DNA of 64,000 nt, from the NCBI GenBank assembly GCA_963664015.2, contig CAXXLF010000002.1, positions 1,408,001 to 1,472,000 of the forward strand, given 5' to 3'. Source of the stretch: Candidatus Binatia bacterium (GTDB lineage: Bacteria; Desulfobacterota; Binatia; UBA9968; CAXXLF01). The position numbers and the translations under genes are program-made. Shown one piece after another: positions 1 through 64,000 of this stretch (positions are counted from its first letter, which is position 1; each line of letters starts with the position of its first letter). The notes under the pieces are model-generated. The model was given only the letters and a program-made list of their open reading frames with translations, did no database searches and had not been told where the DNA came from.

Positions 1-2618
1 AATACCGACCGGATCTTGATGCGCTCCATGCCCGCCTCTTCGATCTTCCGTACCAGGTCCTCATCGATCTCTTGGTTGGCTTTGACGATGACATCGCCAC
101 TGAACGGATCCTTCACGTCCTCCAGGGCCACCCTGCCCAGGACACGATCCCCCAGGGGCTCTATGATCTCGCCGCCTTCCATCAATGGGGTGATTTCGAT
201 CCCATCGAAAGTCCCGCAGTTATCCTCGGTGATTATTGAGTCTTGCGCCACATCCACGAGCCGCCGGGTAAGGTAGCCCGAGTTGGCGGTCTTCAACGCG
301 GTGTCGGCCAACCCCTTACGGGCACCGTGGGTAGAAATAAAGTACTGCAATACGGTCAGGCCTTCACGAAAGTTTGCCGTAATAGGGGTCTCGATAATCT
401 CCCCCGAGGGTTTTGCCATCAGACCCCTCATGCCCGCGAGCTGACGGATCTGCTGGGCACTGCCCCTCGCCCCCGAGTCGGCCATCATGAAGATGGAATT
501 GAAACTGGGGATGGTGATCTTCTTGTTGTTTTCGTCGGTCACGACCTCGGTGCCTAGATCGTGCAGCATCTCGTCGGCAATTCGATCGGTTACCTCCGCC
601 CAGATATCCACCACCTTGTTGTAACGCTCACCATCGGTGATGAGACCGTTCTTGTACTGATCTTCGATCTCCTTCACATCCGTATAAGCGCTCTTCAGCA
701 GCTCTGGCTTGCTCTCGGGGATCATCATGTCCTTGAGCGCAATGGAAATGCCCGCCTTGGTCGCGTGCTCGTAGCCGATGTCCTTCAGCTTGTCGGCCAA
801 AATGACCGTGGCCTTGCTGCCCGCCAAGCGGAAGCTCAAGTCAATGAGATTTCCGAGTTCCTTCTTTTTCAATACCCGGTTGACCTCACTGAAGGGGATC
901 TCGGAAGGAACGACCTCGGAGACAATGACCCGACCAACCGTGGTGCTGATTCTTTCCCCCTTGATTCGGACCGTGATGGGCGCCTGGAGTGAAACCTCGT
1001 CGTGGTCGTAGGCGATACGAACCTCTTCAGGACCGAAAAAGACCGAACCCGACCCTTTGGCCTTCAGCAGCTCCCGGGTCATGTAATACAAGCCCAGGAC
1101 GGTGTCCTGAGTGGGAACGATGATTGGTTTTCCATTGGCAGGTGACAGAATGTTGTTGGTGGACATCATCAGTGCCCGCGCTTCCACCTGTGCCTCTACG
1201 GAAAGGGGGACGTGGACGGCCATCTGATCGCCGTCAAAATCCGCGTTGAACGCAGCACAAACCAGCGGATGGAGCTGGATTGCTTTACCTTCAATCAAGA
1301 TGGGCTCGAAAGCCTGGATGCCCAGACGGTGCAGGGTCGGAGCACGATTGAGCAGGATCGGATGCTCACGAATAACTTCCTCCAGTATGTCCCAGACCTC
1401 CGGACGCTCCTTCTCCACCACCTTTTTGGCGCTCTTGATGGTCGTGACGAGCCCCCGCTCTTCGAGCTTGTTGTAGATGAACGGCTTGAAGAGCTCCAGT
1501 GCCATTTTCTTGGGCAGTCCACATTGGTGTAACCGCAGTTCGGGACCGACAACGATAACCGAACGACCGGAGTAGTCGACCCGCTTGCCCAAAAGGTTTT
1601 GCCGGAAACGGCCGGTCTTCCCCTTGAGCATGTCGCTCAACGACTTTAATGGCCTGCGATTGGGGCCGGTGATCGCCCGACCTCTGCGACCATTATCGAA
1701 CATGGCGTCCACGGCCTCCTGCAGCATCCTCTTCTCATTTCGGACGATGATGTCTGGGGCGCTCAGCTCCATCAGCCGCTTCAAGCGATTGTTACGGTTA
1801 ATCACCCTGCGGTAGAGGTCGTTCAAGTCAGAGGTGGCGAATCGTCCGCCGTCCAACGGTACCAGGGGACGCAAATCAGGTGGGATGACAGGCACGGCCT
1901 CCAGGATCATCCACTCGGGACGATTGCTGGAGTTTTTAAAAGCGTTGACAACTTTCAGCCGTTTGGCCACTTTCTTACGGCGAACCTCCGAATTGGCATC
2001 ACGCATTTCGAGCCGAAGCTCTTCTGACAGCTTGTCGATATCGATGGCCGACAGCAGCTTACGAATGGCACCGGCTCCCATCTCGGCAGTAAAGTTGGCG
2101 CCGTACTCTTCAATGGCCTTTCGGTAGCGCGCCTCGGTGAGCAACTCCTGGTTCTGTAATGGGGTAGAACCGGGATCAGTTACCACATAGGACTCGAAAT
2201 AGAGAACCTTCTCCAGGTCCTTGAGCGTCATATCCATTAGGTTCCCGATACGACTTGGCAGGCTTTTCAGAAACCAGATATGGGCTACCGGCGTGGCCAG
2301 TTCAATGTGGCCCATTCGCTCGCGCCTGACCTTGGATTGAATCACTTCGACACCGCACTTCTCACAAACCACACCCCGGTGCCTCATTCTCTTGTACTTG
2401 CCACAATTGCACTCGTAGTCTTTAGTTGGGCCAAAGATCTTGGCGCAAAAAAGACCGTCGCGCTCTGGCTTGAAGGTCCGGTAGTTAATTGTTTCCGACT
2501 TTTTTACCTCCCCATGGGACCAGGAGCGTATTTTCTCGGGTGAGGCCAGACCAACCTTGATAGCGTTAAAGTTCAGCGGATTCTTTGGCTTTTCAAAAAG
2601 ATTAAAGAGTTCTTCCAT
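1..2618 (-). CDS. rpoC: RNA polymerase beta' subunit (3' end runs off the window)
   Basis: ATG at 2618 with GGAGG upstream. Translates [12 protein letters not shown]...[31 protein letters not shown] (Zn finger). [12 protein letters not shown] catalytic motif near 1215-1250. Directly downstream of rpoB. Absent from the ORF track because no stop lies in the window. Confidence 0.99.
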
Positions 2619-2634
2619 CGATCAACCTCCTACC

Positions 2635-5600
2635 TTAACCCTGATCATTTTCCACCAGATCAACGTCTAAACACAGGCTCTGGAGTTCTTTGACCATAAC
2701 ATTAAACGATTCGGGCAGACCCGGCTCCAGGAGATTCTCCCCCTTGAATATACCCTCGTACATTCGCGTGCGGCCGGCCACGTCGTCGGACTTCACCGTT
2801 AACATCTCTTGTAGCGTGTAGGCAGCACCATAGGCCTCCAAGGCCCACACCTCCATCTCTCCGAGGCGCTGCCCACCAAACTGGGCCTTGCCGCCAAGGG
2901 GCTGCTGGGTGACCAACGAATAAGGTCCCGTAGACCTGGCATGGATCTTATCGTCGACCAGGTGGTGCAGCTTCATAATGTACATCATGCCCACGGTCAC
3001 CTGCCGATCGAATGCTTGCCCGTTACGCCCGTCATAGAGCGTCGTTTGTCCGGTCTCGGGAAGCCCGGCCTTTTTCAGGAGCTCAAATATTTCGGGTTCC
3101 GTGGCGCCATCGAATACGGGTGAAGCCAACGGAATCCCAAAACGGTACTTTTCTGCCAGGCGAAGCATGTCTTGATCACTCAGTTTGTCGATAAACTCAC
3201 CCACCTCGCGGCTTGGCAAGTAATCTTTCAGCCGCCGGCGCATAGTTCCCACTTCTGCTATTCCATGGTTGTCCAGCCACTCACCGATCTGCTTGCCCAG
3301 CTGATGGCTAGCCCACCCCAAATGGGCCTCCAGGATCTGGCCCACGTTCATTCGGGAAGGTACGCCCAAGGGATTGAGCACGATATCCACCGGCGTCCCA
3401 TCCTCCAGGTAGGGCATGTCGGCTTCGGGCATAATACGAGAAATGACACCTTTATTGCCGTGCCGTCCGGCCATCTTGTCGCCGACCTGGAGCTTGCGCT
3501 TAATGGCCACCAGCACCGTGACCATCTTGATCACCCCGGGCGGAAGCTCGTCACCGCTCTTCAACCGATTGATCTTGTCTTGAAACCCCACCCGGATGAG
3601 CTCGACCTGCTCTATCGTACTGTCCACGATCCGCTTGATCTCATTGTCCGTCGACTCATGAGCCACGCGAAGCTCGCCCCAGTAGGATCTGGGCAGGCTG
3701 TCCAAGTTTTCCTCGGTCAGTTCCTTGCCTTTATTGAGCAGAACCTTCCCATCGTCGTCGGAGATCCGCCCAGCGAGGCTCTTCCCGATGAGGAGCTTTT
3801 TCAGGCGCTTCAGGGCGCCATCCTGGAGGATTAGGATCTCGTCCTGCTGATCCTTCTTGAGCCGCCCAACCTCCTCGTCCTCAATGACCCGGCTGCGCTC
3901 ATCCTTGTCCATCCCTTTGCGGGAAAATATGCGCACACTAGTTACAGTTCCTTCCACTCCCGGGGGAACCCGGAGCGCGGTGTCTCTGACCTCACCGGCC
4001 TTTTCTCCGAAGATCGCCCGCAAGAGCTTTTCCTCCGGCGATAGCTGGCTCTCACCTTTGGGCGTGATCTTGCCAACCAGAATGTCTCCCGGCCCGACCT
4101 CCCCACCAATGCGGATAATCCCGCTTTCGTCGAGGTCCTTGAGGACCTCATCGCCCACATTGGGGATGTCCCGCGTAATCTCTTCCGGCCCGAGCTTGGT
4201 GTCCCTGGAGACACACTCGAACTCCTCGATATGTATCGAGGTGAAGATATCCTCCTTGACGACCCTCTCGCTGATCAAAATCGAATCCTCAAAGTTGTAC
4301 CCACCCCACGGCATCAAGGCGACCATGATATTGCGTCCGAGGGCCAACTCCCCCATCTCCGTAGAGGGGCCGTCAGCGATAACCTCATCGGCCTTCACGT
4401 GGTCTCCCACCTCAACGATGGGCCTCTGGTTGATGCAGGTATTCTGGTTGGAACGTTGAAACTTCACCAGATCATACATATCCACGCCCGTGTCTCGATG
4501 GGAACTATTGGGGCGATCGGCCTTGACGACAATCCGGGTGGAGTCCACACTCTCGACAATACCGTCCCGCTTGGCAATCACCGTAGCCCCAGAGTCCCGC
4601 GCCACAACACTCTCCATCCCCGTACCGACCAGGGGGGCCTCGGTGCGCATCAGAGGAACCGCTTGGCGCTGCATATTGGATCCCATCAGGGCCCGGTTGG
4701 CGTCGTCATTTTCAAGGAAGGGAATCAACGACGCTGCGACGCTCACCAGCTGGTTGGGGGACACGTCCATGTAGTCCACACCTTCAGGTTGTGACATGAC
4801 GAACTCTCCCCCATTTCGTGCGGATACGAGTTCCGAGGTGAAGCTCCCTCGGTTGTCGATGGGGGCATTGGCCTGGGCGATCACGTGATCTTCCTCGTCT
4901 AGGGCCGATAGATAACGGATGCGGTCACTCACGCGCCCCTTTTCTACTTCCCGGTATGGCGTTTCGATGAATCCGAATTCATTGACTCTGGCGTAAGTGG
5001 AAAGCGACGCGATCAAGCCGATGTTCGGTCCCTCCGGCGTCTCAATGGGACACACCCGGCCATAGTGGGTCGGATGAACGTCGCGGACTTCGAACCCGGC
5101 CCGTTCCCGGGTCAATCCCCCAGGACCTAGAGCCGACAACCGCCGTTTGTGAGTGATCTCGGAAAGGGGATTGGTCTGATCCAGAAACTGAGAGAGCTGA
5201 CTGGAGCCGAAAAATTCTTTCAAGGCGGCAGAGACCGGCTTGTAATTGATTATCTCTTGGGGCATGAGGGCGTCGATATCCTGCAGACTCATTTTTTCTT
5301 TGATCGCCCGCTCCATGCGAACCAGCCCCATACGGAAGTGATTCTCGACCAACTCTCCCACCGGGCGGACCCGGCGATTGCCTAGATGGTCGATGTCGTC
5401 CACGTAACCGTTACCGTTCCTGAGCTCGATCAGGTAGCGCACCACTTCTAAAATGTCCTCTTTGCGCAGGGTCCCCTGTTCCAGAGGTACGTTCAGCTTG
5501 AATCGATGGTTCAGTTTGAGGCGTCCCACCTTCGAAAGATCGTAGCGGTCGGCATTGAAAAAGAGATTATTGAAAAAGGTCGTCGCGGTTTCCGCCGTGG

Positions 5601-6750
5601 GCGGGTCGCCGGGCCGCATCCTTCGGTAGATCTCCAGAATCGCTTCCTGAGGTGTATGGAGCTTGTCTTGCGCCAAGGTGTCCCGCAGGTAAGGACCCGT
5701 ATGAGAGTCTTCCATGTAGAGGACTTCGATTTCCGAGATGCCCCGTTCCCGGAGTTGGTCCAACTTTTCCTCGGTTATCTCCTCATTGCACGCCACCAGG
5801 ATCTCTTTGGAATCGGGTGCTACGATATCGTGGGCGGCCACACGTCCGATCACGTCTTCAATGGCAATGGGAAAGTGTTTGATCTTCGCGCTTCCCATTT
5901 GGCGAATCAGAGCACGGGTGAGCTTCTTTCCCTCTTTTACGATCAATTCGTTGGTCTTGGGATCGCGAACCTCACGCCCGGGCTTGACTCCCATGAGATG
6001 GTCCGGCTGAAACACCAACGCGGACTTGCGTCCATCGAGAACGATGGTATCGGTCTTGTAATAATAATTGAGAAGATCTTCAGTCGTCATTCCCAAGGCA
6101 CGGAGCAACACGGTCACGGGGAATTTACGCCTGCGGTCGATGCGCACGTAGAGGATGTCACGGGGATCAAATTCAAAATCCAACCACGATCCACGGTAAG
6201 GAATAATGCGCGCCGAGTAGAGCAGCTTGCCGCTTGAATGGGTTTTTCCCTTATCGTGTTCAAAAAAGACACCGGGAGAACGATGGAGCTGACTGACAAT
6301 AACCCGCTCTGTCCCATTGACCATAAACGTGCCGTTTTTGGTCATCAATGGGATTTCGCCGAAATAAACTTCCTGCTCTTTGATGTTCCGAATGCTGCAG
6401 TCACCGGACTGGGGGTCCACGTCCCACAGAACCATCTGCACGGTCACCTTGAGCGGGGCAGCAAAGGTCATTCCTCGCTGGTGGCATTCCTCGACGTCGT
6501 ATTTGGGCTCGCCCAGGTTGTAGTGAACAAACTCCAAGGAAGCTGTATCGTTAAAATCCTTAATCGGGAATACGGACTTGAAGACGCCGTGAAGCCCTAG
6601 ATTTTGACGGTGATCGAGCTCAGTATCTTTCTGCAGAAAAAGGTCATAGGAATTCTTCTGGATTTCAATCAAGTACGGAAGATCGATAATTTTCTTTATT
6701 CTTCCAAAATTGCGGCGGAATCTTAAATTATTAGCCACATGGCTAGCCAT
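2635..6750 (-). CDS. rpoB: RNA polymerase beta subunit
   Basis: Motifs [39 protein letters not shown]. Start placed at ATG 6750 (GAGGAG upstream). Confidence 0.99.
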
Positions 6751-6830
6751 AGGCACTCCTCTCAAAAGGGTTGAATCAAATTGTTAGACCAAACGGATAT
6801 ATTCCGTCACTACAAAGTGATCGGTCTAGG

Positions 6831-7208
6831 CTATTTGATTTCCGCCTTACCGCCCGCCTCTTCGACCTTCTTCTTAACGGCTTCGGCCTCATCTTTGGGA
6901 ACACCTTCCTTGAGAGCCTTGGGCGCACCATCAACGAGATCCTTGGCCTCTTTCAATCCCAGGCTAGTCAACTCACGGACAACCTTGATCACCTGGATCT
7001 TTTTCTCACCGCTGTCAGTTAACATGACGGTGAATTCGGTCTGCTCCTCAGCAGCCACCGCGGCGTCTACCGGCGCTGCCGCCATGGCCATGGGAGCGGC
7101 CGCACTGACACCCAACTCATCTTCCAGCTCCTTGACTAATGCCGCAGCCTCCAACAGGCTCATATTCTTGATGTAGTCCTTGACCTGGTCACGACTCATT
7201 GCTTCCAT
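6831..7208 (-). CDS. rplL: 50S ribosomal protein L7/L12
   Basis: [27 protein letters not shown] motif; operon position. Confidence 0.99.
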
Positions 7209-7251
7209 AAACGCGTACCCCCTTTAACCGATATAAAGACAAACTATAGAC

Positions 7252-7773
7252 TTACTGTTCCGGTTTACTCTTGCGCACCGTATCCAGAAGACGCACCACC
7301 CTTGCGCCCGGCTCCTGGATCAACCGCACGAGTTGAGTTGCTGGTGCCTGCATAAGCGCTAGAAGCTTGGCCTGGAGTTGCTCACGACTCGGCATCTTGG
7401 CCAAGTCTTTCACTTTCTCCGGTTCCAAGAACTCGCCTTCCAAGACACCGCCCTTGATTTTGAGCATCCCGTGGTGTTCGGAGAACTTGACCAGGGCCTT
7501 GGAAAGACTCACTGGATCCTGATAGGAAAAGACCCACCCATTGGGGCCCTTGAGAAGAGGCTCCAACACGGCAAACTCACCATCCTTCATCGCGATCCGC
7601 ACCAGGGTGTTCTTGATGACCTTGTACTCCCCGTCGGCACCATACATTTCACGGCGCAGTTCGGCCATTTGCCCTACGGTTAAACCCCGGTACTCGGTCA
7701 AGATCGCCATCTTGGCAGCGTCGAACTTACCCTTAACAGCGGCGACGTTTTCACTTTTTTGCTCTCGATTCAA
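7252..7773 (-). CDS. rplJ: 50S ribosomal protein L10
   Basis: YRGLTV, VIKNTL, LAKMPSREQL motifs; TTG start with AGGAGG upstream. Confidence 0.98.
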   Translation of the reverse strand: MNREQKSENVAAVKGKFDAAKMAILTEYRGLTVGQMAELRREMYGADGEYKVIKNTLVRIAMKDGEFAVLEPLLKGPNGWVFSYQDPVSLSKALVKFSEHHGMLKIKGGVLEGEFLEPEKVKDLAKMPSREQLQAKLLALMQAPATQLVRLIQEPGARVVRLLDTVRKSKPEQ

Positions 7774-7800
7774 AAGCGTATCCTCCTGAACTCAACAGGG

Positions 7801-8505
7801 CTATGCGGACATTCCCTGAACCAATGCTGGATCAACCTTAATGCCCGGCCCCATGGTCGCTGAAAGAGCAACCCCGCGTATGTAGCTACCTTTTGACGAC
7901 GCCGGCTTAGCCCGCACCAGGGATGCAAGCACTGTCTTGACGTTTTCAAGGAGCTGTTCCTCCGAAAAAGAGACCTTTCCCAAAGGTAGGTGAACGTTGC
8001 CCGCCTTGTCGACTCTGAACTCCAGCTTACCGGCCTTGAGCTCCTGTACGGCCTTGCCTATTTCTATGGATACGGTGCCAGCCTTGGGATTGGGCATAAG
8101 GCCTCGAGGGCCCAGAATTTTTCCAATCCTTCCAACCGCTGCCATCATGTCGGGCGTGGCTACTGTCTTATCAAAGTCCAACCAACCCTCACCGATCTTT
8201 TTGACCAGGTCCTCCCCGCCTACAAAATCCGCACCAGCCTCCTGGGCTTCTTTCTCCTTGTCACCCTTGGCAAAGGCCAGAACCCGCACCGGCTTGCCCA
8301 TTCCATGGGGCAGCATCACCGTCCCACGAATGTTCTGATCCGCCTGCCGGGGATCTACGCCGAGTCTCACGGCCAACTCCACCGTCTCATCAAACTTGAC
8401 CCGCGCCGTGTCCCGGACCAGATGAAGGGCTTCCTCTAATGTATACTTTCGAGTTCGATCGACCTTGGCCACTGCTGCACGATATGATTTTGCTCCAGCT
8501 TTCAC
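7801..8505 (-). CDS. rplA: 50S ribosomal protein L1
   Basis: [23 protein letters not shown] motifs. GTG at 8505 has GAGGAG upstream (alternative start 8517). Confidence 0.98.
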
Positions 8506-8516
8506 AGTACTCCTCA

Positions 8517-8942
8517 CTAATCGACGATTTCTAAACCCAAACTCTTTGCCGTCCCCTCCACCGACTTCTCAGCCCCATCCAGATCCCGAGCGGTAAGATC
8601 GGCCAATTTGAGTTGTCCAATTTCTCGGATCTGGGCTCGGGTGACCTTTCCCACCGTTTGCTTCCCTGGCTCCTTCGATCCCTTTTCGATTCCCGCGGCC
8701 TTCTTCAGCAGCACCGACGCCGGGGGAGTCTTAGTGATAAAGGTAAAGGATTTGTCCGCATAAACCGTGATCACCACGGGGGTAACCATTTCCTGCTGCG
8801 ATTGGGTGGCGGCATTGAACGCCTTGCAGAAATCCATGATGTTGACCCCTCGCTGGCCCAGGGCAGGGCCCACCGGGGGGCTCGGATTGGCCTGACCCGC
8901 AGGGATCTGTAACTTTATTTCTCCAATAACTTTCTTAGCCAT
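8517..8942 (-). CDS. rplK: 50S ribosomal protein L11
   Basis: [34 protein letters not shown]. Confidence 0.99.
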
Positions 8943-9003
8943 AATTCAAATCAACCCTGTATAACGTTAAGTCCTTGTAAAGGGTTCAAGCTCTGGGACG
9001 TCT

Positions 9004-9534
9004 TCAACTTCGTTCCACTTGAACAAAATCCAACTCCACCGGCGTAGCCCGTCCGAAGATGCTGATGAGAACCCTAAGCTTGCCCTTTTCCGGTCGTACG
9101 TCCTCTACCACTCCGTTGAAGTCCGAAAACGGGCCGTCGACCACTTTGACATTCTCCCCTACCGAATAGATCACCCGAGGTCGGGGCTTCGCTGCCCCCT
9201 CTTCCATCTGCTGGGTGATTTCTAGAATCCCCTCATCGCTTACCGACGGCGGGTTCGTCCCCCCGCCTACGAACCCGGTGACCTTGGGGGTTCCCTTGAC
9301 CACGTGCCACGTCTCGTCGGTGAGCTCCATTTGCACAAGGATGTAACCAGGAAAGAACTTTCTCGATGAGGTTTTCTTCTTTCCCTTGACGAGTTCGACG
9401 ACCGTCTCTACTGGCACCAGTATTTCACCGAACTGATCCTGTTGGCCCAGGGCCTTGATTCGTTCCGTCAAGGCCGCCTTGGCCTTGTGCTCGAAGCCGG
9501 AAAACGTATGCACCACGTACCATTTCTTCGCCAT
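9004..9534 (-). CDS. nusG: Transcription termination/antitermination factor NusG
   Basis: WYVVHTFSG, FFPGYILV, KOW domain GPFSDFNG, IFGRATPVEL. Confidence 0.99.
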   Translation of the reverse strand: MAKKWYVVHTFSGFEHKAKAALTERIKALGQQDQFGEILVPVETVVELVKGKKKTSSRKFFPGYILVQMELTDETWHVVKGTPKVTGFVGGGTNPPSVSDEGILEITQQMEEGAAKPRPRVIYSVGENVKVVDGPFSDFNGVVEDVRPEKGKLRVLISIFGRATPVELDFVQVERS

Positions 9535-9564
9535 TTTAGGGGACCTATTCGTCGTTAAGTAAGG

Positions 9565-9783
9565 TTAACTTCTGAGCAGCGCCTGCACCGCCTGAGTCAG
9601 GCCGTAATCCACCACGGCTAGATACAGAGCAACCAGTAAAACAAAGACCACCACCACCGATGTTGCTGCATAGGTTTCCTTGCGCGTCGGCCAGTGGACC
9701 CGTTTGAGCTCCTGCCAAGCCTCCTTAAAAAAAGTAACGGCTGGCTGAATACTAGCCTGGACCTTCCCCATCCCTTCTCCCAT
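9565..9783 (-). CDS. secE: Preprotein translocase subunit SecE
   Basis: ELKRVHWPTRKE plus one TM helix. Start at ATG 9783 or 9771; the ORF-track extension runs into tRNA-Trp. Confidence 0.96.
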   Translation of the reverse strand: MGEGMGKVQASIQPAVTFFKEAWQELKRVHWPTRKETYAATSVVVVFVLLVALYLAVVDYGLTQAVQALLRS

Positions 9784-9805
9784 CAACCTACCTAACGCGA
9801 CAATA

Positions 9806-9883
9806 TGGCGGGTCAGGCAGGACTCGAACCTGCAACAACCGGATTTGGAGTCCGGCGCTCTAACCAATTGGAGCTACTGACCC
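9806..9883 (-). tRNA. tRNA-Trp(CCA)
   Basis: Cloverleaf GGGTCAG/CTGACCC, anticodon loop CT-CCA-AA, TTCGA T-loop, encoded CCA. Confidence 0.98.
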
Positions 9884-9898
9884 GGAATCTCCTCACTG

Positions 9899-10051
9899 CT
9901 ACACTTTAATTTCTTTGTGCACCGTATGGGCGCGACAGGAAGGACAGAATTTTTTAAAGGCCAACTTGTCTGTAGTCTTCTTCTTGTTTTTCGATCCAGT
10001 GTAATTTTTCCCCTTGCACTGGTCACAAGCAAAGCCAATGAGATCCCGCAT
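9899..10051 (-). CDS. rpmG: 50S ribosomal protein L33, zinc-binding (two CxxC) form
   Basis: Manual translation MRDLIGFACDQCKGKNYTGSKNKKKTTDKLAFKKFCPSCRAHTVHKEIKV (50 aa, below the ORF-track cutoff); canonical tuf-rpmG-trpT-secE position. Confidence 0.97.
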   Translation of the reverse strand: MRDLIGFACDQCKGKNYTGSKNKKKTTDKLAFKKFCPSCRAHTVHKEIKV

Positions 10052-10074
10052 AATCCCCTCTCTACTCCGTAAAC

Positions 10075-11265
10075 TTACGCTATAATCTTAGTCACGACTC
10101 CGGCCCCAACGGTCCGACCGCCCTCGCGGATAGCGAAGCGGAGCCCTTCTTCCATGGCGACGGGGTTAATCAAACTGATCTCCATGGTCACATTGTCTCC
10201 GGGCATAATCATCTCGGTCCCTTCGGGAAGTTTCACGACACCCGTAACGTCGGTGGTTCGGATGTAGAACTGGGGCCGGTATCCGTTAAAAAACGGGGTG
10301 TGCCGCCCTCCCTCTTCCTTGGTCAGGACGTAGGACTCCGCATTGAACTGGGTGTGCGGGGTAATACTACCGGGTTTGGACAGGACCTGGCCGCGTTCCA
10401 CATCCTCGCGCTTCAAACCGCGGAGCAGGACTCCGACGTTGTCTCCGGCGCGGCCTTCGTCGAGAAGCTTGCGAAACATCTCAACACCTGTCGCTATCGT
10501 CTTTACGGTGTCCTTGAATCCGACGATTTCCACCTCATCGCCGACTTTGACAACGCCCCTTTCGATTCTTCCCGTTACCACTGTCCCACGCCCGCTGATG
10601 GTAAAGACATCTTCCACGGGCATTATGAACGGCTTGTCAATAACGCGCACGGGCTCGGGGATGTAACTGTCCACAGCGTCCATCAACTTCATGACGGCGG
10701 CTTCTCCCATGTCGCTTCCATCCCCTTCAGAGGCTTTCAGTGCGCTGCCGACTACAATAGGGATATCATCGCCGGGGAATTTGTATTTGGACAGGAGCTC
10801 TCTAACTTCCAACTCGACGAGCTCGAGCAGCTCCGAATCGTCGACCATATCGGCCTTGTTGAGAAAGACCACGATGGAGGGAACGCCAACCTGGCGCGCC
10901 AATAGGATATGTTCACGTGTCTGGGGCATAGGTCCGTCAGCTGCCGAGACAACCAAAATGGCACCATCCATCTGGGCCGCACCGGTGATCATGTTTTTAA
11001 CGTAGTCTGCGTGACCGGGACAGTCCACGTGGGCGTAGTGTCTCTTTTCGGTCTCGTACTCCACGTGGGAGATGTTGATGGTCAGCCCTCTTTCCTTTTC
11101 CTCTGGAGCCTTGTCGATCTGATCGTAGGCCAAACCTTGGGCCCATCCTTTTTTCTCAAGGACTTTGGTAATCGCCATGGTGAGCGTTGTCTTTCCATGG
11201 TCCACGTGACCGATGGTCCCAATATTGAGGTGAGGCTTCTTCCTCTCAAACTTCTGTTTACTCAT
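10075..11265 (-). CDS. tuf: Elongation factor Tu
   Basis: [34 protein letters not shown]. Confidence 0.99.
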
Positions 11266-11383
11266 CCTTTTCTCCTAATCCTCCTAAAGGTAATCGTCCC
11301 ATTTCAAAAATCCCTCACGTCAGTTCTAAAAGTTTCACTTCTTATCAACTCGGCACTCGTGTCAAAAGGGTCCTTCAAGTCAA

Positions 11384-11456
11384 AGCCCAGGAGCGGGCTT
11401 GAACCGCCGACCTCGTCCTTACCAAGGACGTGCTCTACCAACTGAGCTACCTGGGC
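11384..11456 (-). tRNA. tRNA-Thr(GGT), CCA not encoded
   Basis: GCCCAGG/CCTGGGC acceptor stem, anticodon loop TT-GGT-AA. Confidence 0.97.
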
Positions 11457-11480
11457 ACAACGAACGATCCAAGGTAAGAC

Positions 11481-11557
11481 TGGAGCGGGAAACGGGATTC
11501 GAACCCGCGACCCCGAGCTTGGAAGGCTCGTGCTCTAGCCAGCTGAGCTATTCCCGC
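11481..11557 (-). tRNA. tRNA-Gly(TCC)
   Basis: GCGGGAA/TTCCCGC stem, loop CT-TCC-AA, encoded CCA. Confidence 0.98.
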
Positions 11558-11627
11558 CAGACTCACCAAACCAACCAAATGATATAAAAAGCCCTGTCCG
11601 AACGGCTCGTATCCTACGCCCTTTAAA

Positions 11628-11713
<86 letters not shown>

Positions 11714-11769
11714 GCGTTAGCCAATTACCTCAATCTGCCAAACGTCGACCCAACATTTTAAAAACAATC

Positions 11770-11844
11770 TGGAGCTGGCGATAGGAATTGAACCTACAAC
11801 CTGCTGATTACAAATCAGCTGCTCTCCCATTGAGCTACGCCAGC
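11770..11844 (-). tRNA. tRNA-Thr(TGT)
   Basis: GCTGGCG/CGCCAGC stem, loop TT-TGT-AA, encoded CCA. Confidence 0.98.
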
Positions 11845-12028
11845 TTCGGAGGAAAAAATACACCCGCACAATTTCCCCACCATGCCTAGAAAATGGCCAC
11901 GGCGAAGCTAAACACAACTATACAATGATGTATCCTTAGTCGCTATGACGAAAGATCAAGTATAAAGAGTACTTACCCCTTGTGCCACCTTTGCAATCTT
12001 TTATAATAGTCATTAATTCCAAAAAATG

Positions 12029-12814
12029 TCAACTGTTTGCACCACTTTTTTTCTGCCGCACCAATTCGTAGATGAACATCCCCCCGGAAACGGAGACATT
12101 TAGAGATGCGATTTTACCACTCATGGGGATGGTAACTATAAAATCGCACTCGGTACGGACCAGGGGGCGAATACCTTCCCCTTCACTTCCCAGGACAACG
12201 ACCAATTTTTCAGGATAGATTCTGCGTCCGATCTCTTCCCCCTCCTCTGCGGCCAGTCCCACAACCCAGTAGTCGCGCTCCTTGAGATCGGCCAGAGCGC
12301 GCCTCAGGTTGGTTACCCGATAGATCCGCACATAGGCTACCGCCCCTGCCGAAGCTTTGATAACCGTCGGGGTCACACCGACGGAGCGGTCCTTAAGAAT
12401 AATAATGTCCCGCACCCCCATGCCCTCTGCGGTTCGAATCAGGCTACCAAAGTTCTGCGGATCCGTAATCCCATCCAGGGCCAAGATCCATTGGGGATCA
12501 GGGGTCTGGGATAATCCCGATAAGAGTTTGGCAAAATCCGTATAGTCGGCCTGGGCGACCTTGGCGACAACTCCCTGGTGCCTCTCGCCCCCGGCCAAAC
12601 GGTTCAAGACCCTGACGTCGACGGTGTCCACCCTGACGCCCCAACGCCGGGCGGTTTCCTGAACGGCCTTGAGGGCCTTCCCCCTGGCACCTCGAGCCAT
12701 TAGGATCTCAGATACATCCTCATGAGACTCGTTGAGCCGTTCCAGAACGGGATGAATCCCGAACAGGATGGAAGTTTTTTCATCTTTTTGTGTCAATGAC
12801 TCGCCAGAACTCAT
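12029..12814 (-). CDS. rlmB: 23S rRNA Gm2251 2'-O-methyltransferase (SpoU/TrmH family)
   Basis: HQGVVA, LDGITDPQNFGSLIRTA, VLGSEGEG, IPMSGKIASLNVSVS SPOUT motifs. Confidence 0.95.
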   Translation of the reverse strand: MSSGESLTQKDEKTSILFGIHPVLERLNESHEDVSEILMARGARGKALKAVQETARRWGVRVDTVDVRVLNRLAGGERHQGVVAKVAQADYTDFAKLLSGLSQTPDPQWILALDGITDPQNFGSLIRTAEGMGVRDIIILKDRSVGVTPTVIKASAGAVAYVRIYRVTNLRRALADLKERDYWVVGLAAEEGEEIGRRIYPEKLVVVLGSEGEGIRPLVRTECDFIVTIPMSGKIASLNVSVSGGMFIYELVRQKKSGANS

Positions 12815-12870
12815 TCCAAGTATATTACAAACTTTTTTTCACCAGATAAACCAGATAACATGGGTTCACA

Positions 12871-14049
12871 GTGAAACGCACCCTCAGCCTTTACGTGATC
12901 TCCGAGATCCTGACCCCCTTCTTGCTGGGTCTCATGGCCTTCACCTTTGTTCTACTCACGGCTCGGATCCTCAAACTCGTCGAGCTCTTGATCACCCGGG
13001 GAGTTCCGTTTTTACAGATCGGCAAGCTCTTCACCCTCATCCTGCCCACCTTCCTGGAGATGACGTTGCCCATGGCGCTCTTGCTCGGTATCCTCATGGG
13101 ATTGTCTACATTGTCCAGTGATCAGGAAATTCTCGCCTTCAAGGCATGCGGCGTCAGCCCGCTTCAAATCCTGCTACCCATCGGGACCGTGGCCCTGTTC
13201 GTTTCCCTGTTTACCTTAATGATCAGCACACACGTGGGCCCCGCCGCCAATCTTGCCCTCAAGAAGGAACTCTACAACATAGCCAAGACCCGTGTGGGAG
13301 CAGCACTCAAAGAAAAGGTCTTTAACGATGACTTCCCCAAGGTGCTGATCTACGTGGAGGAGGTGATTCCTCCCGGCAACACGTCTCAAGGAGTCCTCAT
13401 TGTAGACCGTCGCGATCCCGTGCGGGAAAATATCATATTCGGCAAAATGGCGATTTTCTTGTCTGATGATAATTCGGAGGCACTGAGCTTGAAGATTTTT
13501 GACGGCGTCCTGCACGAAAGAGAAAAAAACCAGCCGGACTTTAGCCAGACCCATTTCAGCACCTATCACTTCAAGCTCGAACTCGATCAAGCTTTCAATC
13601 TGGTACGGAAAAAGGGAGAAAAGCCCAAAGAGATGTCCCTTCGTCAACTGGGACGTTCCATCCGGAGCAAGGAGGCTCAGGGGCTCAAACCCACTGCCGA
13701 ACTCATTGAACTGCATCAGAGATTCTCTTTTCCTTTTGCCCCCCTGGTTTTCTGTATTCTTGGAGTCGCTTTGGTTATGATCCCAACGGGATCCCGTGGG
13801 GGGCGTTTCTGGGGTCTTGTTTCCTGCCTATTCTGGTTGCTTCTCTATTATACTTTATTTTCCGCTGGGCGCGCCCTGGCGGAGAAAGAGATACTGGCTC
13901 CATCCCTTGCCATGTGGCTCCCCAACATCGTCATCGGCCTGATCGCCATTTATATTTTTCAAAAGGCAATGAGGGAATCTCCTCCCCTGTTAGAGGTAAT
14001 TTGGCAAAAGGGTTCAGCCTTTTGGAGTCGGAGATTCACCTCCCAGTAA
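12871..14049 (+). CDS. lptF: LPS export ABC transporter permease LptF
   Basis: 3 TM + periplasmic domain + 3 TM layout; LSSDQEILAFKACGVS coupling helix; AMWLPNIV; upstream of an LptG-type gene. Confidence 0.92.
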   Translation: MKRTLSLYVISEILTPFLLGLMAFTFVLLTARILKLVELLITRGVPFLQIGKLFTLILPTFLEMTLPMALLLGILMGLSTLSSDQEILAFKACGVSPLQILLPIGTVALFVSLFTLMISTHVGPAANLALKKELYNIAKTRVGAALKEKVFNDDFPKVLIYVEEVIPPGNTSQGVLIVDRRDPVRENIIFGKMAIFLSDDNSEALSLKIFDGVLHEREKNQPDFSQTHFSTYHFKLELDQAFNLVRKKGEKPKEMSLRQLGRSIRSKEAQGLKPTAELIELHQRFSFPFAPLVFCILGVALVMIPTGSRGGRFWGLVSCLFWLLLYYTLFSAGRALAEKEILAPSLAMWLPNIVIGLIAIYIFQKAMRESPPLLEVIWQKGSAFWSRRFTSQ

Positions 14050-14073
14050 AGGAGGCGTTTTTAAAATGGCCCA

Positions 14074-14375
14074 TGGACTCCATAATATGGAGAGGGACCG
14101 TTCATGACCAAAGCTGATCTAATTGAATCTGCAACCAACAAATCGGGACTCCCCAGGCAGAGTGTTGAGAATATCATTAATGATGTTTTCAACGGCATAA
14201 CAGCTGCATTAAAAAGCGGAGATAAGGTGAATATCTCCGGATTTGGAACGTTTTCGATTTCCCAACGTAAGGCAAGGACTGGGAGAAATCCCAAAACTGG
14301 AGAATCGATTCAGATTACTGCTTCTCGTGCTGCAAAATTTAAGGCTGGTAAGGGTTTAAAAGAATCCCTCGCCTG
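14074..14375 (+). repeat. Inverted ~300-bp duplicate of hup plus 30 nt of 5' UTR (partner at 17791-18092, minus strand)
   Basis: Manual alignment: 8 mismatches in 270 coding nt and 3 in the 30 upstream nt; TGG replaces the TGA stop. Confidence 0.97.
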
Positions 14376-15486
14376 GGAAGCCCCCGATCGTAACGTCTCA
14401 CTCCCCTTCGGAAGCATCCTGGATCGTTACCTGGTGCGCAGCTTTAACCGGGTCTTCGTCCCCACATTGATGGCAATAGGTTTTGTGTACTTCACCGTGG
14501 AGTTCTTTGATCGCATTGATAATCTGATGAGGGCAGGAGCCTCCGCCGGGGCTGCCACGAGATACTTCCTGTATAAGATTCCCCTGCTGATTTCACGGGT
14601 GTTTGGTTTTGCCACCCTCTTTTCCACCCTTTTAACGATCGGGATGCTATCACGAACCTATGAAATCACCGCAATGCGCGCATCGGGCCTGAGTCTACAC
14701 CGCCTTGCTGCACCCTTGCTCTTCGTTTCCATGCTCATTGGAATGCTATCCTTCATGTGGAACGAGAGCCTGGTACCGCTGTTCACCCGTAAGTCCCAAT
14801 ACATCTACAAGGTCGAAGTTAAAAACCAGACCCCCAAGAGCCTCATTGGGACCCAGGGGATATGGATCCGTGGCAAAGAGGCCTTTATCAGTGTGGACTA
14901 CTTCGACGCCAAGAAAAATATACTCCAGGGGGTCACCATTTACCTCATCAACTCCGAATTTACCCTTCAAGGACTCATCGAGTCCCCTGAGGCCCGTTGG
15001 GACGGGTCACGCTGGCGCACCGGCGAGAGTACCGGATGGACCTTGCTGTCCGACGGCCGGCTTAGCCAGCAGCAGGCAACCGTAAGGGTTCTCCCCATCT
15101 CCGAGAAACCGGAAGACTTCAAGATCCTGGCCCGCAAGGCAGAAGAGTTCAACTTCTTCGAGCTCAAGCGGCAAATCAAAGATCTAACCGATAAGGGGAT
15201 TGATACCACCGAGTACGCAGTCGATCTGCAGGTCAAGCTTGCGTTTCCAATGATCCCTTCCCTCATGGTCCTACTGGCTATCCCCTTTGCCCTCAAACAG
15301 GGGACCCGAGCGGGAGTTGCGATCTCCTTTGGATTTACCATGCTCATCGGGCTCGCCCACCTGACCCTCATGGCCTTTTGCGTTTCTCTCGGCCATAGCG
15401 GTGCCATGCAGCCATGGATGGCCGCATGGTTACCCAATTTCGTATTGGCATTAGTTGGGATCTATTACATGACCGGTGAGGAGTAA
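14104..15486 (+). CDS. lptG: HU (residues 1-90) fused in frame to LPS export permease LptG
   Basis: Residues 1-90 are 84/90 identical to HU at 17790-18062 (ISGFGTF...RTGRNPKTGE). From about residue 105 it is LptG-type: ILDRYL, EITAMRASGLSL, AAWLPN. No stop and no in-frame ATG/GTG/TTG lies between the HU part and ILDRY. Confidence 0.9.
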   Translation: MTKADLIESATNKSGLPRQSVENIINDVFNGITAALKSGDKVNISGFGTFSISQRKARTGRNPKTGESIQITASRAAKFKAGKGLKESLAWEAPDRNVSLPFGSILDRYLVRSFNRVFVPTLMAIGFVYFTVEFFDRIDNLMRAGASAGAATRYFLYKIPLLISRVFGFATLFSTLLTIGMLSRTYEITAMRASGLSLHRLAAPLLFVSMLIGMLSFMWNESLVPLFTRKSQYIYKVEVKNQTPKSLIGTQGIWIRGKEAFISVDYFDAKKNILQGVTIYLINSEFTLQGLIESPEARWDGSRWRTGESTGWTLLSDGRLSQQQATVRVLPISEKPEDFKILARKAEEFNFFELKRQIKDLTDKGIDTTEYAVDLQVKLAFPMIPSLMVLLAIPFALKQGTRAGVAISFGFTMLIGLAHLTLMAFCVSLGHSGAMQPWMAAWLPNFVLALVGIYYMTGEE

Positions 15487-15504
15487 CCGGTCCCCGACAG
15501 GCCG

Positions 15505-16587
15505 CTAAGGGACCAGGGCCGATCCCTGAAGCGCCTCTGTCTCCGGGAATCCGCACATCAGGTTCATATTTTGCACGGCCTGGCCTGCGGCCCCCTTGAC
15601 GAGGTTGTCAATGGCGGTGATTACCACCAAACGCTTCAAGCGAGGTTCGATACGCAGTCCGATGGCACAATCGTTGGAGCCCCGGACATCCTTGGTCTCG
15701 GGAAAACAGCCGGGAGGAAGTAGACGGACGAAGGGTTCACCCCGATAATAGTTCCGGTAGACCTCGGTGATTCTTTCCTCCTCTAGCGGCTTCACCAGCT
15801 CAAAATACAGTGTGGACAATATACCTCGATTCATGGGGACCAAATGAGGCACGAATATTACGGGAACTGTCTTTTTGGCAATCCAACTAAGTTCCTGTTC
15901 AATCTCCGGTGCGTGGCGATGGGTGCCCACCTGATAGGCCTTGAAATTCTCGTTGACCTCGCTATAGGAAAGCTCAACTGAACCGGCTCTGCCGGCTCCG
16001 GTTACACCGGATTTGGAATCGACCAGGACCGGACCACGAACGAGCTTTGCGGCAACCAGGGGAACCGCCCCTAGCAGGGCACCTGTTGGGTAACAGCCCG
16101 GATTTGCCACGAGCCCCGCTCGGACGATCCGCTTTCGATTGAGCTCAGACAAGCCGTAAATGGCCCGGGACAGGAGATGGGGGGCCTTGTGAGGCCGGTA
16201 CCACTTAGCATAGACTTTGGGGTCGTGAAGTCGAAAATCGGCGCTCAGATCGATAACCCGTCTTCCTGCTTTGAACAGGGCGGGGACCAGATCCATCGAG
16301 GTCTCATGGGGCAGGGCTGTAAAAACCAGGTCGCACCGGGGGAGAATTGTTTCAAGGTTGATCTCCTCCAAAACCATGTCACACCGACCCGCCAACGACG
16401 GGTAGATCTCACAGATGTTCTTTCCGGTATATTGCTGGGAGGTCAGCACCGACAACTGGACGCGCGGATGCTGGACTAGGAGGCGCAACAGCTCAACCCC
16501 CGCATAACCCGTGGCACCCAACACGGCCACACGGAGTTGGGCCGTGTTCTTGAGGGGACCGCTTGCAGTCCTAGCCAACGATTTCAA
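15505..16587 (-). CDS. argC: N-acetyl-gamma-glutamyl-phosphate reductase
   Basis: [38 protein letters not shown]. Confidence 0.98.
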
Positions 16588-16976
16588 CGTTTAGAGTATT
16601 GGGGACGCTTGCGCGCTTTGTGGAGACCGTATTTCTTTCGTTCTACCGCGCGCGGGTCTCGGGTGACAAAACCCGCCTTTTTTAGCGGTGCACGAAATTC
16701 CGGATTGAGTCGCATAAGGGCACGGGTGATCCCATGGCGAATAGCCCCCGCCTGACCCGATATCCCCCCCCCACAGACATTGACCTGGATATCGTAACTG
16801 CCTTCGCCGTGAATTAAGTCCAGAGGCTGTTGTACAATACGGCGGGCCGTTTCACGACCGAAATAGTCGTTCAGGGAACGATGGTTGACTCGGATCTCCC
16901 CTTTGCCGTGTTTTAGAAAAACTCTGGCGACTGAGGTCTTCCGCCGTCCGGTTGCGTAATAACTTTCTTCTGCCAT
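16584..16976 (-). CDS. rpsI: 30S ribosomal protein S9
   Basis: [37 protein letters not shown]. Confidence 0.99.
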
Positions 16977-16986
16977 GAATTTAGCC

Positions 16987-17427
16987 TTAGCCGCCGATTA
17001 CCAGCGGTTGTGGGTTTTGGGCCTCATGAGGATGCTCTGGACCCGGGTAGATTTTTAATTTCCGCAGTAGTTCCCTGCTTAAACGATTCCTTGGCAACAT
17101 CCCTTTGACAGCCAATTGCACAATCGCAGTGGGCTTTTTCTCACGCATTTTGGCGGCTGTAGTCTCACGAATTCCGCCGGGATACTCGGAATGGCGGTAG
17201 TAGGTTTTCTGTTCCCACTTCCTTCCTGTCAGGGCTATTTGCTTGGCATTCACCACGATGACGAAGTCGCCAACGTCCACGTGGGGGGAGAAAATGGGTT
17301 TGTGCTTACCTCTGAGTACCCTCGCTACTGCCGTTGCCAATCTGCCGAGAACCTTCCCTTGCGCGTCCACGATATACCACTGGCGTTGGGCCAAGGCGTC
17401 TTTTTTATTCATCTGAAAGGTTCCCAT
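16987..17427 (-). CDS. rplM: 50S ribosomal protein L13
   Basis: WYIVDA...[26 protein letters not shown]. Start placed at ATG 17427. Confidence 0.98.
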
Positions 17428-17503
17428 GTCAGGAATCAATCCATTCGGCCAGAAGGCCAGATATCTTCCAGCCTCCTGGCGAATCAGCTCTCTTAATTAA
17501 TAA

Positions 17504-17580
<77 letters not shown>

Positions 17581-17622
17581 ATCACTTATCAATTGAGCTC
17601 AGTCTATTTATGTCACTCAGTA

Positions 17623-17694
17623 TGGGCGGTACAGGATTTGAACCTGTGACCCTCGGCTTGTAAGGCCGATGCTCTCCCACTGAGCTAACCGCCC
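17623..17694 (-). tRNA. tRNA-Val(TAC), CCA not encoded
   Basis: GGGCGGT/ACCGCCC stem, loop CT-TAC-AA. Confidence 0.97.
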
Positions 17695-17789
17695 CCTCGC
17701 GGTTCCGGATTCGACCCGTGAGTACCAACTCAGATCCGGTACCGACTCTCATTTACCCCGGTTATCCGTATCCAGTCGATAAGAGTGAA

Positions 17790-18062
17790 TCAGGCGAGGG
17801 ATTCTTTTAAACCCTTACCAGCCTTAAATTTTGCAGCACGAGAAGCAGTAATCTGAATCGATTCTCCAGTTTTTGGATTTCTCCCAGTCCTTGCCTTACG
17901 TTGGGAAATCGCAAATGTTCCAAATCCGGAGATATTCACCTTCTCTCCGCTTTTTAATGCAGCTGTTATGCCGTTGAAAACCTCATTAATGATATCCTCA
18001 ACACTCTGCTTGGGGAGTCCCGCTTTGTTGGTTGCAGATTCAATTAGATCAGCTTTGGTCAT
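17790..18062 (-). CDS. hup: DNA-binding protein HU
   Basis: 90 aa, GFGTF...RTGRNPKTGE signature; classic lon-hup synteny. Confidence 0.97.
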   Translation of the reverse strand: MTKADLIESATNKAGLPKQSVEDIINEVFNGITAALKSGEKVNISGFGTFAISQRKARTGRNPKTGESIQITASRAAKFKAGKGLKESLA

Positions 18063-18107
18063 GAACGGTCCCTCTCTATATTAGGAAGTCCAACGGTATA
18101 ATGTTGG

Positions 18108-18137
18108 CTTATAGCAGCACATCCGTAGCTATGTCAA
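18108..18137 (-). promoter_or_regulatory. Sigma70-type promoter of hup
   Basis: TTGACA (18137-18132), 18-nt spacer ending in TGC, TATAAG (18113-18108). Confidence 0.65.
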
Positions 18138-18172
18138 CCAAAACCCCATTCAGCCTGAACCGGAGGCGTGGA

Positions 18173-20629
<2,457 letters not shown>

Positions 20630-20642
20630 AAAAGCTTTCTCC

Positions 20643-21896
20643 CTATGCGCTTTCTGCCGCCTTACTATATACAACGATCGGCGGGCCGTTGCGAGTCACC
20701 ACCTCATCGGAAATGATGACCTCTTTAATGTCCGGTTGGGAGGGCATTTCATACATCACATCCAGCATTGAGTTTTCCATGATTGCCCGAAGTCCACGGG
20801 CACCGGATTTCCGTTTCATGCCCTCTGCGGCAATAGCCCAGAGGGCCTCTTCGGTAAATTTGAGATGAACCCCTTCCATCTCGAAGAGCTTCACGTACTG
20901 CTTGGTCAACGCATTTTTGGGTTCCTTCAAGATCCGCACCAGGGCAGCCTCATCGAGCTCCTCCAGAGTTGCTATGACCGGCAACCGGCCGATAAATTCC
21001 GGAATCAAGCCAAATTTCAAAAGGTCTTCCGGTTGCACCTCGTGCAACAGTTCAATATCCTGTCGCCCATCCTGCCGTTCGATCTCTCCTCCGAAACCCA
21101 TTCTCTTGCGTCCCGTCCTGCGCCGGATAATATCTTCCAACCCCACAAAGGCCCCACCACAGACAAAGAGGATATTGGTCGTATCCACCTGCAAAAACTC
21201 CTGCTGTGGATGCTTCCGGCCCCCCTTGGGAGGCACACTGGCCATGGTCCCCTCGATAATCTTTAGCAGCGCCTGTTGCACCCCTTCGCCGGAAACGTCC
21301 CGCGTAATGGAAGGGTTTTCCGATTTGCGCGATATCTTATCGATCTCATCAATGTAGACGATCCCGCGCTGGGCCTTTTCAACATCATAATCGGCCGCCT
21401 GCAAAAGGTTTAAGATGATATTCTCGACGTCCTCACCTACGTATCCGGCCTCTGTCAGGCTCGTGGCATCGGCGATGGTAAAAGGGACATGAAGAAAACG
21501 CGCCAGAGTCTGGGCCAGCAACGTCTTGCCTGAGCCCGTGGGTCCAAGCAAAAGAATGTTGCTCTTTTGTAGTTCTGCATCGCCCGATGCCAGCTGGGTA
21601 TCGATGCGTTTGTAGTGGTTGTGGACGGCCACGGAAAGGATTTTTTTGGCCCGCTCTTGCCCCACCACGTATTGATCCAATACCCGCTTGACCTCTATCG
21701 GCTTCGGTACACCCGAGGAGGACGAAAGGGTCTCTTCGTGATCGCACTCCTCTGCAATAATATCGTTACATAGGTCGATGCATTCATCGCAGATGTAAAC
21801 CGTTGGTCCGGCAATGAGCTTGCGGACCTCATCCTGGCTCTTGCCGCAGAAAGAGCAAACCAGATTCCCTGATCGGTCGTCACCGTGCTTTGGCAT
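20643..21896 (-). CDS. clpX: Clp protease ATPase subunit ClpX
   Basis: CSFCGK...ICDECIDLC zinc domain, [14 protein letters not shown]. Confidence 0.99.
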
Positions 21897-21923
21897 AGCA
21901 GAGTTCCTCTAAATGCTTTTAGC

Positions 21924-22526
21924 TTACTTCTTTGGATCGACTTCCCAACGGTTGGCGATCACTTCATCCACCAGACCGTATTCCAACGCCTGTTTGCCGG
22001 ACATAAAAAAATCACGGTCCGTGTCTTTCTCGATCTTTTTGATACTTTGGCCCGTGTGCTTCACCAGAATATTGTTTAACTCCTCGCGCATTCTGAGGAT
22101 CTCCCGCGCATGTATATCGATATCAGCCGCAACCCCCTCGAAGCCGCCCAAGGGCTGATGAATCATAATGCGTGAATGGGGCAAGGCGTTTCGTTTTCCA
22201 CTGGATCCGGCAGCCAAAAGGATCGCTCCCATACTCGCCGCCTGTCCCATACATACGGTCGAGACCTGGGGCTTGATGTATTCCATGGTATCGTAGATGG
22301 CTAATCCGGAGGTGACCGATCCTCCGGGCGAATTGATATAGAAAAAAATATCCCGCTCGGGGTCCTCCGACTCCAGAAAGAGCAACTGGGCCGTGATCAC
22401 ATTGGCCACATCGTCATTGATCGGGCTCCCCAAAAATACGATCCGGTCCTTTAGTAAACGGGAATAGATGTCGTAAGCTCGCTCACCGCGCCCGGTTTGT
22501 TCAACTACCATTGGAATAAAATTCAT
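21924..22526 (-). CDS. clpP: Clp protease proteolytic subunit
   Basis: [25 protein letters not shown]. Confidence 0.99.
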
Positions 22527-22558
22527 CTTTGGCCTATTCCTTGTCCCGCTATAATATT

Positions 22559-23905
22559 TTATCTCTTTTCCTTGCGCTCATCAACCTTTGATTTTGATAA
22601 TGGGTTAGATGTATTCAACGATTCCATTTCTTCTACCTTAGCGTGTTCTAACAAGAAGTCCAAAGTCCGCTCAAAAACAAGCTGCGACCGAAGATCCTGC
22701 CGGGCATCTTCTCTTTTATAATAATCGCGCAAGGCGATGGCCTGATCTTTGACCGAACGCACCAGTTCATCGATTCGCTTCTGCAAATCATCGTCGCTAA
22801 CCTTGATCTTTTCCTTATCCGCAATGGTTTCCACCAGGAGCGTACCCTGGACCTGTCGACGAGCCTGGGGCTCGAGCTCCTTTCGCAGCTCTTCGAGGGA
22901 GCGGCCTTGAGTTCCGTCGGGGGAGCCGGCGGGATCGGGACTCCGTTGCTGGCGTTCCATGAGATAACGAAGTTGCTGATCCAGCATGGCGCTGGGCACT
23001 TCAAAGTCATGGGATTCAATCAAATGGCTGAGAAGCTGCTCTTTTAATTCCCGAGTTTGGATCTCCCCAAGTTCCGACTCCAAGCGTCCCCGCACCTTTT
23101 CCCTCAACTCCTTCACCGAATCGCATTCACCGTAGTCCTTGGCAAATTCGTCGTCCAAGGAAGGCACGACCTTGGTCTTGATCTCCTTGACATGGATACT
23201 GAAGACGGCTTCTTTCCCCGCCAGTTGCTTATTGGGAGCCTCGTTGGGAAAGGTCAAAGTAATCGAATGGTCAATCCCCGTCTTCAATCCCACGAGGGCC
23301 TCTTCAAACTGGGGCAACGCCCTCCCCCCATTTACCTGTAGAAGGTAGTTCTCCCCTTTATTTTCAGGGAAGGGTTTGCCGTCAACGGTACCGACAAAAT
23401 CGAGTTGTACAAAGTCTTCCGTCTGCACGACATCCCGATCCTCCACCGGCTGTAGCTGAGCATGGGCGTCCTGGAGGCCCTTCAACGCGTCGTCGATCTG
23501 GCTGTCTTCAACCTTCAGCTTGAGCCTTTCCATTTCCAGGCCCAAGTAATTTTTGATATCAATTTCCGGCTTAACTTCGATTACGGCGGAGAAGGTAAAT
23601 GGGCTTCCATCGGCCAGATCCCCAGGTTCCACTTCCGGACGGGAAACCACGTGCAAACCCTTTTCCTGGACAACCTGCCGTAGAGACTGCTCCACCAAGT
23701 TGGCCAGCGTTCGACTCTTCACCTCGTCACCATAGATCCCTTGAAGAACCTGGCGCGGGACCTTCCCGGCTCGGAATCCCTTGACGCGGGACCGCTGGCT
23801 CACACTGCCATAGGCACGGGTGAACTCCTCCTTGACAGTGTCACCGGGGACCTGGACTCGGATTTTGCGCTGGACCGGGCTCAAGACATCGATATCGAAT
23901 TTCAT
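22559..23905 (-). CDS. tig: Trigger factor
   Basis: GFRAGKVP ribosome-binding motif, FKBP domain; tig-clpP-clpX-lon order. Confidence 0.97.
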
Positions 23906-23962
23906 ATTTCGCTTCCCAATTCAGAACTGTGAAAGATTCTTAATATACAATTTAATTAACAA

Positions 23963-24045
23963 TGGTGCGAGAGGGGGGATTCGAACCCCCACGGTTACCC
24001 GCTAGATCCTAAGTCTAGTGCGTCTGCCAATTCCGCCACTCTCGC
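23963..24045 (-). tRNA. tRNA-Leu(TAG)
   Basis: GCGAGAG/CTCTCGC stem, loop CT-TAG-GA, variable arm, encoded CCA. Confidence 0.98.
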
Positions 24046-24140
24046 ACCCCCACTTTCGCAAGATGCGTAGCCACGCCCCACTGCAACTCCCGGCCTCGCC
24101 CCACAGGGCCAAGGCCTCCCTTATAACTATTGGAAAGAAC

Positions 24141-24168
24141 AGTATGAAACAACAGGAAGTTATGTCAA
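24141..24168 (-). promoter_or_regulatory. Candidate sigma70 promoter for tRNA-Leu-tig
   Basis: TTGACA-16 nt-CATACT on the minus strand. Confidence 0.45.
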
Positions 24169-24388
24169 GCACCGACCGGGGGCATTATTGAGGGGTCGTA
24201 TCCCCAATATAGATTCTCCGTGACGGACTGAGTCCGAATTATTGTCCACATTGTTGAGTGCACCGGTTAGACGAAGAGGCAAACGTGAGCAGTCGAACAA
24301 TAGAGGATTAGAACGCATCTATGCATTTTTCATTGTTCCAATGTCTAGTGCTCCAATGCTCTAAAATTTTGCACCGCAAAATTTTTGA

Positions 24389-24461
24389 TGGGCCGCCGGA
24401 GGCTCGAACTCCGGACCCGCTGATTAAGAATCAGCTGCTCTACCAACTGAGCTAGCGGCCC
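24389..24461 (-). tRNA. tRNA-Lys(CTT), CCA not encoded
   Basis: GGGCCGC/GCGGCCC stem, loop TT-CTT-AA. Confidence 0.97.
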
Positions 24462-24924
24462 ATCACATCATTCAGTAACCTAACCTAACATAATATTACA
24501 AGGGCCTAATGAGGGCTCGGTGCAAGGGATATATGGGAGCGAAGATTTTTTTAGGGTAGCATGCCGCCGGCTATTTGCAAAGTCTGAAGACGGTTCCAAG
24601 CCAATTGGAAGAAAGGACAAGAGAGGGGGGGGCCGGGGACCAAGTGATACAGCGCCTGGTGGTCACCTCCTTCTTAGATGGTACCATCATATATATAAGG
24701 GAACGGGTTGATCCAACTGCACGGCTCCCGGCCCCACTTAGGCCGTTCCAAACAAGGCCACCTCGTGGTGAAAAATGCAAGGGAAAAGCATCAGACAGAG
24801 GTCTTTGACCGGGCTGAAAAACACACGCGCATTGCTACGCAAATTCCAGCTCACACGTCGGGTCTCCAAGCCCGGTCGAAAGCCCCACCGTTGGGAGGCT
24901 TCCTATCCGCAGGGAATTAATTGG

Positions 24925-25077
24925 TCTCTGGATTTAGAGCCTAGACTATTATTTGCCGTTCTCGATGACGCCATTGCCAAATATCCGCGAAGGCGGCAAA
25001 GGGGCTTCAAGACCTCGGCGTCGGCCAAGGGAAAGTCAGGGGGGGAAGGAATAAACTATCTGTCAATTTTGCAAATT
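24925..25077 (+). pseudogene. Degenerate remnant resembling the hypothetical protein at 52264-52722
   Basis: LEPRLLFAVLDDAIAKY aligns by eye with LEPEKRLMLSVLEDAVACFQKY; the frame runs into tRNA-His. Confidence 0.45.
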
Positions 25078-25155
25078 TGGGGTGAGTGAAGGGACTTGAA
25101 CCCTCAACCCCTGGTGCCACAGACCAGTGCTCTAACCATTTGAGCTACACTCACC
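25078..25155 (-). tRNA. tRNA-His(GTG)
   Basis: G-1 plus GTGAGTG/CACTCAC stem, C discriminator, loop CT-GTG-GC, encoded CCA. Confidence 0.98.
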
Positions 25156-25171
25156 ACATCCCAGGCCCGAT

Positions 25172-25248
25172 TGGTGCGCCAGAAGGGATTTGAACCCCTG
25201 ACCTACGGCTTAGAAGGCCGTTGCTCTATCCACCTGAGCTACTGGCGC
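25172..25248 (-). tRNA. tRNA-Arg(TCT)
   Basis: GCGCCAG/CTGGCGC stem, loop CT-TCT-AA, encoded CCA. Confidence 0.98.
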
Positions 25249-25397
25249 CGGTAGTTAGAATTTAGTTAATGGTCAATAGTCCTACCATCCCGCCTCCATT
25301 TAGAACAGAGCCGATGACTACTGACTGTTGGCAATTGGCCGCGATGGAGCCAGTTTGGCCAGCTTTATTGCGCTATTGCTCAATCACTCCATTGCTC

Positions 25398-25427
25398 TAA
25401 AGCAAACGCACGATTGCGTTTGCTTTA
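25398..25427. repeat. Perfect 13-bp hairpin directly 3' of tRNA-Pro
   Basis: TAAAGCAAACGCA-CGAT-TGCGTTTGCTTTA. Confidence 0.8.
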
Positions 25428-25428
25428 C

Positions 25429-25509
<81 letters not shown>

Positions 25510-25547
25510 TACCAAGCAGGGTCATTGTACACTCGGCGCAGATGATT

Positions 25548-26165
25548 TCAAGGTTTGACCCGGAGCGAGGAGTGCAACGGCAGTTCCTCTTTGAGCTTTC
25601 TCAAGGCCCCACCCCGGTGGCTCACCCCTCCTTTGGTCTCCCGGTCCAGTTGGGCAAAGGTTTTTCCCAACGGAGGATAAAAAAAAAGTGGATCGTAGCC
25701 AAACCCCTGATCTCCTGCCAGTGCAAAGGCAATAGACCCTTCGCATTCCCCCCTAAACAACCATTGTCGTCCGCCCGAGTCCGAAGGTTCACAGAGGGCT
25801 ATCACGCAAACAAAACGCGCGCCTCGCTCAGACCAAGAGAGACCAGCCATGGCATGTAGCAAACGCTCATTGTTTTTTTTGTCGTTTCCCTGTCCCCCAC
25901 CGTACCGTGCGGAACGGATACCGGGGGCGCCACCCAAGGCGTAGACCTCGAGCCCAGAGTCGTCCGCTAGAGTTACCTTACCCGAGTATTCGGCCATCGT
26001 TCGGGCCTTTTTTAGCGCATTTTCCTCGAAGGTTTTTCCGTCCTCCGTAACCTTGGGAGGGGCAATGAGCTCTTCCAGGGAAATGAGCTGGAGGGGAAGC
26101 TCTCCAAGGGCGCCCTTGAATTCGGCGAGCTTGCCCCTATGGGTGGTTGCCACTAGGAGCTGCAC
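25548..26165 (-). CDS. rdgB: Non-canonical purine NTP pyrophosphatase (HAM1 family)
   Basis: ADDSGLEV, APGIRSARY, GFGYDPLF, SHRG; follows rph. Confidence 0.97.
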   Translation of the reverse strand: MQLLVATTHRGKLAEFKGALGELPLQLISLEELIAPPKVTEDGKTFEENALKKARTMAEYSGKVTLADDSGLEVYALGGAPGIRSARYGGGQGNDKKNNERLLHAMAGLSWSERGARFVCVIALCEPSDSGGRQWLFRGECEGSIAFALAGDQGFGYDPLFFYPPLGKTFAQLDRETKGGVSHRGGALRKLKEELPLHSSLRVKP

Positions 26166-26174
26166 GGGCGAGGC

Positions 26175-26897
26175 TTAGGCAAAGCTTGCGATTGCCTTCT
26201 TTTGCATCTCGAGGAGCTCACGAATCCCTTTTTGCGCCACTTCGACCATTCGGTCCATCCGTGCCTTGCTGAAAGGTGTTTGCTCCGCGGTCCCTTGGAT
26301 TTCGACGAAGTGTCCTGACCCTGTCATGACAAAGTTCATATCCACCTCGGCGTGACTGTCTTCCGGCGCATTGAGATCCAGGAGGATCTTTCGACCCACG
26401 ATCCCCACGCTCACGGCCGCCACGGCATCTTTCACCAGATCCTTTTCCGTTATTCCCTTGTGCGAGGCGCTGCGTATGGCCTCGACTAACGCAACATACG
26501 CCCCCGTAATAGAAGCCGTACGGGTACCGCCATCGGCCTGGATTACATCACAGTCCATCCAGAAAGTGCGCTCGCCTAGGGCTTCCAAATTCACCACGGC
26601 CCGAAGGCTGCGGCCAATGAGCCTCTGAATCTCATGGGTCCGACCTCCGACCTTGCCTCTGGTCGCTTCCCGGGGAATACGGATCTGCGACGAAGAGGGT
26701 AGCATCCCATATTCCGCTGTGATCCAACCCTTGCCGCTGTTGCGCAGGAACGGAGGGACCCTGTCTTCCAGTTTGGCCGTGCAGATCACCCGCGTGCCGC
26801 CCATTTCGATAAATGCCGAACCGTCGGCGTGCTTGATATAGCTCGGCGTAATAGTAATCCCTCTCAGTTCTCTCTCTCTCCTACCGTCTTCCCGCAT
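26175..26897 (-). CDS. rph: Ribonuclease PH
   Basis: [37 protein letters not shown]. Start placed at ATG 26897. Confidence 0.98.
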
Positions 26898-27021
26898 GTG
26901 TTGCCTTTCAGCCTGTAGTGCAGCTTGAAAATTGCTATTGAATTGGACGCGATCCCGCCAGCGACTTTCTTTCTGATCCGACAACTCTTTGTGGCGGTCT
27001 CTTGGATAAACCTTACTTCAC

Positions 27022-28434
27022 CTAAAGGTGCAGAACAACCATCTTGAGTTCGGTCATCTCCTCAACGGCGTAACGGGGCCCTCCTTACCAAAACCAGATT
27101 CTTTCAAACCGCCGTATGGCATAAGGTCGGCGCGCCATTGAGGTCCCCAATTGATATGAAGGTTGCCCGAATCCACTTCCCGTGCAAACCGCCTGGCCCA
27201 TTCCAGATTCTTCGTGAAAATCCCAGCCGCAAGTCCGATAGATGGATTGGTTGGCAAGCGCTATGGCTTCATCAATGTTCTTAAAGGGGGTAACCGCTAC
27301 CGCGGGGCCGAATAATTCCTCACATGAGATGCGCATCTCTGGTTTGACATCGGCCACCACCGAGGGGATGTAGACTGCCCCGTGACGCTCTCCCCCCGGT
27401 CACAAGGCGAGCCCCGCCGTCTATGGCCTCATTCACCCATTTTCAACACGAATGGCGTCGTCCTCCCGTATCATGGGCCCAACCTGAGTTGTTGCCTCGA
27501 GCTGATCGCCAGTGACCATGCCGGCAATCTTGGGATTGAGGACACTAAGAAAGTCGCTGTAGACCTCTCCTGCAGTGAGGCTCCTCTGAGCCGATATGCA
27601 CACTTGTCCGGCATTGGCATAACCGGTCGCGGCTACGGCCTCCGCTACCCTTTCAATATCGGCGTCGGGCATGACGATAAGGGGAGAATTGGAACCCAGT
27701 TCCATAGTCACCCTCTTGATCCCTGCAAGGCGGCAAATCCGCTCCCCGATGTCCCGGCTGCCGGTAAAGGTTATCTTTCTGACCCGTCGATCCGCGACCA
27801 ATGGATCACCAATCTCACTCCCTGATCCGGTGATGCACTGGATCCCCTATGCCGGGAGACCGGACTCAAGAAGGACCCGGGTGAGATGGAGAGCCGACAG
27901 GGGCGTATCCGTCGCCGGCTTGATGATGACCGAATTGCCGGCGGCAAGCGCGGGGCCCACCTTATGGCAAACCAGGTTCAGAGGAAAGTTGAACGGACTG
28001 ATGGCGGCCACGACACCACAGGGTACTCGCAGGGTAAAGCCCAGCTTGCCGCCCCCGCCGGGATCTCCATCCAGAGGTACGGTCTCGCCATGGATTCGCT
28101 TTGCCTCCTCCGCCGATCCCAGCAGGGTTTCCACTGCACGGCCGGCTTCACTGCGTCCTTCGGAAATAATTTTGCCCTCTTCCGACGAGATCAGGCGGCC
28201 TAGTTTTTCCGTCTCTTTCCCCATCAAGTCGGCTGCCTTGCTAAGGATCTTCCACCGTTCGTAGCCGGAAAGCTTGGCCATCACCTTCGCTCCGCGTTCG
28301 GCAAAGGCCAATGCGCGTTCCACATCGCCCACTTCCCCCCTTGGGACCGTATCGATGACCGAACCATCGAAGGGATTGAGAACCTCGATACCTTTAGGCT
28401 TGTCGACCCATTCGCCTGCTATGAACATCTTCAT
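27022..28434 (-). pseudogene. Aldehyde dehydrogenase pseudogene
   Basis: ISPFNFP, KPAT, FTGS, ELGSNSP, AGQVC, EELFGP and PYGGLKESG are spread over four ORFs. In-frame TAG at 27847-27849; frameshifts near 27440, 27237 and 27076. Confidence 0.93.
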
Positions 28435-28611
28435 GGTCGTCCTCCTGCTTCTCTTACTTCTCTTACATAACCTGGCCTGAAAGTTACCCGCTCGTTCCGG
28501 CAAGTGTCAACAAGTTGTCCTGTGATGCATCAGTCATTTTGCCCGGCCCGCCCACATGGGGTTTTGGCGGGATTACACTCGGCAATTTCTGTATGGTAGG
28601 AATGTTACGAA

Positions 28612-29487
28612 GTGATCCGATTTACGAACCGACAGATTTCCAGGCTCGTAACCGCCCTGGTGGGCCTGTTACCTGACCTGGCCGCCCAACGCCTCGGCTG
28701 GAGTCTCGGCACTTACGCCTCGTATATATGCCGCCGGCGAACCCATAAAGCCCAACGTCACATGGGTCGGGTGTTGGGCCCGGATGAGGACCTGCGAAGG
28801 GCGGGACGAGAGGTGTTTGGTTACTACGGTCAGTATTGGGGGGAACTGCTGTGGTTGCAGGCCCACGGCCTCAAAGTCAATTCCATCCCTACGATCGTGG
28901 ACGGGATCGAAGAGCTCCGTAAGGCCAAGGCCGCCAGCCGGGGAATGATCCTGGCCATGCCCCACCTGGGGAGTTGGGACGTGTTGGGATTCCTGGCACG
29001 TCAAGAACAGATTGAGATCACTGTTGTCGCCGAATGTCTTCCTGAACACAGGATGCGAGATTGGTTTTTGAAGTTACGAAGGGGACTGGGGATGGAGGTT
29101 CTGGACGCTGGGCGCGATGGTGTCTCGGCATCGGCGCTCGCCAAAAGGCTAAGGACCGGAGGCGCGATTGTATTGATTACCGATCGTGATCTCAGGGGGA
29201 CCGGTGTGCCGGTGGTCTTCTTTGGCGAACAAACGACATTGCCCGGTGGGCCGGCGACACTGGCGGAACTGACGGGAGCACCCATCTTTCCGGTGGCGGA
29301 CTATTTCCTCCCCGGCGGAGGGCACCGTATAGTGATTCAAAAACCCCTCGCGTCAACGACGACCGGCAGCCTAGAGCAACGCTTACGCCTGCGTACCCAG
29401 CGACTGGCCCAATCCCTCGAGATTCTTATACGCCAAGCGCCCACCCAGTGGCACTTGGTACGCCCCAACTGGCCATCAGACCGCTGA
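28612..29487 (+). CDS. Lipid acyltransferase, LpxL/PatA (phosphatidylinositol mannoside acyltransferase)-like
   Basis: PHLGSWD catalytic HxxxxD, TDRDL, VVFFG...LPGGPATLA, PTQWHL..PNWP. Confidence 0.85.
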   Translation: MIRFTNRQISRLVTALVGLLPDLAAQRLGWSLGTYASYICRRRTHKAQRHMGRVLGPDEDLRRAGREVFGYYGQYWGELLWLQAHGLKVNSIPTIVDGIEELRKAKAASRGMILAMPHLGSWDVLGFLARQEQIEITVVAECLPEHRMRDWFLKLRRGLGMEVLDAGRDGVSASALAKRLRTGGAIVLITDRDLRGTGVPVVFFGEQTTLPGGPATLAELTGAPIFPVADYFLPGGGHRIVIQKPLASTTTGSLEQRLRLRTQRLAQSLEILIRQAPTQWHLVRPNWPSDR

Positions 29488-29492
29488 CCCGA

Positions 29493-29979
29493 TTACCCGC
29501 CGTAATTCAGGCCGTGGTCCCGCATCAGGATGGTCTGATCCTCCCGCCGAATACCCGCCTCCAGGACCTCGCCCACAAACAGGGTGTGATCCCCTTTGGC
29601 TACCTCGCCGACGACCTTACATTCCCACCATGCGGGCAGATTGAGAAAGAGGGGACAACCCGTGTTCTTGCCCAATTCAAAACTCTCCCCCCCCAAGGGT
29701 ATTGCTTTGAGGTTGCTGGGGTTTGAAAAAAGTGAAGGCAATGTCTTTTTGATCCTTACCGATCACATTGATGGCAAAGACCCCGGTGTCCTTGATTTGC
29801 TGATGCACCCCCGAATCCGCCTTGACGCCCACGGCGATAAGAGGGGGCTGGAAAGAGGTCTGAGTCGCCCAGTTGATCGTAGCCGCATTGGCACCCTGGC
29901 CGCCGCTCTCCTTAGTACTGAGCACAAACATTCCGTAAGGAATCATTCTCAACGCTGTTTTTTTCGCCGCTTCGTCCAT
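29493..29979 (-). pseudogene. Flavin reductase family protein split by a one-base frameshift in a G8 run
   Basis: N-part (ALRMIPYG, WATQTSFQPPLIAV) and C-part (WWECKV, GDHTLFVGEV, YGG) are in different frames. Removing one G from the run at 29687-29694 joins them. Confidence 0.85.
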
Positions 29980-30021
29980 CCAGTGCCTCCTTGGTTATTT
30001 TCGTTTATTTGGTCTGATCTT

Positions 30022-30225
30022 TCATCGGATCTTTAAATCCAATGCCACCGGCCCCTTTTCCCCCTTGCGAACCTGGAACTGCACCGTGTCTCCCTCGTTG
30101 AAATCCTCCAATTGCCCCCTCGGGGCCATACTGCTCCGATGAAAAAAAACATCCTCGCTACCATCATCGGGTGTGATGAATCCGAATCTTCGTTCACGAA
30201 CTATCTTTTTAATTGCCCCCGTCAT
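30022..30225 (-). CDS. Cold-shock domain protein
   Basis: FGFITPDDG.DVFFH (RNP1/RNP2), KGPVA; 67 aa. Confidence 0.93.
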   Translation of the reverse strand: MTGAIKKIVRERRFGFITPDDGSEDVFFHRSSMAPRGQLEDFNEGDTVQFQVRKGEKGPVALDLKIR

Positions 30226-30344
30226 TAGTCGATTCTCTCTCCATCAAAACTTGTTTCAAATCTCATAATCCCAAGAAATTTCGAAGTCAAGCCTGCACAG
30301 GGCAAAGCCAGCAAGGGGCAAGACGCATAGCCCCATGGGTCAGA

Positions 30345-30582
30345 GTGAAGCCTCCACAGGCTTACGCCGGTGGATCCCTCCTTATCTGTGGCGGATTCCG
30401 CCGACGCACCCTCCTTACCTACTCCGCCGAAGCGGCCGCCTCGGCTGCGAAGGCCGGGCGCTCTTCGAGATACGGCCAGTCGCCCGAAGGCTTTGGGCCG
30501 CAGGGCGGAGGGTCCGTCCATCGCATTTATCCATGAGGTCACGGAGCTCACACCCATGGTCTGATGCGAAGGCGGATGAAAA
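30345..30582. mobile_element. Non-coding multi-hairpin element, possibly an IS200/IS605-derived MITE
   Basis: Subterminal imperfect palindromes (CCACAGGC-TTAC-GCCGGTGG; CCATG...CATGG) and nested stems (ACCCTCC/GGAGGGT, GCCGAAGCG/CGCCTCGGC). No credible ORF. Confidence 0.45.
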
Positions 30583-30932
30583 TGGAACAAGGATCAGGGT
30601 CGCCTTCCACCGTAAACGCTGCACCGAGCCGAATCAAGGAGAGCACGCCCCGATCGGAGCCTTGTTCACCGAGGAGTTCCCTTGCAGCGAAATCACTTGT
30701 CTCTGTCACTGGGAATCTATCAAAAACATTTGGGTTACTGTGAATGTGTGAAAAGGCGCGCTTGCCCTTGCAAATGATTCGGATGAGGTCTAAACATAGG
30801 AAAAGGCGCTTGATTATGCGCTTTTCAATAGCAGGCGAAAAATGCAATGGGATACTGGGATTAGTATCCTTCCTGCAGCGCATCTCGTATTTAGCATAAT
30901 TTAGTTTTTGATTTAATCATTAAGGATAAATC

Positions 30933-32729
30933 ATGAATAAAATTGATCTTGCCATAGCGATTGGCGGTGCCGCCGGCCAGGGGATTGCGACACCGGGAGA
31001 CATCCTGGCCCGTATCTTCGTGCGCCGGGGTCTCCATTTGAATGCTTACAACGCGTACCAGTCCATCATTCGTGGTGGCCATATCTTCTTGACGCTGCGC
31101 ACCAGTGAACAAGTCGTGCACACCTACGGTGATAAGCTCGACGTCTTGATACCCTTGAATCAAGATACCATGAACCGGCATCTCAAGTTGATGAAGTCCG
31201 GCTCCGTCGTGCTGTTCAACAGTGATAAAATCCATCCTGGCACGGCGGCCAAGGGAGTCCAGCTCTGTCCCTTCTCGGTTAAGGAACTTGCCCCCAAGGT
31301 CAGGGGAGATCTGGTTCAAAATACCGTTGCCTTGGCGGCGGTGCTTCGTTTGATCGGTGTCGAGTTCAACACCCTGAAAGGCATTTTGACCTTGCAGTTC
31401 AAGCGAAAAAGCGACGCCGTTGTTGCAGAAAACGTGGGAGTGGCCCGTGCTGGATACGATTATGCGGGCGAGCATTTCAGACCGTTCCCCTTTACCCTGC
31501 CCGACACGGGTAAGAAACTGGCATTTTTAGAAGGCAACCAGGCCCTGGCCATGGGAGGAGCGGCGGCGGGAGTTCGCTTTTACTGCGCCTATCCCATGAG
31601 TCCCGCCACCGGTGTCCTCCATTGGATGGCTCGCCACGCACGTCAGATGGGAATTATGGTGCGTCAGGTCGAAGACGAGCTGGCCGTGATCAACATGGCC
31701 ATCGGCGCCGCCCATACGGGGTGCCGGGCCATGTGCGCCACCTCGGGAGGCGGCTTTGCACTCATGACGGAGGCCCTCGGTGCAGCGTCCATGATGGAGA
31801 TACCCGTAGTTTGCATCGACGTCCAACGGGCGGGACCGGCCACCGGCGTACCCACCAAGACCGAGCAGGGGGACCTCTGGCAAGCCCTGGGAGCAGGGCA
31901 AGGAGACTATCCGAGAGTGATTGTTGCGCCCACCACCATTACGGACTGCTTCAAGACGGTTCCCGAGCTGTTTAATTTAGCGGATAAATTCCAATGTCCC
32001 GGCATTATTTTGACGGACCTCCTCCTTTCAGAAGGTCGCTCCAGTGTGGACCCCGCCGAACTGAACTTCGATGTCCCCATTGACCGCGGTGAAGTGATCG
32101 GATTGAACGGTGATGTTCCCCCGGCTAACGGCGAATACAAACGTTTCGCGCTTACCAAAAGCGGCGTATCTCCCCGTGCTCTGCCAGGCGCCCCCGGCTA
32201 CGTTCACGTGGTGGCCACCGACGAACACGACGAAGACGGCACCTTGCTCAGTGACGAATTCACCAACGCCCGTAGGCGACAGCTTAGCCATGAAAAACGG
32301 ATGCGTAAAATGAAAGGGATCTTACCGTTGATCAAATCTCCCAGGCTCTTCGGCCCGACCAAGGCAAAGGTGACGCTTCTCGGTTGGGGTTCCACCGAAG
32401 GGGTTATTCGCGAGGCGTTGGAAAAACTCGCTGAAGAGGAACAGATCATTGCCAACAACCTACAAATCAAATGGCTGGTCCCGCTCCACACCAAGGCGAT
32501 CTTGGCCATCCTTTCCAAGAGCAAGAAAGTGATCATTGTAGAGAACAACTACAGCGGCCAATTTGGCCGATATCTCCGGTCCGAGTCCGGATTCGACGCC
32601 GACGGCCATATTCGGAAATACGATGGTGAGCCGTTTATGCCCCATCACATTGTTCAGGGTGTCAAAAAGATTCTGTCTACTAAAAATCAAGTCAAGCAGT
32701 ACGTACCGGTACACGAAATTACGGTTTGA
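30933..32729 (+). CDS. 2-oxoacid:ferredoxin oxidoreductase alpha subunit (gamma-alpha fusion type)
   Basis: GGAAGQG, IRGGH, YPMSPAT, EDELA, ATSGGGF, QRAGPATG, VENNYSGQ. Confidence 0.95.
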   Translation: MNKIDLAIAIGGAAGQGIATPGDILARIFVRRGLHLNAYNAYQSIIRGGHIFLTLRTSEQVVHTYGDKLDVLIPLNQDTMNRHLKLMKSGSVVLFNSDKIHPGTAAKGVQLCPFSVKELAPKVRGDLVQNTVALAAVLRLIGVEFNTLKGILTLQFKRKSDAVVAENVGVARAGYDYAGEHFRPFPFTLPDTGKKLAFLEGNQALAMGGAAAGVRFYCAYPMSPATGVLHWMARHARQMGIMVRQVEDELAVINMAIGAAHTGCRAMCATSGGGFALMTEALGAASMMEIPVVCIDVQRAGPATGVPTKTEQGDLWQALGAGQGDYPRVIVAPTTITDCFKTVPELFNLADKFQCPGIILTDLLLSEGRSSVDPAELNFDVPIDRGEVIGLNGDVPPANGEYKRFALTKSGVSPRALPGAPGYVHVVATDEHDEDGTLLSDEFTNARRRQLSHEKRMRKMKGILPLIKSPRLFGPTKAKVTLLGWGSTEGVIREALEKLAEEEQIIANNLQIKWLVPLHTKAILAILSKSKKVIIVENNYSGQFGRYLRSESGFDADGHIRKYDGEPFMPHHIVQGVKKILSTKNQVKQYVPVHEITV

Positions 32730-32739
32730 GGAGACAAAC

Positions 32740-33681
32740 ATGAGCACGCCAATGGAAGAGATCACAACTCGAGGCCAAGGCCCAAAGGGTATCGGGCAAA
32801 ACCCGCTACCGAAACTGACGGTCAAGGATTTCAAGAGCAAAGTAGACCCCGATTGGTGCCCAGGATGTGGGGATTTCGGTTTGCTCATCGCCCTCAAGCA
32901 GGCCCTTGTGGAACTGGAGCTGCAGCCCCATCAGGTTATGACGGTCAGTGGAATCGGCTGCTCGTCCAACCTACCCGGTTACATCAATGCCAATGGGATG
33001 CACACCCTTCATGGCCGCGCCCTGGCCGTGGCCACGGGCGCACAGATGGCCAACCACTCGCTCAAGATCATCGCCGCCGGTGGAGACGGCGACGGGTTCG
33101 GGATCGGAGGGAACCACTTCGTCCACACCATGCGGCGGAATGTCGACCTGACCTACATTGTCATGGATAACCAGATATACGGCCTGACCACAGGACAGAT
33201 CTCCCCAACCAGCATCAAAGGGATGACCACGAAAAGTACGCCCTTCGGAAGCGTGGAAAACCCCATCAACCCGATCCCCCTTGCCATCGCTGCAGGGGCC
33301 ACCTACGTTGCACGGGGTTACACGGGTCAGGTAAAGCACCTGACTGCACTGATCAAGGGGGCTATCCAGCACAGGGGGTTTGCCCTGATCGATGCCTTCA
33401 GTCCCTGCGTCACCTACAATCTGGACAACACCCACGACTTCTTCAAGCAGCGCACCACGAAGCTCGAGGATATGGGCCACGACCCAACGAATTTCCAAGC
33501 TGCCATGGAGAAGGCCTATATGTGGGGCGAAACTATTCCTATCGGTCTGTTCTGGAAGCGGGAAGACCTCCCCTCGCTGGACCAGTCGGAACCGGTGCTG
33601 GAAGAAGGCGGCCCTATGGCCCATCGCCCATTGGGGGTCTCCTCCGAGACCGCCCAGGCCCTGATCCGAGAATTGATGTAA
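32740..33681 (+). CDS. 2-oxoacid:ferredoxin oxidoreductase beta subunit
   Basis: WCPGCGD, SGIGCSS, HGRAL, GGDGD...DNQIYGLTTGQ TPP motif. ATG at 32740 with GAGGAG upstream. Confidence 0.95.
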   Translation: MSTPMEEITTRGQGPKGIGQNPLPKLTVKDFKSKVDPDWCPGCGDFGLLIALKQALVELELQPHQVMTVSGIGCSSNLPGYINANGMHTLHGRALAVATGAQMANHSLKIIAAGGDGDGFGIGGNHFVHTMRRNVDLTYIVMDNQIYGLTTGQISPTSIKGMTTKSTPFGSVENPINPIPLAIAAGATYVARGYTGQVKHLTALIKGAIQHRGFALIDAFSPCVTYNLDNTHDFFKQRTTKLEDMGHDPTNFQAAMEKAYMWGETIPIGLFWKREDLPSLDQSEPVLEEGGPMAHRPLGVSSETAQALIRELM

Positions 33682-33742
33682 CCGGTCATCCAGTCAATCA
33701 GCTATCATAGGCCTTCCCCAAGGTCGGCCTGAGACTCCCCCT

Positions 33743-34372
33743 GTGAACACCCTACTCGTACGAGATCTGGGCCAGATGGAATACCTGGCGGCCCTTTCTC
33801 GCCAACAGGAACTCGTCCAACAGAAGCAACAAAGCAAGGAGCCGGATATGTTACTTCTCGTAGAACATCCCCACGTCTTCACCCTCGGGCTGGGCGGCGC
33901 GGAAAAAAACCTATTGGCACCCGGCACCGTCCCATGTCACCGAATCGGCAGGGGAGGAGACATCACCTATCATGGCCCGGGCCAGATGGTGGCCTATCCT
34001 CTCATCGACCTCAAATCCAGACTCCGACGGGACGTTCATCGCTATCTCAAAAACCTCGAGGAGACATTGATTCAAACCCTTGAGGCCTTCGGGATCTCAG
34101 CCGAGCGGCGCCCCCGCTGCACCGGCGTGTGGATCGGGACCAGGAAGATCGCCGCCATCGGCATTGCCGTGCGCAGGGGAATTACCTGCCATGGAGCGGC
34201 CCTCAACATCAATGCGGATCTCACCTACTTCGACCGAATCGTTCCTTGTGGCCTTCCCTGGGCTCAGGTGACCTCCCTCGAACGTGAACTGGGATACGAA
34301 GTTGACCTGGACCGGGTGAAAGAGGTATTCGTCGATTGCTTCACGAAACGATTCGGCTACTCGCAGATTTAA
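33743..34372 (+). CDS. lipB: Octanoyltransferase
   Basis: EHPHVFTLG, RGGDITYHGPGQ, KIAAIG, IVPCG. Confidence 0.97.
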   Translation: MNTLLVRDLGQMEYLAALSRQQELVQQKQQSKEPDMLLLVEHPHVFTLGLGGAEKNLLAPGTVPCHRIGRGGDITYHGPGQMVAYPLIDLKSRLRRDVHRYLKNLEETLIQTLEAFGISAERRPRCTGVWIGTRKIAAIGIAVRRGITCHGAALNINADLTYFDRIVPCGLPWAQVTSLERELGYEVDLDRVKEVFVDCFTKRFGYSQI

Positions 34373-34377
34373 CATCT

Positions 34378-35226
34378 ATGCCACGAAGACACCCCGACTG
34401 GATCAAAGTCAAAGCCCCTGGAGGTCCCAACTACCTTCGACTCAAGGGGATCCTGAGGCAGCACAACCTCCATACGGTTTGCGAAGAAGCCCGCTGCCCT
34501 AATGCGGGCGAGTGCTGGGAACACAATACCGCCACTTTTTTAATTTCGGGGGATACCTGCACCCGTGGCTGCCGATTCTGCGCCATTAGCAAGGGCCGGC
34601 CAAACTCTTTGGATCCCGATGAGCCTCGTAATGTAGGGCGAGCCGTTAAAAAACTGGGCCTCGATCACATTGTCGTTACCTCGGTAAACCGAGATGACCT
34701 ACCGGACGGCGGATCAGGCCATTTTGCCGCAACGGTTTTCTGGATCAAGCGTTTGAATCCCGACATTCGAGTGGAAGTCCTGATTCCCGATTTCAAAGGT
34801 GACTCTGTTGCCCTGGAAACCGTGGTCCGCTCGGGAGTCCACGTCCTGAATCACAATCTGGAGACGGTCCCCCGGCTCTACAGGAAAGTCAGGCCCGGGG
34901 CTCTTTACGAACGCTCGCTAGATATTATTAAGAACGCCAAGAAAATCCGTGGCGAGGTCCTCACAAAGTCAGGATTGATGCTGGGTGTCGGTGAGACCGC
35001 CGAAGAGGTGATGAAAACCCTGCACGACTTGAGGCAGGCCGAGTGCGACATCGTTACCCTAGGGCAATACCTACAGCCATCCAAGGATCAGCTACCCGTG
35101 GAAAGGTATCTCGCCCCCCATGAGTTTCAAAGTCTCAAGAGTGGGGCTGAAAATCTAGGATTTCGTCACGTGGAATCAGGACCGCTAGTGCGCAGTTCTT
35201 ATCACGCTTGGAGCCACGTCCACTAG
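34378..35226 (+). CDS. lipA: Lipoyl synthase
   Basis: CEEARCPNAGEC, CTRGCRFC, RSSYHA. Start at ATG 34378. Confidence 0.98.
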   Translation: MPRRHPDWIKVKAPGGPNYLRLKGILRQHNLHTVCEEARCPNAGECWEHNTATFLISGDTCTRGCRFCAISKGRPNSLDPDEPRNVGRAVKKLGLDHIVVTSVNRDDLPDGGSGHFAATVFWIKRLNPDIRVEVLIPDFKGDSVALETVVRSGVHVLNHNLETVPRLYRKVRPGALYERSLDIIKNAKKIRGEVLTKSGLMLGVGETAEEVMKTLHDLRQAECDIVTLGQYLQPSKDQLPVERYLAPHEFQSLKSGAENLGFRHVESGPLVRSSYHAWSHVH

Positions 35227-35299
35227 CAGGGAAACGGGACTCCAGGCCATGATTTTATTTTAACAGACAAAACGCCAAAGGCGGGGTGGTCGGAAATCT

Positions 35300-35572
35300 T
35301 TATCCCTTTTTCTTTTCATACCACTCGGCGTTGACCTGGAGAAAGTTTTTCCACTTCTCGGGAGTGGCCGCCTCCTCAAAGATCGCCTCCACAGGACAGA
35401 CCGGCTCACAGGCACCGCAATCAATGCATTCTTCCGGATCGATATAAAGCTGCTTTTCCTTATCGTACTCCTCCGGCTCATCCTTGGTTGGATGAATACA
35501 GTCGACCGGACAGACATCCACGCAAGCTGTATCCTTCACATCGATGCAAGGCTCCACAATGATATACGTCAT
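35300..35572 (-). CDS. Dicluster (7Fe-type) ferredoxin
   Basis: C-x7-C-x3-CP and CIDCGACEPVCP motifs. Confidence 0.93.
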   Translation of the reverse strand: MTYIIVEPCIDVKDTACVDVCPVDCIHPTKDEPEEYDKEKQLYIDPEECIDCGACEPVCPVEAIFEEAATPEKWKNFLQVNAEWYEKKKG

Positions 35573-35623
35573 CTACTTTTCCTCCTAATTTAAATCTAAA
35601 CCAAAAATGACAATGATGGTTCC

Positions 35624-35965
35624 TTATCCCTGATTCCGAGCAACGATACCCCGTTTCCCCATTTCCCGATCCATATTCAAACTCCAACTGACCTTCTTGA
35701 ACTGAGCCCGGCTCATGAGCCGTCCAGCTCCATGGCAAGGTCTGGCGAAAACGGCCTTCATCGCTGCTCGGGTCCCCACCAGGAAATAAGAATAGCGACC
35801 CATGTCTCCGGGTACAAGTGCTGGCTGACTAATCTGCCGGTTAACCTTTGGAACCAACCGGTGACCAGGGGGGGAGGCTCCCGTCGCGCCTTTACTGTGG
35901 ACGCAAAGGCAACGGAGCTCCTCGTTCACCTCATGCTTCTCTAATTTGGCTATATTATGACTAAG
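35624..35965 (-). pseudogene. rtcB: Internal fragment of RtcB RNA ligase
   Basis: HNIAKLEKH...VHSKGAT...QPALVPGDMGRYSY...CHGAGRLMSR match the C-terminal-half motifs of RtcB. The N-terminal metal-binding region and the guanylylated-His segment are missing. Confidence 0.85.
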
Positions 35966-36311
35966 GGACCAATCTGATGCAACCCCATCTGATCTGCCAT
36001 TGCTCGGTCTTCGTTTGTCATTTAAAGATACCTCGGGTGCAGCAGCCAGGGCCCTCTCCTTCGAATTCCACGCCCGGATCCCTGTGTGTCCAATTTTCCG
36101 ACTCATCATACATGTCCTGGTGGCGTCTTTGCTATGGCTAAAAATCTTTTCAGCTCAATGTCCGCTAACATTAGCTTTTCGAGGACTTGAAGAAGGAAAA
36201 CGAACTAATTTTTTTCAAATGCTTACAACAACCTCAAGGTAGAATCAATGGGAGAGGATCGTTAATGGTTATAACCTGGATTGGCCCGTGCCCGATTGTT
36301 GACGGTACTGA

Positions 36312-36683
36312 CTACCGGATCGGAATCGGCCTTCCATCACTGTCGACGGCCACATAGACAACTTCCGCTTCGGTCACCTTGGCATGCTCTTCCGGCCGGT
36401 CCCACCGCTCCGCCTCTACTTCAACACGTACCGTAATGGAGGTATGACCCACTTTGACCGGCTCCGCATAGAAGCTGACCACATCTCCGACGTAGACCGG
36501 GGCAATGAACACGACTTCATGGATGGCCTTGGTCACAAACCGTCGGGGGAAGCTGTGGTGGGCTGCGATGACACCAGCCAAGTCTATGTGACTCAAAATG
36601 ACCCCTCCAAAAATGGTGCCTGCAGCGTTGGTGTCCCGGGGAAGTAGCGTCACCCTGAGGGTGGGATTACGGACGGATGCCAT
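36312..36683 (-). CDS. Hotdog-fold acyl-CoA thioesterase (YciA-like)
   Basis: PRDTNAAGTIFGGVILSHID, VGHTSITV, YVAVD. Confidence 0.93.
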   Translation of the reverse strand: MASVRNPTLRVTLLPRDTNAAGTIFGGVILSHIDLAGVIAAHHSFPRRFVTKAIHEVVFIAPVYVGDVVSFYAEPVKVGHTSITVRVEVEAERWDRPEEHAKVTEAEVVYVAVDSDGRPIPIR

Positions 36684-36752
36684 GGATCGATTTTCTTCAA
36701 ATTGCCGCTGCCTCCTGCTACAGAGCGGGGAAGGCTTTTGGGTTCCCAGGCG

Positions 36753-37670
36753 TCAGAGCTCGGTCAACCAACCAGAGTACTTTTTCTCCTTGCCCTGAGT
36801 TACGTTGAAAAAGAGTCTTTGCAGCTCCTGGGTCATGGGGCCCGCTCCCCCTCCGCCAATCTTCCGGTCGTCCACCTCACGCACCGGGGTAACCTCCGCC
36901 GCGGTTCCTGTGAGAAAGACCTCGTCGGCCACGTAAAGTTCATCGCGGGTGAAGCGGTCTTCGGTCACCTGACTTCCCTGGTCTCGAGCGATGGTAATCA
37001 CCGAGTCCCTCGTGATCCCCGGCAAGATCGAAGTATGAGGTGTCGTTTTAATCTTTCCTTGCCGAACAATAAAGATATTTTCACCGCTGCCTTCGGACAC
37101 ATAGCCCTCGGTATCCAGCATGACCGCTTCGTCGTATCCGGCCAGTTTGACCTCATTCTTAGCCATGACCGAATTGACGTAATTCCCCGAGATCTTGCTT
37201 TTCGTCATAGAGACGTTGACGTGGTGGCGCGTGTAGGACGAGACCTTCACTCGGATACCGTTCTTGATCCCCTCTTCACCCAGATAGGCGCCCCACGGCC
37301 ACACCGCGATAATGACGTGGATCGGGTTTTCCGGTGCATGGAGCCCCATCTCTCCCAACCCGACAAAGGCCAGGGGGCGAATATAGCATTCCTTGAGCTT
37401 GTTGGCCTTGATGACTTGTAAAATTGCCTGTTCGATTTCTTCCTTGCTATAGGGGAACGGAAATCCCAGAATTTGACCAGAATCGAAAAACCTCCGGACG
37501 TGGTCGGTTAAGCGGAAGACCGCCGAGCGGCCGCTTTGCAGAAGATAACAACGAATGCCTTCGAAGTACGAGGTTCCGTAATGAAGGGAATGGACGAGCA
37601 CATGGACTGTGGCTTTATCCCAATCGACCAGGTCCCCATCCATCCATATTTTTTTTCCTTTTGATGACAC
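36753..37670 (-). CDS. ilvE: Branched-chain amino acid aminotransferase
   Basis: [39 protein letters not shown]. Confidence 0.97.
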
Positions 37671-37826
37671 GTGTCCCTCTCCACTGAAAGATCTGACACT
37701 GCCTCACCTGAGGCTAATGAGGATATTCTACTTCCCCCGACTCCCTCCATCAAGGGCTCCAGATGGAGAGGCCTAAAAATTCAACCCTATAGCCCCACTT
37801 TGGGGAGCTCCTTCTGGACTCGAGAT

Positions 37827-37863
37827 AAAGAAAGGCCACCATGAAGATCACCCCATGGTGGCC
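37827..37863 (-). terminator. Intrinsic terminator of hup (37885-38154)
   Basis: GGCCACCATG...CATGGTGGCC stem followed by TTTCTTT on the minus strand. Confidence 0.75.
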
Positions 37864-37884
37864 GGAGCAAACTAGGGTCGAGTG

Positions 37885-38154
37885 TTACAAACCCTTCTTC
37901 AAGGCCGGTGCCGGTTTGAATCCGACGGTGCGACTAGCCTTTATATTGATAACTGCGCCGGTTTGAGGGTTTCGTCCCTTTCTCGCTTTTCGCGCACGGA
38001 CTGAGAACGTACCAAATCCTGGGACCTGGAATCTCTTATCTTTCCTAATGGCACGGGCGATACTTTGGAAGGTTGCATCCACGGCAGTTCCACCGGCTCG
38101 CTTGCTGAGCTTGGCTGCCTTGGCCACTGCCTCAATCATTTCAGCCTTAGTCAT
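37885..38154 (-). CDS. hup: DNA-binding protein HU (divergent, basic paralog)
   Basis: PGFGTFSVR.RKARKGRNPQTG; AGGAGG RBS. Confidence 0.96.
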   Translation of the reverse strand: MTKAEMIEAVAKAAKLSKRAGGTAVDATFQSIARAIRKDKRFQVPGFGTFSVRARKARKGRNPQTGAVINIKASRTVGFKPAPALKKGL

Positions 38155-38476
38155 CTAACCTTACCTCCTTCTGCGGGTTTCTTGTAAAGTTTTTTAATTT
38201 TGCAAAGTCCCAATACGGGAATCACCACCACAACCGAGATGAATTTCCTATTATCTCCCATCGAAAATGTCAATAAAAAAATCTAATTTGTCCGTTCCAG
38301 GGTATGGGAGCCCTCAAGCAAACACTCTCACCCAATTCGCTAGCTATCGGCCATCAGCTCCAAAAATAGATTCTTTCATATCGGCTAACGAGACGGTCTT
38401 TACTGGGCACGGTGCACCCTTGAGCCCCACAGACAGAGTTGTTACATTAGGCACAAGGTTGCTACGGTTTTTAATT

Positions 38477-38848
38477 ATGGATTCCAGATTGCAAGAAGGC
38501 ATTGGCCTGTTCAATACCGGTCGTTACTTTGAATGTCATGAGTCATTGGAGAAGCTTTATCAACAGTCGGAAGAGGAGCACAAACCCTTTCTTGAAGGAC
38601 TGGTACAGCTCGCTGCAGCCTGCAGACTCCATGCGGACTTTGGCGAGGTTCAAGGACCCGTCCGCATGATTCGCCAGGCGATTATCCGCCTGGAGAACTA
38701 CCAGCCACACTACCTAGGGATCCAAGTCCAAACGCTGATTGGTGCCCTGGAGAAATGGGCCGATGGGATCGAGTCCGACGGGGCTGGTGCCTCCCCGTCC
38801 CAATGGAAACCACCCCAAATCCGCTCGCGCTGGGCCTTCAACCTATGA
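38477..38848 (+). CDS. DUF309 family protein
   Basis: GIGLFN.G.YFECHE.LE and GLVQLAAA..H motifs; stop overlaps the mfd start. Confidence 0.85.
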   Translation: MDSRLQEGIGLFNTGRYFECHESLEKLYQQSEEEHKPFLEGLVQLAAACRLHADFGEVQGPVRMIRQAIIRLENYQPHYLGIQVQTLIGALEKWADGIESDGAGASPSQWKPPQIRSRWAFNL

Positions 38849-41800
38849 GCCCACTATGGGACAAAGTCGAGGAACTTTTTCAGGGAGACTGGAAGGGAGC
38901 TAAAAGACTTCAAGGTCTTTCCGGCGGAACCAAGGCTTACCTGATATCCCTTTTTGCCGCCTGCTCCCGACACCCCATCCTGGCATTGACCGCGACGCCG
39001 AAGCAAGCCGAAGTTCTCTTTCACGACCTTGGCTTTTTTCTCGGTTCAACCGTCGCGGGCTCTCCCGTAGACAAACGGCTCCACCTGTTCCCCTCGTGGG
39101 ACGTTCTCCCCTTGGACAGCCTTTCCCCCCACCCGGAGCTTGGCGCCGCTAGAATCGAGGGGCTGTACCACCTCATGGAGGGACAGGCACCGGTGCTGGT
39201 GTCCACACCGACCGCCTTGATGCAGAAGGTCATACCCAAAGATGCTTTGAAAAAGTCTTTCCTGTACCATGGCCTTGGAGAGGAATTGGACCGCGAAGCA
39301 TTGCTGGCCCATCTCATTGGCTGGGGATTTCAGAACGTTCCGTTGGTGGAAGAGCGAGGTGACTTCAGCGTGAGGGGCGCCATCCTGGATGTTTATCCCC
39401 CTGCCTATTCAAGACCCCTGCGAGTAGAATTTATTGGCGACCGATTGGAATCCATCCGGGAATTCGACCCGTCCAACCAGCGTTCCCGATCCCATCTTGA
39501 GGAACTTCTTATCCTACCCATGAAGGAGTTCTACTTCGACACCGAGCAGAATAAGTCAGCCCTCGGCAAGATCGAGGCTAGGGCTGAAGATCTAGACCTG
39601 AATCGCAAGGAAAAAAACTCTCTATTGGAAGCATTGAGAAGCGGACTACCGTTTTCCGGAATGGAATTTCTCTCACCCTTGTTTTATTCCAATCTGGACC
39701 CACTCTTTGCGTATCTGCCCGCGGATACGCTTTTCTGGTTTGACGAGTCCGACCCCATTGAAGAAGAAGTCAAGCGCTGGGATCATCTCATTGAGGAGAG
39801 GGCAACCAAGGCTGGCAAAGAAGGGCGCCTGATTCCACGACCGCCAGACCTCTATCTAAGCAGGGAGGAATGGCAGGCCGGCCTCGAGTCCTTCGCATCC
39901 ATTCAGAGTGATCCACTGACACTCTTCTCAAGCACCCAGGGAGACTCGAATTCGGTGCTCACTGTAAAATCCCAATCCAACACAGACCTGCATCGGGAAA
40001 TTTCCGCACACCAGACCCAAGAACCTTCTCTGGTGCCGTTCTTAAATCACCTGAAGGACTGGGACGGACAACGGGTCGTATTGGTTGCCCCCAACGAAGG
40101 AGAGGGCACTCGAATTCAAGGGCTCCTGGGCCATTACGAGGTCCAGCTTCCCCTAATGGAAATCCCCTTCCCTCAGCTTGTCTCTCAGGATGGACCGCCC
40201 CTGGCCCTACTTCTCGGGAATCTGTCCCAGGGATTTCGCTTGCCCGAAGATCGACTTGTCGTCGTTACCGTCGATGAGATCCTCGGGACCAAGCGGAGGT
40301 CCCAACCCGTCAAAAGTAAACTCCACGCCAGTCACTTCATCAGCAGCTTAAGCGAACTCAAGCAGGACGATTTCGTAGTTCACCTCGACCATGGAGTCGG
40401 TGTCTATCGTGGGCTCAAGTTTCTCAGGGTCGGGGGAACGGAAGGCGAATTCTTCCATCTGGAGTATCATGGGGGAGACCGACTTTACCTCCCCATCCAT
40501 CGGATCAATCTTGTCCAAAAATACATGGGAGGCGATAGCGCACAACCTACGCTGGATCGACTTGGCGGAGCCTCCTGGGAGAAGATCAAGGCAAAGACAC
40601 GCAAGTCTATCCTCGCCATGGCCAAGGAGCTTTTAGAGATCTACGCGGTCCGCGAGGTTCATGAAGGGCCAACGTTTTCCAGCCCGGACCAACTCTACCG
40701 AGAGTTTGAGGCGTCCTTTGAATTCGAGGAAACACCGGATCAACAGCGAGCCATCGATGAGACTCTAAGCGACATGCAGGGGACCAAACCCATGGATCGC
40801 TTGATCTGCGGCGACGTCGGTTACGGAAAGACCGAGGTGGCACTGAGAGGCGCCTTTATCGCTGCGATGGACGGGAAACAGGTAGCGGTCCTGGCCCCGA
40901 CGACGATCCTGGCAGAACAGCACCTACAAAACTTCCGCCAACGGTTCACCGGTTATCCGGTGAGAATTGAGATACTAAGCCGCTTCTCGAGCACCAAGGA
41001 TGTCCAGCTGGTCCTCAAGGACCTCGCCAAGGGGGCCGTTGATATCGTTATCGGGACCCATCGCCTGCTGCAAAAAGACGTCCAGTTCAAGGACCTGGGA
41101 CTAGTGGTGATCGACGAAGAGCACCGTTTTGGAGTGAGCCACAAGGAACGACTCAAAAAGATGCGCCAACTGGTTGACGTCATCAGCCTCACCGCCACTC
41201 CCATCCCACGCACCCTCCATATGTCGCTCCTGGGAATTCGCGACTTGAGCATTATCGAGAGTCCCCCGACCGGTCGCCAAGCGATCCTAACCTACATCAC
41301 GAGGTTCGAAGACGGAGTGATTCGGGAGGCCGTTTTACGGGAAATTAACCGTGGGGGGCAGGTCTTTTTTCTTCATAACCGCGTGGAAACAATCTACCGA
41401 ATCGCACAAAAACTCTCCAATATCCTCCCCGAGGTCGAAATCGGAATCGCCCACGGTCAAATGTCCCCTCGCGAACTGAAGAAAACCATGGCCGCGTTCC
41501 TTGAAAATCGTACTCAGCTTCTTGTCTGCTCGGCCATTATCGAATCGGGAATCGACTTTCCCAACGCCAACACCATCTTCATCAACCGGGCCGACCGGTT
41601 CGGGCTGGCCCAGCTCTATCAGCTGCGCGGTCGCGTCGGCCGATCCTACCGTAGGGCCTACGCATACCTGCTGATACCGGGGGAACGGACCATCACCCGT
41701 GACGCACAAAAGAGGCTGCACGCATTGCAGGAGATCGATGAGTTAGGGGGCGGCTTTAGGTTAGCCCTCCAAGATCTGGAGATTCGCGGAGCCGGGAACC

Positions 41801-42345
41801 TGCTGGGCGGGCAACAGTCCGGTCACATCGCCGCAGTGGGCCTGGAGTTATATACCCAGATGATGGAAGAGGCGGTGCAGCAGCTGAAGGGTGAAACTCT
41901 GGCACCGAGGATGGAACCGGAGATACGCTTGACCATCCCTGCCTATTTCCCAGACAGCTATATCCCCAACACCAACCAGAGGCTGCTATTTTACAAGCGC
42001 TTGGCCGGCCTGGGGAGCAGCGATGAATTTCAGGCGATCCAGGAGGAGTTGGCAGACCGCTATGGCCCGTGCCCGCCGGTGGTTCAAAACCTCTTTAAGG
42101 TAATGGACCTGCGTCGGGTTTTGAAGGAGAGCCTCATCGAGCAGATCAGTTTCCACCATGGCAAGGTTTCCTTGCTCTTTCACGCCCAGTCGCCCATTTC
42201 AGTGGAACGTCTCCTGGAGTTGATCGAGCAGGATGGAGAGCGCTACCGTCTGTCCCCGGATCGACACCTATCCTTTGTCCCTTCAGGGAAAGGCTGGGGC
42301 AACATCCTCCAAGAGGTCATGACCTTGTTGCAAGTGCTACGCTAG
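38845..42345 (+). CDS. mfd: Transcription-repair coupling factor
   Basis: SVRGAILD, VVHLDHGVG, CGDVGYGKTEVA, DEEH, QLRGRVGR, DLEIRGAGNLLG. Confidence 0.99.
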   Translation: MSPLWDKVEELFQGDWKGAKRLQGLSGGTKAYLISLFAACSRHPILALTATPKQAEVLFHDLGFFLGSTVAGSPVDKRLHLFPSWDVLPLDSLSPHPELGAARIEGLYHLMEGQAPVLVSTPTALMQKVIPKDALKKSFLYHGLGEELDREALLAHLIGWGFQNVPLVEERGDFSVRGAILDVYPPAYSRPLRVEFIGDRLESIREFDPSNQRSRSHLEELLILPMKEFYFDTEQNKSALGKIEARAEDLDLNRKEKNSLLEALRSGLPFSGMEFLSPLFYSNLDPLFAYLPADTLFWFDESDPIEEEVKRWDHLIEERATKAGKEGRLIPRPPDLYLSREEWQAGLESFASIQSDPLTLFSSTQGDSNSVLTVKSQSNTDLHREISAHQTQEPSLVPFLNHLKDWDGQRVVLVAPNEGEGTRIQGLLGHYEVQLPLMEIPFPQLVSQDGPPLALLLGNLSQGFRLPEDRLVVVTVDEILGTKRRSQPVKSKLHASHFISSLSELKQDDFVVHLDHGVGVYRGLKFLRVGGTEGEFFHLEYHGGDRLYLPIHRINLVQKYMGGDSAQPTLDRLGGASWEKIKAKTRKSILAMAKELLEIYAVREVHEGPTFSSPDQLYREFEASFEFEETPDQQRAIDETLSDMQGTKPMDRLICGDVGYGKTEVALRGAFIAAMDGKQVAVLAPTTILAEQHLQNFRQRFTGYPVRIEILSRFSSTKDVQLVLKDLAKGAVDIVIGTHRLLQKDVQFKDLGLVVIDEEHRFGVSHKERLKKMRQLVDVISLTATPIPRTLHMSLLGIRDLSIIESPPTGRQAILTYITRFEDGVIREAVLREINRGGQVFFLHNRVETIYRIAQKLSNILPEVEIGIAHGQMSPRELKKTMAAFLENRTQLLVCSAIIESGIDFPNANTIFINRADRFGLAQLYQLRGRVGRSYRRAYAYLLIPGERTITRDAQKRLHALQEIDELGGGFRLALQDLEIRGAGNLLGGQQSGHIAAVGLELYTQMMEEAVQQLKGETLAPRMEPEIRLTIPAYFPDSYIPNTNQRLLFYKRLAGLGSSDEFQAIQEELADRYGPCPPVVQNLFKVMDLRRVLKESLIEQISFHHGKVSLLFHAQSPISVERLLELIEQDGERYRLSPDRHLSFVPSGKGWGNILQEVMTLLQVLR

Positions 42346-42388
42346 GTATGTTAGCAATTTGGGTGAGTTCAGAGAGGATTTGTTGTTA

Positions 42389-43666
42389 ATGAGACCGGCC
42401 ATATTCAAGCTTGCCACTATCCTAATTCTGGCGGCGGCGGCAGTGCACCTTGTCTCGTTTTCCGCGGCAGCCAAGGTCATAGAGCGGGTTATCGTCGCCA
42501 TCGACAGTGAGCCCTATACCCTTTCAGACGTTAAAACCTACGCCCGGACCAGCATGAAGCAGGAGCTGAGCAGCAAGGACCTTTCCAGCATAAACGAAGT
42601 AGACAAGATAATCCTGGAGCAGTTCATCACGAATCAGCTGATCACTGCTGAGGTTACCCGGCTAGGGATCAAGATCGGTGAACAAGACGTCGATCATTAC
42701 ATCAACATGGTGAAGGAAAAGAGCAGGATCAATGACGAACAGCTCGTCGAGGCATTGAGACGAGAGGGTATGGACCTGCAACGCTACCGGGCGTCCATTC
42801 GCAGCGAGATTCAGAAGCAGGAGCTGATCAAGCAACAGGTCGAAGGAAAAGTCGACATTACCGAGGAAGACGTGCAGCGCTACTACCGCGTCAACGAACG
42901 AAAGTTTACGACCCGGCCGAAGATTCACCTGCGTCATATCTTGCTGCAACTTTCTGAACGGGCACCCTCCGAGAAGGTCAAGGCCACGTTAGAAAACGCC
43001 AACACCATCCGCCAGCGGGCCCAGCAGGGGGAGCCCTTTACCGAATTGGCTAAAAAGCATTCGCAAGGAGACGGTGCCTCTGATGGAGGGGACCTGGGCT
43101 GGCTCATCCGAGATGACCTGATGAAAGAGATTGCCGACGCCGCCTTTGACGTCCCCGACGGGCAGGTAAGCGCTCCCGTCCGGACAAGCCTGGGATATCA
43201 TCTCATCAAGGTGGAAGCGCGCCTTCGAGGAGAGCCCATTCCCCTTGAAAAAGTGGAAAAACAGATTCGAAAAGAACTCTTAGCCAAAGCGATGGAAGAG
43301 CGCTTCCAACAATGGCTCAAGACGGATTTACGGCGTAGGCATCGGGTTGACATAAAGCTACCCGGTTTTGTATTTCGTGCCGAAGAGACCAAGGAAAGCA
43401 CCGTGGACTCCCTGATGGTCTCATCATCACCAGACGACTACGAAGAGGAAAAAACCCTTTTAAACCGGCTCAACCCCTTTAGTACGTCACCCGTAAAGAG
43501 CCCAACGGGGGAGGTCGTACCGGATCTTAGGCAGGTCAAGCTCTTTGGTTTCCCCCTATTCACCACCGAAAGGGGCGATGACGTGGATGGGGATCTCGCA
43601 GATCCGGAAGAGACGTCACAAGGTTCGGAGTCCCGGGGTTTTTGGGGCTCCATCAACCCCTTTTAA
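42389..43666 (+). CDS. surA: SurA-like chaperone with one parvulin PPIase domain and a long C-terminal extension
   Basis: Signal peptide, SurA N-domain, RHIL, F.ELAKKHS, GGDLGW, GYHLIK; mfd-surA-pdxA synteny. Confidence 0.88.
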   Translation: MRPAIFKLATILILAAAAVHLVSFSAAAKVIERVIVAIDSEPYTLSDVKTYARTSMKQELSSKDLSSINEVDKIILEQFITNQLITAEVTRLGIKIGEQDVDHYINMVKEKSRINDEQLVEALRREGMDLQRYRASIRSEIQKQELIKQQVEGKVDITEEDVQRYYRVNERKFTTRPKIHLRHILLQLSERAPSEKVKATLENANTIRQRAQQGEPFTELAKKHSQGDGASDGGDLGWLIRDDLMKEIADAAFDVPDGQVSAPVRTSLGYHLIKVEARLRGEPIPLEKVEKQIRKELLAKAMEERFQQWLKTDLRRRHRVDIKLPGFVFRAEETKESTVDSLMVSSSPDDYEEEKTLLNRLNPFSTSPVKSPTGEVVPDLRQVKLFGFPLFTTERGDDVDGDLADPEETSQGSESRGFWGSINPF

Positions 43667-43741
43667 TGACACCATATCTCCCGATTCTTCATCGGGGAAC
43701 CAAGATAATGTGGATAATCACCTGAAAGAGAGAATTCCGAG

Positions 43742-44755
43742 ATGGCCAAACCCGTGGTGGCTGTCACCCTAGGAGATCCAGCCGGCGTGGGACCCGAGGT
43801 CATCCTCAAGGCCCTCAGTGAACCGGCGATATACAAAGCTTGCCGTCCGGTGGTTCTGGGCGACCTCGGTGTATTAGAACGCACCCGAGCCAAGGGACCG
43901 GCTTCGCGAATCAATCTAATCCCATGGGATGTGGCCGAGCCTCTTCCCCATAGCAGTCGCACTGTTCCCGTCCTAGCTCTCTCCCGTCTTTCCTCCAGAG
44001 ACTCCCGGCCGGGGCGTCCGTCCAAGGCGTGCGGTAATGCAGCTTATAACTACATCACGGCCGCCGTTAAGCTCATCCAAACTGGGGCTGCCGACGCCAT
44101 GGCGACCGCTCCCATTAACAAAAGGATCCTCCATCTGGCCGGCCATCGCTATCCCGGGCATACCGAATTGCTGGCCGAACTAACCGCCACGCGAGAATGT
44201 CGGATGATGATGTTGGGCCAACAACTCAAAGTGGTTCTGGTTACCGTGCATCTTCCCTTGGCCCAGGTCAGTGAAACGCTGAGTACCAGGCAGGTTCGAA
44301 TCACGCTGGAGCTGACCGAGCGGGCCCTGCGCAAATCCTTTGGCCTGTCACGGCCTCGGCTGGCGGTCACGGGCTTAAATCCCCACGCCGGCGAGGACGG
44401 CATTTTCGGATTGGAAGAAAAGAGGATAATCCTACCGGCAATCAAAGCGGCCAGGCAACGAGGGATTCGGGCCTATGGCCCCTTTGCAGCCGACGGTCTT
44501 TTTCACCAGGCCGTGGCCGGCGAATACGATGCGGTCGTCTGTATGTACCATGATCAGGGATTGATCCCGCTCAAGCTGCTTCACTTCTTCGATGGTGTGA
44601 GCCTAACCCTCGGTCTACCCATCATCAGGACCTCCGTAGACCATGGCACGGCGTATGATATTGCAGGCAAAGATAAGGCCGACAGTTCGAGCATGAAAGG
44701 GGCGATTTTAATGGCATCCCAATTGGTACGGCGGAAAAAGGGAGGCGGGCGATGA
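43742..44755 (+). CDS. pdxA: 4-hydroxythreonine-4-phosphate dehydrogenase
   Basis: GDPAGVGPE, GHTE, NPHAGE, MYHDQG, RTSVDHGTA. Confidence 0.97.
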   Translation: MAKPVVAVTLGDPAGVGPEVILKALSEPAIYKACRPVVLGDLGVLERTRAKGPASRINLIPWDVAEPLPHSSRTVPVLALSRLSSRDSRPGRPSKACGNAAYNYITAAVKLIQTGAADAMATAPINKRILHLAGHRYPGHTELLAELTATRECRMMMLGQQLKVVLVTVHLPLAQVSETLSTRQVRITLELTERALRKSFGLSRPRLAVTGLNPHAGEDGIFGLEEKRIILPAIKAARQRGIRAYGPFAADGLFHQAVAGEYDAVVCMYHDQGLIPLKLLHFFDGVSLTLGLPIIRTSVDHGTAYDIAGKDKADSSSMKGAILMASQLVRRKKGGGR

Positions 44756-46107
44756 ATCCTCAGATCTTTCGCGAGTACGACATCCGGGGCTTGGCGGACA
44801 AGGATTTTGACAAAGCCTTTGCGCGCCGATTGGGCAAAGTTCATGGGACCACCATCTTCCGGATGGGTGGTCGTCGGGTCGCTGTCGGCCGCGATGCGCG
44901 TCTCAGCTCGGACCGCTACGGGTCGGCGGTCATCGAAGGCCTTGTCTCGTGCGGATTGCATGTTTTTGATTTGGGGATCTGTCCGACACCACTCCTCTAC
45001 TTTTCCCTCTTTCATCTCGATCTGAGCGGGGGCATTCAAATCACCGCCAGCCACAATCCGTCCGAGTATAACGGGTTCAAGGTCTGCCTTCAGAAAGAAA
45101 CCCTTTACGGCGCTCAGATCCAGGAGCTGAGAAAACGGATGGAACACAGCGACTTCATCGAGAAGCCGGGAGGAAAAGTCGAGAGTTGCCCCGTGGACAC
45201 CGCTTATCAGGAGCATATTCACCGCGACGTTCCGGCACTGTCCCGGCCACTGGGAGTCGTCATCGATGCGGGCAATGGGGTTGCCGGCCCCTTGGCGCCT
45301 CAGGTGACCCGTCAGCTCGGATGCCGTGTATGGGAAATCTCCTGCGACCTCGATGGCACCTTTCCCCTCCACCACCCGGACCCGACGATGCCTGAAAATC
45401 TCCAGGATCTGATTCGCAAGGTCAAAGAAGAGGGGGCCGATCTGGGGATAGCCTACGATGGAGACGGGGACCGTATCGGAGTGATCGACGAACAGGGAAA
45501 CATCGTCTGGGGAGACGAGCTCATGATCCTGTTCTCCCGAGATGTCCTTACGCGCCACCCAGGGGCAGTGATCATTTCCGAGGTCAAGTGCTCCCAAAGG
45601 CTGTTTGACGAGATTGCGCGGCTGGGCGGTGTCCCCATCATGTGGAAGGCGGGGCACTCACTGATCAAGGCCAAGATGAAAGAAACCGGTGCGCTCCTGG
45701 CCGGGGAGATGAGCGGTCACATGTTTTTCGCCGACCGCTATTTCGGTTACGACGACGCCATCTACGCTTCCGTACGTTTACTCGAAATTCTGGCCCGAGA
45801 GAATCGCCCTCTCTCATCCCTTATGGCGGATCTTCCCACGCTCCCGTCAACGCCCGAACTGCGCGTCGATTGCCCCGACGAAATAAAATTTACCCTCGCG
45901 GAGCGTGCCAAGGAGTACTTCCGCCAGCACTACGAGATTGTCGACGTGGACGGCGTGCGCATTCGCTTTGAGCAGGGTTGGGGACTCATTCGCGCTTCCA
46001 ATACCCAACCGGCCCTGGTCCTACGGTTCGAGGCCGAGACCCAAGAGAAGCTCGAAGAGTATCGTAGTATCGTCGAAGAGAAGCTACATGAGCTGCAAAA
46101 AGGCTAG
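44752..46107 (+). CDS. Phosphomannomutase/phosphoglucomutase (AlgC-like)
   Basis: FREYDIRG, TASHNP, DGDGDR, GEMSGH, RASNTQP. Confidence 0.96.
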   Translation: MNPQIFREYDIRGLADKDFDKAFARRLGKVHGTTIFRMGGRRVAVGRDARLSSDRYGSAVIEGLVSCGLHVFDLGICPTPLLYFSLFHLDLSGGIQITASHNPSEYNGFKVCLQKETLYGAQIQELRKRMEHSDFIEKPGGKVESCPVDTAYQEHIHRDVPALSRPLGVVIDAGNGVAGPLAPQVTRQLGCRVWEISCDLDGTFPLHHPDPTMPENLQDLIRKVKEEGADLGIAYDGDGDRIGVIDEQGNIVWGDELMILFSRDVLTRHPGAVIISEVKCSQRLFDEIARLGGVPIMWKAGHSLIKAKMKETGALLAGEMSGHMFFADRYFGYDDAIYASVRLLEILARENRPLSSLMADLPTLPSTPELRVDCPDEIKFTLAERAKEYFRQHYEIVDVDGVRIRFEQGWGLIRASNTQPALVLRFEAETQEKLEEYRSIVEEKLHELQKG

Positions 46108-46145
46108 GCAAACCGCCAAGCCCAATGGGCAAAGCGTTCATAATA

Positions 46146-46620
46146 GGACCACGGACTACTGACTACGGGACTACGAACAGACAGATATAGGGACAGAGCA
46201 AGAAAAGAAAAAGACAGTGGGCAGAAAGCCAGAGGTTGGAGGTCAGAAGTCAGCAAGAAGAAGGCTTACAGAAGAGAGAATCTTGGATTTGAATGCTGAG
46301 AACTAATCAAAACAATGAAAACTTACATTCCGGACACCTTGCCCTATGCGCCTTGCGATTACCCGTCTGCGATTATCGGCGTAGATCTGCGGTTAGCATA
46401 TTTTCTCCGAACTTGGCGCCCTTCGCGTCTTTGCTGCTCGCCCCGTGGTATAACGCTTCGGGCGAATAACCTGCGCGGTGAAGTATATATTCTACAGGGC
46501 AAGCTATCTTTTTCCGTAACTCTACGGTTAAGTATTCTTACCGCTATGCCTTTTGCCTTTTTACTTTTCCCTGTTAACTTGCGCAGCGCTTTGCGCCGTG
46601 CACTTTGCGCTATGCTGTTC
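46146..46620. repeat. Intergenic mosaic of short (mostly 7-nt) degenerate repeats: purine-rich arm then pyrimidine-rich arm
   Basis: Blocks CACGGACTACTGAC, GGAGGTCAGAAGTC, TGCTGAGAACTA and TTGCCCTATGC recur at 54.7-54.9 kb. Confidence 0.75.
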
Positions 46621-46632
46621 TCTAGATAGGAG

Positions 46633-49158
46633 ATGCCGGATCACATTGTAATCAAGGGGGCACGGGTCCACAACTTAAAGGACATCGACCTGGAGATCCC
46701 CCGGGACCGGCTCGTTGTGATCACGGGCGTTTCCGGATCCGGAAAGTCCTCCCTGGCCTTCGACACGGTGTACGCGGAAGGCCAGCGCCGCTACGTGGAA
46801 TCTCTCTCCGCCTATGCGAGGCAGTTTCTGGAACAGATGAGCCGGCCCGATGTCGACTCCATCGAAGGCCTCTCACCGGCTATTTCCATCGAACAGAAAA
46901 ACGCCAGTCAAAACCCTCGCTCGACGGTAGGAACCGCAACCGAGATTTACGATTACTTGCGACTGCTCTACGCACGCATCGGAAAACCGCTGTGCATCCG
47001 GTGCCGCCGGGAGATCTCCGCTCAAACCATTCAACAGGTCGTAGATCAGATCGTTTCTCTCCCACCGGGAACTCGGCTCCTTATCCTGGCCCCCATCGCC
47101 GTCAAGCGTAAGGGCGAGTATCGTCAGAATTTTCAGGACCTGGCACGGGCCGGATTCGCGCGTGTCAAGGTGGACGGGAAACTCCACGAGCTGGATCAAG
47201 AGATTGTCCTGAAGCGGGAGGTCCCCCACGACGTGGATCTGGTTGTGGATCGGCTTGTCGTCAGGGCCGGTATTGAGAAACGTCTGGCGGATTCCCTGGA
47301 GGTTGCCTCCCGATATGGCAAAGAAGTGATCAAGGTAGACGCCTCACCTGGCAATAGTGAGACGAAAATCCAGAGTATGCTCTATAGCCAGAAATTTGCC
47401 TGTGTTCATTGCGGACTCTCATATCCTGAGATCAGCCCACGATTGTTTTCCTTTAACAGCCCCGTGGGCGCATGTCCCAAGTGCAACGGCCTGGGAACCG
47501 AGATACCCAATGAAAGCCCCGAGCAAGGGCTCCCGCTGTTTATCCAGGCTCGTCCGTGCAAATCCTGCAATGGCACTCGCCTGAAGCGGGAAAGCCTTCA
47601 GGTAAAAATCTCTGGGAAGAGTATTGCAGAGGTTTGTTCTCTCCCCGTCCATGAGGCCCTTGAGTTTTTCACTGGCCTGGGACTGAGCCCTCACGAAGAA
47701 ACCATTGCCACCAGGGTGTTAAAGGAGATTAACGCCCGGTTGAACTTCGTGGTTCAAGTGGGTTTGGACTACCTGAGCCTCGACCGAGGCTCGGCTACTC
47801 TTTCGGGGGGAGAAGGACAACGGATCCGGCTGGCCACCCAGATTGGTTCAGGACTTGCCGGAGTGCTCTATATCCTCGATGAGCCGACCATTGGGCTTCA
47901 CCCAAGAGACAATGGGCGACTCCTGGCGATCCTTAAAAACCTACGCGACCTGGGGAACACGGTTCTGATCGTGGAGCATGACCGGGATACCATGGAGGAG
48001 GCAGATTATGTCATCGACATGGGTCCTGGGGCGGGGGTCCACGGCGGTGAGGTCGTTGCATGCGGGACAACCGAAGAGATTAAGGCCAATGAGAAATCCC
48101 TGACGGGACAATACCTTTCCGGGCGCAGATTGATTCCTACCCCACCCCACCGACGGCAGGGAACCGGTGCGAGCCTCACTATCAAAGGGGCCAGGCAAAA
48201 CAACCTGAAAGGGATCACCGTCGCCTTCCCTATCGGTGCCATGACCTGTGTCACGGGGGTTTCCGGATCGGGCAAGAGCAGCCTGGTAGTTGACACGCTA
48301 TACAAGACCCTGGCACCGCGAGTTCCGCGATTGAAGGACAGGACAAGGACATTCGATGAAATCCTGGGCTGGCAGCATTACGACAGGACGATCAACATCA
48401 CGCAGAATCCCATCGGTCGCACCCCAAGGTCGAATCCCGCCACCTTCACCGGGTTAATGGACCCTATCCGCGAGCTCTTTTCTCAACTCCCCGCTGCACG
48501 GGTGCGGGGTTACGGACCGGGCCGTTTTTCCTTCAACGTCAAAGGGGGACGGTGTGAGGCCTGTACCGGAGACGGAATTCTCCGGATTGAAATGCATTTT
48601 CTCCCCGATGTTTTCGTAACCTGCGAGGTTTGTGGCGGGCGGCGTTATAATCGAGAGACATTAGAGATCTTATATAAAGGTAGGGGCATAGCCGATGTAT
48701 TGGATCTGACGGTCAATCAGGCCCTCGAGTTTTTGGGGAACATCCCTCCAATAAGGCAAAAGCTCGAGACCCTCCGGGACGTAGGGCTCGGTTACATCCA
48801 TCTTGGACAGTCGGCTACCACTCTTTCGGGGGGAGAAGCGCAACGTATCAAGCTCTCCCGGGAGCTGAGCAAAAGATCTACGGGCAAAACCCTCTACATT
48901 CTGGATGAACCGACCACTGGCCTACACTTTGACGATGTCAGTAGGCTCCTGGACGTATTAAACAGGATTACCGATGCTGGCAATACGGTCATCATCATCG
49001 AACACAACCTGGACGTTATCAAATGCGCCGACTTTGTCCTCGATCTGGGACCCGAAGGAGGGGATTTGGGCGGCCAAATCCTTGCTCAGGGGACTCCCGA
49101 GGAGATATCTTCAATCCAATGGTCCTATACTGGGCACTTTTTGAAGCCTTTACTATGA
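46633..49158 (+). CDS. uvrA: Excinuclease ABC subunit A (841 aa, insertion domain absent)
   Basis: Two GVSGSGKSS Walker A motifs, LSGGE signatures, zinc-binding cysteines, UvrB-binding segment present. Confidence 0.97.
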
Positions 49159-49219
49159 CCTATGTAATTACTATAACTATGTTATATAAGCCTCCGACCA
49201 AACCCCTTCCCAAAATGCC

Positions 49220-49268
49220 TTGACATCAATATTTGCTTCCTATATATAAGACCCATTAAGTCTAGATT
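49220..49268 (+). promoter_or_regulatory. Sigma70 promoter of iscS overlapped by an IscR/Rrf2-like operator
   Basis: TTGACA (49220-49225), 17 nt, TATATA. ATATAA-GAC-CCATTAA-GTC-TAGATT at 49244-49268 has the GAC-N7-GTC core. Confidence 0.6.
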
Positions 49269-49314
49269 GTTATTGTTACGATTGGGCTTATTGTATTCGT
49301 AGTGTGAATAAACA

Positions 49315-50562
49315 GTGAAGATACCCATATACATGGATCATCACGCGACAACGCCTGTGGATCCGAAGGTATTACAGGAAATGCTGCCCTATTTTTGTGA
49401 AAAATTCGGTAATGCGGGTAGCCGCAACCACCAGTTTGGCTGGGAGGCTGAGGCAGGCGTGGATGACGCCCGAGAGCAGATCGCCCGCTTGATCGGTGCC
49501 ACCCTTCCCCAAGAGATCATCTTTACCAGTGGCGCCACAGAATCCGACAATCTGGCCATCAAGGGTGTCGCTGAGGCATATAAGGATGAGGGCAATCACA
49601 TCGTAACCTGCGCGACCGAGCACAAGGCAGTGCTGGATAGCTGCAAGTCACTGGAAAAGATAGGTTACCGTGTTACATTTCTCCCCGTGGACCGGTTTGG
49701 AGCACTGGATCTCGAGAGGTTAGGCGATGTCATTTCCAAGGAGACCATTCTCGTATCCGTTATGGCAGCCAACAACGAGATTGGGACGTTGCATCCTATC
49801 GGTGAGATCGGGCGTATCGTGAAACAAAAGGGAACACTCTTTCATTGTGATGCAACCCAAGGAGTGGGCAAGATCCCCATCCATGTACAAGATATGGGAA
49901 TCGATCTCCTCTCCCTATCAGGGCACAAGTTATACGGTCCCAAGGGAATCGGAGCCCTTTATGTACGCTCCAAGCAACCAAAGATTCGGCTCAAACCCAT
50001 CATCGAAGGGGGCGGTCAGGAAAAAGGGATCCGTTCGGGAACCCTCAATGTTCCCGGTATCATAGGACTCGGGAGAGCCTGCCAAATCGCTCAGGAGCAA
50101 ATGTCCGAGGAGGCAACACGGCTCACCCGTTTACGAGAAAGGCTGAAAGACGGGATCTTTTCGGGCCTCGACAGTGTTTACTTAAATGGGGACCCAGTAA
50201 ACCGCATTCCCGGTAACCTGAATGTGAGCTTTGCCCATGTGGATGGAGAATCCTTAATGATGGGACTCAAAGAGATAGCTGTTTCATCGGGTTCAACCTG
50301 CACTTCTGCGGTTTTCAAACCTTCTTATGTATTAAAGGCTTTGGGCGTAAAAGAGGACCTTGCCAATGCCTCCATCCGTTTCGGGCTAGGACGGACCAAT
50401 ACGGAAGAAGAGGTCGATTACACCGTTAAGCGGGTCGTCCAAGAGGTCAAGCGGCTGCAGGCGGGATCTCAGATCACAGCCGCATCTAAAACCGAATTTT
50501 CTAAGGAACGGGTAACCCAACCTCGTTTAAACCCGTCTAAGGTTGAAGGAAGGATCGTTTGA
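49315..50562 (+). CDS. iscS: Cysteine desulfurase (IscS type)
   Basis: [39 protein letters not shown]. Confidence 0.95.
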
Positions 50563-50566
50563 ATTC

Positions 50567-50896
50567 ATGGCAACAGGTGTAACCATAAGTGATCGGGCCG
50601 CCGAAAGGATCAGACAGTTAATGGCGGAGGAGAACAAATCCAACCAAGGACTGCGCGTCAAGGTGGTGGGCGGGGGATGCTCGGGGTTGCATTACAAGCT
50701 GGACTTCGATGACCCGAAACCGGGAGACCGCATCTTCGAGAATGAGGGCGCCAAGATCATCGTCGATATGAAGAGCCTCCTCTACCTCACGGGGACCGAA
50801 CTGGAGTATCAGGAGAGCCTGATCCAATCGGGTTTCATCTTTCAGAATCCCAACGTCAAGCGCACCTGCGGTTGTGGTTCCTCGTTTGCAGTTTAG
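50567..50896 (+). CDS. iscA: A-type Fe-S carrier (IscA/HesB family)
   Basis: GGGCSG and TCGCGSSF motifs. Confidence 0.93.
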   Translation: MATGVTISDRAAERIRQLMAEENKSNQGLRVKVVGGGCSGLHYKLDFDDPKPGDRIFENEGAKIIVDMKSLLYLTGTELEYQESLIQSGFIFQNPNVKRTCGCGSSFAV

Positions 50897-50914
50897 GGGA
50901 GTGGCAAACACCCT

Positions 50915-52078
50915 ATGGGTTCCGAAATTTATTTTGATAATAATGCGACGACCCGTCTGGCGCCCGAGGCCTTCGAGGCCATGCAACCCTATTTGACCGA
51001 GTTGTATGGGAACCCGTCCAGCATCCATAGCTTTGGCAGTCAGGTCGCCAGAAAGATTCAGGAGGCACGGGAGCAGGTTGCCGAGTTGATCGGTGCGGCG
51101 GATCCCATCGAGGTCCTCTTTACCAGCTGCGGCACCGAGGGAGACAACGCTGCTATTCGAAGTATTCTCGAATCCCGTCCCGACAAGCGTCACATTGTGA
51201 CCACGCAGGTGGAGCACCCTGCGGTCCGGGGACTCTGCCAGAATCTGGAAAAGAAGGGCTACCGGGTGACTTGGATTCCCGTCAATCATGACGGGACGCT
51301 CGATTTGGATGAACTCGAAGGGGCCCTGAGCGACGACACCGCCCTGGTTTCCGTCATGGCGGCCAACAACGAAACCGGAGTCGTCTTTCCTATTGAAGCG
51401 ATCGGCAAGAGGGTACGGGGGAAACGTATACCCTTTCATGTGGACGCGGTTCAAGCGGTTGGCAAGACTCCCATCAACGTAAAGAACTGGCCCGTGGACC
51501 TGCTCACCTTATCGGGACACAAGCTCTACGGTCCCAAGGGCGTCGGCGCCCTGTATGTGCGCCGGGGAATAACCTTCCATCCCTTTATCCTGGGAGGGCA
51601 TCAAGAACGTGATCGAAGGGCCGGGACGGAGAACGTGGCCAGCATTATAGGCATGGGCAGAGCCGCTCAACTAGCCAAAAAGCATATGGTGAAAGAGTCT
51701 AAACGATTAAGCCAGCTCCGCGATCGACTGGAACAGTCCCTGTTATCAAATCTCGAGTGCAGAGTGAACGGCGACCGAGAGAACAGACTGCCCAATACCT
51801 TGAACGTGAGCTTTGAATTTCTAGAAGGGGAGGCGATACTGGTCCTCCTTGACGAGTACGGGATTTGCGCCTCAACAGGTTCTGCCTGTACGGCCGGATC
51901 GGTCGAACCCTCCCATGTGCTTCGGGCTATGGGCGTTGAGCCCAGTTGGATCCAGGGCACGTTGCGGTTCAGTCTCGGCCGCTACAACACAGAGCAAGAA
52001 GTAGACTTTGCCGCAGAGAAAATGCCTGGAATCGTGCAGAGGCTACAAGGTCTTTCAGCTATGGGAAAGGCGGGATGA
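50915..52078 (+). CDS. nifS: Second cysteine desulfurase (NifS type)
   Basis: [41 protein letters not shown]. Confidence 0.9.
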   Translation: MGSEIYFDNNATTRLAPEAFEAMQPYLTELYGNPSSIHSFGSQVARKIQEAREQVAELIGAADPIEVLFTSCGTEGDNAAIRSILESRPDKRHIVTTQVEHPAVRGLCQNLEKKGYRVTWIPVNHDGTLDLDELEGALSDDTALVSVMAANNETGVVFPIEAIGKRVRGKRIPFHVDAVQAVGKTPINVKNWPVDLLTLSGHKLYGPKGVGALYVRRGITFHPFILGGHQERDRRAGTENVASIIGMGRAAQLAKKHMVKESKRLSQLRDRLEQSLLSNLECRVNGDRENRLPNTLNVSFEFLEGEAILVLLDEYGICASTGSACTAGSVEPSHVLRAMGVEPSWIQGTLRFSLGRYNTEQEVDFAAEKMPGIVQRLQGLSAMGKAG

Positions 52079-52263
52079 CGGCACGGGGCCGGAAAATGGA
52101 CATCCGAAACAGAGGTACAAATTAAAGTTGTGAATAACACAAATAATTTCAATGACCGTATAGGCGGAGCCACCATATCACGGGAAGCCTTAGTCGGCTT
52201 CTCTTTCGAGTGCGGCTTGTTCCAATCGAGGACCAGGCCGCAGCCGAGAGGGAGGTGGTCACT

Positions 52264-52722
52264 ATGACATATGAATCGAGCCTGACCATGGAAGAGAGGG
52301 TCCAGTCCTTATTCCAGCCAGACACCGTTCTTCCTGCCCAGTACCTTGATACGGTACGCAGGAAGACACATCTAGAACCAGAAAAGAGGCTGATGTTGTC
52401 GGTCCTGGAAGACGCCGTGGCCTGCTTTCAGAAATACGCTACGGCCCGTGATGCGCGCAGCAAGAGTCGCTTAGGCGAAGCGGAAGAGTGGATCCGGGAA
52501 GAAGGAGGCGACTGGCTTTTTTCCTTCGATAACATCTGCGAGTCCCTGGGTCTGAATCCCAAGTATATCCGGGGAGGTTTGCGTCAATGGAAGGAAAAAA
52601 CGTTGACCAAGCCGCCCCAGGCCAAGGTCTATCAGCTGTCGGAAAATCCAAGGGGACAGAAGAAACGCCCGGTAATTTCCGATGGCTCAGAGCCCCGTTA
52701 TCCCAAAGCGGCGGAGCGGTAA
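52264..52722 (+). CDS. Hypothetical protein (LFQPD...EPEKRLM..VLEDA...FSFDNICE.LG motif)
   Basis: ATG at 52264 with GGAGGTG RBS, coherent ORF, strong terminator downstream. Confidence 0.8.
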   Translation: MTYESSLTMEERVQSLFQPDTVLPAQYLDTVRRKTHLEPEKRLMLSVLEDAVACFQKYATARDARSKSRLGEAEEWIREEGGDWLFSFDNICESLGLNPKYIRGGLRQWKEKTLTKPPQAKVYQLSENPRGQKKRPVISDGSEPRYPKAAER

Positions 52723-52742
52723 TTCGTCTGTAATTGAGTCTC

Positions 52743-52776
52743 AAAGCGGTGGACCTTGCCAGTCCACCGCTTTTTT
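52743..52776 (+). terminator. Intrinsic terminator
   Basis: AAAGCGGTGGAC-7 nt-GTCCACCGC-TTTTTT. Confidence 0.9.
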
Positions 52777-52825
52777 AGTTTATATCAATAACAGGGCACC
52801 TCTAACAGTGATTCAACGCTAAACC

Positions 52826-53320
52826 ATGGAGCCTCCTCCAAAGATAAGAATAGGGAACGGAACCCAACGCTCCCTGCAGTGGATCCGCTACCGGACCGGG
52901 GAGATTTTTATACGGGCATTCGTCGCTGTACTGGCGTGGCTACCCGAGAAATTTTTATCCGCCCTCACACGGGCGGGGTTTCGACTCGCCTACCATCGGC
53001 TTTGGAAATACCGGCGACGGATGGAAACGAATCTAGCATCGGTGATGACTGAAGAGTTTCCAAGCCAGAAGGAGCGCGAGACACTCGATTCGCCCAATTG
53101 ATGGACCAGTACCGGCTCCAGGTAGGGATCAAAACCATTTCGGCACGGCCCCGCCGCGTGGCTGCCCAGCGCATTATCAAGGCGCTACGGGGCAATAGCA
53201 TTGTTCTCATCCTCGCTGACGAACTCAAGTCCACCGGAGCAGAGGTGGAATTCTTCGGTCAGGTTTACCCGTTCCCTCGCGGCCCTGTGACATTGGCCAT
53301 GCGGGTGGGGGCACTCCTTC
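52826..53320 (+). pseudogene. LpxL/HtrB-type lipid A acyltransferase remnant
   Basis: N-terminal part (RRRMETNL) jumps near 53086 to ILAD...VEFFG...PRGPVTLA. The catalytic HxxxxD/E region and the C-terminus are missing. Confidence 0.75.
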
Positions 53321-53648
53321 AATGCATCGTCGAAAAATTGGGCGTATTTTTTGAAGTTGAAGGTCGGTCGCGCCGCCGAAAAGGCATCGGTAAATTATGC
53401 TGCTGCTTAGTGAGTTCCCCCGAATCCTTTGCTTCACTGGAGCGTGCCAACAGGGCCGCCGAGTAGAGCAGCGTCAACACCTGCCCAAAGGCGCGGGTCT
53501 TCATGTCCCTTACGGCCTCGATGGCCTCACCCACCTCGGTTACCGTAATATATTCGGTTTTCCAGGGAAGGCGGGTTTCATCCAGTATTCTGAAGCGGTC
53601 TCCTTCCCAGATCACCGGTGCGAACAGCGGACTGGCGGCTTCGACCAT
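53315..53648 (-). pseudogene. Truncated methylthioribose-1-phosphate isomerase (MtnA/eIF-2B-like)
   Basis: ILDETRLP...Y......EAIEAVRDM..R, then after a frameshift near 53391 AARPT. Ends after about 110 codons; downstream of a nucleoside phosphorylase. Confidence 0.75.
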
Positions 53649-53652
53649 GGCA

Positions 53653-54390
53653 TTAACCCATATATTGGAGCGCCTTAAGCGCAATTTTAATCATCTTGTT
53701 TTCGGTGGCGACAAATCGGGGGTGGCGAAATCCAAATTTCCCGGTGAGACATTCATCGGAAACGACCAGGATCGCCCCGGCTTTCCTATTGCACACCTGA
53801 GCCACGGTGAGAAAGGCGGAAGTGACCATGTCGATGCCCGAGATCCCCTGCTGGTTGAGCTCTTCGAGGAGTTCCGGGGTCTCGCGAAACAGGGCGTCGG
53901 TCGTGTATACCCAGCCCAAGTGTACCCGGGCCTTGAGACTCTTGGCTGCTTTTGCCAGGGCACCGACGATTTCCGTGTCGGCTACAGTGGAAAAACTTTT
54001 AGGAACGTAATAGGGGGTCGTCCCCTCACCCCGTACCGCTCCCGTGACGACCACGAGATCACCGATCTTGACCTTCTGACTCAAGGAACCGCAGCTGCCG
54101 ATACGGATGAGGGATTCCACCCCGCCGGCACAGATCAGCTCCGTAGTGATGGCCGTGTCGGCGGCATAACGCCCGCCGTTGCCCACGGTCACTCGCTTTC
54201 CATTGCTGGTGCCCGTATACATCTCATAGTCGAGGAAGGCAAAACTCTTCTCCGGGTTCTCGAGGGCGTCGATCAGAAGTTTGGAACGCTCCTTGGGACC
54301 GGAGATCAGGGCAATGGATCCCAGGGAACCGGCTTTGACCCCCATTAACGATAGTAGTTTATTAGGTGTGAAGTGAGGTTCTTTACGCAT
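53653..54390 (-). CDS. Nucleoside phosphorylase (uridine phosphorylase/DeoD family)
   Basis: SGPKER, IRIGSCG, AVRGEGT, TTDALFRET, DM, VVSD. Confidence 0.9.
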   Translation of the reverse strand: MRKEPHFTPNKLLSLMGVKAGSLGSIALISGPKERSKLLIDALENPEKSFAFLDYEMYTGTSNGKRVTVGNGGRYAADTAITTELICAGGVESLIRIGSCGSLSQKVKIGDLVVVTGAVRGEGTTPYYVPKSFSTVADTEIVGALAKAAKSLKARVHLGWVYTTDALFRETPELLEELNQQGISGIDMVTSAFLTVAQVCNRKAGAILVVSDECLTGKFGFRHPRFVATENKMIKIALKALQYMG

Positions 54391-54528
54391 TGTTGGCGGT
54401 ATCCTGTCTAGATTGACTTCTGGTCGAGCACAACCCTGGGCGGAGTAGACCCGCGTTTGACGCCCCCTATCATTAAAGGGGGCTAGTTATCGGATTTCCC
54501 TGAGATAATGGGCCAATGGATAACACAT

Positions 54529-54557
54529 AAAATATTTGACCTTTAATCAATTGTCAA
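54529..54557 (-). promoter_or_regulatory. Candidate promoter of the nucleoside phosphorylase operon, with a TTGAC-N12-GTCAA palindrome
   Basis: TTGACA-17 nt-TATTTT on the minus strand; palindrome at 54536-54557. Confidence 0.5.
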
Positions 54558-54600
54558 GATTGGGAAGAGCCGGTCTCCCTTCGCCTAATCGGCAACGGGG

Positions 54601-54905
54601 AGCACCGAGCGCCAAATAGTAAGACAGTAGGCAGTACGCAGGGGGCAGTAAGACGCAAAGCGCATGGCGCCAAAAGCCAGAGATCGAAAGTCAGAGATCA
54701 GCAAAGCCAGGAAGACGGCAGGCTACTAGGATAAGATTTTAGATTTTTTCTACGTGCTGAGAACTACTATCTGGTTGTTGTCCTGTGGTCAGTAGTCCGT
54801 GAGTTGCTGCCGACTAACTTTCTACGCTTTGCCCTATGCCATTTGCTTTCTTCTTAGCTTGCCGCTGACTTCCGACTTCTGACCTCCGACCTCTCGCATC
54901 TGGCC
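54601..54905. repeat. Short-repeat mosaic element left of marR, containing the 56-bp inverted-repeat arm 54655-54710
   Basis: Purine-rich arm, AT-rich core, pyrimidine-rich arm; shares blocks with 46.1-46.4 kb and 55.4-55.7 kb. Confidence 0.8.
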
Positions 54906-54962
54906 ACCTACTGAAACGATTGGTTGCCTTTTACTCCGCCATTTGTTTAAACTCGCCCCTTG

Positions 54963-55397
54963 ATGACAAAGGCGTTTTTGAACCGGTATAGCAACAGCCT
55001 CTGGATCCGTTTCTTGCGCTTCAGCATATTTTCCAAAAAGAAGCTTCAGCAGGACCTAGAAAAGATCGGCCTCACTCCGCCCCAGTACTACCTTCTGGCG
55101 ACCATTGGCTATTCGGGCCGGCTCTCCTTCAGCGAGATCGGCGCCAAGATGATGGTGACTGTCAGTAATCTCACGGGTATCGCGGATCGCCTCGAGGAAA
55201 AGGGCTTCGCGGAGAGGGAGCGGGACAAGCGCGACCGCCGCGTGGTTTACGTCCAACTCACCAGCAAGGGGAGCAAACTCTACAAGGTGGCGATTTCTGC
55301 CTTCGAGAAGAGCGTCGCCGGTGTCTTTTCTCTATTGGAACCTGCTGAACAGAGACAACTCTATGCCCTCTTGCGTAAGCTGCTCCGCGCCCCCTGA
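54963..55397 (+). CDS. MarR family transcriptional regulator
   Basis: GLTPPQY..L, NLTGIADRLEEKGF.ER, DRRVVYVQLT.KG. Confidence 0.95.
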   Translation: MTKAFLNRYSNSLWIRFLRFSIFSKKKLQQDLEKIGLTPPQYYLLATIGYSGRLSFSEIGAKMMVTVSNLTGIADRLEEKGFAERERDKRDRRVVYVQLTSKGSKLYKVAISAFEKSVAGVFSLLEPAEQRQLYALLRKLLRAP

Positions 55398-55404
55398 ATC
55401 AGCT

Positions 55405-55720
55405 AGCGCTACGGACGGTTCGACTACGGACGACAGGACTACGACCAGACAGAAACAGAAATAGGGAAGAGATCAGATTTCAGAGGTTAGAAAGACAGCT
55501 AGCAGCATGCAGACAGCAGCTGTAAACTAAGACCTAATACTGATAACTGATTACTGACACCTTACGACTGAAAATCCGTACGCTTTCCGCTTTGCAGCCA
55601 ACGATGGAATCTGAGCGCTACTCCCTGCCTGCTTATTGCTGGCTTCGCTGATCTCTGACTTTCGATCTCTGGCTTTTGGCGCCATGCGCCTTGCTCTATG
55701 CAGCGCCATCCACCCATGCC
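55405..55720. repeat. Short-repeat mosaic element right of marR, containing the 56-bp inverted-repeat arm 55639-55694
   Basis: Reverse complement of 55639-55694 matches 54655-54710 at 54/56 positions. Confidence 0.8.
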
Positions 55721-55734
55721 CGCGGGATCCGTGG

Positions 55735-56007
55735 CTAGTCTCCCCTGGCAAAACAATGGGTACAACAGTTATAGATCCAGCCGAACAGGGCGCCTCCCAC
55801 AGCACCATCCAGCGCGCCATACAGGGCCCCTACGATAGCACTACCCAGAGTCTCCGTGAGCTTATAACCCGGATAGATGGAACTCATGACCTCGAGAAAA
55901 CTCCGGCCGTAATCTGGCCAAATGAGGTTGGCCAAGGCAACGAGCAAGCACGATCCTCCCCACAGGATCGCCGCCGTCATAGTCAAGGACTTAACCGAAA
56001 GTTTCAT
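55735..56007 (-). CDS. Small two-TM membrane protein of unknown function
   Basis: Hydrophobic segments around a SIYPGY motif; AGGAGG RBS; ATGA overlap with the addA stop. Confidence 0.8.
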   Translation of the reverse strand: MKLSVKSLTMTAAILWGGSCLLVALANLIWPDYGRSFLEVMSSIYPGYKLTETLGSAIVGALYGALDGAVGGALFGWIYNCCTHCFARGD

Positions 56008-59000
56008 AATCCCTCCTTTCCTTTTTGTCCTACCCCAATGGAAGACGCCGGGTCAATGTCTATTGGCACTGCTTGACCCAAACGCAATAAAACTATCTTA
56101 AACGCGGCTACTTCCCGTTTCAGGGAAAGCCGTACCGCGTCAGAATAGATTCGGGCCTGGTGATGGTACCCCTCGACCAACTGGGAGAGGTCCCGACCCT
56201 GGACGCGGTCGGTTTTGTAATCTGCCACGTAGAGTTTGCCGTCTTTTTCGTAAAGCACATCCATGACCCCCTCCATGATCTGCTCCCCCCAGGGGATCAA
56301 TAGTGGAATCTCCCGCCCAAGGATGTGTGAGCTCTTGAGCTCTTCGTACGCCGGGGAATTGAAGAAGATCTGGAATATATCTTCTAGCTCTCGTTCCAGG
56401 GCGAGTTGAGCGTCCTTATCACGCCCATTCAGGTTACGGCCAAGAAAGGCCATGAGGCCCTCACGAAACGTAAGAGGGTCCCCGGCAAAGTCCCAATGCT
56501 CCAAGAACCTGTGCGCCAGATCACCGATGAAAAGGGCATCTGGGTTCAGACGGCTTCCACCGTGGCCATGAGCAACTGGACCTATTCGTTTCGTCTCTTT
56601 TTCCTTGAGCAACGTGGGATGGATAAAGAGCGGAGTCACCAGGGTCTCTTCGTACCTTTCCTTCCGCCGCTGAACTATCTTCCCATAGACCTGCGTATCG
56701 ATTTCCACGATGGGCATCTGGGACCCGCTGGCCGTAGAGCTAGGCGGCTCGAGCTCTTCTTGCAGGACCTGCAATTGGATCGTCCCCTCCCCGGCGGCTA
56801 CAGGTTGGGATTCCGTTAACGACCTCAAGTCTCCCGTGGCCTCTTGGAGCAGAGACATGAAACTCCCGTTCGCCTGTCTCTTGGCCGCGGCACAAGAGAG
56901 GGTCAGGTGCTCGCGAGCGCGGGTCGCAGCTACGTAGAATACCCGTTTCTCCTCTTCTTCTTCGCGAGCCTTCTTCTTCTCATCGAGGAAGATCCCTGAC
57001 AGATTCCAGAGATCATCCACATGCAGTCCCACCAGGTGAGTGGACCAGTCATGATAAACCTCCACGGCATCCGTTCCCTGGCGGTTCACCCCGGCCTGGC
57101 AACCGGCCAAGACCACGAGGGGGAATTCCAATCCCTTGGCCTTGTGGACACTGAGGATCTTGACTGCGTTCAATCCCTCCTCCGCAAGACTGCTCTCTCC
57201 CTCTTCCTGCATTTCGGTGACTCGCTCTTCCAAGGTCGCGATGACGCCTTTCAACGTCCCCGCTCCCTCCCGTCCCATCTCTTCGGCAAGGAAACGAACC
57301 TTTTCCAGATTCGCAACCTGCTGCTCTCCATGATAGGAGCTTGCGGCCAAGGCCATCACAGGTAGCGAATCAAAGATCGCACCCACCGCCTCTCCCACCG
57401 GGAGCTTAGGGGTTTCTATGTGAAGGCGACCGAGTAGGGAATAGAGTTCCCGCACCCGAGACCCCGGACCTTTCTTGGGGACCCCTTTGACCCAAGCCAC
57501 CGCACGATAATCGAGGAACCCCTGTCGATGGAGATCGTAGAGCTCCCGGTCGTCCAGTCCCCCCAGGGGAGATCGAAGCACTCCCGCCAGGGCTAGCCGG
57601 TCATAGGGATTTTCGATAGCACGGAGCAGGTTCACCATGTCGATGACTTCCTGTGTGGCATAAAAGTGTTTTCCTCCCTCCACCACATAGGGGATACCGC
57701 GCCTGCGCAGCGGTTCCAGAACCTGATCCACGTGAACCAGGGAGCGCATCAGGATAGCCACATCGCCTGGGCACACCGGCACCATGGAACCACTCTTATC
57801 GAGGATGGCAGCCTTCTGCAGGACCTCCTCGGCAAGCCAGCGGGCAAGTGACTCGCCTTCCAGCCGCCGCGCTTCGTCGGCATTGAGATCCTCGTCGCCT
57901 TCGACTCGACGAATCTCCACCTGATGCAACAACTGTGAAGGTAGGGCGTCTTCTCCCGCCCTCTCCTCCAGGGGATGTATAGGCGCATATGGCGGTTGGA
58001 GCCCATGGCGCTCTTGAATGAGCTGGGAAAAGAGTCCGTTGACAACGTTAAGTATCCCCCCATGGCTTCGAAAACTGGTTTTGAGGGTAAACTCCAGGCC
58101 GTTTTGTTTTTCTATGACGTCATGAACCACACGCAGATGGGCCTCTATATCAGCACGCCGAAAGGCATAGATCGACTGCTTTGGGTCGCCCACGACAAAG
58201 AGCTTTCCCGGTTGCAGTTTGATCTTGCGCCAGTCCTCGGCCTGCCGCCCCTTCTCTTCGGCAAGGTAGAGCAGGACCTCATACTGGATGGGATCCGTAT
58301 CCTGGAACTCGTCCACCAGGATCGCTTTAAAGCGCCTCTTGAGCTCTTCCCTTATCTCGGGATGCTGCCGTAAGAGCTGCCTGGCCCGCACCAGCAAGCC
58401 ATCGAAGGAGATGAAACCGGCCCTCACAAAATTCTCACGGCAGCCTTCGGCGAAAGGGATAAGGAGATCGCATAGGTGCCCGGTAAATTCCCGGTCTACG
58501 GCAAGGATACGACGCGCCACCCGGACCAGCCTCCTGGCCTCATCTACTTCATTTCCATTCCAACCCTTGGGCCCGGTGAAGGATTTACCAGAAACCAGTA
58601 GAGACTTTTCCGCCTCCAGCACACCGGACCCGATGGATCCCCGTTGGAGAAATTCTCGGAACAGCTGCCCCGAGGCCTTCACATGCTGTTCGATCGCTCG
58701 GTTTTCCGGATGTTGATCGAGGAGTTGAGCGGCCTTTTCTTCCAGAGCTTTTAACCCGGATTGATGCAATTCGATCTCCTCATCACCTCGCACCAGTTGG
58801 GCGAGTCGTGAAAGGTCTATGGACTCGGGGCTCAGTGCGTAGGCCAGCTCCCGGATGCGTTCGAGGGGGAGCCGGCGCAGCACCTCTTTCCACGATTCCT
58901 TGCGCACCCCATCGCTAGACAGCTCACGGTCCAGCCAGAGATCCCAGCTCTCGTCGAAGTGCCTCTCGAATTGCCTTCCATCATCTTCACGGAACTGGGG

Positions 59001-59456
59001 ATCCAACCCGGCCTCCATGGGATAGAGACGAAGCAGACTGGCGGCAAAGCTGTGGATGGTTCCGATCTCGCTCCGCTCTATATGGCGGAGCGCATCTATG
59101 GCGCGGAGATCGATCTCTTCCTTTCCCAGATGGTAGCGTTGGATGAAGTCTTTGACATCTTGCTGCACTTCCGCCTCGCTGGCATCGGCAGGAGCCCGGT
59201 CCAGTCTTGCGTCCCCATAGGCCTGGAGGCGCTGGCGCAGGCGGATCTTCATCTCATCGGCTGCCTTGTTGGTAAAAGTCAGGGCCACCAGTTCGGTCAC
59301 CTTTACCGGGTCGGGCTCGCGCATCAATAAATTGACCAGGCGGTTCACCAGCAGGGTCGTCTTGCCCGTACCCGCACCGGCGGTAACGACCACGTTTTGA
59401 TCGAATGTGGTCGCTGCCCGCAGGCGCTCCAGACCATCAGCCAAACCCGTGGTCAT
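56004..59456 (-). CDS. addA: AddA-type SF1A helicase-nuclease
   Basis: AGAGTGKT, TFTNKAA, VDEFQDT, VGDPKQSIYAFR, HKAKGLEF, YVAATRA, C-terminal D...ADYKT nuclease. Start at ATG 59456. Confidence 0.93.
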   Translation of the reverse strand: MTTGLADGLERLRAATTFDQNVVVTAGAGTGKTTLLVNRLVNLLMREPDPVKVTELVALTFTNKAADEMKIRLRQRLQAYGDARLDRAPADASEAEVQQDVKDFIQRYHLGKEEIDLRAIDALRHIERSEIGTIHSFAASLLRLYPMEAGLDPQFREDDGRQFERHFDESWDLWLDRELSSDGVRKESWKEVLRRLPLERIRELAYALSPESIDLSRLAQLVRGDEEIELHQSGLKALEEKAAQLLDQHPENRAIEQHVKASGQLFREFLQRGSIGSGVLEAEKSLLVSGKSFTGPKGWNGNEVDEARRLVRVARRILAVDREFTGHLCDLLIPFAEGCRENFVRAGFISFDGLLVRARQLLRQHPEIREELKRRFKAILVDEFQDTDPIQYEVLLYLAEEKGRQAEDWRKIKLQPGKLFVVGDPKQSIYAFRRADIEAHLRVVHDVIEKQNGLEFTLKTSFRSHGGILNVVNGLFSQLIQERHGLQPPYAPIHPLEERAGEDALPSQLLHQVEIRRVEGDEDLNADEARRLEGESLARWLAEEVLQKAAILDKSGSMVPVCPGDVAILMRSLVHVDQVLEPLRRRGIPYVVEGGKHFYATQEVIDMVNLLRAIENPYDRLALAGVLRSPLGGLDDRELYDLHRQGFLDYRAVAWVKGVPKKGPGSRVRELYSLLGRLHIETPKLPVGEAVGAIFDSLPVMALAASSYHGEQQVANLEKVRFLAEEMGREGAGTLKGVIATLEERVTEMQEEGESSLAEEGLNAVKILSVHKAKGLEFPLVVLAGCQAGVNRQGTDAVEVYHDWSTHLVGLHVDDLWNLSGIFLDEKKKAREEEEEKRVFYVAATRAREHLTLSCAAAKRQANGSFMSLLQEATGDLRSLTESQPVAAGEGTIQLQVLQEELEPPSSTASGSQMPIVEIDTQVYGKIVQRRKERYEETLVTPLFIHPTLLKEKETKRIGPVAHGHGGSRLNPDALFIGDLAHRFLEHWDFAGDPLTFREGLMAFLGRNLNGRDKDAQLALERELEDIFQIFFNSPAYEELKSSHILGREIPLLIPWGEQIMEGVMDVLYEKDGKLYVADYKTDRVQGRDLSQLVEGYHHQARIYSDAVRLSLKREVAAFKIVLLRLGQAVPIDIDPASSIGVGQKGKEGL

Positions 59457-62400
59457 GTCTTCGGCCTCCCCTGTATAGTCGTGGCCTTCTGTTCGTTTAG
59501 CTCGCGGTGGGACTTCACTGCCGAATCGTTTTCGGCGCGCCAACGGGACGGCCGGTGATTCTTGCGGCAAACCGCCGCCACGTCGCAATTGCTGCAGTGG
59601 TCATCGGGCAAGATAAAGAATCGTCCCCCATGGATCCCCCGCAAGAGAAAACTCAGGGTCTCCTGAAGCCTACCCTTGTGCGGCTCCTCCCATGCCTCTT
59701 CGGAAAATCTTTCGACCACCAGCGGGCCGTCCACCCAACGGGGTGCAAGCAGGTAAAACGCACCATGGATCCTGGGTATCGCGCCATCCATCATGGCACC
59801 AGGCGCATTTTGCTCGGCCAGAAGGACGTAGAGGGGAAGCTGCAGTCGTTTGCCCCTGAGGGCCGACTGAAGGAGGTTGCGGTCTTCCGGTTTTTCATTC
59901 TTCCCCATTCTGTGCTTGTAATCGATGACCCGGTAATGGGACTGGGCCGGCTCGTAGTCGATTCGGTCGGGTGTTCCGAGAACGAGGAGATTGCCCAACG
60001 GATCGGGCCAGCTCTCTTCCAAGCGCCCCTGCCACTGGGGCTCCAAGATCACGGGACGAAAACCCGAGGCGGCCATCTCGGCGATGTCACGTTCCACGAC
60101 CTGCCGCAGCACGCGAATCAGCTCTTCCCCGAGGGTTTCCCAAGCTACTGCATAGCCCACAGGATTCTCTGTCGAATAGTTCGCGTACGCCTCGTGGGCT
60201 AGCCGGTCCAATCGAACTGACCAATTGGACTCGGTCACCTTGGATACGTCTTCCCCAAAGGCACCTTCATCCATAAGTTCGCTGTAGAGGGAGTTGAGTA
60301 TGGTATGACAGAGTTGCCCGACAGCCGAGGGCCCGACCGATGAGACTTCTTCCGGCCTTTGCAGTTCGTGGAGTTCCAGGAGGTTCATGGCAAAATACTG
60401 ATAAGGGCAGCGGGCGTAGCGTTCCAAGGCGGTTGGTGCGATACCCCGCTCAAGCAAGTGCTGCCAGTAATCAGGTACTGGCCCCACCATTCCGTCGAGT
60501 CGATCCAGTGACCGGCGCGGATCCTCCAGAAGATTCATGGACTTCAACCCACGACGATAGATCTCGGTTGACTGGGAGGCCATCTCGAGGATCGGGGCAG
60601 GGTCGCGTCCATGCATAGCCAATCGGATCGCAAGCTCGCGCTCCGTGAGCCACTGGACCTCATCGAAGGGAGACACCTTTTCCTTTTCCGCGATTCCGCG
60701 GGGGATTATCTTCTCCTCGGCTGGATCTTTCTGACCATCGAAAGAGCCAAGGCGACCTCGAGCCCCCCACACGGCGCGCCGGATCTCGCCCAGATACCAG
60801 GAAGGCGCCAGCGGCCTCCCCCCTTCATCGGAGCGCCGGTAAAAACAATAGAGGTGTTCTCTCGCCGCGCCGACCAGGAGGGCCAGGATCAGTTTTTCTT
60901 CGTCATAGGCCGCCAGCTTCTCGCTAATTTTATAACCCAACACCGTCTCCAGTCCCCTACGGGTTGAATCTCTAAGGAAGGCGTCTTCCCGGATCGTCCG
61001 CGGAAAGATCCCTTCGTTGAGACCCAGGATAAACACGGCGCGAAAGGGTATGCCGCGGGCAGACATAGCATCCAACACGGCAACTCCGGGGAGGTTCCAA
61101 TCGGTCGAGGGAATAGTGGCGCGTTCCAGCCAGCGCTGAAAGGTGCGAAGGAAATGCACTTGGCTCACATGGGAACCGAGGCTGTCCAGGGCCGAGAGAT
61201 TGTCCAATGTGTCCAGGACCACGTCGCCTATCTGATCCTCCTGGGACGAGGCGAGGGACGTGCCTTCACGCCTCTCGATGCCGAGGTATTTGTGTAACAG
61301 TGCCTGCCAACGTGTGGCGTAATCGGTCCAGGGGGCCTCCTCCGGCAGACCGTCCAAGTCCTTGTGCACCTCGGTGACAATCGACCAGAGGATTTTTATC
61401 TGTTCTGCGGTGACCGAGGTCTCGTGGGGCTTCTCATCTTCGTCCCCGTGTCCCTGCAATTTCACCCCTTGTTCCAGATAGCGCTCGAGGCGCCGCCACT
61501 CCTCGAAACCCTTAGTGATCCCTAAGCGTCGTGTCATGGCATCCCACAGGTCCGATCGTGGCCCAACCTTTTCCGGACAATAGGGCTCGAGATTAAAATA
61601 GGGAGAGGAAACCAGATCCACCATGTGAGAGCGAAGATAGTCTCTTGATACCAATCCGCTGAGGAGAACAACCGCCTTGACCAGAGGGAACGCCATGAGC
61701 GAGCCCATCGCGTAAGACGACATGGGGATACCGTGGCTGGGAAAGATCTCCTTGAACCAGGGCAGGTAAGAATCCATTGAGCGCACCACCACACCGATTT
61801 CATCAAAGCCAATCCGGTCACGGGACACGAGCCTCAGGATCTCCTTGGCTACGGTGAGGACTTCGTCCTTTTGACCGGAACAATTGACGATGGTGCACGA
61901 CCTGTTTAACTCCTCAGGAGCGCTCAATGGCTCGCTCAATTCATCCCTAAAGAGCCGTGGATGGATGCCGGCAAAGGGGTAACCAGGGTTTTCAGTGGTC
62001 GAGCGAAGCTCCGGGGTGCCCGTTACCAGCCCCTGTACATGGCGGTCGTAAAAACGCTGGGCAAAAGCCCAGGCCGGATGGCCCGGCATCAGAGGAAACA
62101 GCAACGTGGTAGGAGCGTAACGCGCCACCGTCTGGAAAAGGTCCAGCTGTATCTGGGTGAGATCGTAGAAGCCGTAATAGTTAACTCCGGCGAACTGCTG
62201 GAGGAACTTGGAAGAGGGGACCTGCTCCGTCGCCAGGGCATCCAGGTCCGTATAATCCCGAATACCCCACTGACGTACGCGGGAGGAAAACGCTCCATGG
62301 AGTCGGAACAGGTCCTGAAGCTTTTTCTCCCCTACCGCATTTAGATAGCCTTCCGTCAGGGCGTCCATGCTCGTTTGAGGATCGACCTTTGCGTCTTTGA

Positions 62401-62782
62401 GGTCACGCAGCGTCTGCCACAGGGCGCCGCACCCCCCTTCCTTCGCCTCGATGCCGGAAAAGACTGATTCCCATTGAAAGTTTGTCTGAATCATGTGCCT
62501 GAGGGCTTCCTCGGCGAAGGCATCGTCGCGCAGTTCTAACTGGGAAGCGTCCTCACTTTCCTCCAACAGTCGTCTGGAAAGCTGATGAAAGGTCAGGATA
62601 TGGAGGTTCAGGAGATTCAACTGGCGCTCGCGGCCTAGGAGGATCTTGAGGCGATGAAGGAGGGAGTCCGATGGGACCACGACCAGGAGCCGAGTGAGTA
62701 GGCTTACTTGCCTCTGTTCAAGGATCTCCTCTACCAGGGCGTTTTCTAAATCTGGATGGAAGGGACCTAAAACAACTCGCAT
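59453..62782 (-). CDS. addB: AddB-type inactive helicase with PD-(D/E)xK nuclease and Fe-S cysteines
   Basis: ARGIPFRAVFILGLNEG.FP, RCPYQYFA, DRID...IDYK, QLPLY, CSNCDVAAVC. Confidence 0.9.
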   Translation of the reverse strand: MRVVLGPFHPDLENALVEEILEQRQVSLLTRLLVVVPSDSLLHRLKILLGRERQLNLLNLHILTFHQLSRRLLEESEDASQLELRDDAFAEEALRHMIQTNFQWESVFSGIEAKEGGCGALWQTLRDLKDAKVDPQTSMDALTEGYLNAVGEKKLQDLFRLHGAFSSRVRQWGIRDYTDLDALATEQVPSSKFLQQFAGVNYYGFYDLTQIQLDLFQTVARYAPTTLLFPLMPGHPAWAFAQRFYDRHVQGLVTGTPELRSTTENPGYPFAGIHPRLFRDELSEPLSAPEELNRSCTIVNCSGQKDEVLTVAKEILRLVSRDRIGFDEIGVVVRSMDSYLPWFKEIFPSHGIPMSSYAMGSLMAFPLVKAVVLLSGLVSRDYLRSHMVDLVSSPYFNLEPYCPEKVGPRSDLWDAMTRRLGITKGFEEWRRLERYLEQGVKLQGHGDEDEKPHETSVTAEQIKILWSIVTEVHKDLDGLPEEAPWTDYATRWQALLHKYLGIERREGTSLASSQEDQIGDVVLDTLDNLSALDSLGSHVSQVHFLRTFQRWLERATIPSTDWNLPGVAVLDAMSARGIPFRAVFILGLNEGIFPRTIREDAFLRDSTRRGLETVLGYKISEKLAAYDEEKLILALLVGAAREHLYCFYRRSDEGGRPLAPSWYLGEIRRAVWGARGRLGSFDGQKDPAEEKIIPRGIAEKEKVSPFDEVQWLTERELAIRLAMHGRDPAPILEMASQSTEIYRRGLKSMNLLEDPRRSLDRLDGMVGPVPDYWQHLLERGIAPTALERYARCPYQYFAMNLLELHELQRPEEVSSVGPSAVGQLCHTILNSLYSELMDEGAFGEDVSKVTESNWSVRLDRLAHEAYANYSTENPVGYAVAWETLGEELIRVLRQVVERDIAEMAASGFRPVILEPQWQGRLEESWPDPLGNLLVLGTPDRIDYEPAQSHYRVIDYKHRMGKNEKPEDRNLLQSALRGKRLQLPLYVLLAEQNAPGAMMDGAIPRIHGAFYLLAPRWVDGPLVVERFSEEAWEEPHKGRLQETLSFLLRGIHGGRFFILPDDHCSNCDVAAVCRKNHRPSRWRAENDSAVKSHRELNEQKATTIQGRPKT

Positions 62783-62817
62783 GGGGACCTGACCCTATAT
62801 TCCAATTAGACTGGGAC

Positions 62818-64000
62818 TCATTGACTTTTAGATCCGGTCTGCTTCCCTAACCACTTGCCGATGGACTCGCGGTCCCGTTGGAGCCACAGCGTATTGGAGC
62901 GAATGCGTTCCAGGGACTGGCGAATGGTCCTTGCAGCGGCCGGAACCGGATTGGAACGGAAAAATTCTTCCACGTCTTTGGCCTTCTCCTCAGAATGGAA
63001 GTTGACCGTGGTAGACGAGATCACGCGGCCCAGGAGGAAGCCTCCCTTGCCGTAGCGACGATTAAACTCCGCCCACTGACCTTTGAGAAAACTCCATGCT
63101 AGCTCCCGACCCAGGCCGTTAGCGGCAACGCTTCCCACGAGTAACGGGGTGTCCTGCGCGCGCACCTCCGATGAAAAGGAGAGTTCCAGTGTGCGTTGGA
63201 GTAATTCCTGACTCCGGCTGTAACCCAAGGCCCGTAGACACCGGAGCCGCTCTTCGTGCAGATCGGCATTGCGAAAGAGATCGAGCATCGCTTCATAGGA
63301 GCCCTTGTCCCCGTTCTCGACAACCAACCGGTAGACCGGGAAGCGAAGATCGGGAGAGAGACTCTTTGGATCCTTCTGGAAGGCGGTGAAACGTCCCTTG
63401 GCCTGATCGATGGTCTTGGCATCCCCGTAGCCACCCAGCGCTCCAATCATCAGACCGCGAAGAAGCGTCGTAAGATGGGACTCACCGGCTTGTTTTTCCC
63501 AACCGACTCGACCGGCCGCCGGGCGGTAGAGATCGCGCGCAAATGTCCCGAAGTTCTCGTAGCAAGGGTCCCCCCATAACAGGACCTCCAGCTCATCCAG
63601 TCCCGATGCGAGATCCGCCCACACGGTGTAATCGGATTCGTTCTTGTAATACGCCGCCAGGTTAAGGACATGCTGGGTGGAGAGTTGCCCCGCTCGCGCC
63701 AGGGCAAAGGCATCGTTTTCCAGACCAAGGCGGTCTTCCGCCGGTAGCTCCATGGCCTCGACCGCTCGACTGAGCTCCGTCATCATGGTTGGTGGATACT
63801 TCACCCGGTAGAACCCCGTCTGTCCCTTGTTGACTTTGAGCCAGCCCTTTTTTTGACCTGCCAGGTCGATCTCTCCGGACCGATCCCCCAGAAGGGAAGC
63901 GGTCGCCTGGGGCAGGTCGGCACCGGCCACCCCGACAGGAACAGACCACTGGGCCGTATCCTTTTCTTTCCGAGGTATGCCACTTTGAAAAAATCGCGTT
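62818..64000 (-). CDS. M1 family aminopeptidase, ERAP1-like C-terminal region (5' end outside the window)
   Basis: WSVPV, WLKVNKGQTGFYRVKY, VRAQD, GRELAW.F, QSLERIRSN..W. The frame is open to the window edge. Confidence 0.9.
   Translation of the reverse strand, partial: TRFFQSGIPRKEKDTAQWSVPVGVAGADLPQATASLLGDRSGEIDLAGQKKGWLKVNKGQTGFYRVKYPPTMMTELSRAVEAMELPAEDRLGLENDAFALARAGQLSTQHVLNLAAYYKNESDYTVWADLASGLDELEVLLWGDPCYENFGTFARDLYRPAAGRVGWEKQAGESHLTTLLRGLMIGALGGYGDAKTIDQAKGRFTAFQKDPKSLSPDLRFPVYRLVVENGDKGSYEAMLDLFRNADLHEERLRCLRALGYSRSQELLQRTLELSFSSEVRAQDTPLLVGSVAANGLGRELAWSFLKGQWAEFNRRYGKGGFLLGRVISSTTVNFHSEEKAKDVEEFFRSNPVPAAARTIRQSLERIRSNTLWLQRDRESIGKWLGKQTGSKSQ

Follow-up and report, generated by a model that had tools for sequence, protein, structure and literature searches.

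An HU-LptG fusion restricted to one bacterial lineage, formed by an inverted hup copy inside lptG

Introduction

In the LptG subunit of the lipopolysaccharide (LPS) extractor LptB2FG(C), six transmembrane (TM) helices are connected by three loops on the periplasmic side and two turns on the cytoplasmic side (PMC5548808). Canonical LptG consists of a full-length PF03739 domain encoded after lptF and carries an ILDRY motif, and solved LptG chains start 3-6 residues before that motif. In single-chain LptF-LptG proteins, the LptG N-terminus is covalently joined to the preceding cytoplasmic end of a polypeptide, the partner being the remaining half of the transporter.

HU forms obligate, intertwined dimers, and the DNA-contacting residues of its beta-arm include conserved Arg residues and a Pro. 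The HU/IHF fold accepts covalent linkage of its chains, as in engineered single-chain IHF (2iif_A, 2iie_A), the 204-aa form of which is the top PDB match here. Bacterial HU-CCDC81 proteins consist of an N-terminal HU domain, a disordered segment and a TM helix; for these and for the TM-linked HU proteins of halobacteria, a role in anchoring the nucleoid at the envelope has been proposed (Burroughs et al. 2017, PMC5499826). Both are old and widespread clades that combine HU with a single TM helix and with SPOR or LysM domains (PMC5499826).

Here, we describe an HU-LptG fusion in a window of 64,000 nucleotides, the whole stretch of DNA analysed, from a Candidatus Binatia bacterium. The source organism is a marine bacterium. 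The fusion is real DNA, is restricted to one lineage, is of a kind not seen before and has a clear origin. It shares the PF03739 domain, the place after lptF and the ILDRY motif with canonical LptG but is longer by 104 residues at the N-terminus, made up of the HU domain (90 aa), one Trp and a tail of 13 residues; in relatives of the same order, a tail of 16 residues precedes the motif and there is no such domain. As in the HU-CCDC81 and halobacterial proteins (PMC5499826), a disordered segment connects a predicted cytoplasmic HU domain with a membrane anchor. The likeness is one of architecture only: unlike HU-CCDC81, the fusion carries a recent copy of a housekeeping HU, 93% identical to the HU that forms free dimers in the same cell, on a six-TM transporter subunit. 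Models of the HU-CCDC81 clade (PF14908, PF18289) score below their cut-offs, PF14908 reaching 19.8 bits against 26.1. In contrast to single-chain LptF-LptG, the partner is an unrelated soluble DNA-binding domain.

Results

A single reading frame encodes HU and LptG

The features of the locus are as follows, in window coordinates.

12871..14049, + strand: lptF, first gene of the lptF-lptG pair, a 392-aa ORF (PF03739, E 1e-88)
14039..14055, + strand: hairpin CCTCC-7 nt-GGAGG, a terminator-like match covering the lptF stop and the old lptG Shine-Dalgarno (SD) sequence AGGAGG
14066..14107, + strand: remnant of the ancestral lptG start, now an upstream ORF (uORF) of 13 codons from ATG 14066 to TGA 14105-14107
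14074..14375, + strand: inserted inverted hup copy, comprising a 30-nt leader with the SD GAGAGGG, 90 codons and the TG of the stop
14104..15486, + strand: HU-LptG fusion ORF, 460 aa (ORF list and Pfam)
14104..14373, + strand: HU domain, codons 1-90 (PF00216, E 3e-30; PDB HU chains, e.g. 1hue_A, E 4.4e-20)
14374..14415, + strand: linker, codons 91-104, the junction Trp and 13 residues of the native LptG N-terminal tail
14416..15483, + strand: LptG core, ILDRY to the C-terminus (PF03739; PDB G chains)
17790..18062, - strand: free hup (HU), 90 aa, the donor (donor segment 17791-18092, - strand)

A sequence-only reading of this DNA had proposed an uninterrupted 460-codon ORF with a complete HU domain and a full LptG, and both the ORF call and the two Pfam matches confirm it. 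The frame runs from an ATG at 14104 to 15486 on the + strand (460 aa plus stop) with no internal stop. Residues 1-89 match positions 1-89 of the 90-position Bac_DNA_binding profile (PF00216; E 3e-30, 104.8 bits, cut-off 22.4), and residues 108-456 match positions 1-351 of the 353-position LptF_LptG profile (PF03739; E 6.5e-73, 246.2 bits, cut-off 27.9). The exact 460-aa protein is present as a gene call in a public protein collection. When both HU regions are aligned, codon 91 is TGG in the fusion and TGA in the free HU gene. On inspection, codons 91-104 (14374-14415) contain no ATG, GTG or TTG, in agreement with the earlier claim that LptG lacks a separate canonical start; the only other canonical in-frame start upstream of ILDRY is a GTG at codon 42 (14227).

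An AlphaFold model of the fusion, poor overall (pLDDT 60.2, pTM 0.36), predicts an HU-like pattern of secondary structure, no secondary structure over residues 89-101 and a helix from residue 102, with helices at 102-242, strands at 253-325 and helices at 336-458. This order would agree with an LptG fold of six TM helices and a periplasmic beta-jellyroll placed between TM3 and TM4. Within the linker, residues 91-100 have a mean pLDDT of 27 in this model.

The fusion is the sole LptG found in the genome

The lptF gene lies directly upstream of the fusion ORF. A profile search of the genome (3.51 Mb in 2 contigs, 97.29% complete) returned two PF03739 matches, lptF and the fusion ORF, and no third, so the claim of a sole lptG adjoining lptF holds across this 97.29%-complete assembly. 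LptD and LpxC are both detected, from which it follows that the organism makes and exports LPS; together with the single copy, this leads us to infer that the fusion functions as LptG.

Several comparisons place the C-terminal part with LptG. In a PDB search, it matched G chains of LptB2FG best (6mit_G, 3.5e-21; also 6s8g_G, 5l75_G, 6mhu_G, 9doh_G and 5x5y_G), and all 8 of the 8 permease matches are G chains, which places it nearer to LptG than to LptF. The core is 51-65% identical to those of 12 relatives, with 75 invariant columns in the alignment. Across these 13 sequences the R and Y of ILDRY are invariant and the I, L and D nearly so, and the motif aligns with residues 4-7 of solved LptG chains. 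Given that position and the topology described for LptG (PMC5548808), the LptG N-terminus and the HU domain attached to it would face the cytoplasm, where the earlier reading had also placed them.

Both junctions recur in metagenome contigs

The stretch is at least partly present in 20 sequencing runs from 11 studies, and we compared Logan contigs of four runs from four studies (here X1, X2, X6 and X7). In X1 and X2, one contig each (records 1 and 5) covers 13500-14119 without a difference and bridges the left junction, and another (records 4 and 7) covers 14090-15200, again without a difference, and includes the HU ATG, the right junction and LptG. In the seawater metagenome X6, record 9 (13607-14132) bridges the left junction; cover is lacking over 14133-15000, and we draw no inference from that interval. 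X7, a seawater metagenome from a separate study, bridges both the left (13861-14108) and the right (14318-14944) junction in records 13 and 15. The X7 strain differs at 21 of the 1518 nt compared outside the HU body (~1.4%); record 14, which spans the HU body, is free-copy-like in its upstream part and was left out as a source for the fused copy. The compared contigs of X1, X2, X6 and X7 contain no indels. The sequence-only reading held that a TGA at 14374-14376 would speak against the fusion; none was found, codon 91 being TGG in the X1, X2 and X7 contigs. The fusion occurs in two or more strains.

At 14090-14119 lies a 30-mer that also occurs in the free copy; every contig ends there, and none covers both junctions. 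Because of this break, it is the assembly that connects lptF with the fusion, while the ORF itself lies within one contig. X1 or X2 may have been the source of the assembly and hence may not be independent of it.

The comparison with X7 also bears on selection. Downstream of the HU body, the fusion ORF differs from X7 by 8 synonymous and 2 non-synonymous changes (A93D in the linker and V239I), which shows that the LptG frame is under purifying selection in fusion-bearing strains and adds to the good, if indirect, case for its function as LptG. For lptF there are 7 synonymous and 2 non-synonymous differences, plus an altered stop codon. The lptF stop TAA (14047) reads CAA in both the X6 and X7 contigs.

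The fusion arose by an inverted duplication of hup

A BLAST search of the genome against itself showed that the 302 nt at 14074-14375 are 96% identical to 17791-18092 on the - strand, with just two copies present. Of their 302 positions, 11 differ, 3 among the 30 of the leader and 8 among the 270 that are coding. The copied segment starts 30 nt 5′ of the hup ATG and stops at the TG of its stop codon, with breakpoints uncertain by 2-3 nt (14072-14373 fits equally). Free hup lies 3.4 kb downstream of the fusion on the opposite strand. Since hup occupies this syntenic place, 1.3-2.6 kb past lptG and on the opposite strand, in at least 11 of 40 relatives, the free copy is the original. This arrangement indicates that the fusion arose when a 302-nt inverted copy of hup was inserted about three codons into lptG.

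The sequence around the insert points to the former lptG start. An ATG at 14066 is preceded by AGGAGG (14050-14055) and by TTTTTAAA. In three family-level relatives readable on the + strand (L009, L011 and L012), lptG starts, as we read it, 16 codons before ILDRY and directly behind a purine-rich stretch with TTTTTAAG or TTCTTGAG. A frame check shows that excising the 302 nt puts ATG 14066 in frame with codon 92 onward, and that this ATG, the next two codons and residues 92-104 make up 16 residues before ILDRY. Because excision restores the 16-residue tail of the relatives, the linker is the native LptG tail and ATG 14066 the ancestral start. The 14-residue linker of the sequence-only reading stands in its length but not in its novelty, as 13 of its 14 residues are, judging from relatives, LptG's own N-terminal tail.

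In its present context, ATG 14066 opens a uORF of 13 codons whose TGA (14105-14107) overlaps the HU ATG (14104-14106) as ATGA. A stop overlapping the next start is a classical layout for coupled re-initiation. The hairpin at 14039..14055 may contribute to translational coupling or may mask the SD.

Upstream of the donor, a putative hup promoter recognised by eye (TTGACA-18 nt-TATAAG, 18136-18108) lies outside the copied segment; a promoter scan gave 4 sites against 3.4 expected by chance. The hup copy begins ~10 nt past a transcription start likewise guessed by eye, an observation to which we give no weight. With regard to mechanism, neither Ku nor an RVT_1 reverse transcriptase is present in the 97%-complete genome, leaving end-joining capture and a retro-copy without support. 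Template switching is our guess. GCCTG microhomology is present under only one of the two breakpoint readings.

The two HU copies differ by few changes on either side

The genome contains five PF00216 matches. The fused and free HU are identical at 84 of 90 residues (93%), and recounting upheld the earlier report of six changes and an intact arm (fused/free: S14A, R18K, N23D, D27E, D40E and S51A). The arm, RKARTGRNPKTGE, is the same in the fused copy, the free copy and 6 of 7 outgroups; the remaining outgroup, L043, has RNARAGRNPKTGE.

To polarise the changes we used these seven outgroup HUs (P0009, P0010 and L040-L044). By this comparison, A14S, D23N and E27D are derived in the fused copy, and R18K, D40E and S51A arose in the free copy. 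All seven outgroups have D at position 40 and S at position 51; the fused copy keeps both residues, and the free copy has changed both. At the nucleotide level, the copies show 6 non-synonymous and 2 synonymous differences (pN/pS 0.92), a pattern with P = 0.004 at an omega of 0.1 and a borderline P = 0.046 at 0.2. This suggests that the copies evolved under relaxed constraint, and the fused domain decays no faster than the free gene, although the counts are too small to separate a passenger from a working domain.

These results bear on the earlier suggestion that DNA binding may be retained. The arm is indeed intact. The six changes lend the suggestion no support, because half of them arose in the free copy by the outgroup comparison and pN/pS is 0.92; as a set they are no evidence of retained function. 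The three conservative changes that are derived in the fused copy, together with the intact arm, would fit retained function as well as youth.

No second HU-LptG fusion was found

The sequence-only reading knew of no described HU-LptG fusion, and we found none among 40 relatives, 400 sampled genomes of the phylum, the two protein collections searched or the literature. Across the 40 relatives, matches start at query residues 75-102, and the one match that begins at residue 75 runs through a TAA. When query residues 1-139 were compared with the 400 phylum genomes, the source genome alone spans the junction free of stops, among the matches listed. Searching the HU region against proteins of 253-805 aa gave seven matches, 0 with PF03739, and searching the junction region against proteins shorter than 253 aa gave two, both of LptG only. 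Among the 150 matches listed from 1.84 billion representatives, none aligns before query residue 79. Such protein searches see cluster representatives; since this fusion itself sits under a 90-aa HU representative, other young fusions may be hidden in the same way.

A degenerate junction pattern had no match in metagenome contigs. The LptG part matched six loci in metagenome contigs, at most 60% identical, and one locus in genome contigs, at 53%; close kin with the pre-insertion state were not found in either contig collection. Long open frames over LptG in genus g5 were rejected as fusions, as they overlap lptF out of frame. In the literature, the words 'lpt' and 'permease' occur 0 times in the 2017 survey of HU architectures (PMC5499826), whose supplements might list rare architectures.

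Discussion

Taken as a series of events, a 302-nt inverted copy of hup, comprising a leader with its ribosome binding site, the full coding sequence and the first two bases of the stop, entered the sole lptG. The insertion threw the native lptG start out of frame, so that it now opens a 13-codon uORF whose stop overlaps the HU ATG; the hup copy supplied an SD and an ATG and lost its stop. Ribosomes starting at 14104 would then pass through the 90 codons of HU, the junction Trp and the 13-residue tail into LptG, and we infer that translation begins at the HU ATG. Since the putative hup promoter lay outside the copied segment, transcription must come from lptF, and the two genes would be co-transcribed from the promoter of lptF. 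In our assessment, the insertion probably both broke and rescued the start of an essential gene, the resulting protein working as LptG with HU as a tolerated passenger. This is the more economical reading because the same duplication broke the lptG start and supplied a new one. N-terminal appendages on LptG appear to be tolerated in nature: 29 of the 150 representatives listed are 757-854 aa long and match LptG within their C-terminal halves, and both of the two long representatives scanned have two PF03739 domains (LptF-LptG tandems).

Whether the HU domain does more than this turns on its partners and on what keeps it in place. There is one HU domain per transporter, so a dimer would need free HU or a second fusion protein, and the obligate dimerisation of HU makes abundant free HU the probable partner. 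A dimer of either kind could bind DNA at LptB2FG and be selected as a link between nucleoid and membrane. Such a role would be compatible with the predicted cytoplasmic position of the domain, with its completeness, its unchanged arm RKARTGRNPKTGE, its three conservative derived changes and its retention of D40 and S51, as well as with the persistence of the fusion across strains ~1.4% apart. It would also have precedents in HU-CCDC81 and the TM-fused HU of halobacteria, proposed nucleoid-envelope tethers in the 2017 survey (PMC5499826). We nevertheless regard a selected tether as unlikely: because the insertion abolished the native start, the domain would be retained even if it had no function as HU, its loss requiring a precise deletion or a new start. 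The pN/pS of 0.92 between the HU copies also argues against it, as does the detection of the fusion in a single species (none of 40 relatives and, among the matches listed, none of the other genomes in a phylum sample of 400).

LptG might instead work without the HU domain, either from a non-canonical internal start (ATC 14416, CTG 14419 or GTG 14434) or after post-translational cleavage. The linker region 89-101, predicted to be unstructured, could offer a cut site, and GGAAG lies 3-6 nt 5′ of the ATC and CTG. Against an internal start, codons 91-104 are free of ATG, GTG and TTG, initiation at GTG 14434 would drop the conserved ILDRY motif, the uORF stop overlaps ATG 14104, and ribosomes starting from the good SD and ATG at 14104 meet no stop and would continue into LptG. 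We judge an LptG made free of HU in either way to be quite improbable. The idea that the frame is an artefact, a chimeric assembly of the two HU copies, draws on the fact that contigs break at the shared 30-mer, short-read graphs being unable to link both sides of a repeat. It conflicts with lpt sequence on both flanks of the insert, which implies an insertion rather than a chimeric join, with the 11 differences in 302 positions between the copies, and with the presence of the right junction inside single contigs of X1, X2 and the diverged X7. Nor does the locus resemble an lptG pseudogene, given its open frame of 460 codons, full-length Pfam match, 8 synonymous against 2 non-synonymous differences and the lack of a second lptG in the genome. 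Artefact and pseudogene are largely refuted, and we give them hardly any credence.

On the reading we favour, in which the insertion broke and then rescued lptG with HU as a tolerated passenger, a small inverted duplication can destroy the start of an essential gene and at once restore its expression through a new ribosome binding site, start codon and in-frame domain, in a case that can be traced to the base at both junctions. It would also amount to a natural test showing that LptG, part of a machine that is an antibiotic target, can accommodate a folded DNA-binding domain of 10 kDa at its N-terminus in the cytoplasm. If HU is only a passenger, the fusion would neatly illustrate constructive neutral evolution, and little more. 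If HU is active, it would be a very young and datable membrane-anchored nucleoid protein, born from a local duplication of 302 nt, and the old idea of nucleoid-envelope tethering could be tested by comparing just two forms, the intact fusion and one from which the HU domain has been precisely deleted.

The junction between lptF and lptG

In contigs from the seawater metagenome runs X6 and X7, the latter representing a diverged strain, the lptF stop codon TAA (14047) is replaced by CAA. As read from these contigs, this substitution would lengthen LptF by five codons, with termination at TAA 14062-14064, a triplet lying shortly ahead of the old lptG ATG. The lptF stop codon also lies within a short inverted repeat:

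14039-14055, hairpin CCTCC-7 nt-GGAGG with a T-run on its 3' side, spanning the lptF stop codon and the old lptG Shine-Dalgarno sequence

This hairpin could mask the Shine-Dalgarno sequence or, alternatively, could couple translation of lptF and lptG.

Single-chain LptF-LptG proteins and other long HU-domain proteins

Among the 150 representatives listed from the public protein collection, 29 are 757-854 aa long, including P0024 and P0031, and both scanned proteins of this length class (2/2) carry two PF03739 domains. Single-chain LptF-LptG tandems account for many of the public proteins in this size range. In P0161, which is 554 aa long, the first copy is partial.

The HU-region search returned further long proteins with an HU domain (P0001-P0007), all of them singletons found on one contig each. 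P0002 additionally carries the GatB-type domains PF02637 and PF02934, and P0004 the Lon protease domains PF05362 and PF13541. These seven proteins may be accidents like HU-LptG, or they may be run-on gene calls.

Possible consequences of the hup duplication

The 302-nt copies at 14074-14375 and 17791-18092 form inverted repeats spaced 3.4 kb apart, enclosing a block that we take, from sequence motifs, to hold argC, rpsI, rplM, tRNA-Asp and tRNA-Val. Recombination between the repeats would invert this block and bring the fusion downstream of the hup promoter. Contigs built from short reads end at a 30-mer common to both copies, such that the inverted and present arrangements look alike in them.

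The free HU (17790-18062) in this strain is altered at D40E and S51A, two positions that are invariant in 7/7 outgroup HU sequences, and the fused copy retains the ancestral D40 and S51. This substitution pattern in the free HU may reflect relaxed constraint following duplication.
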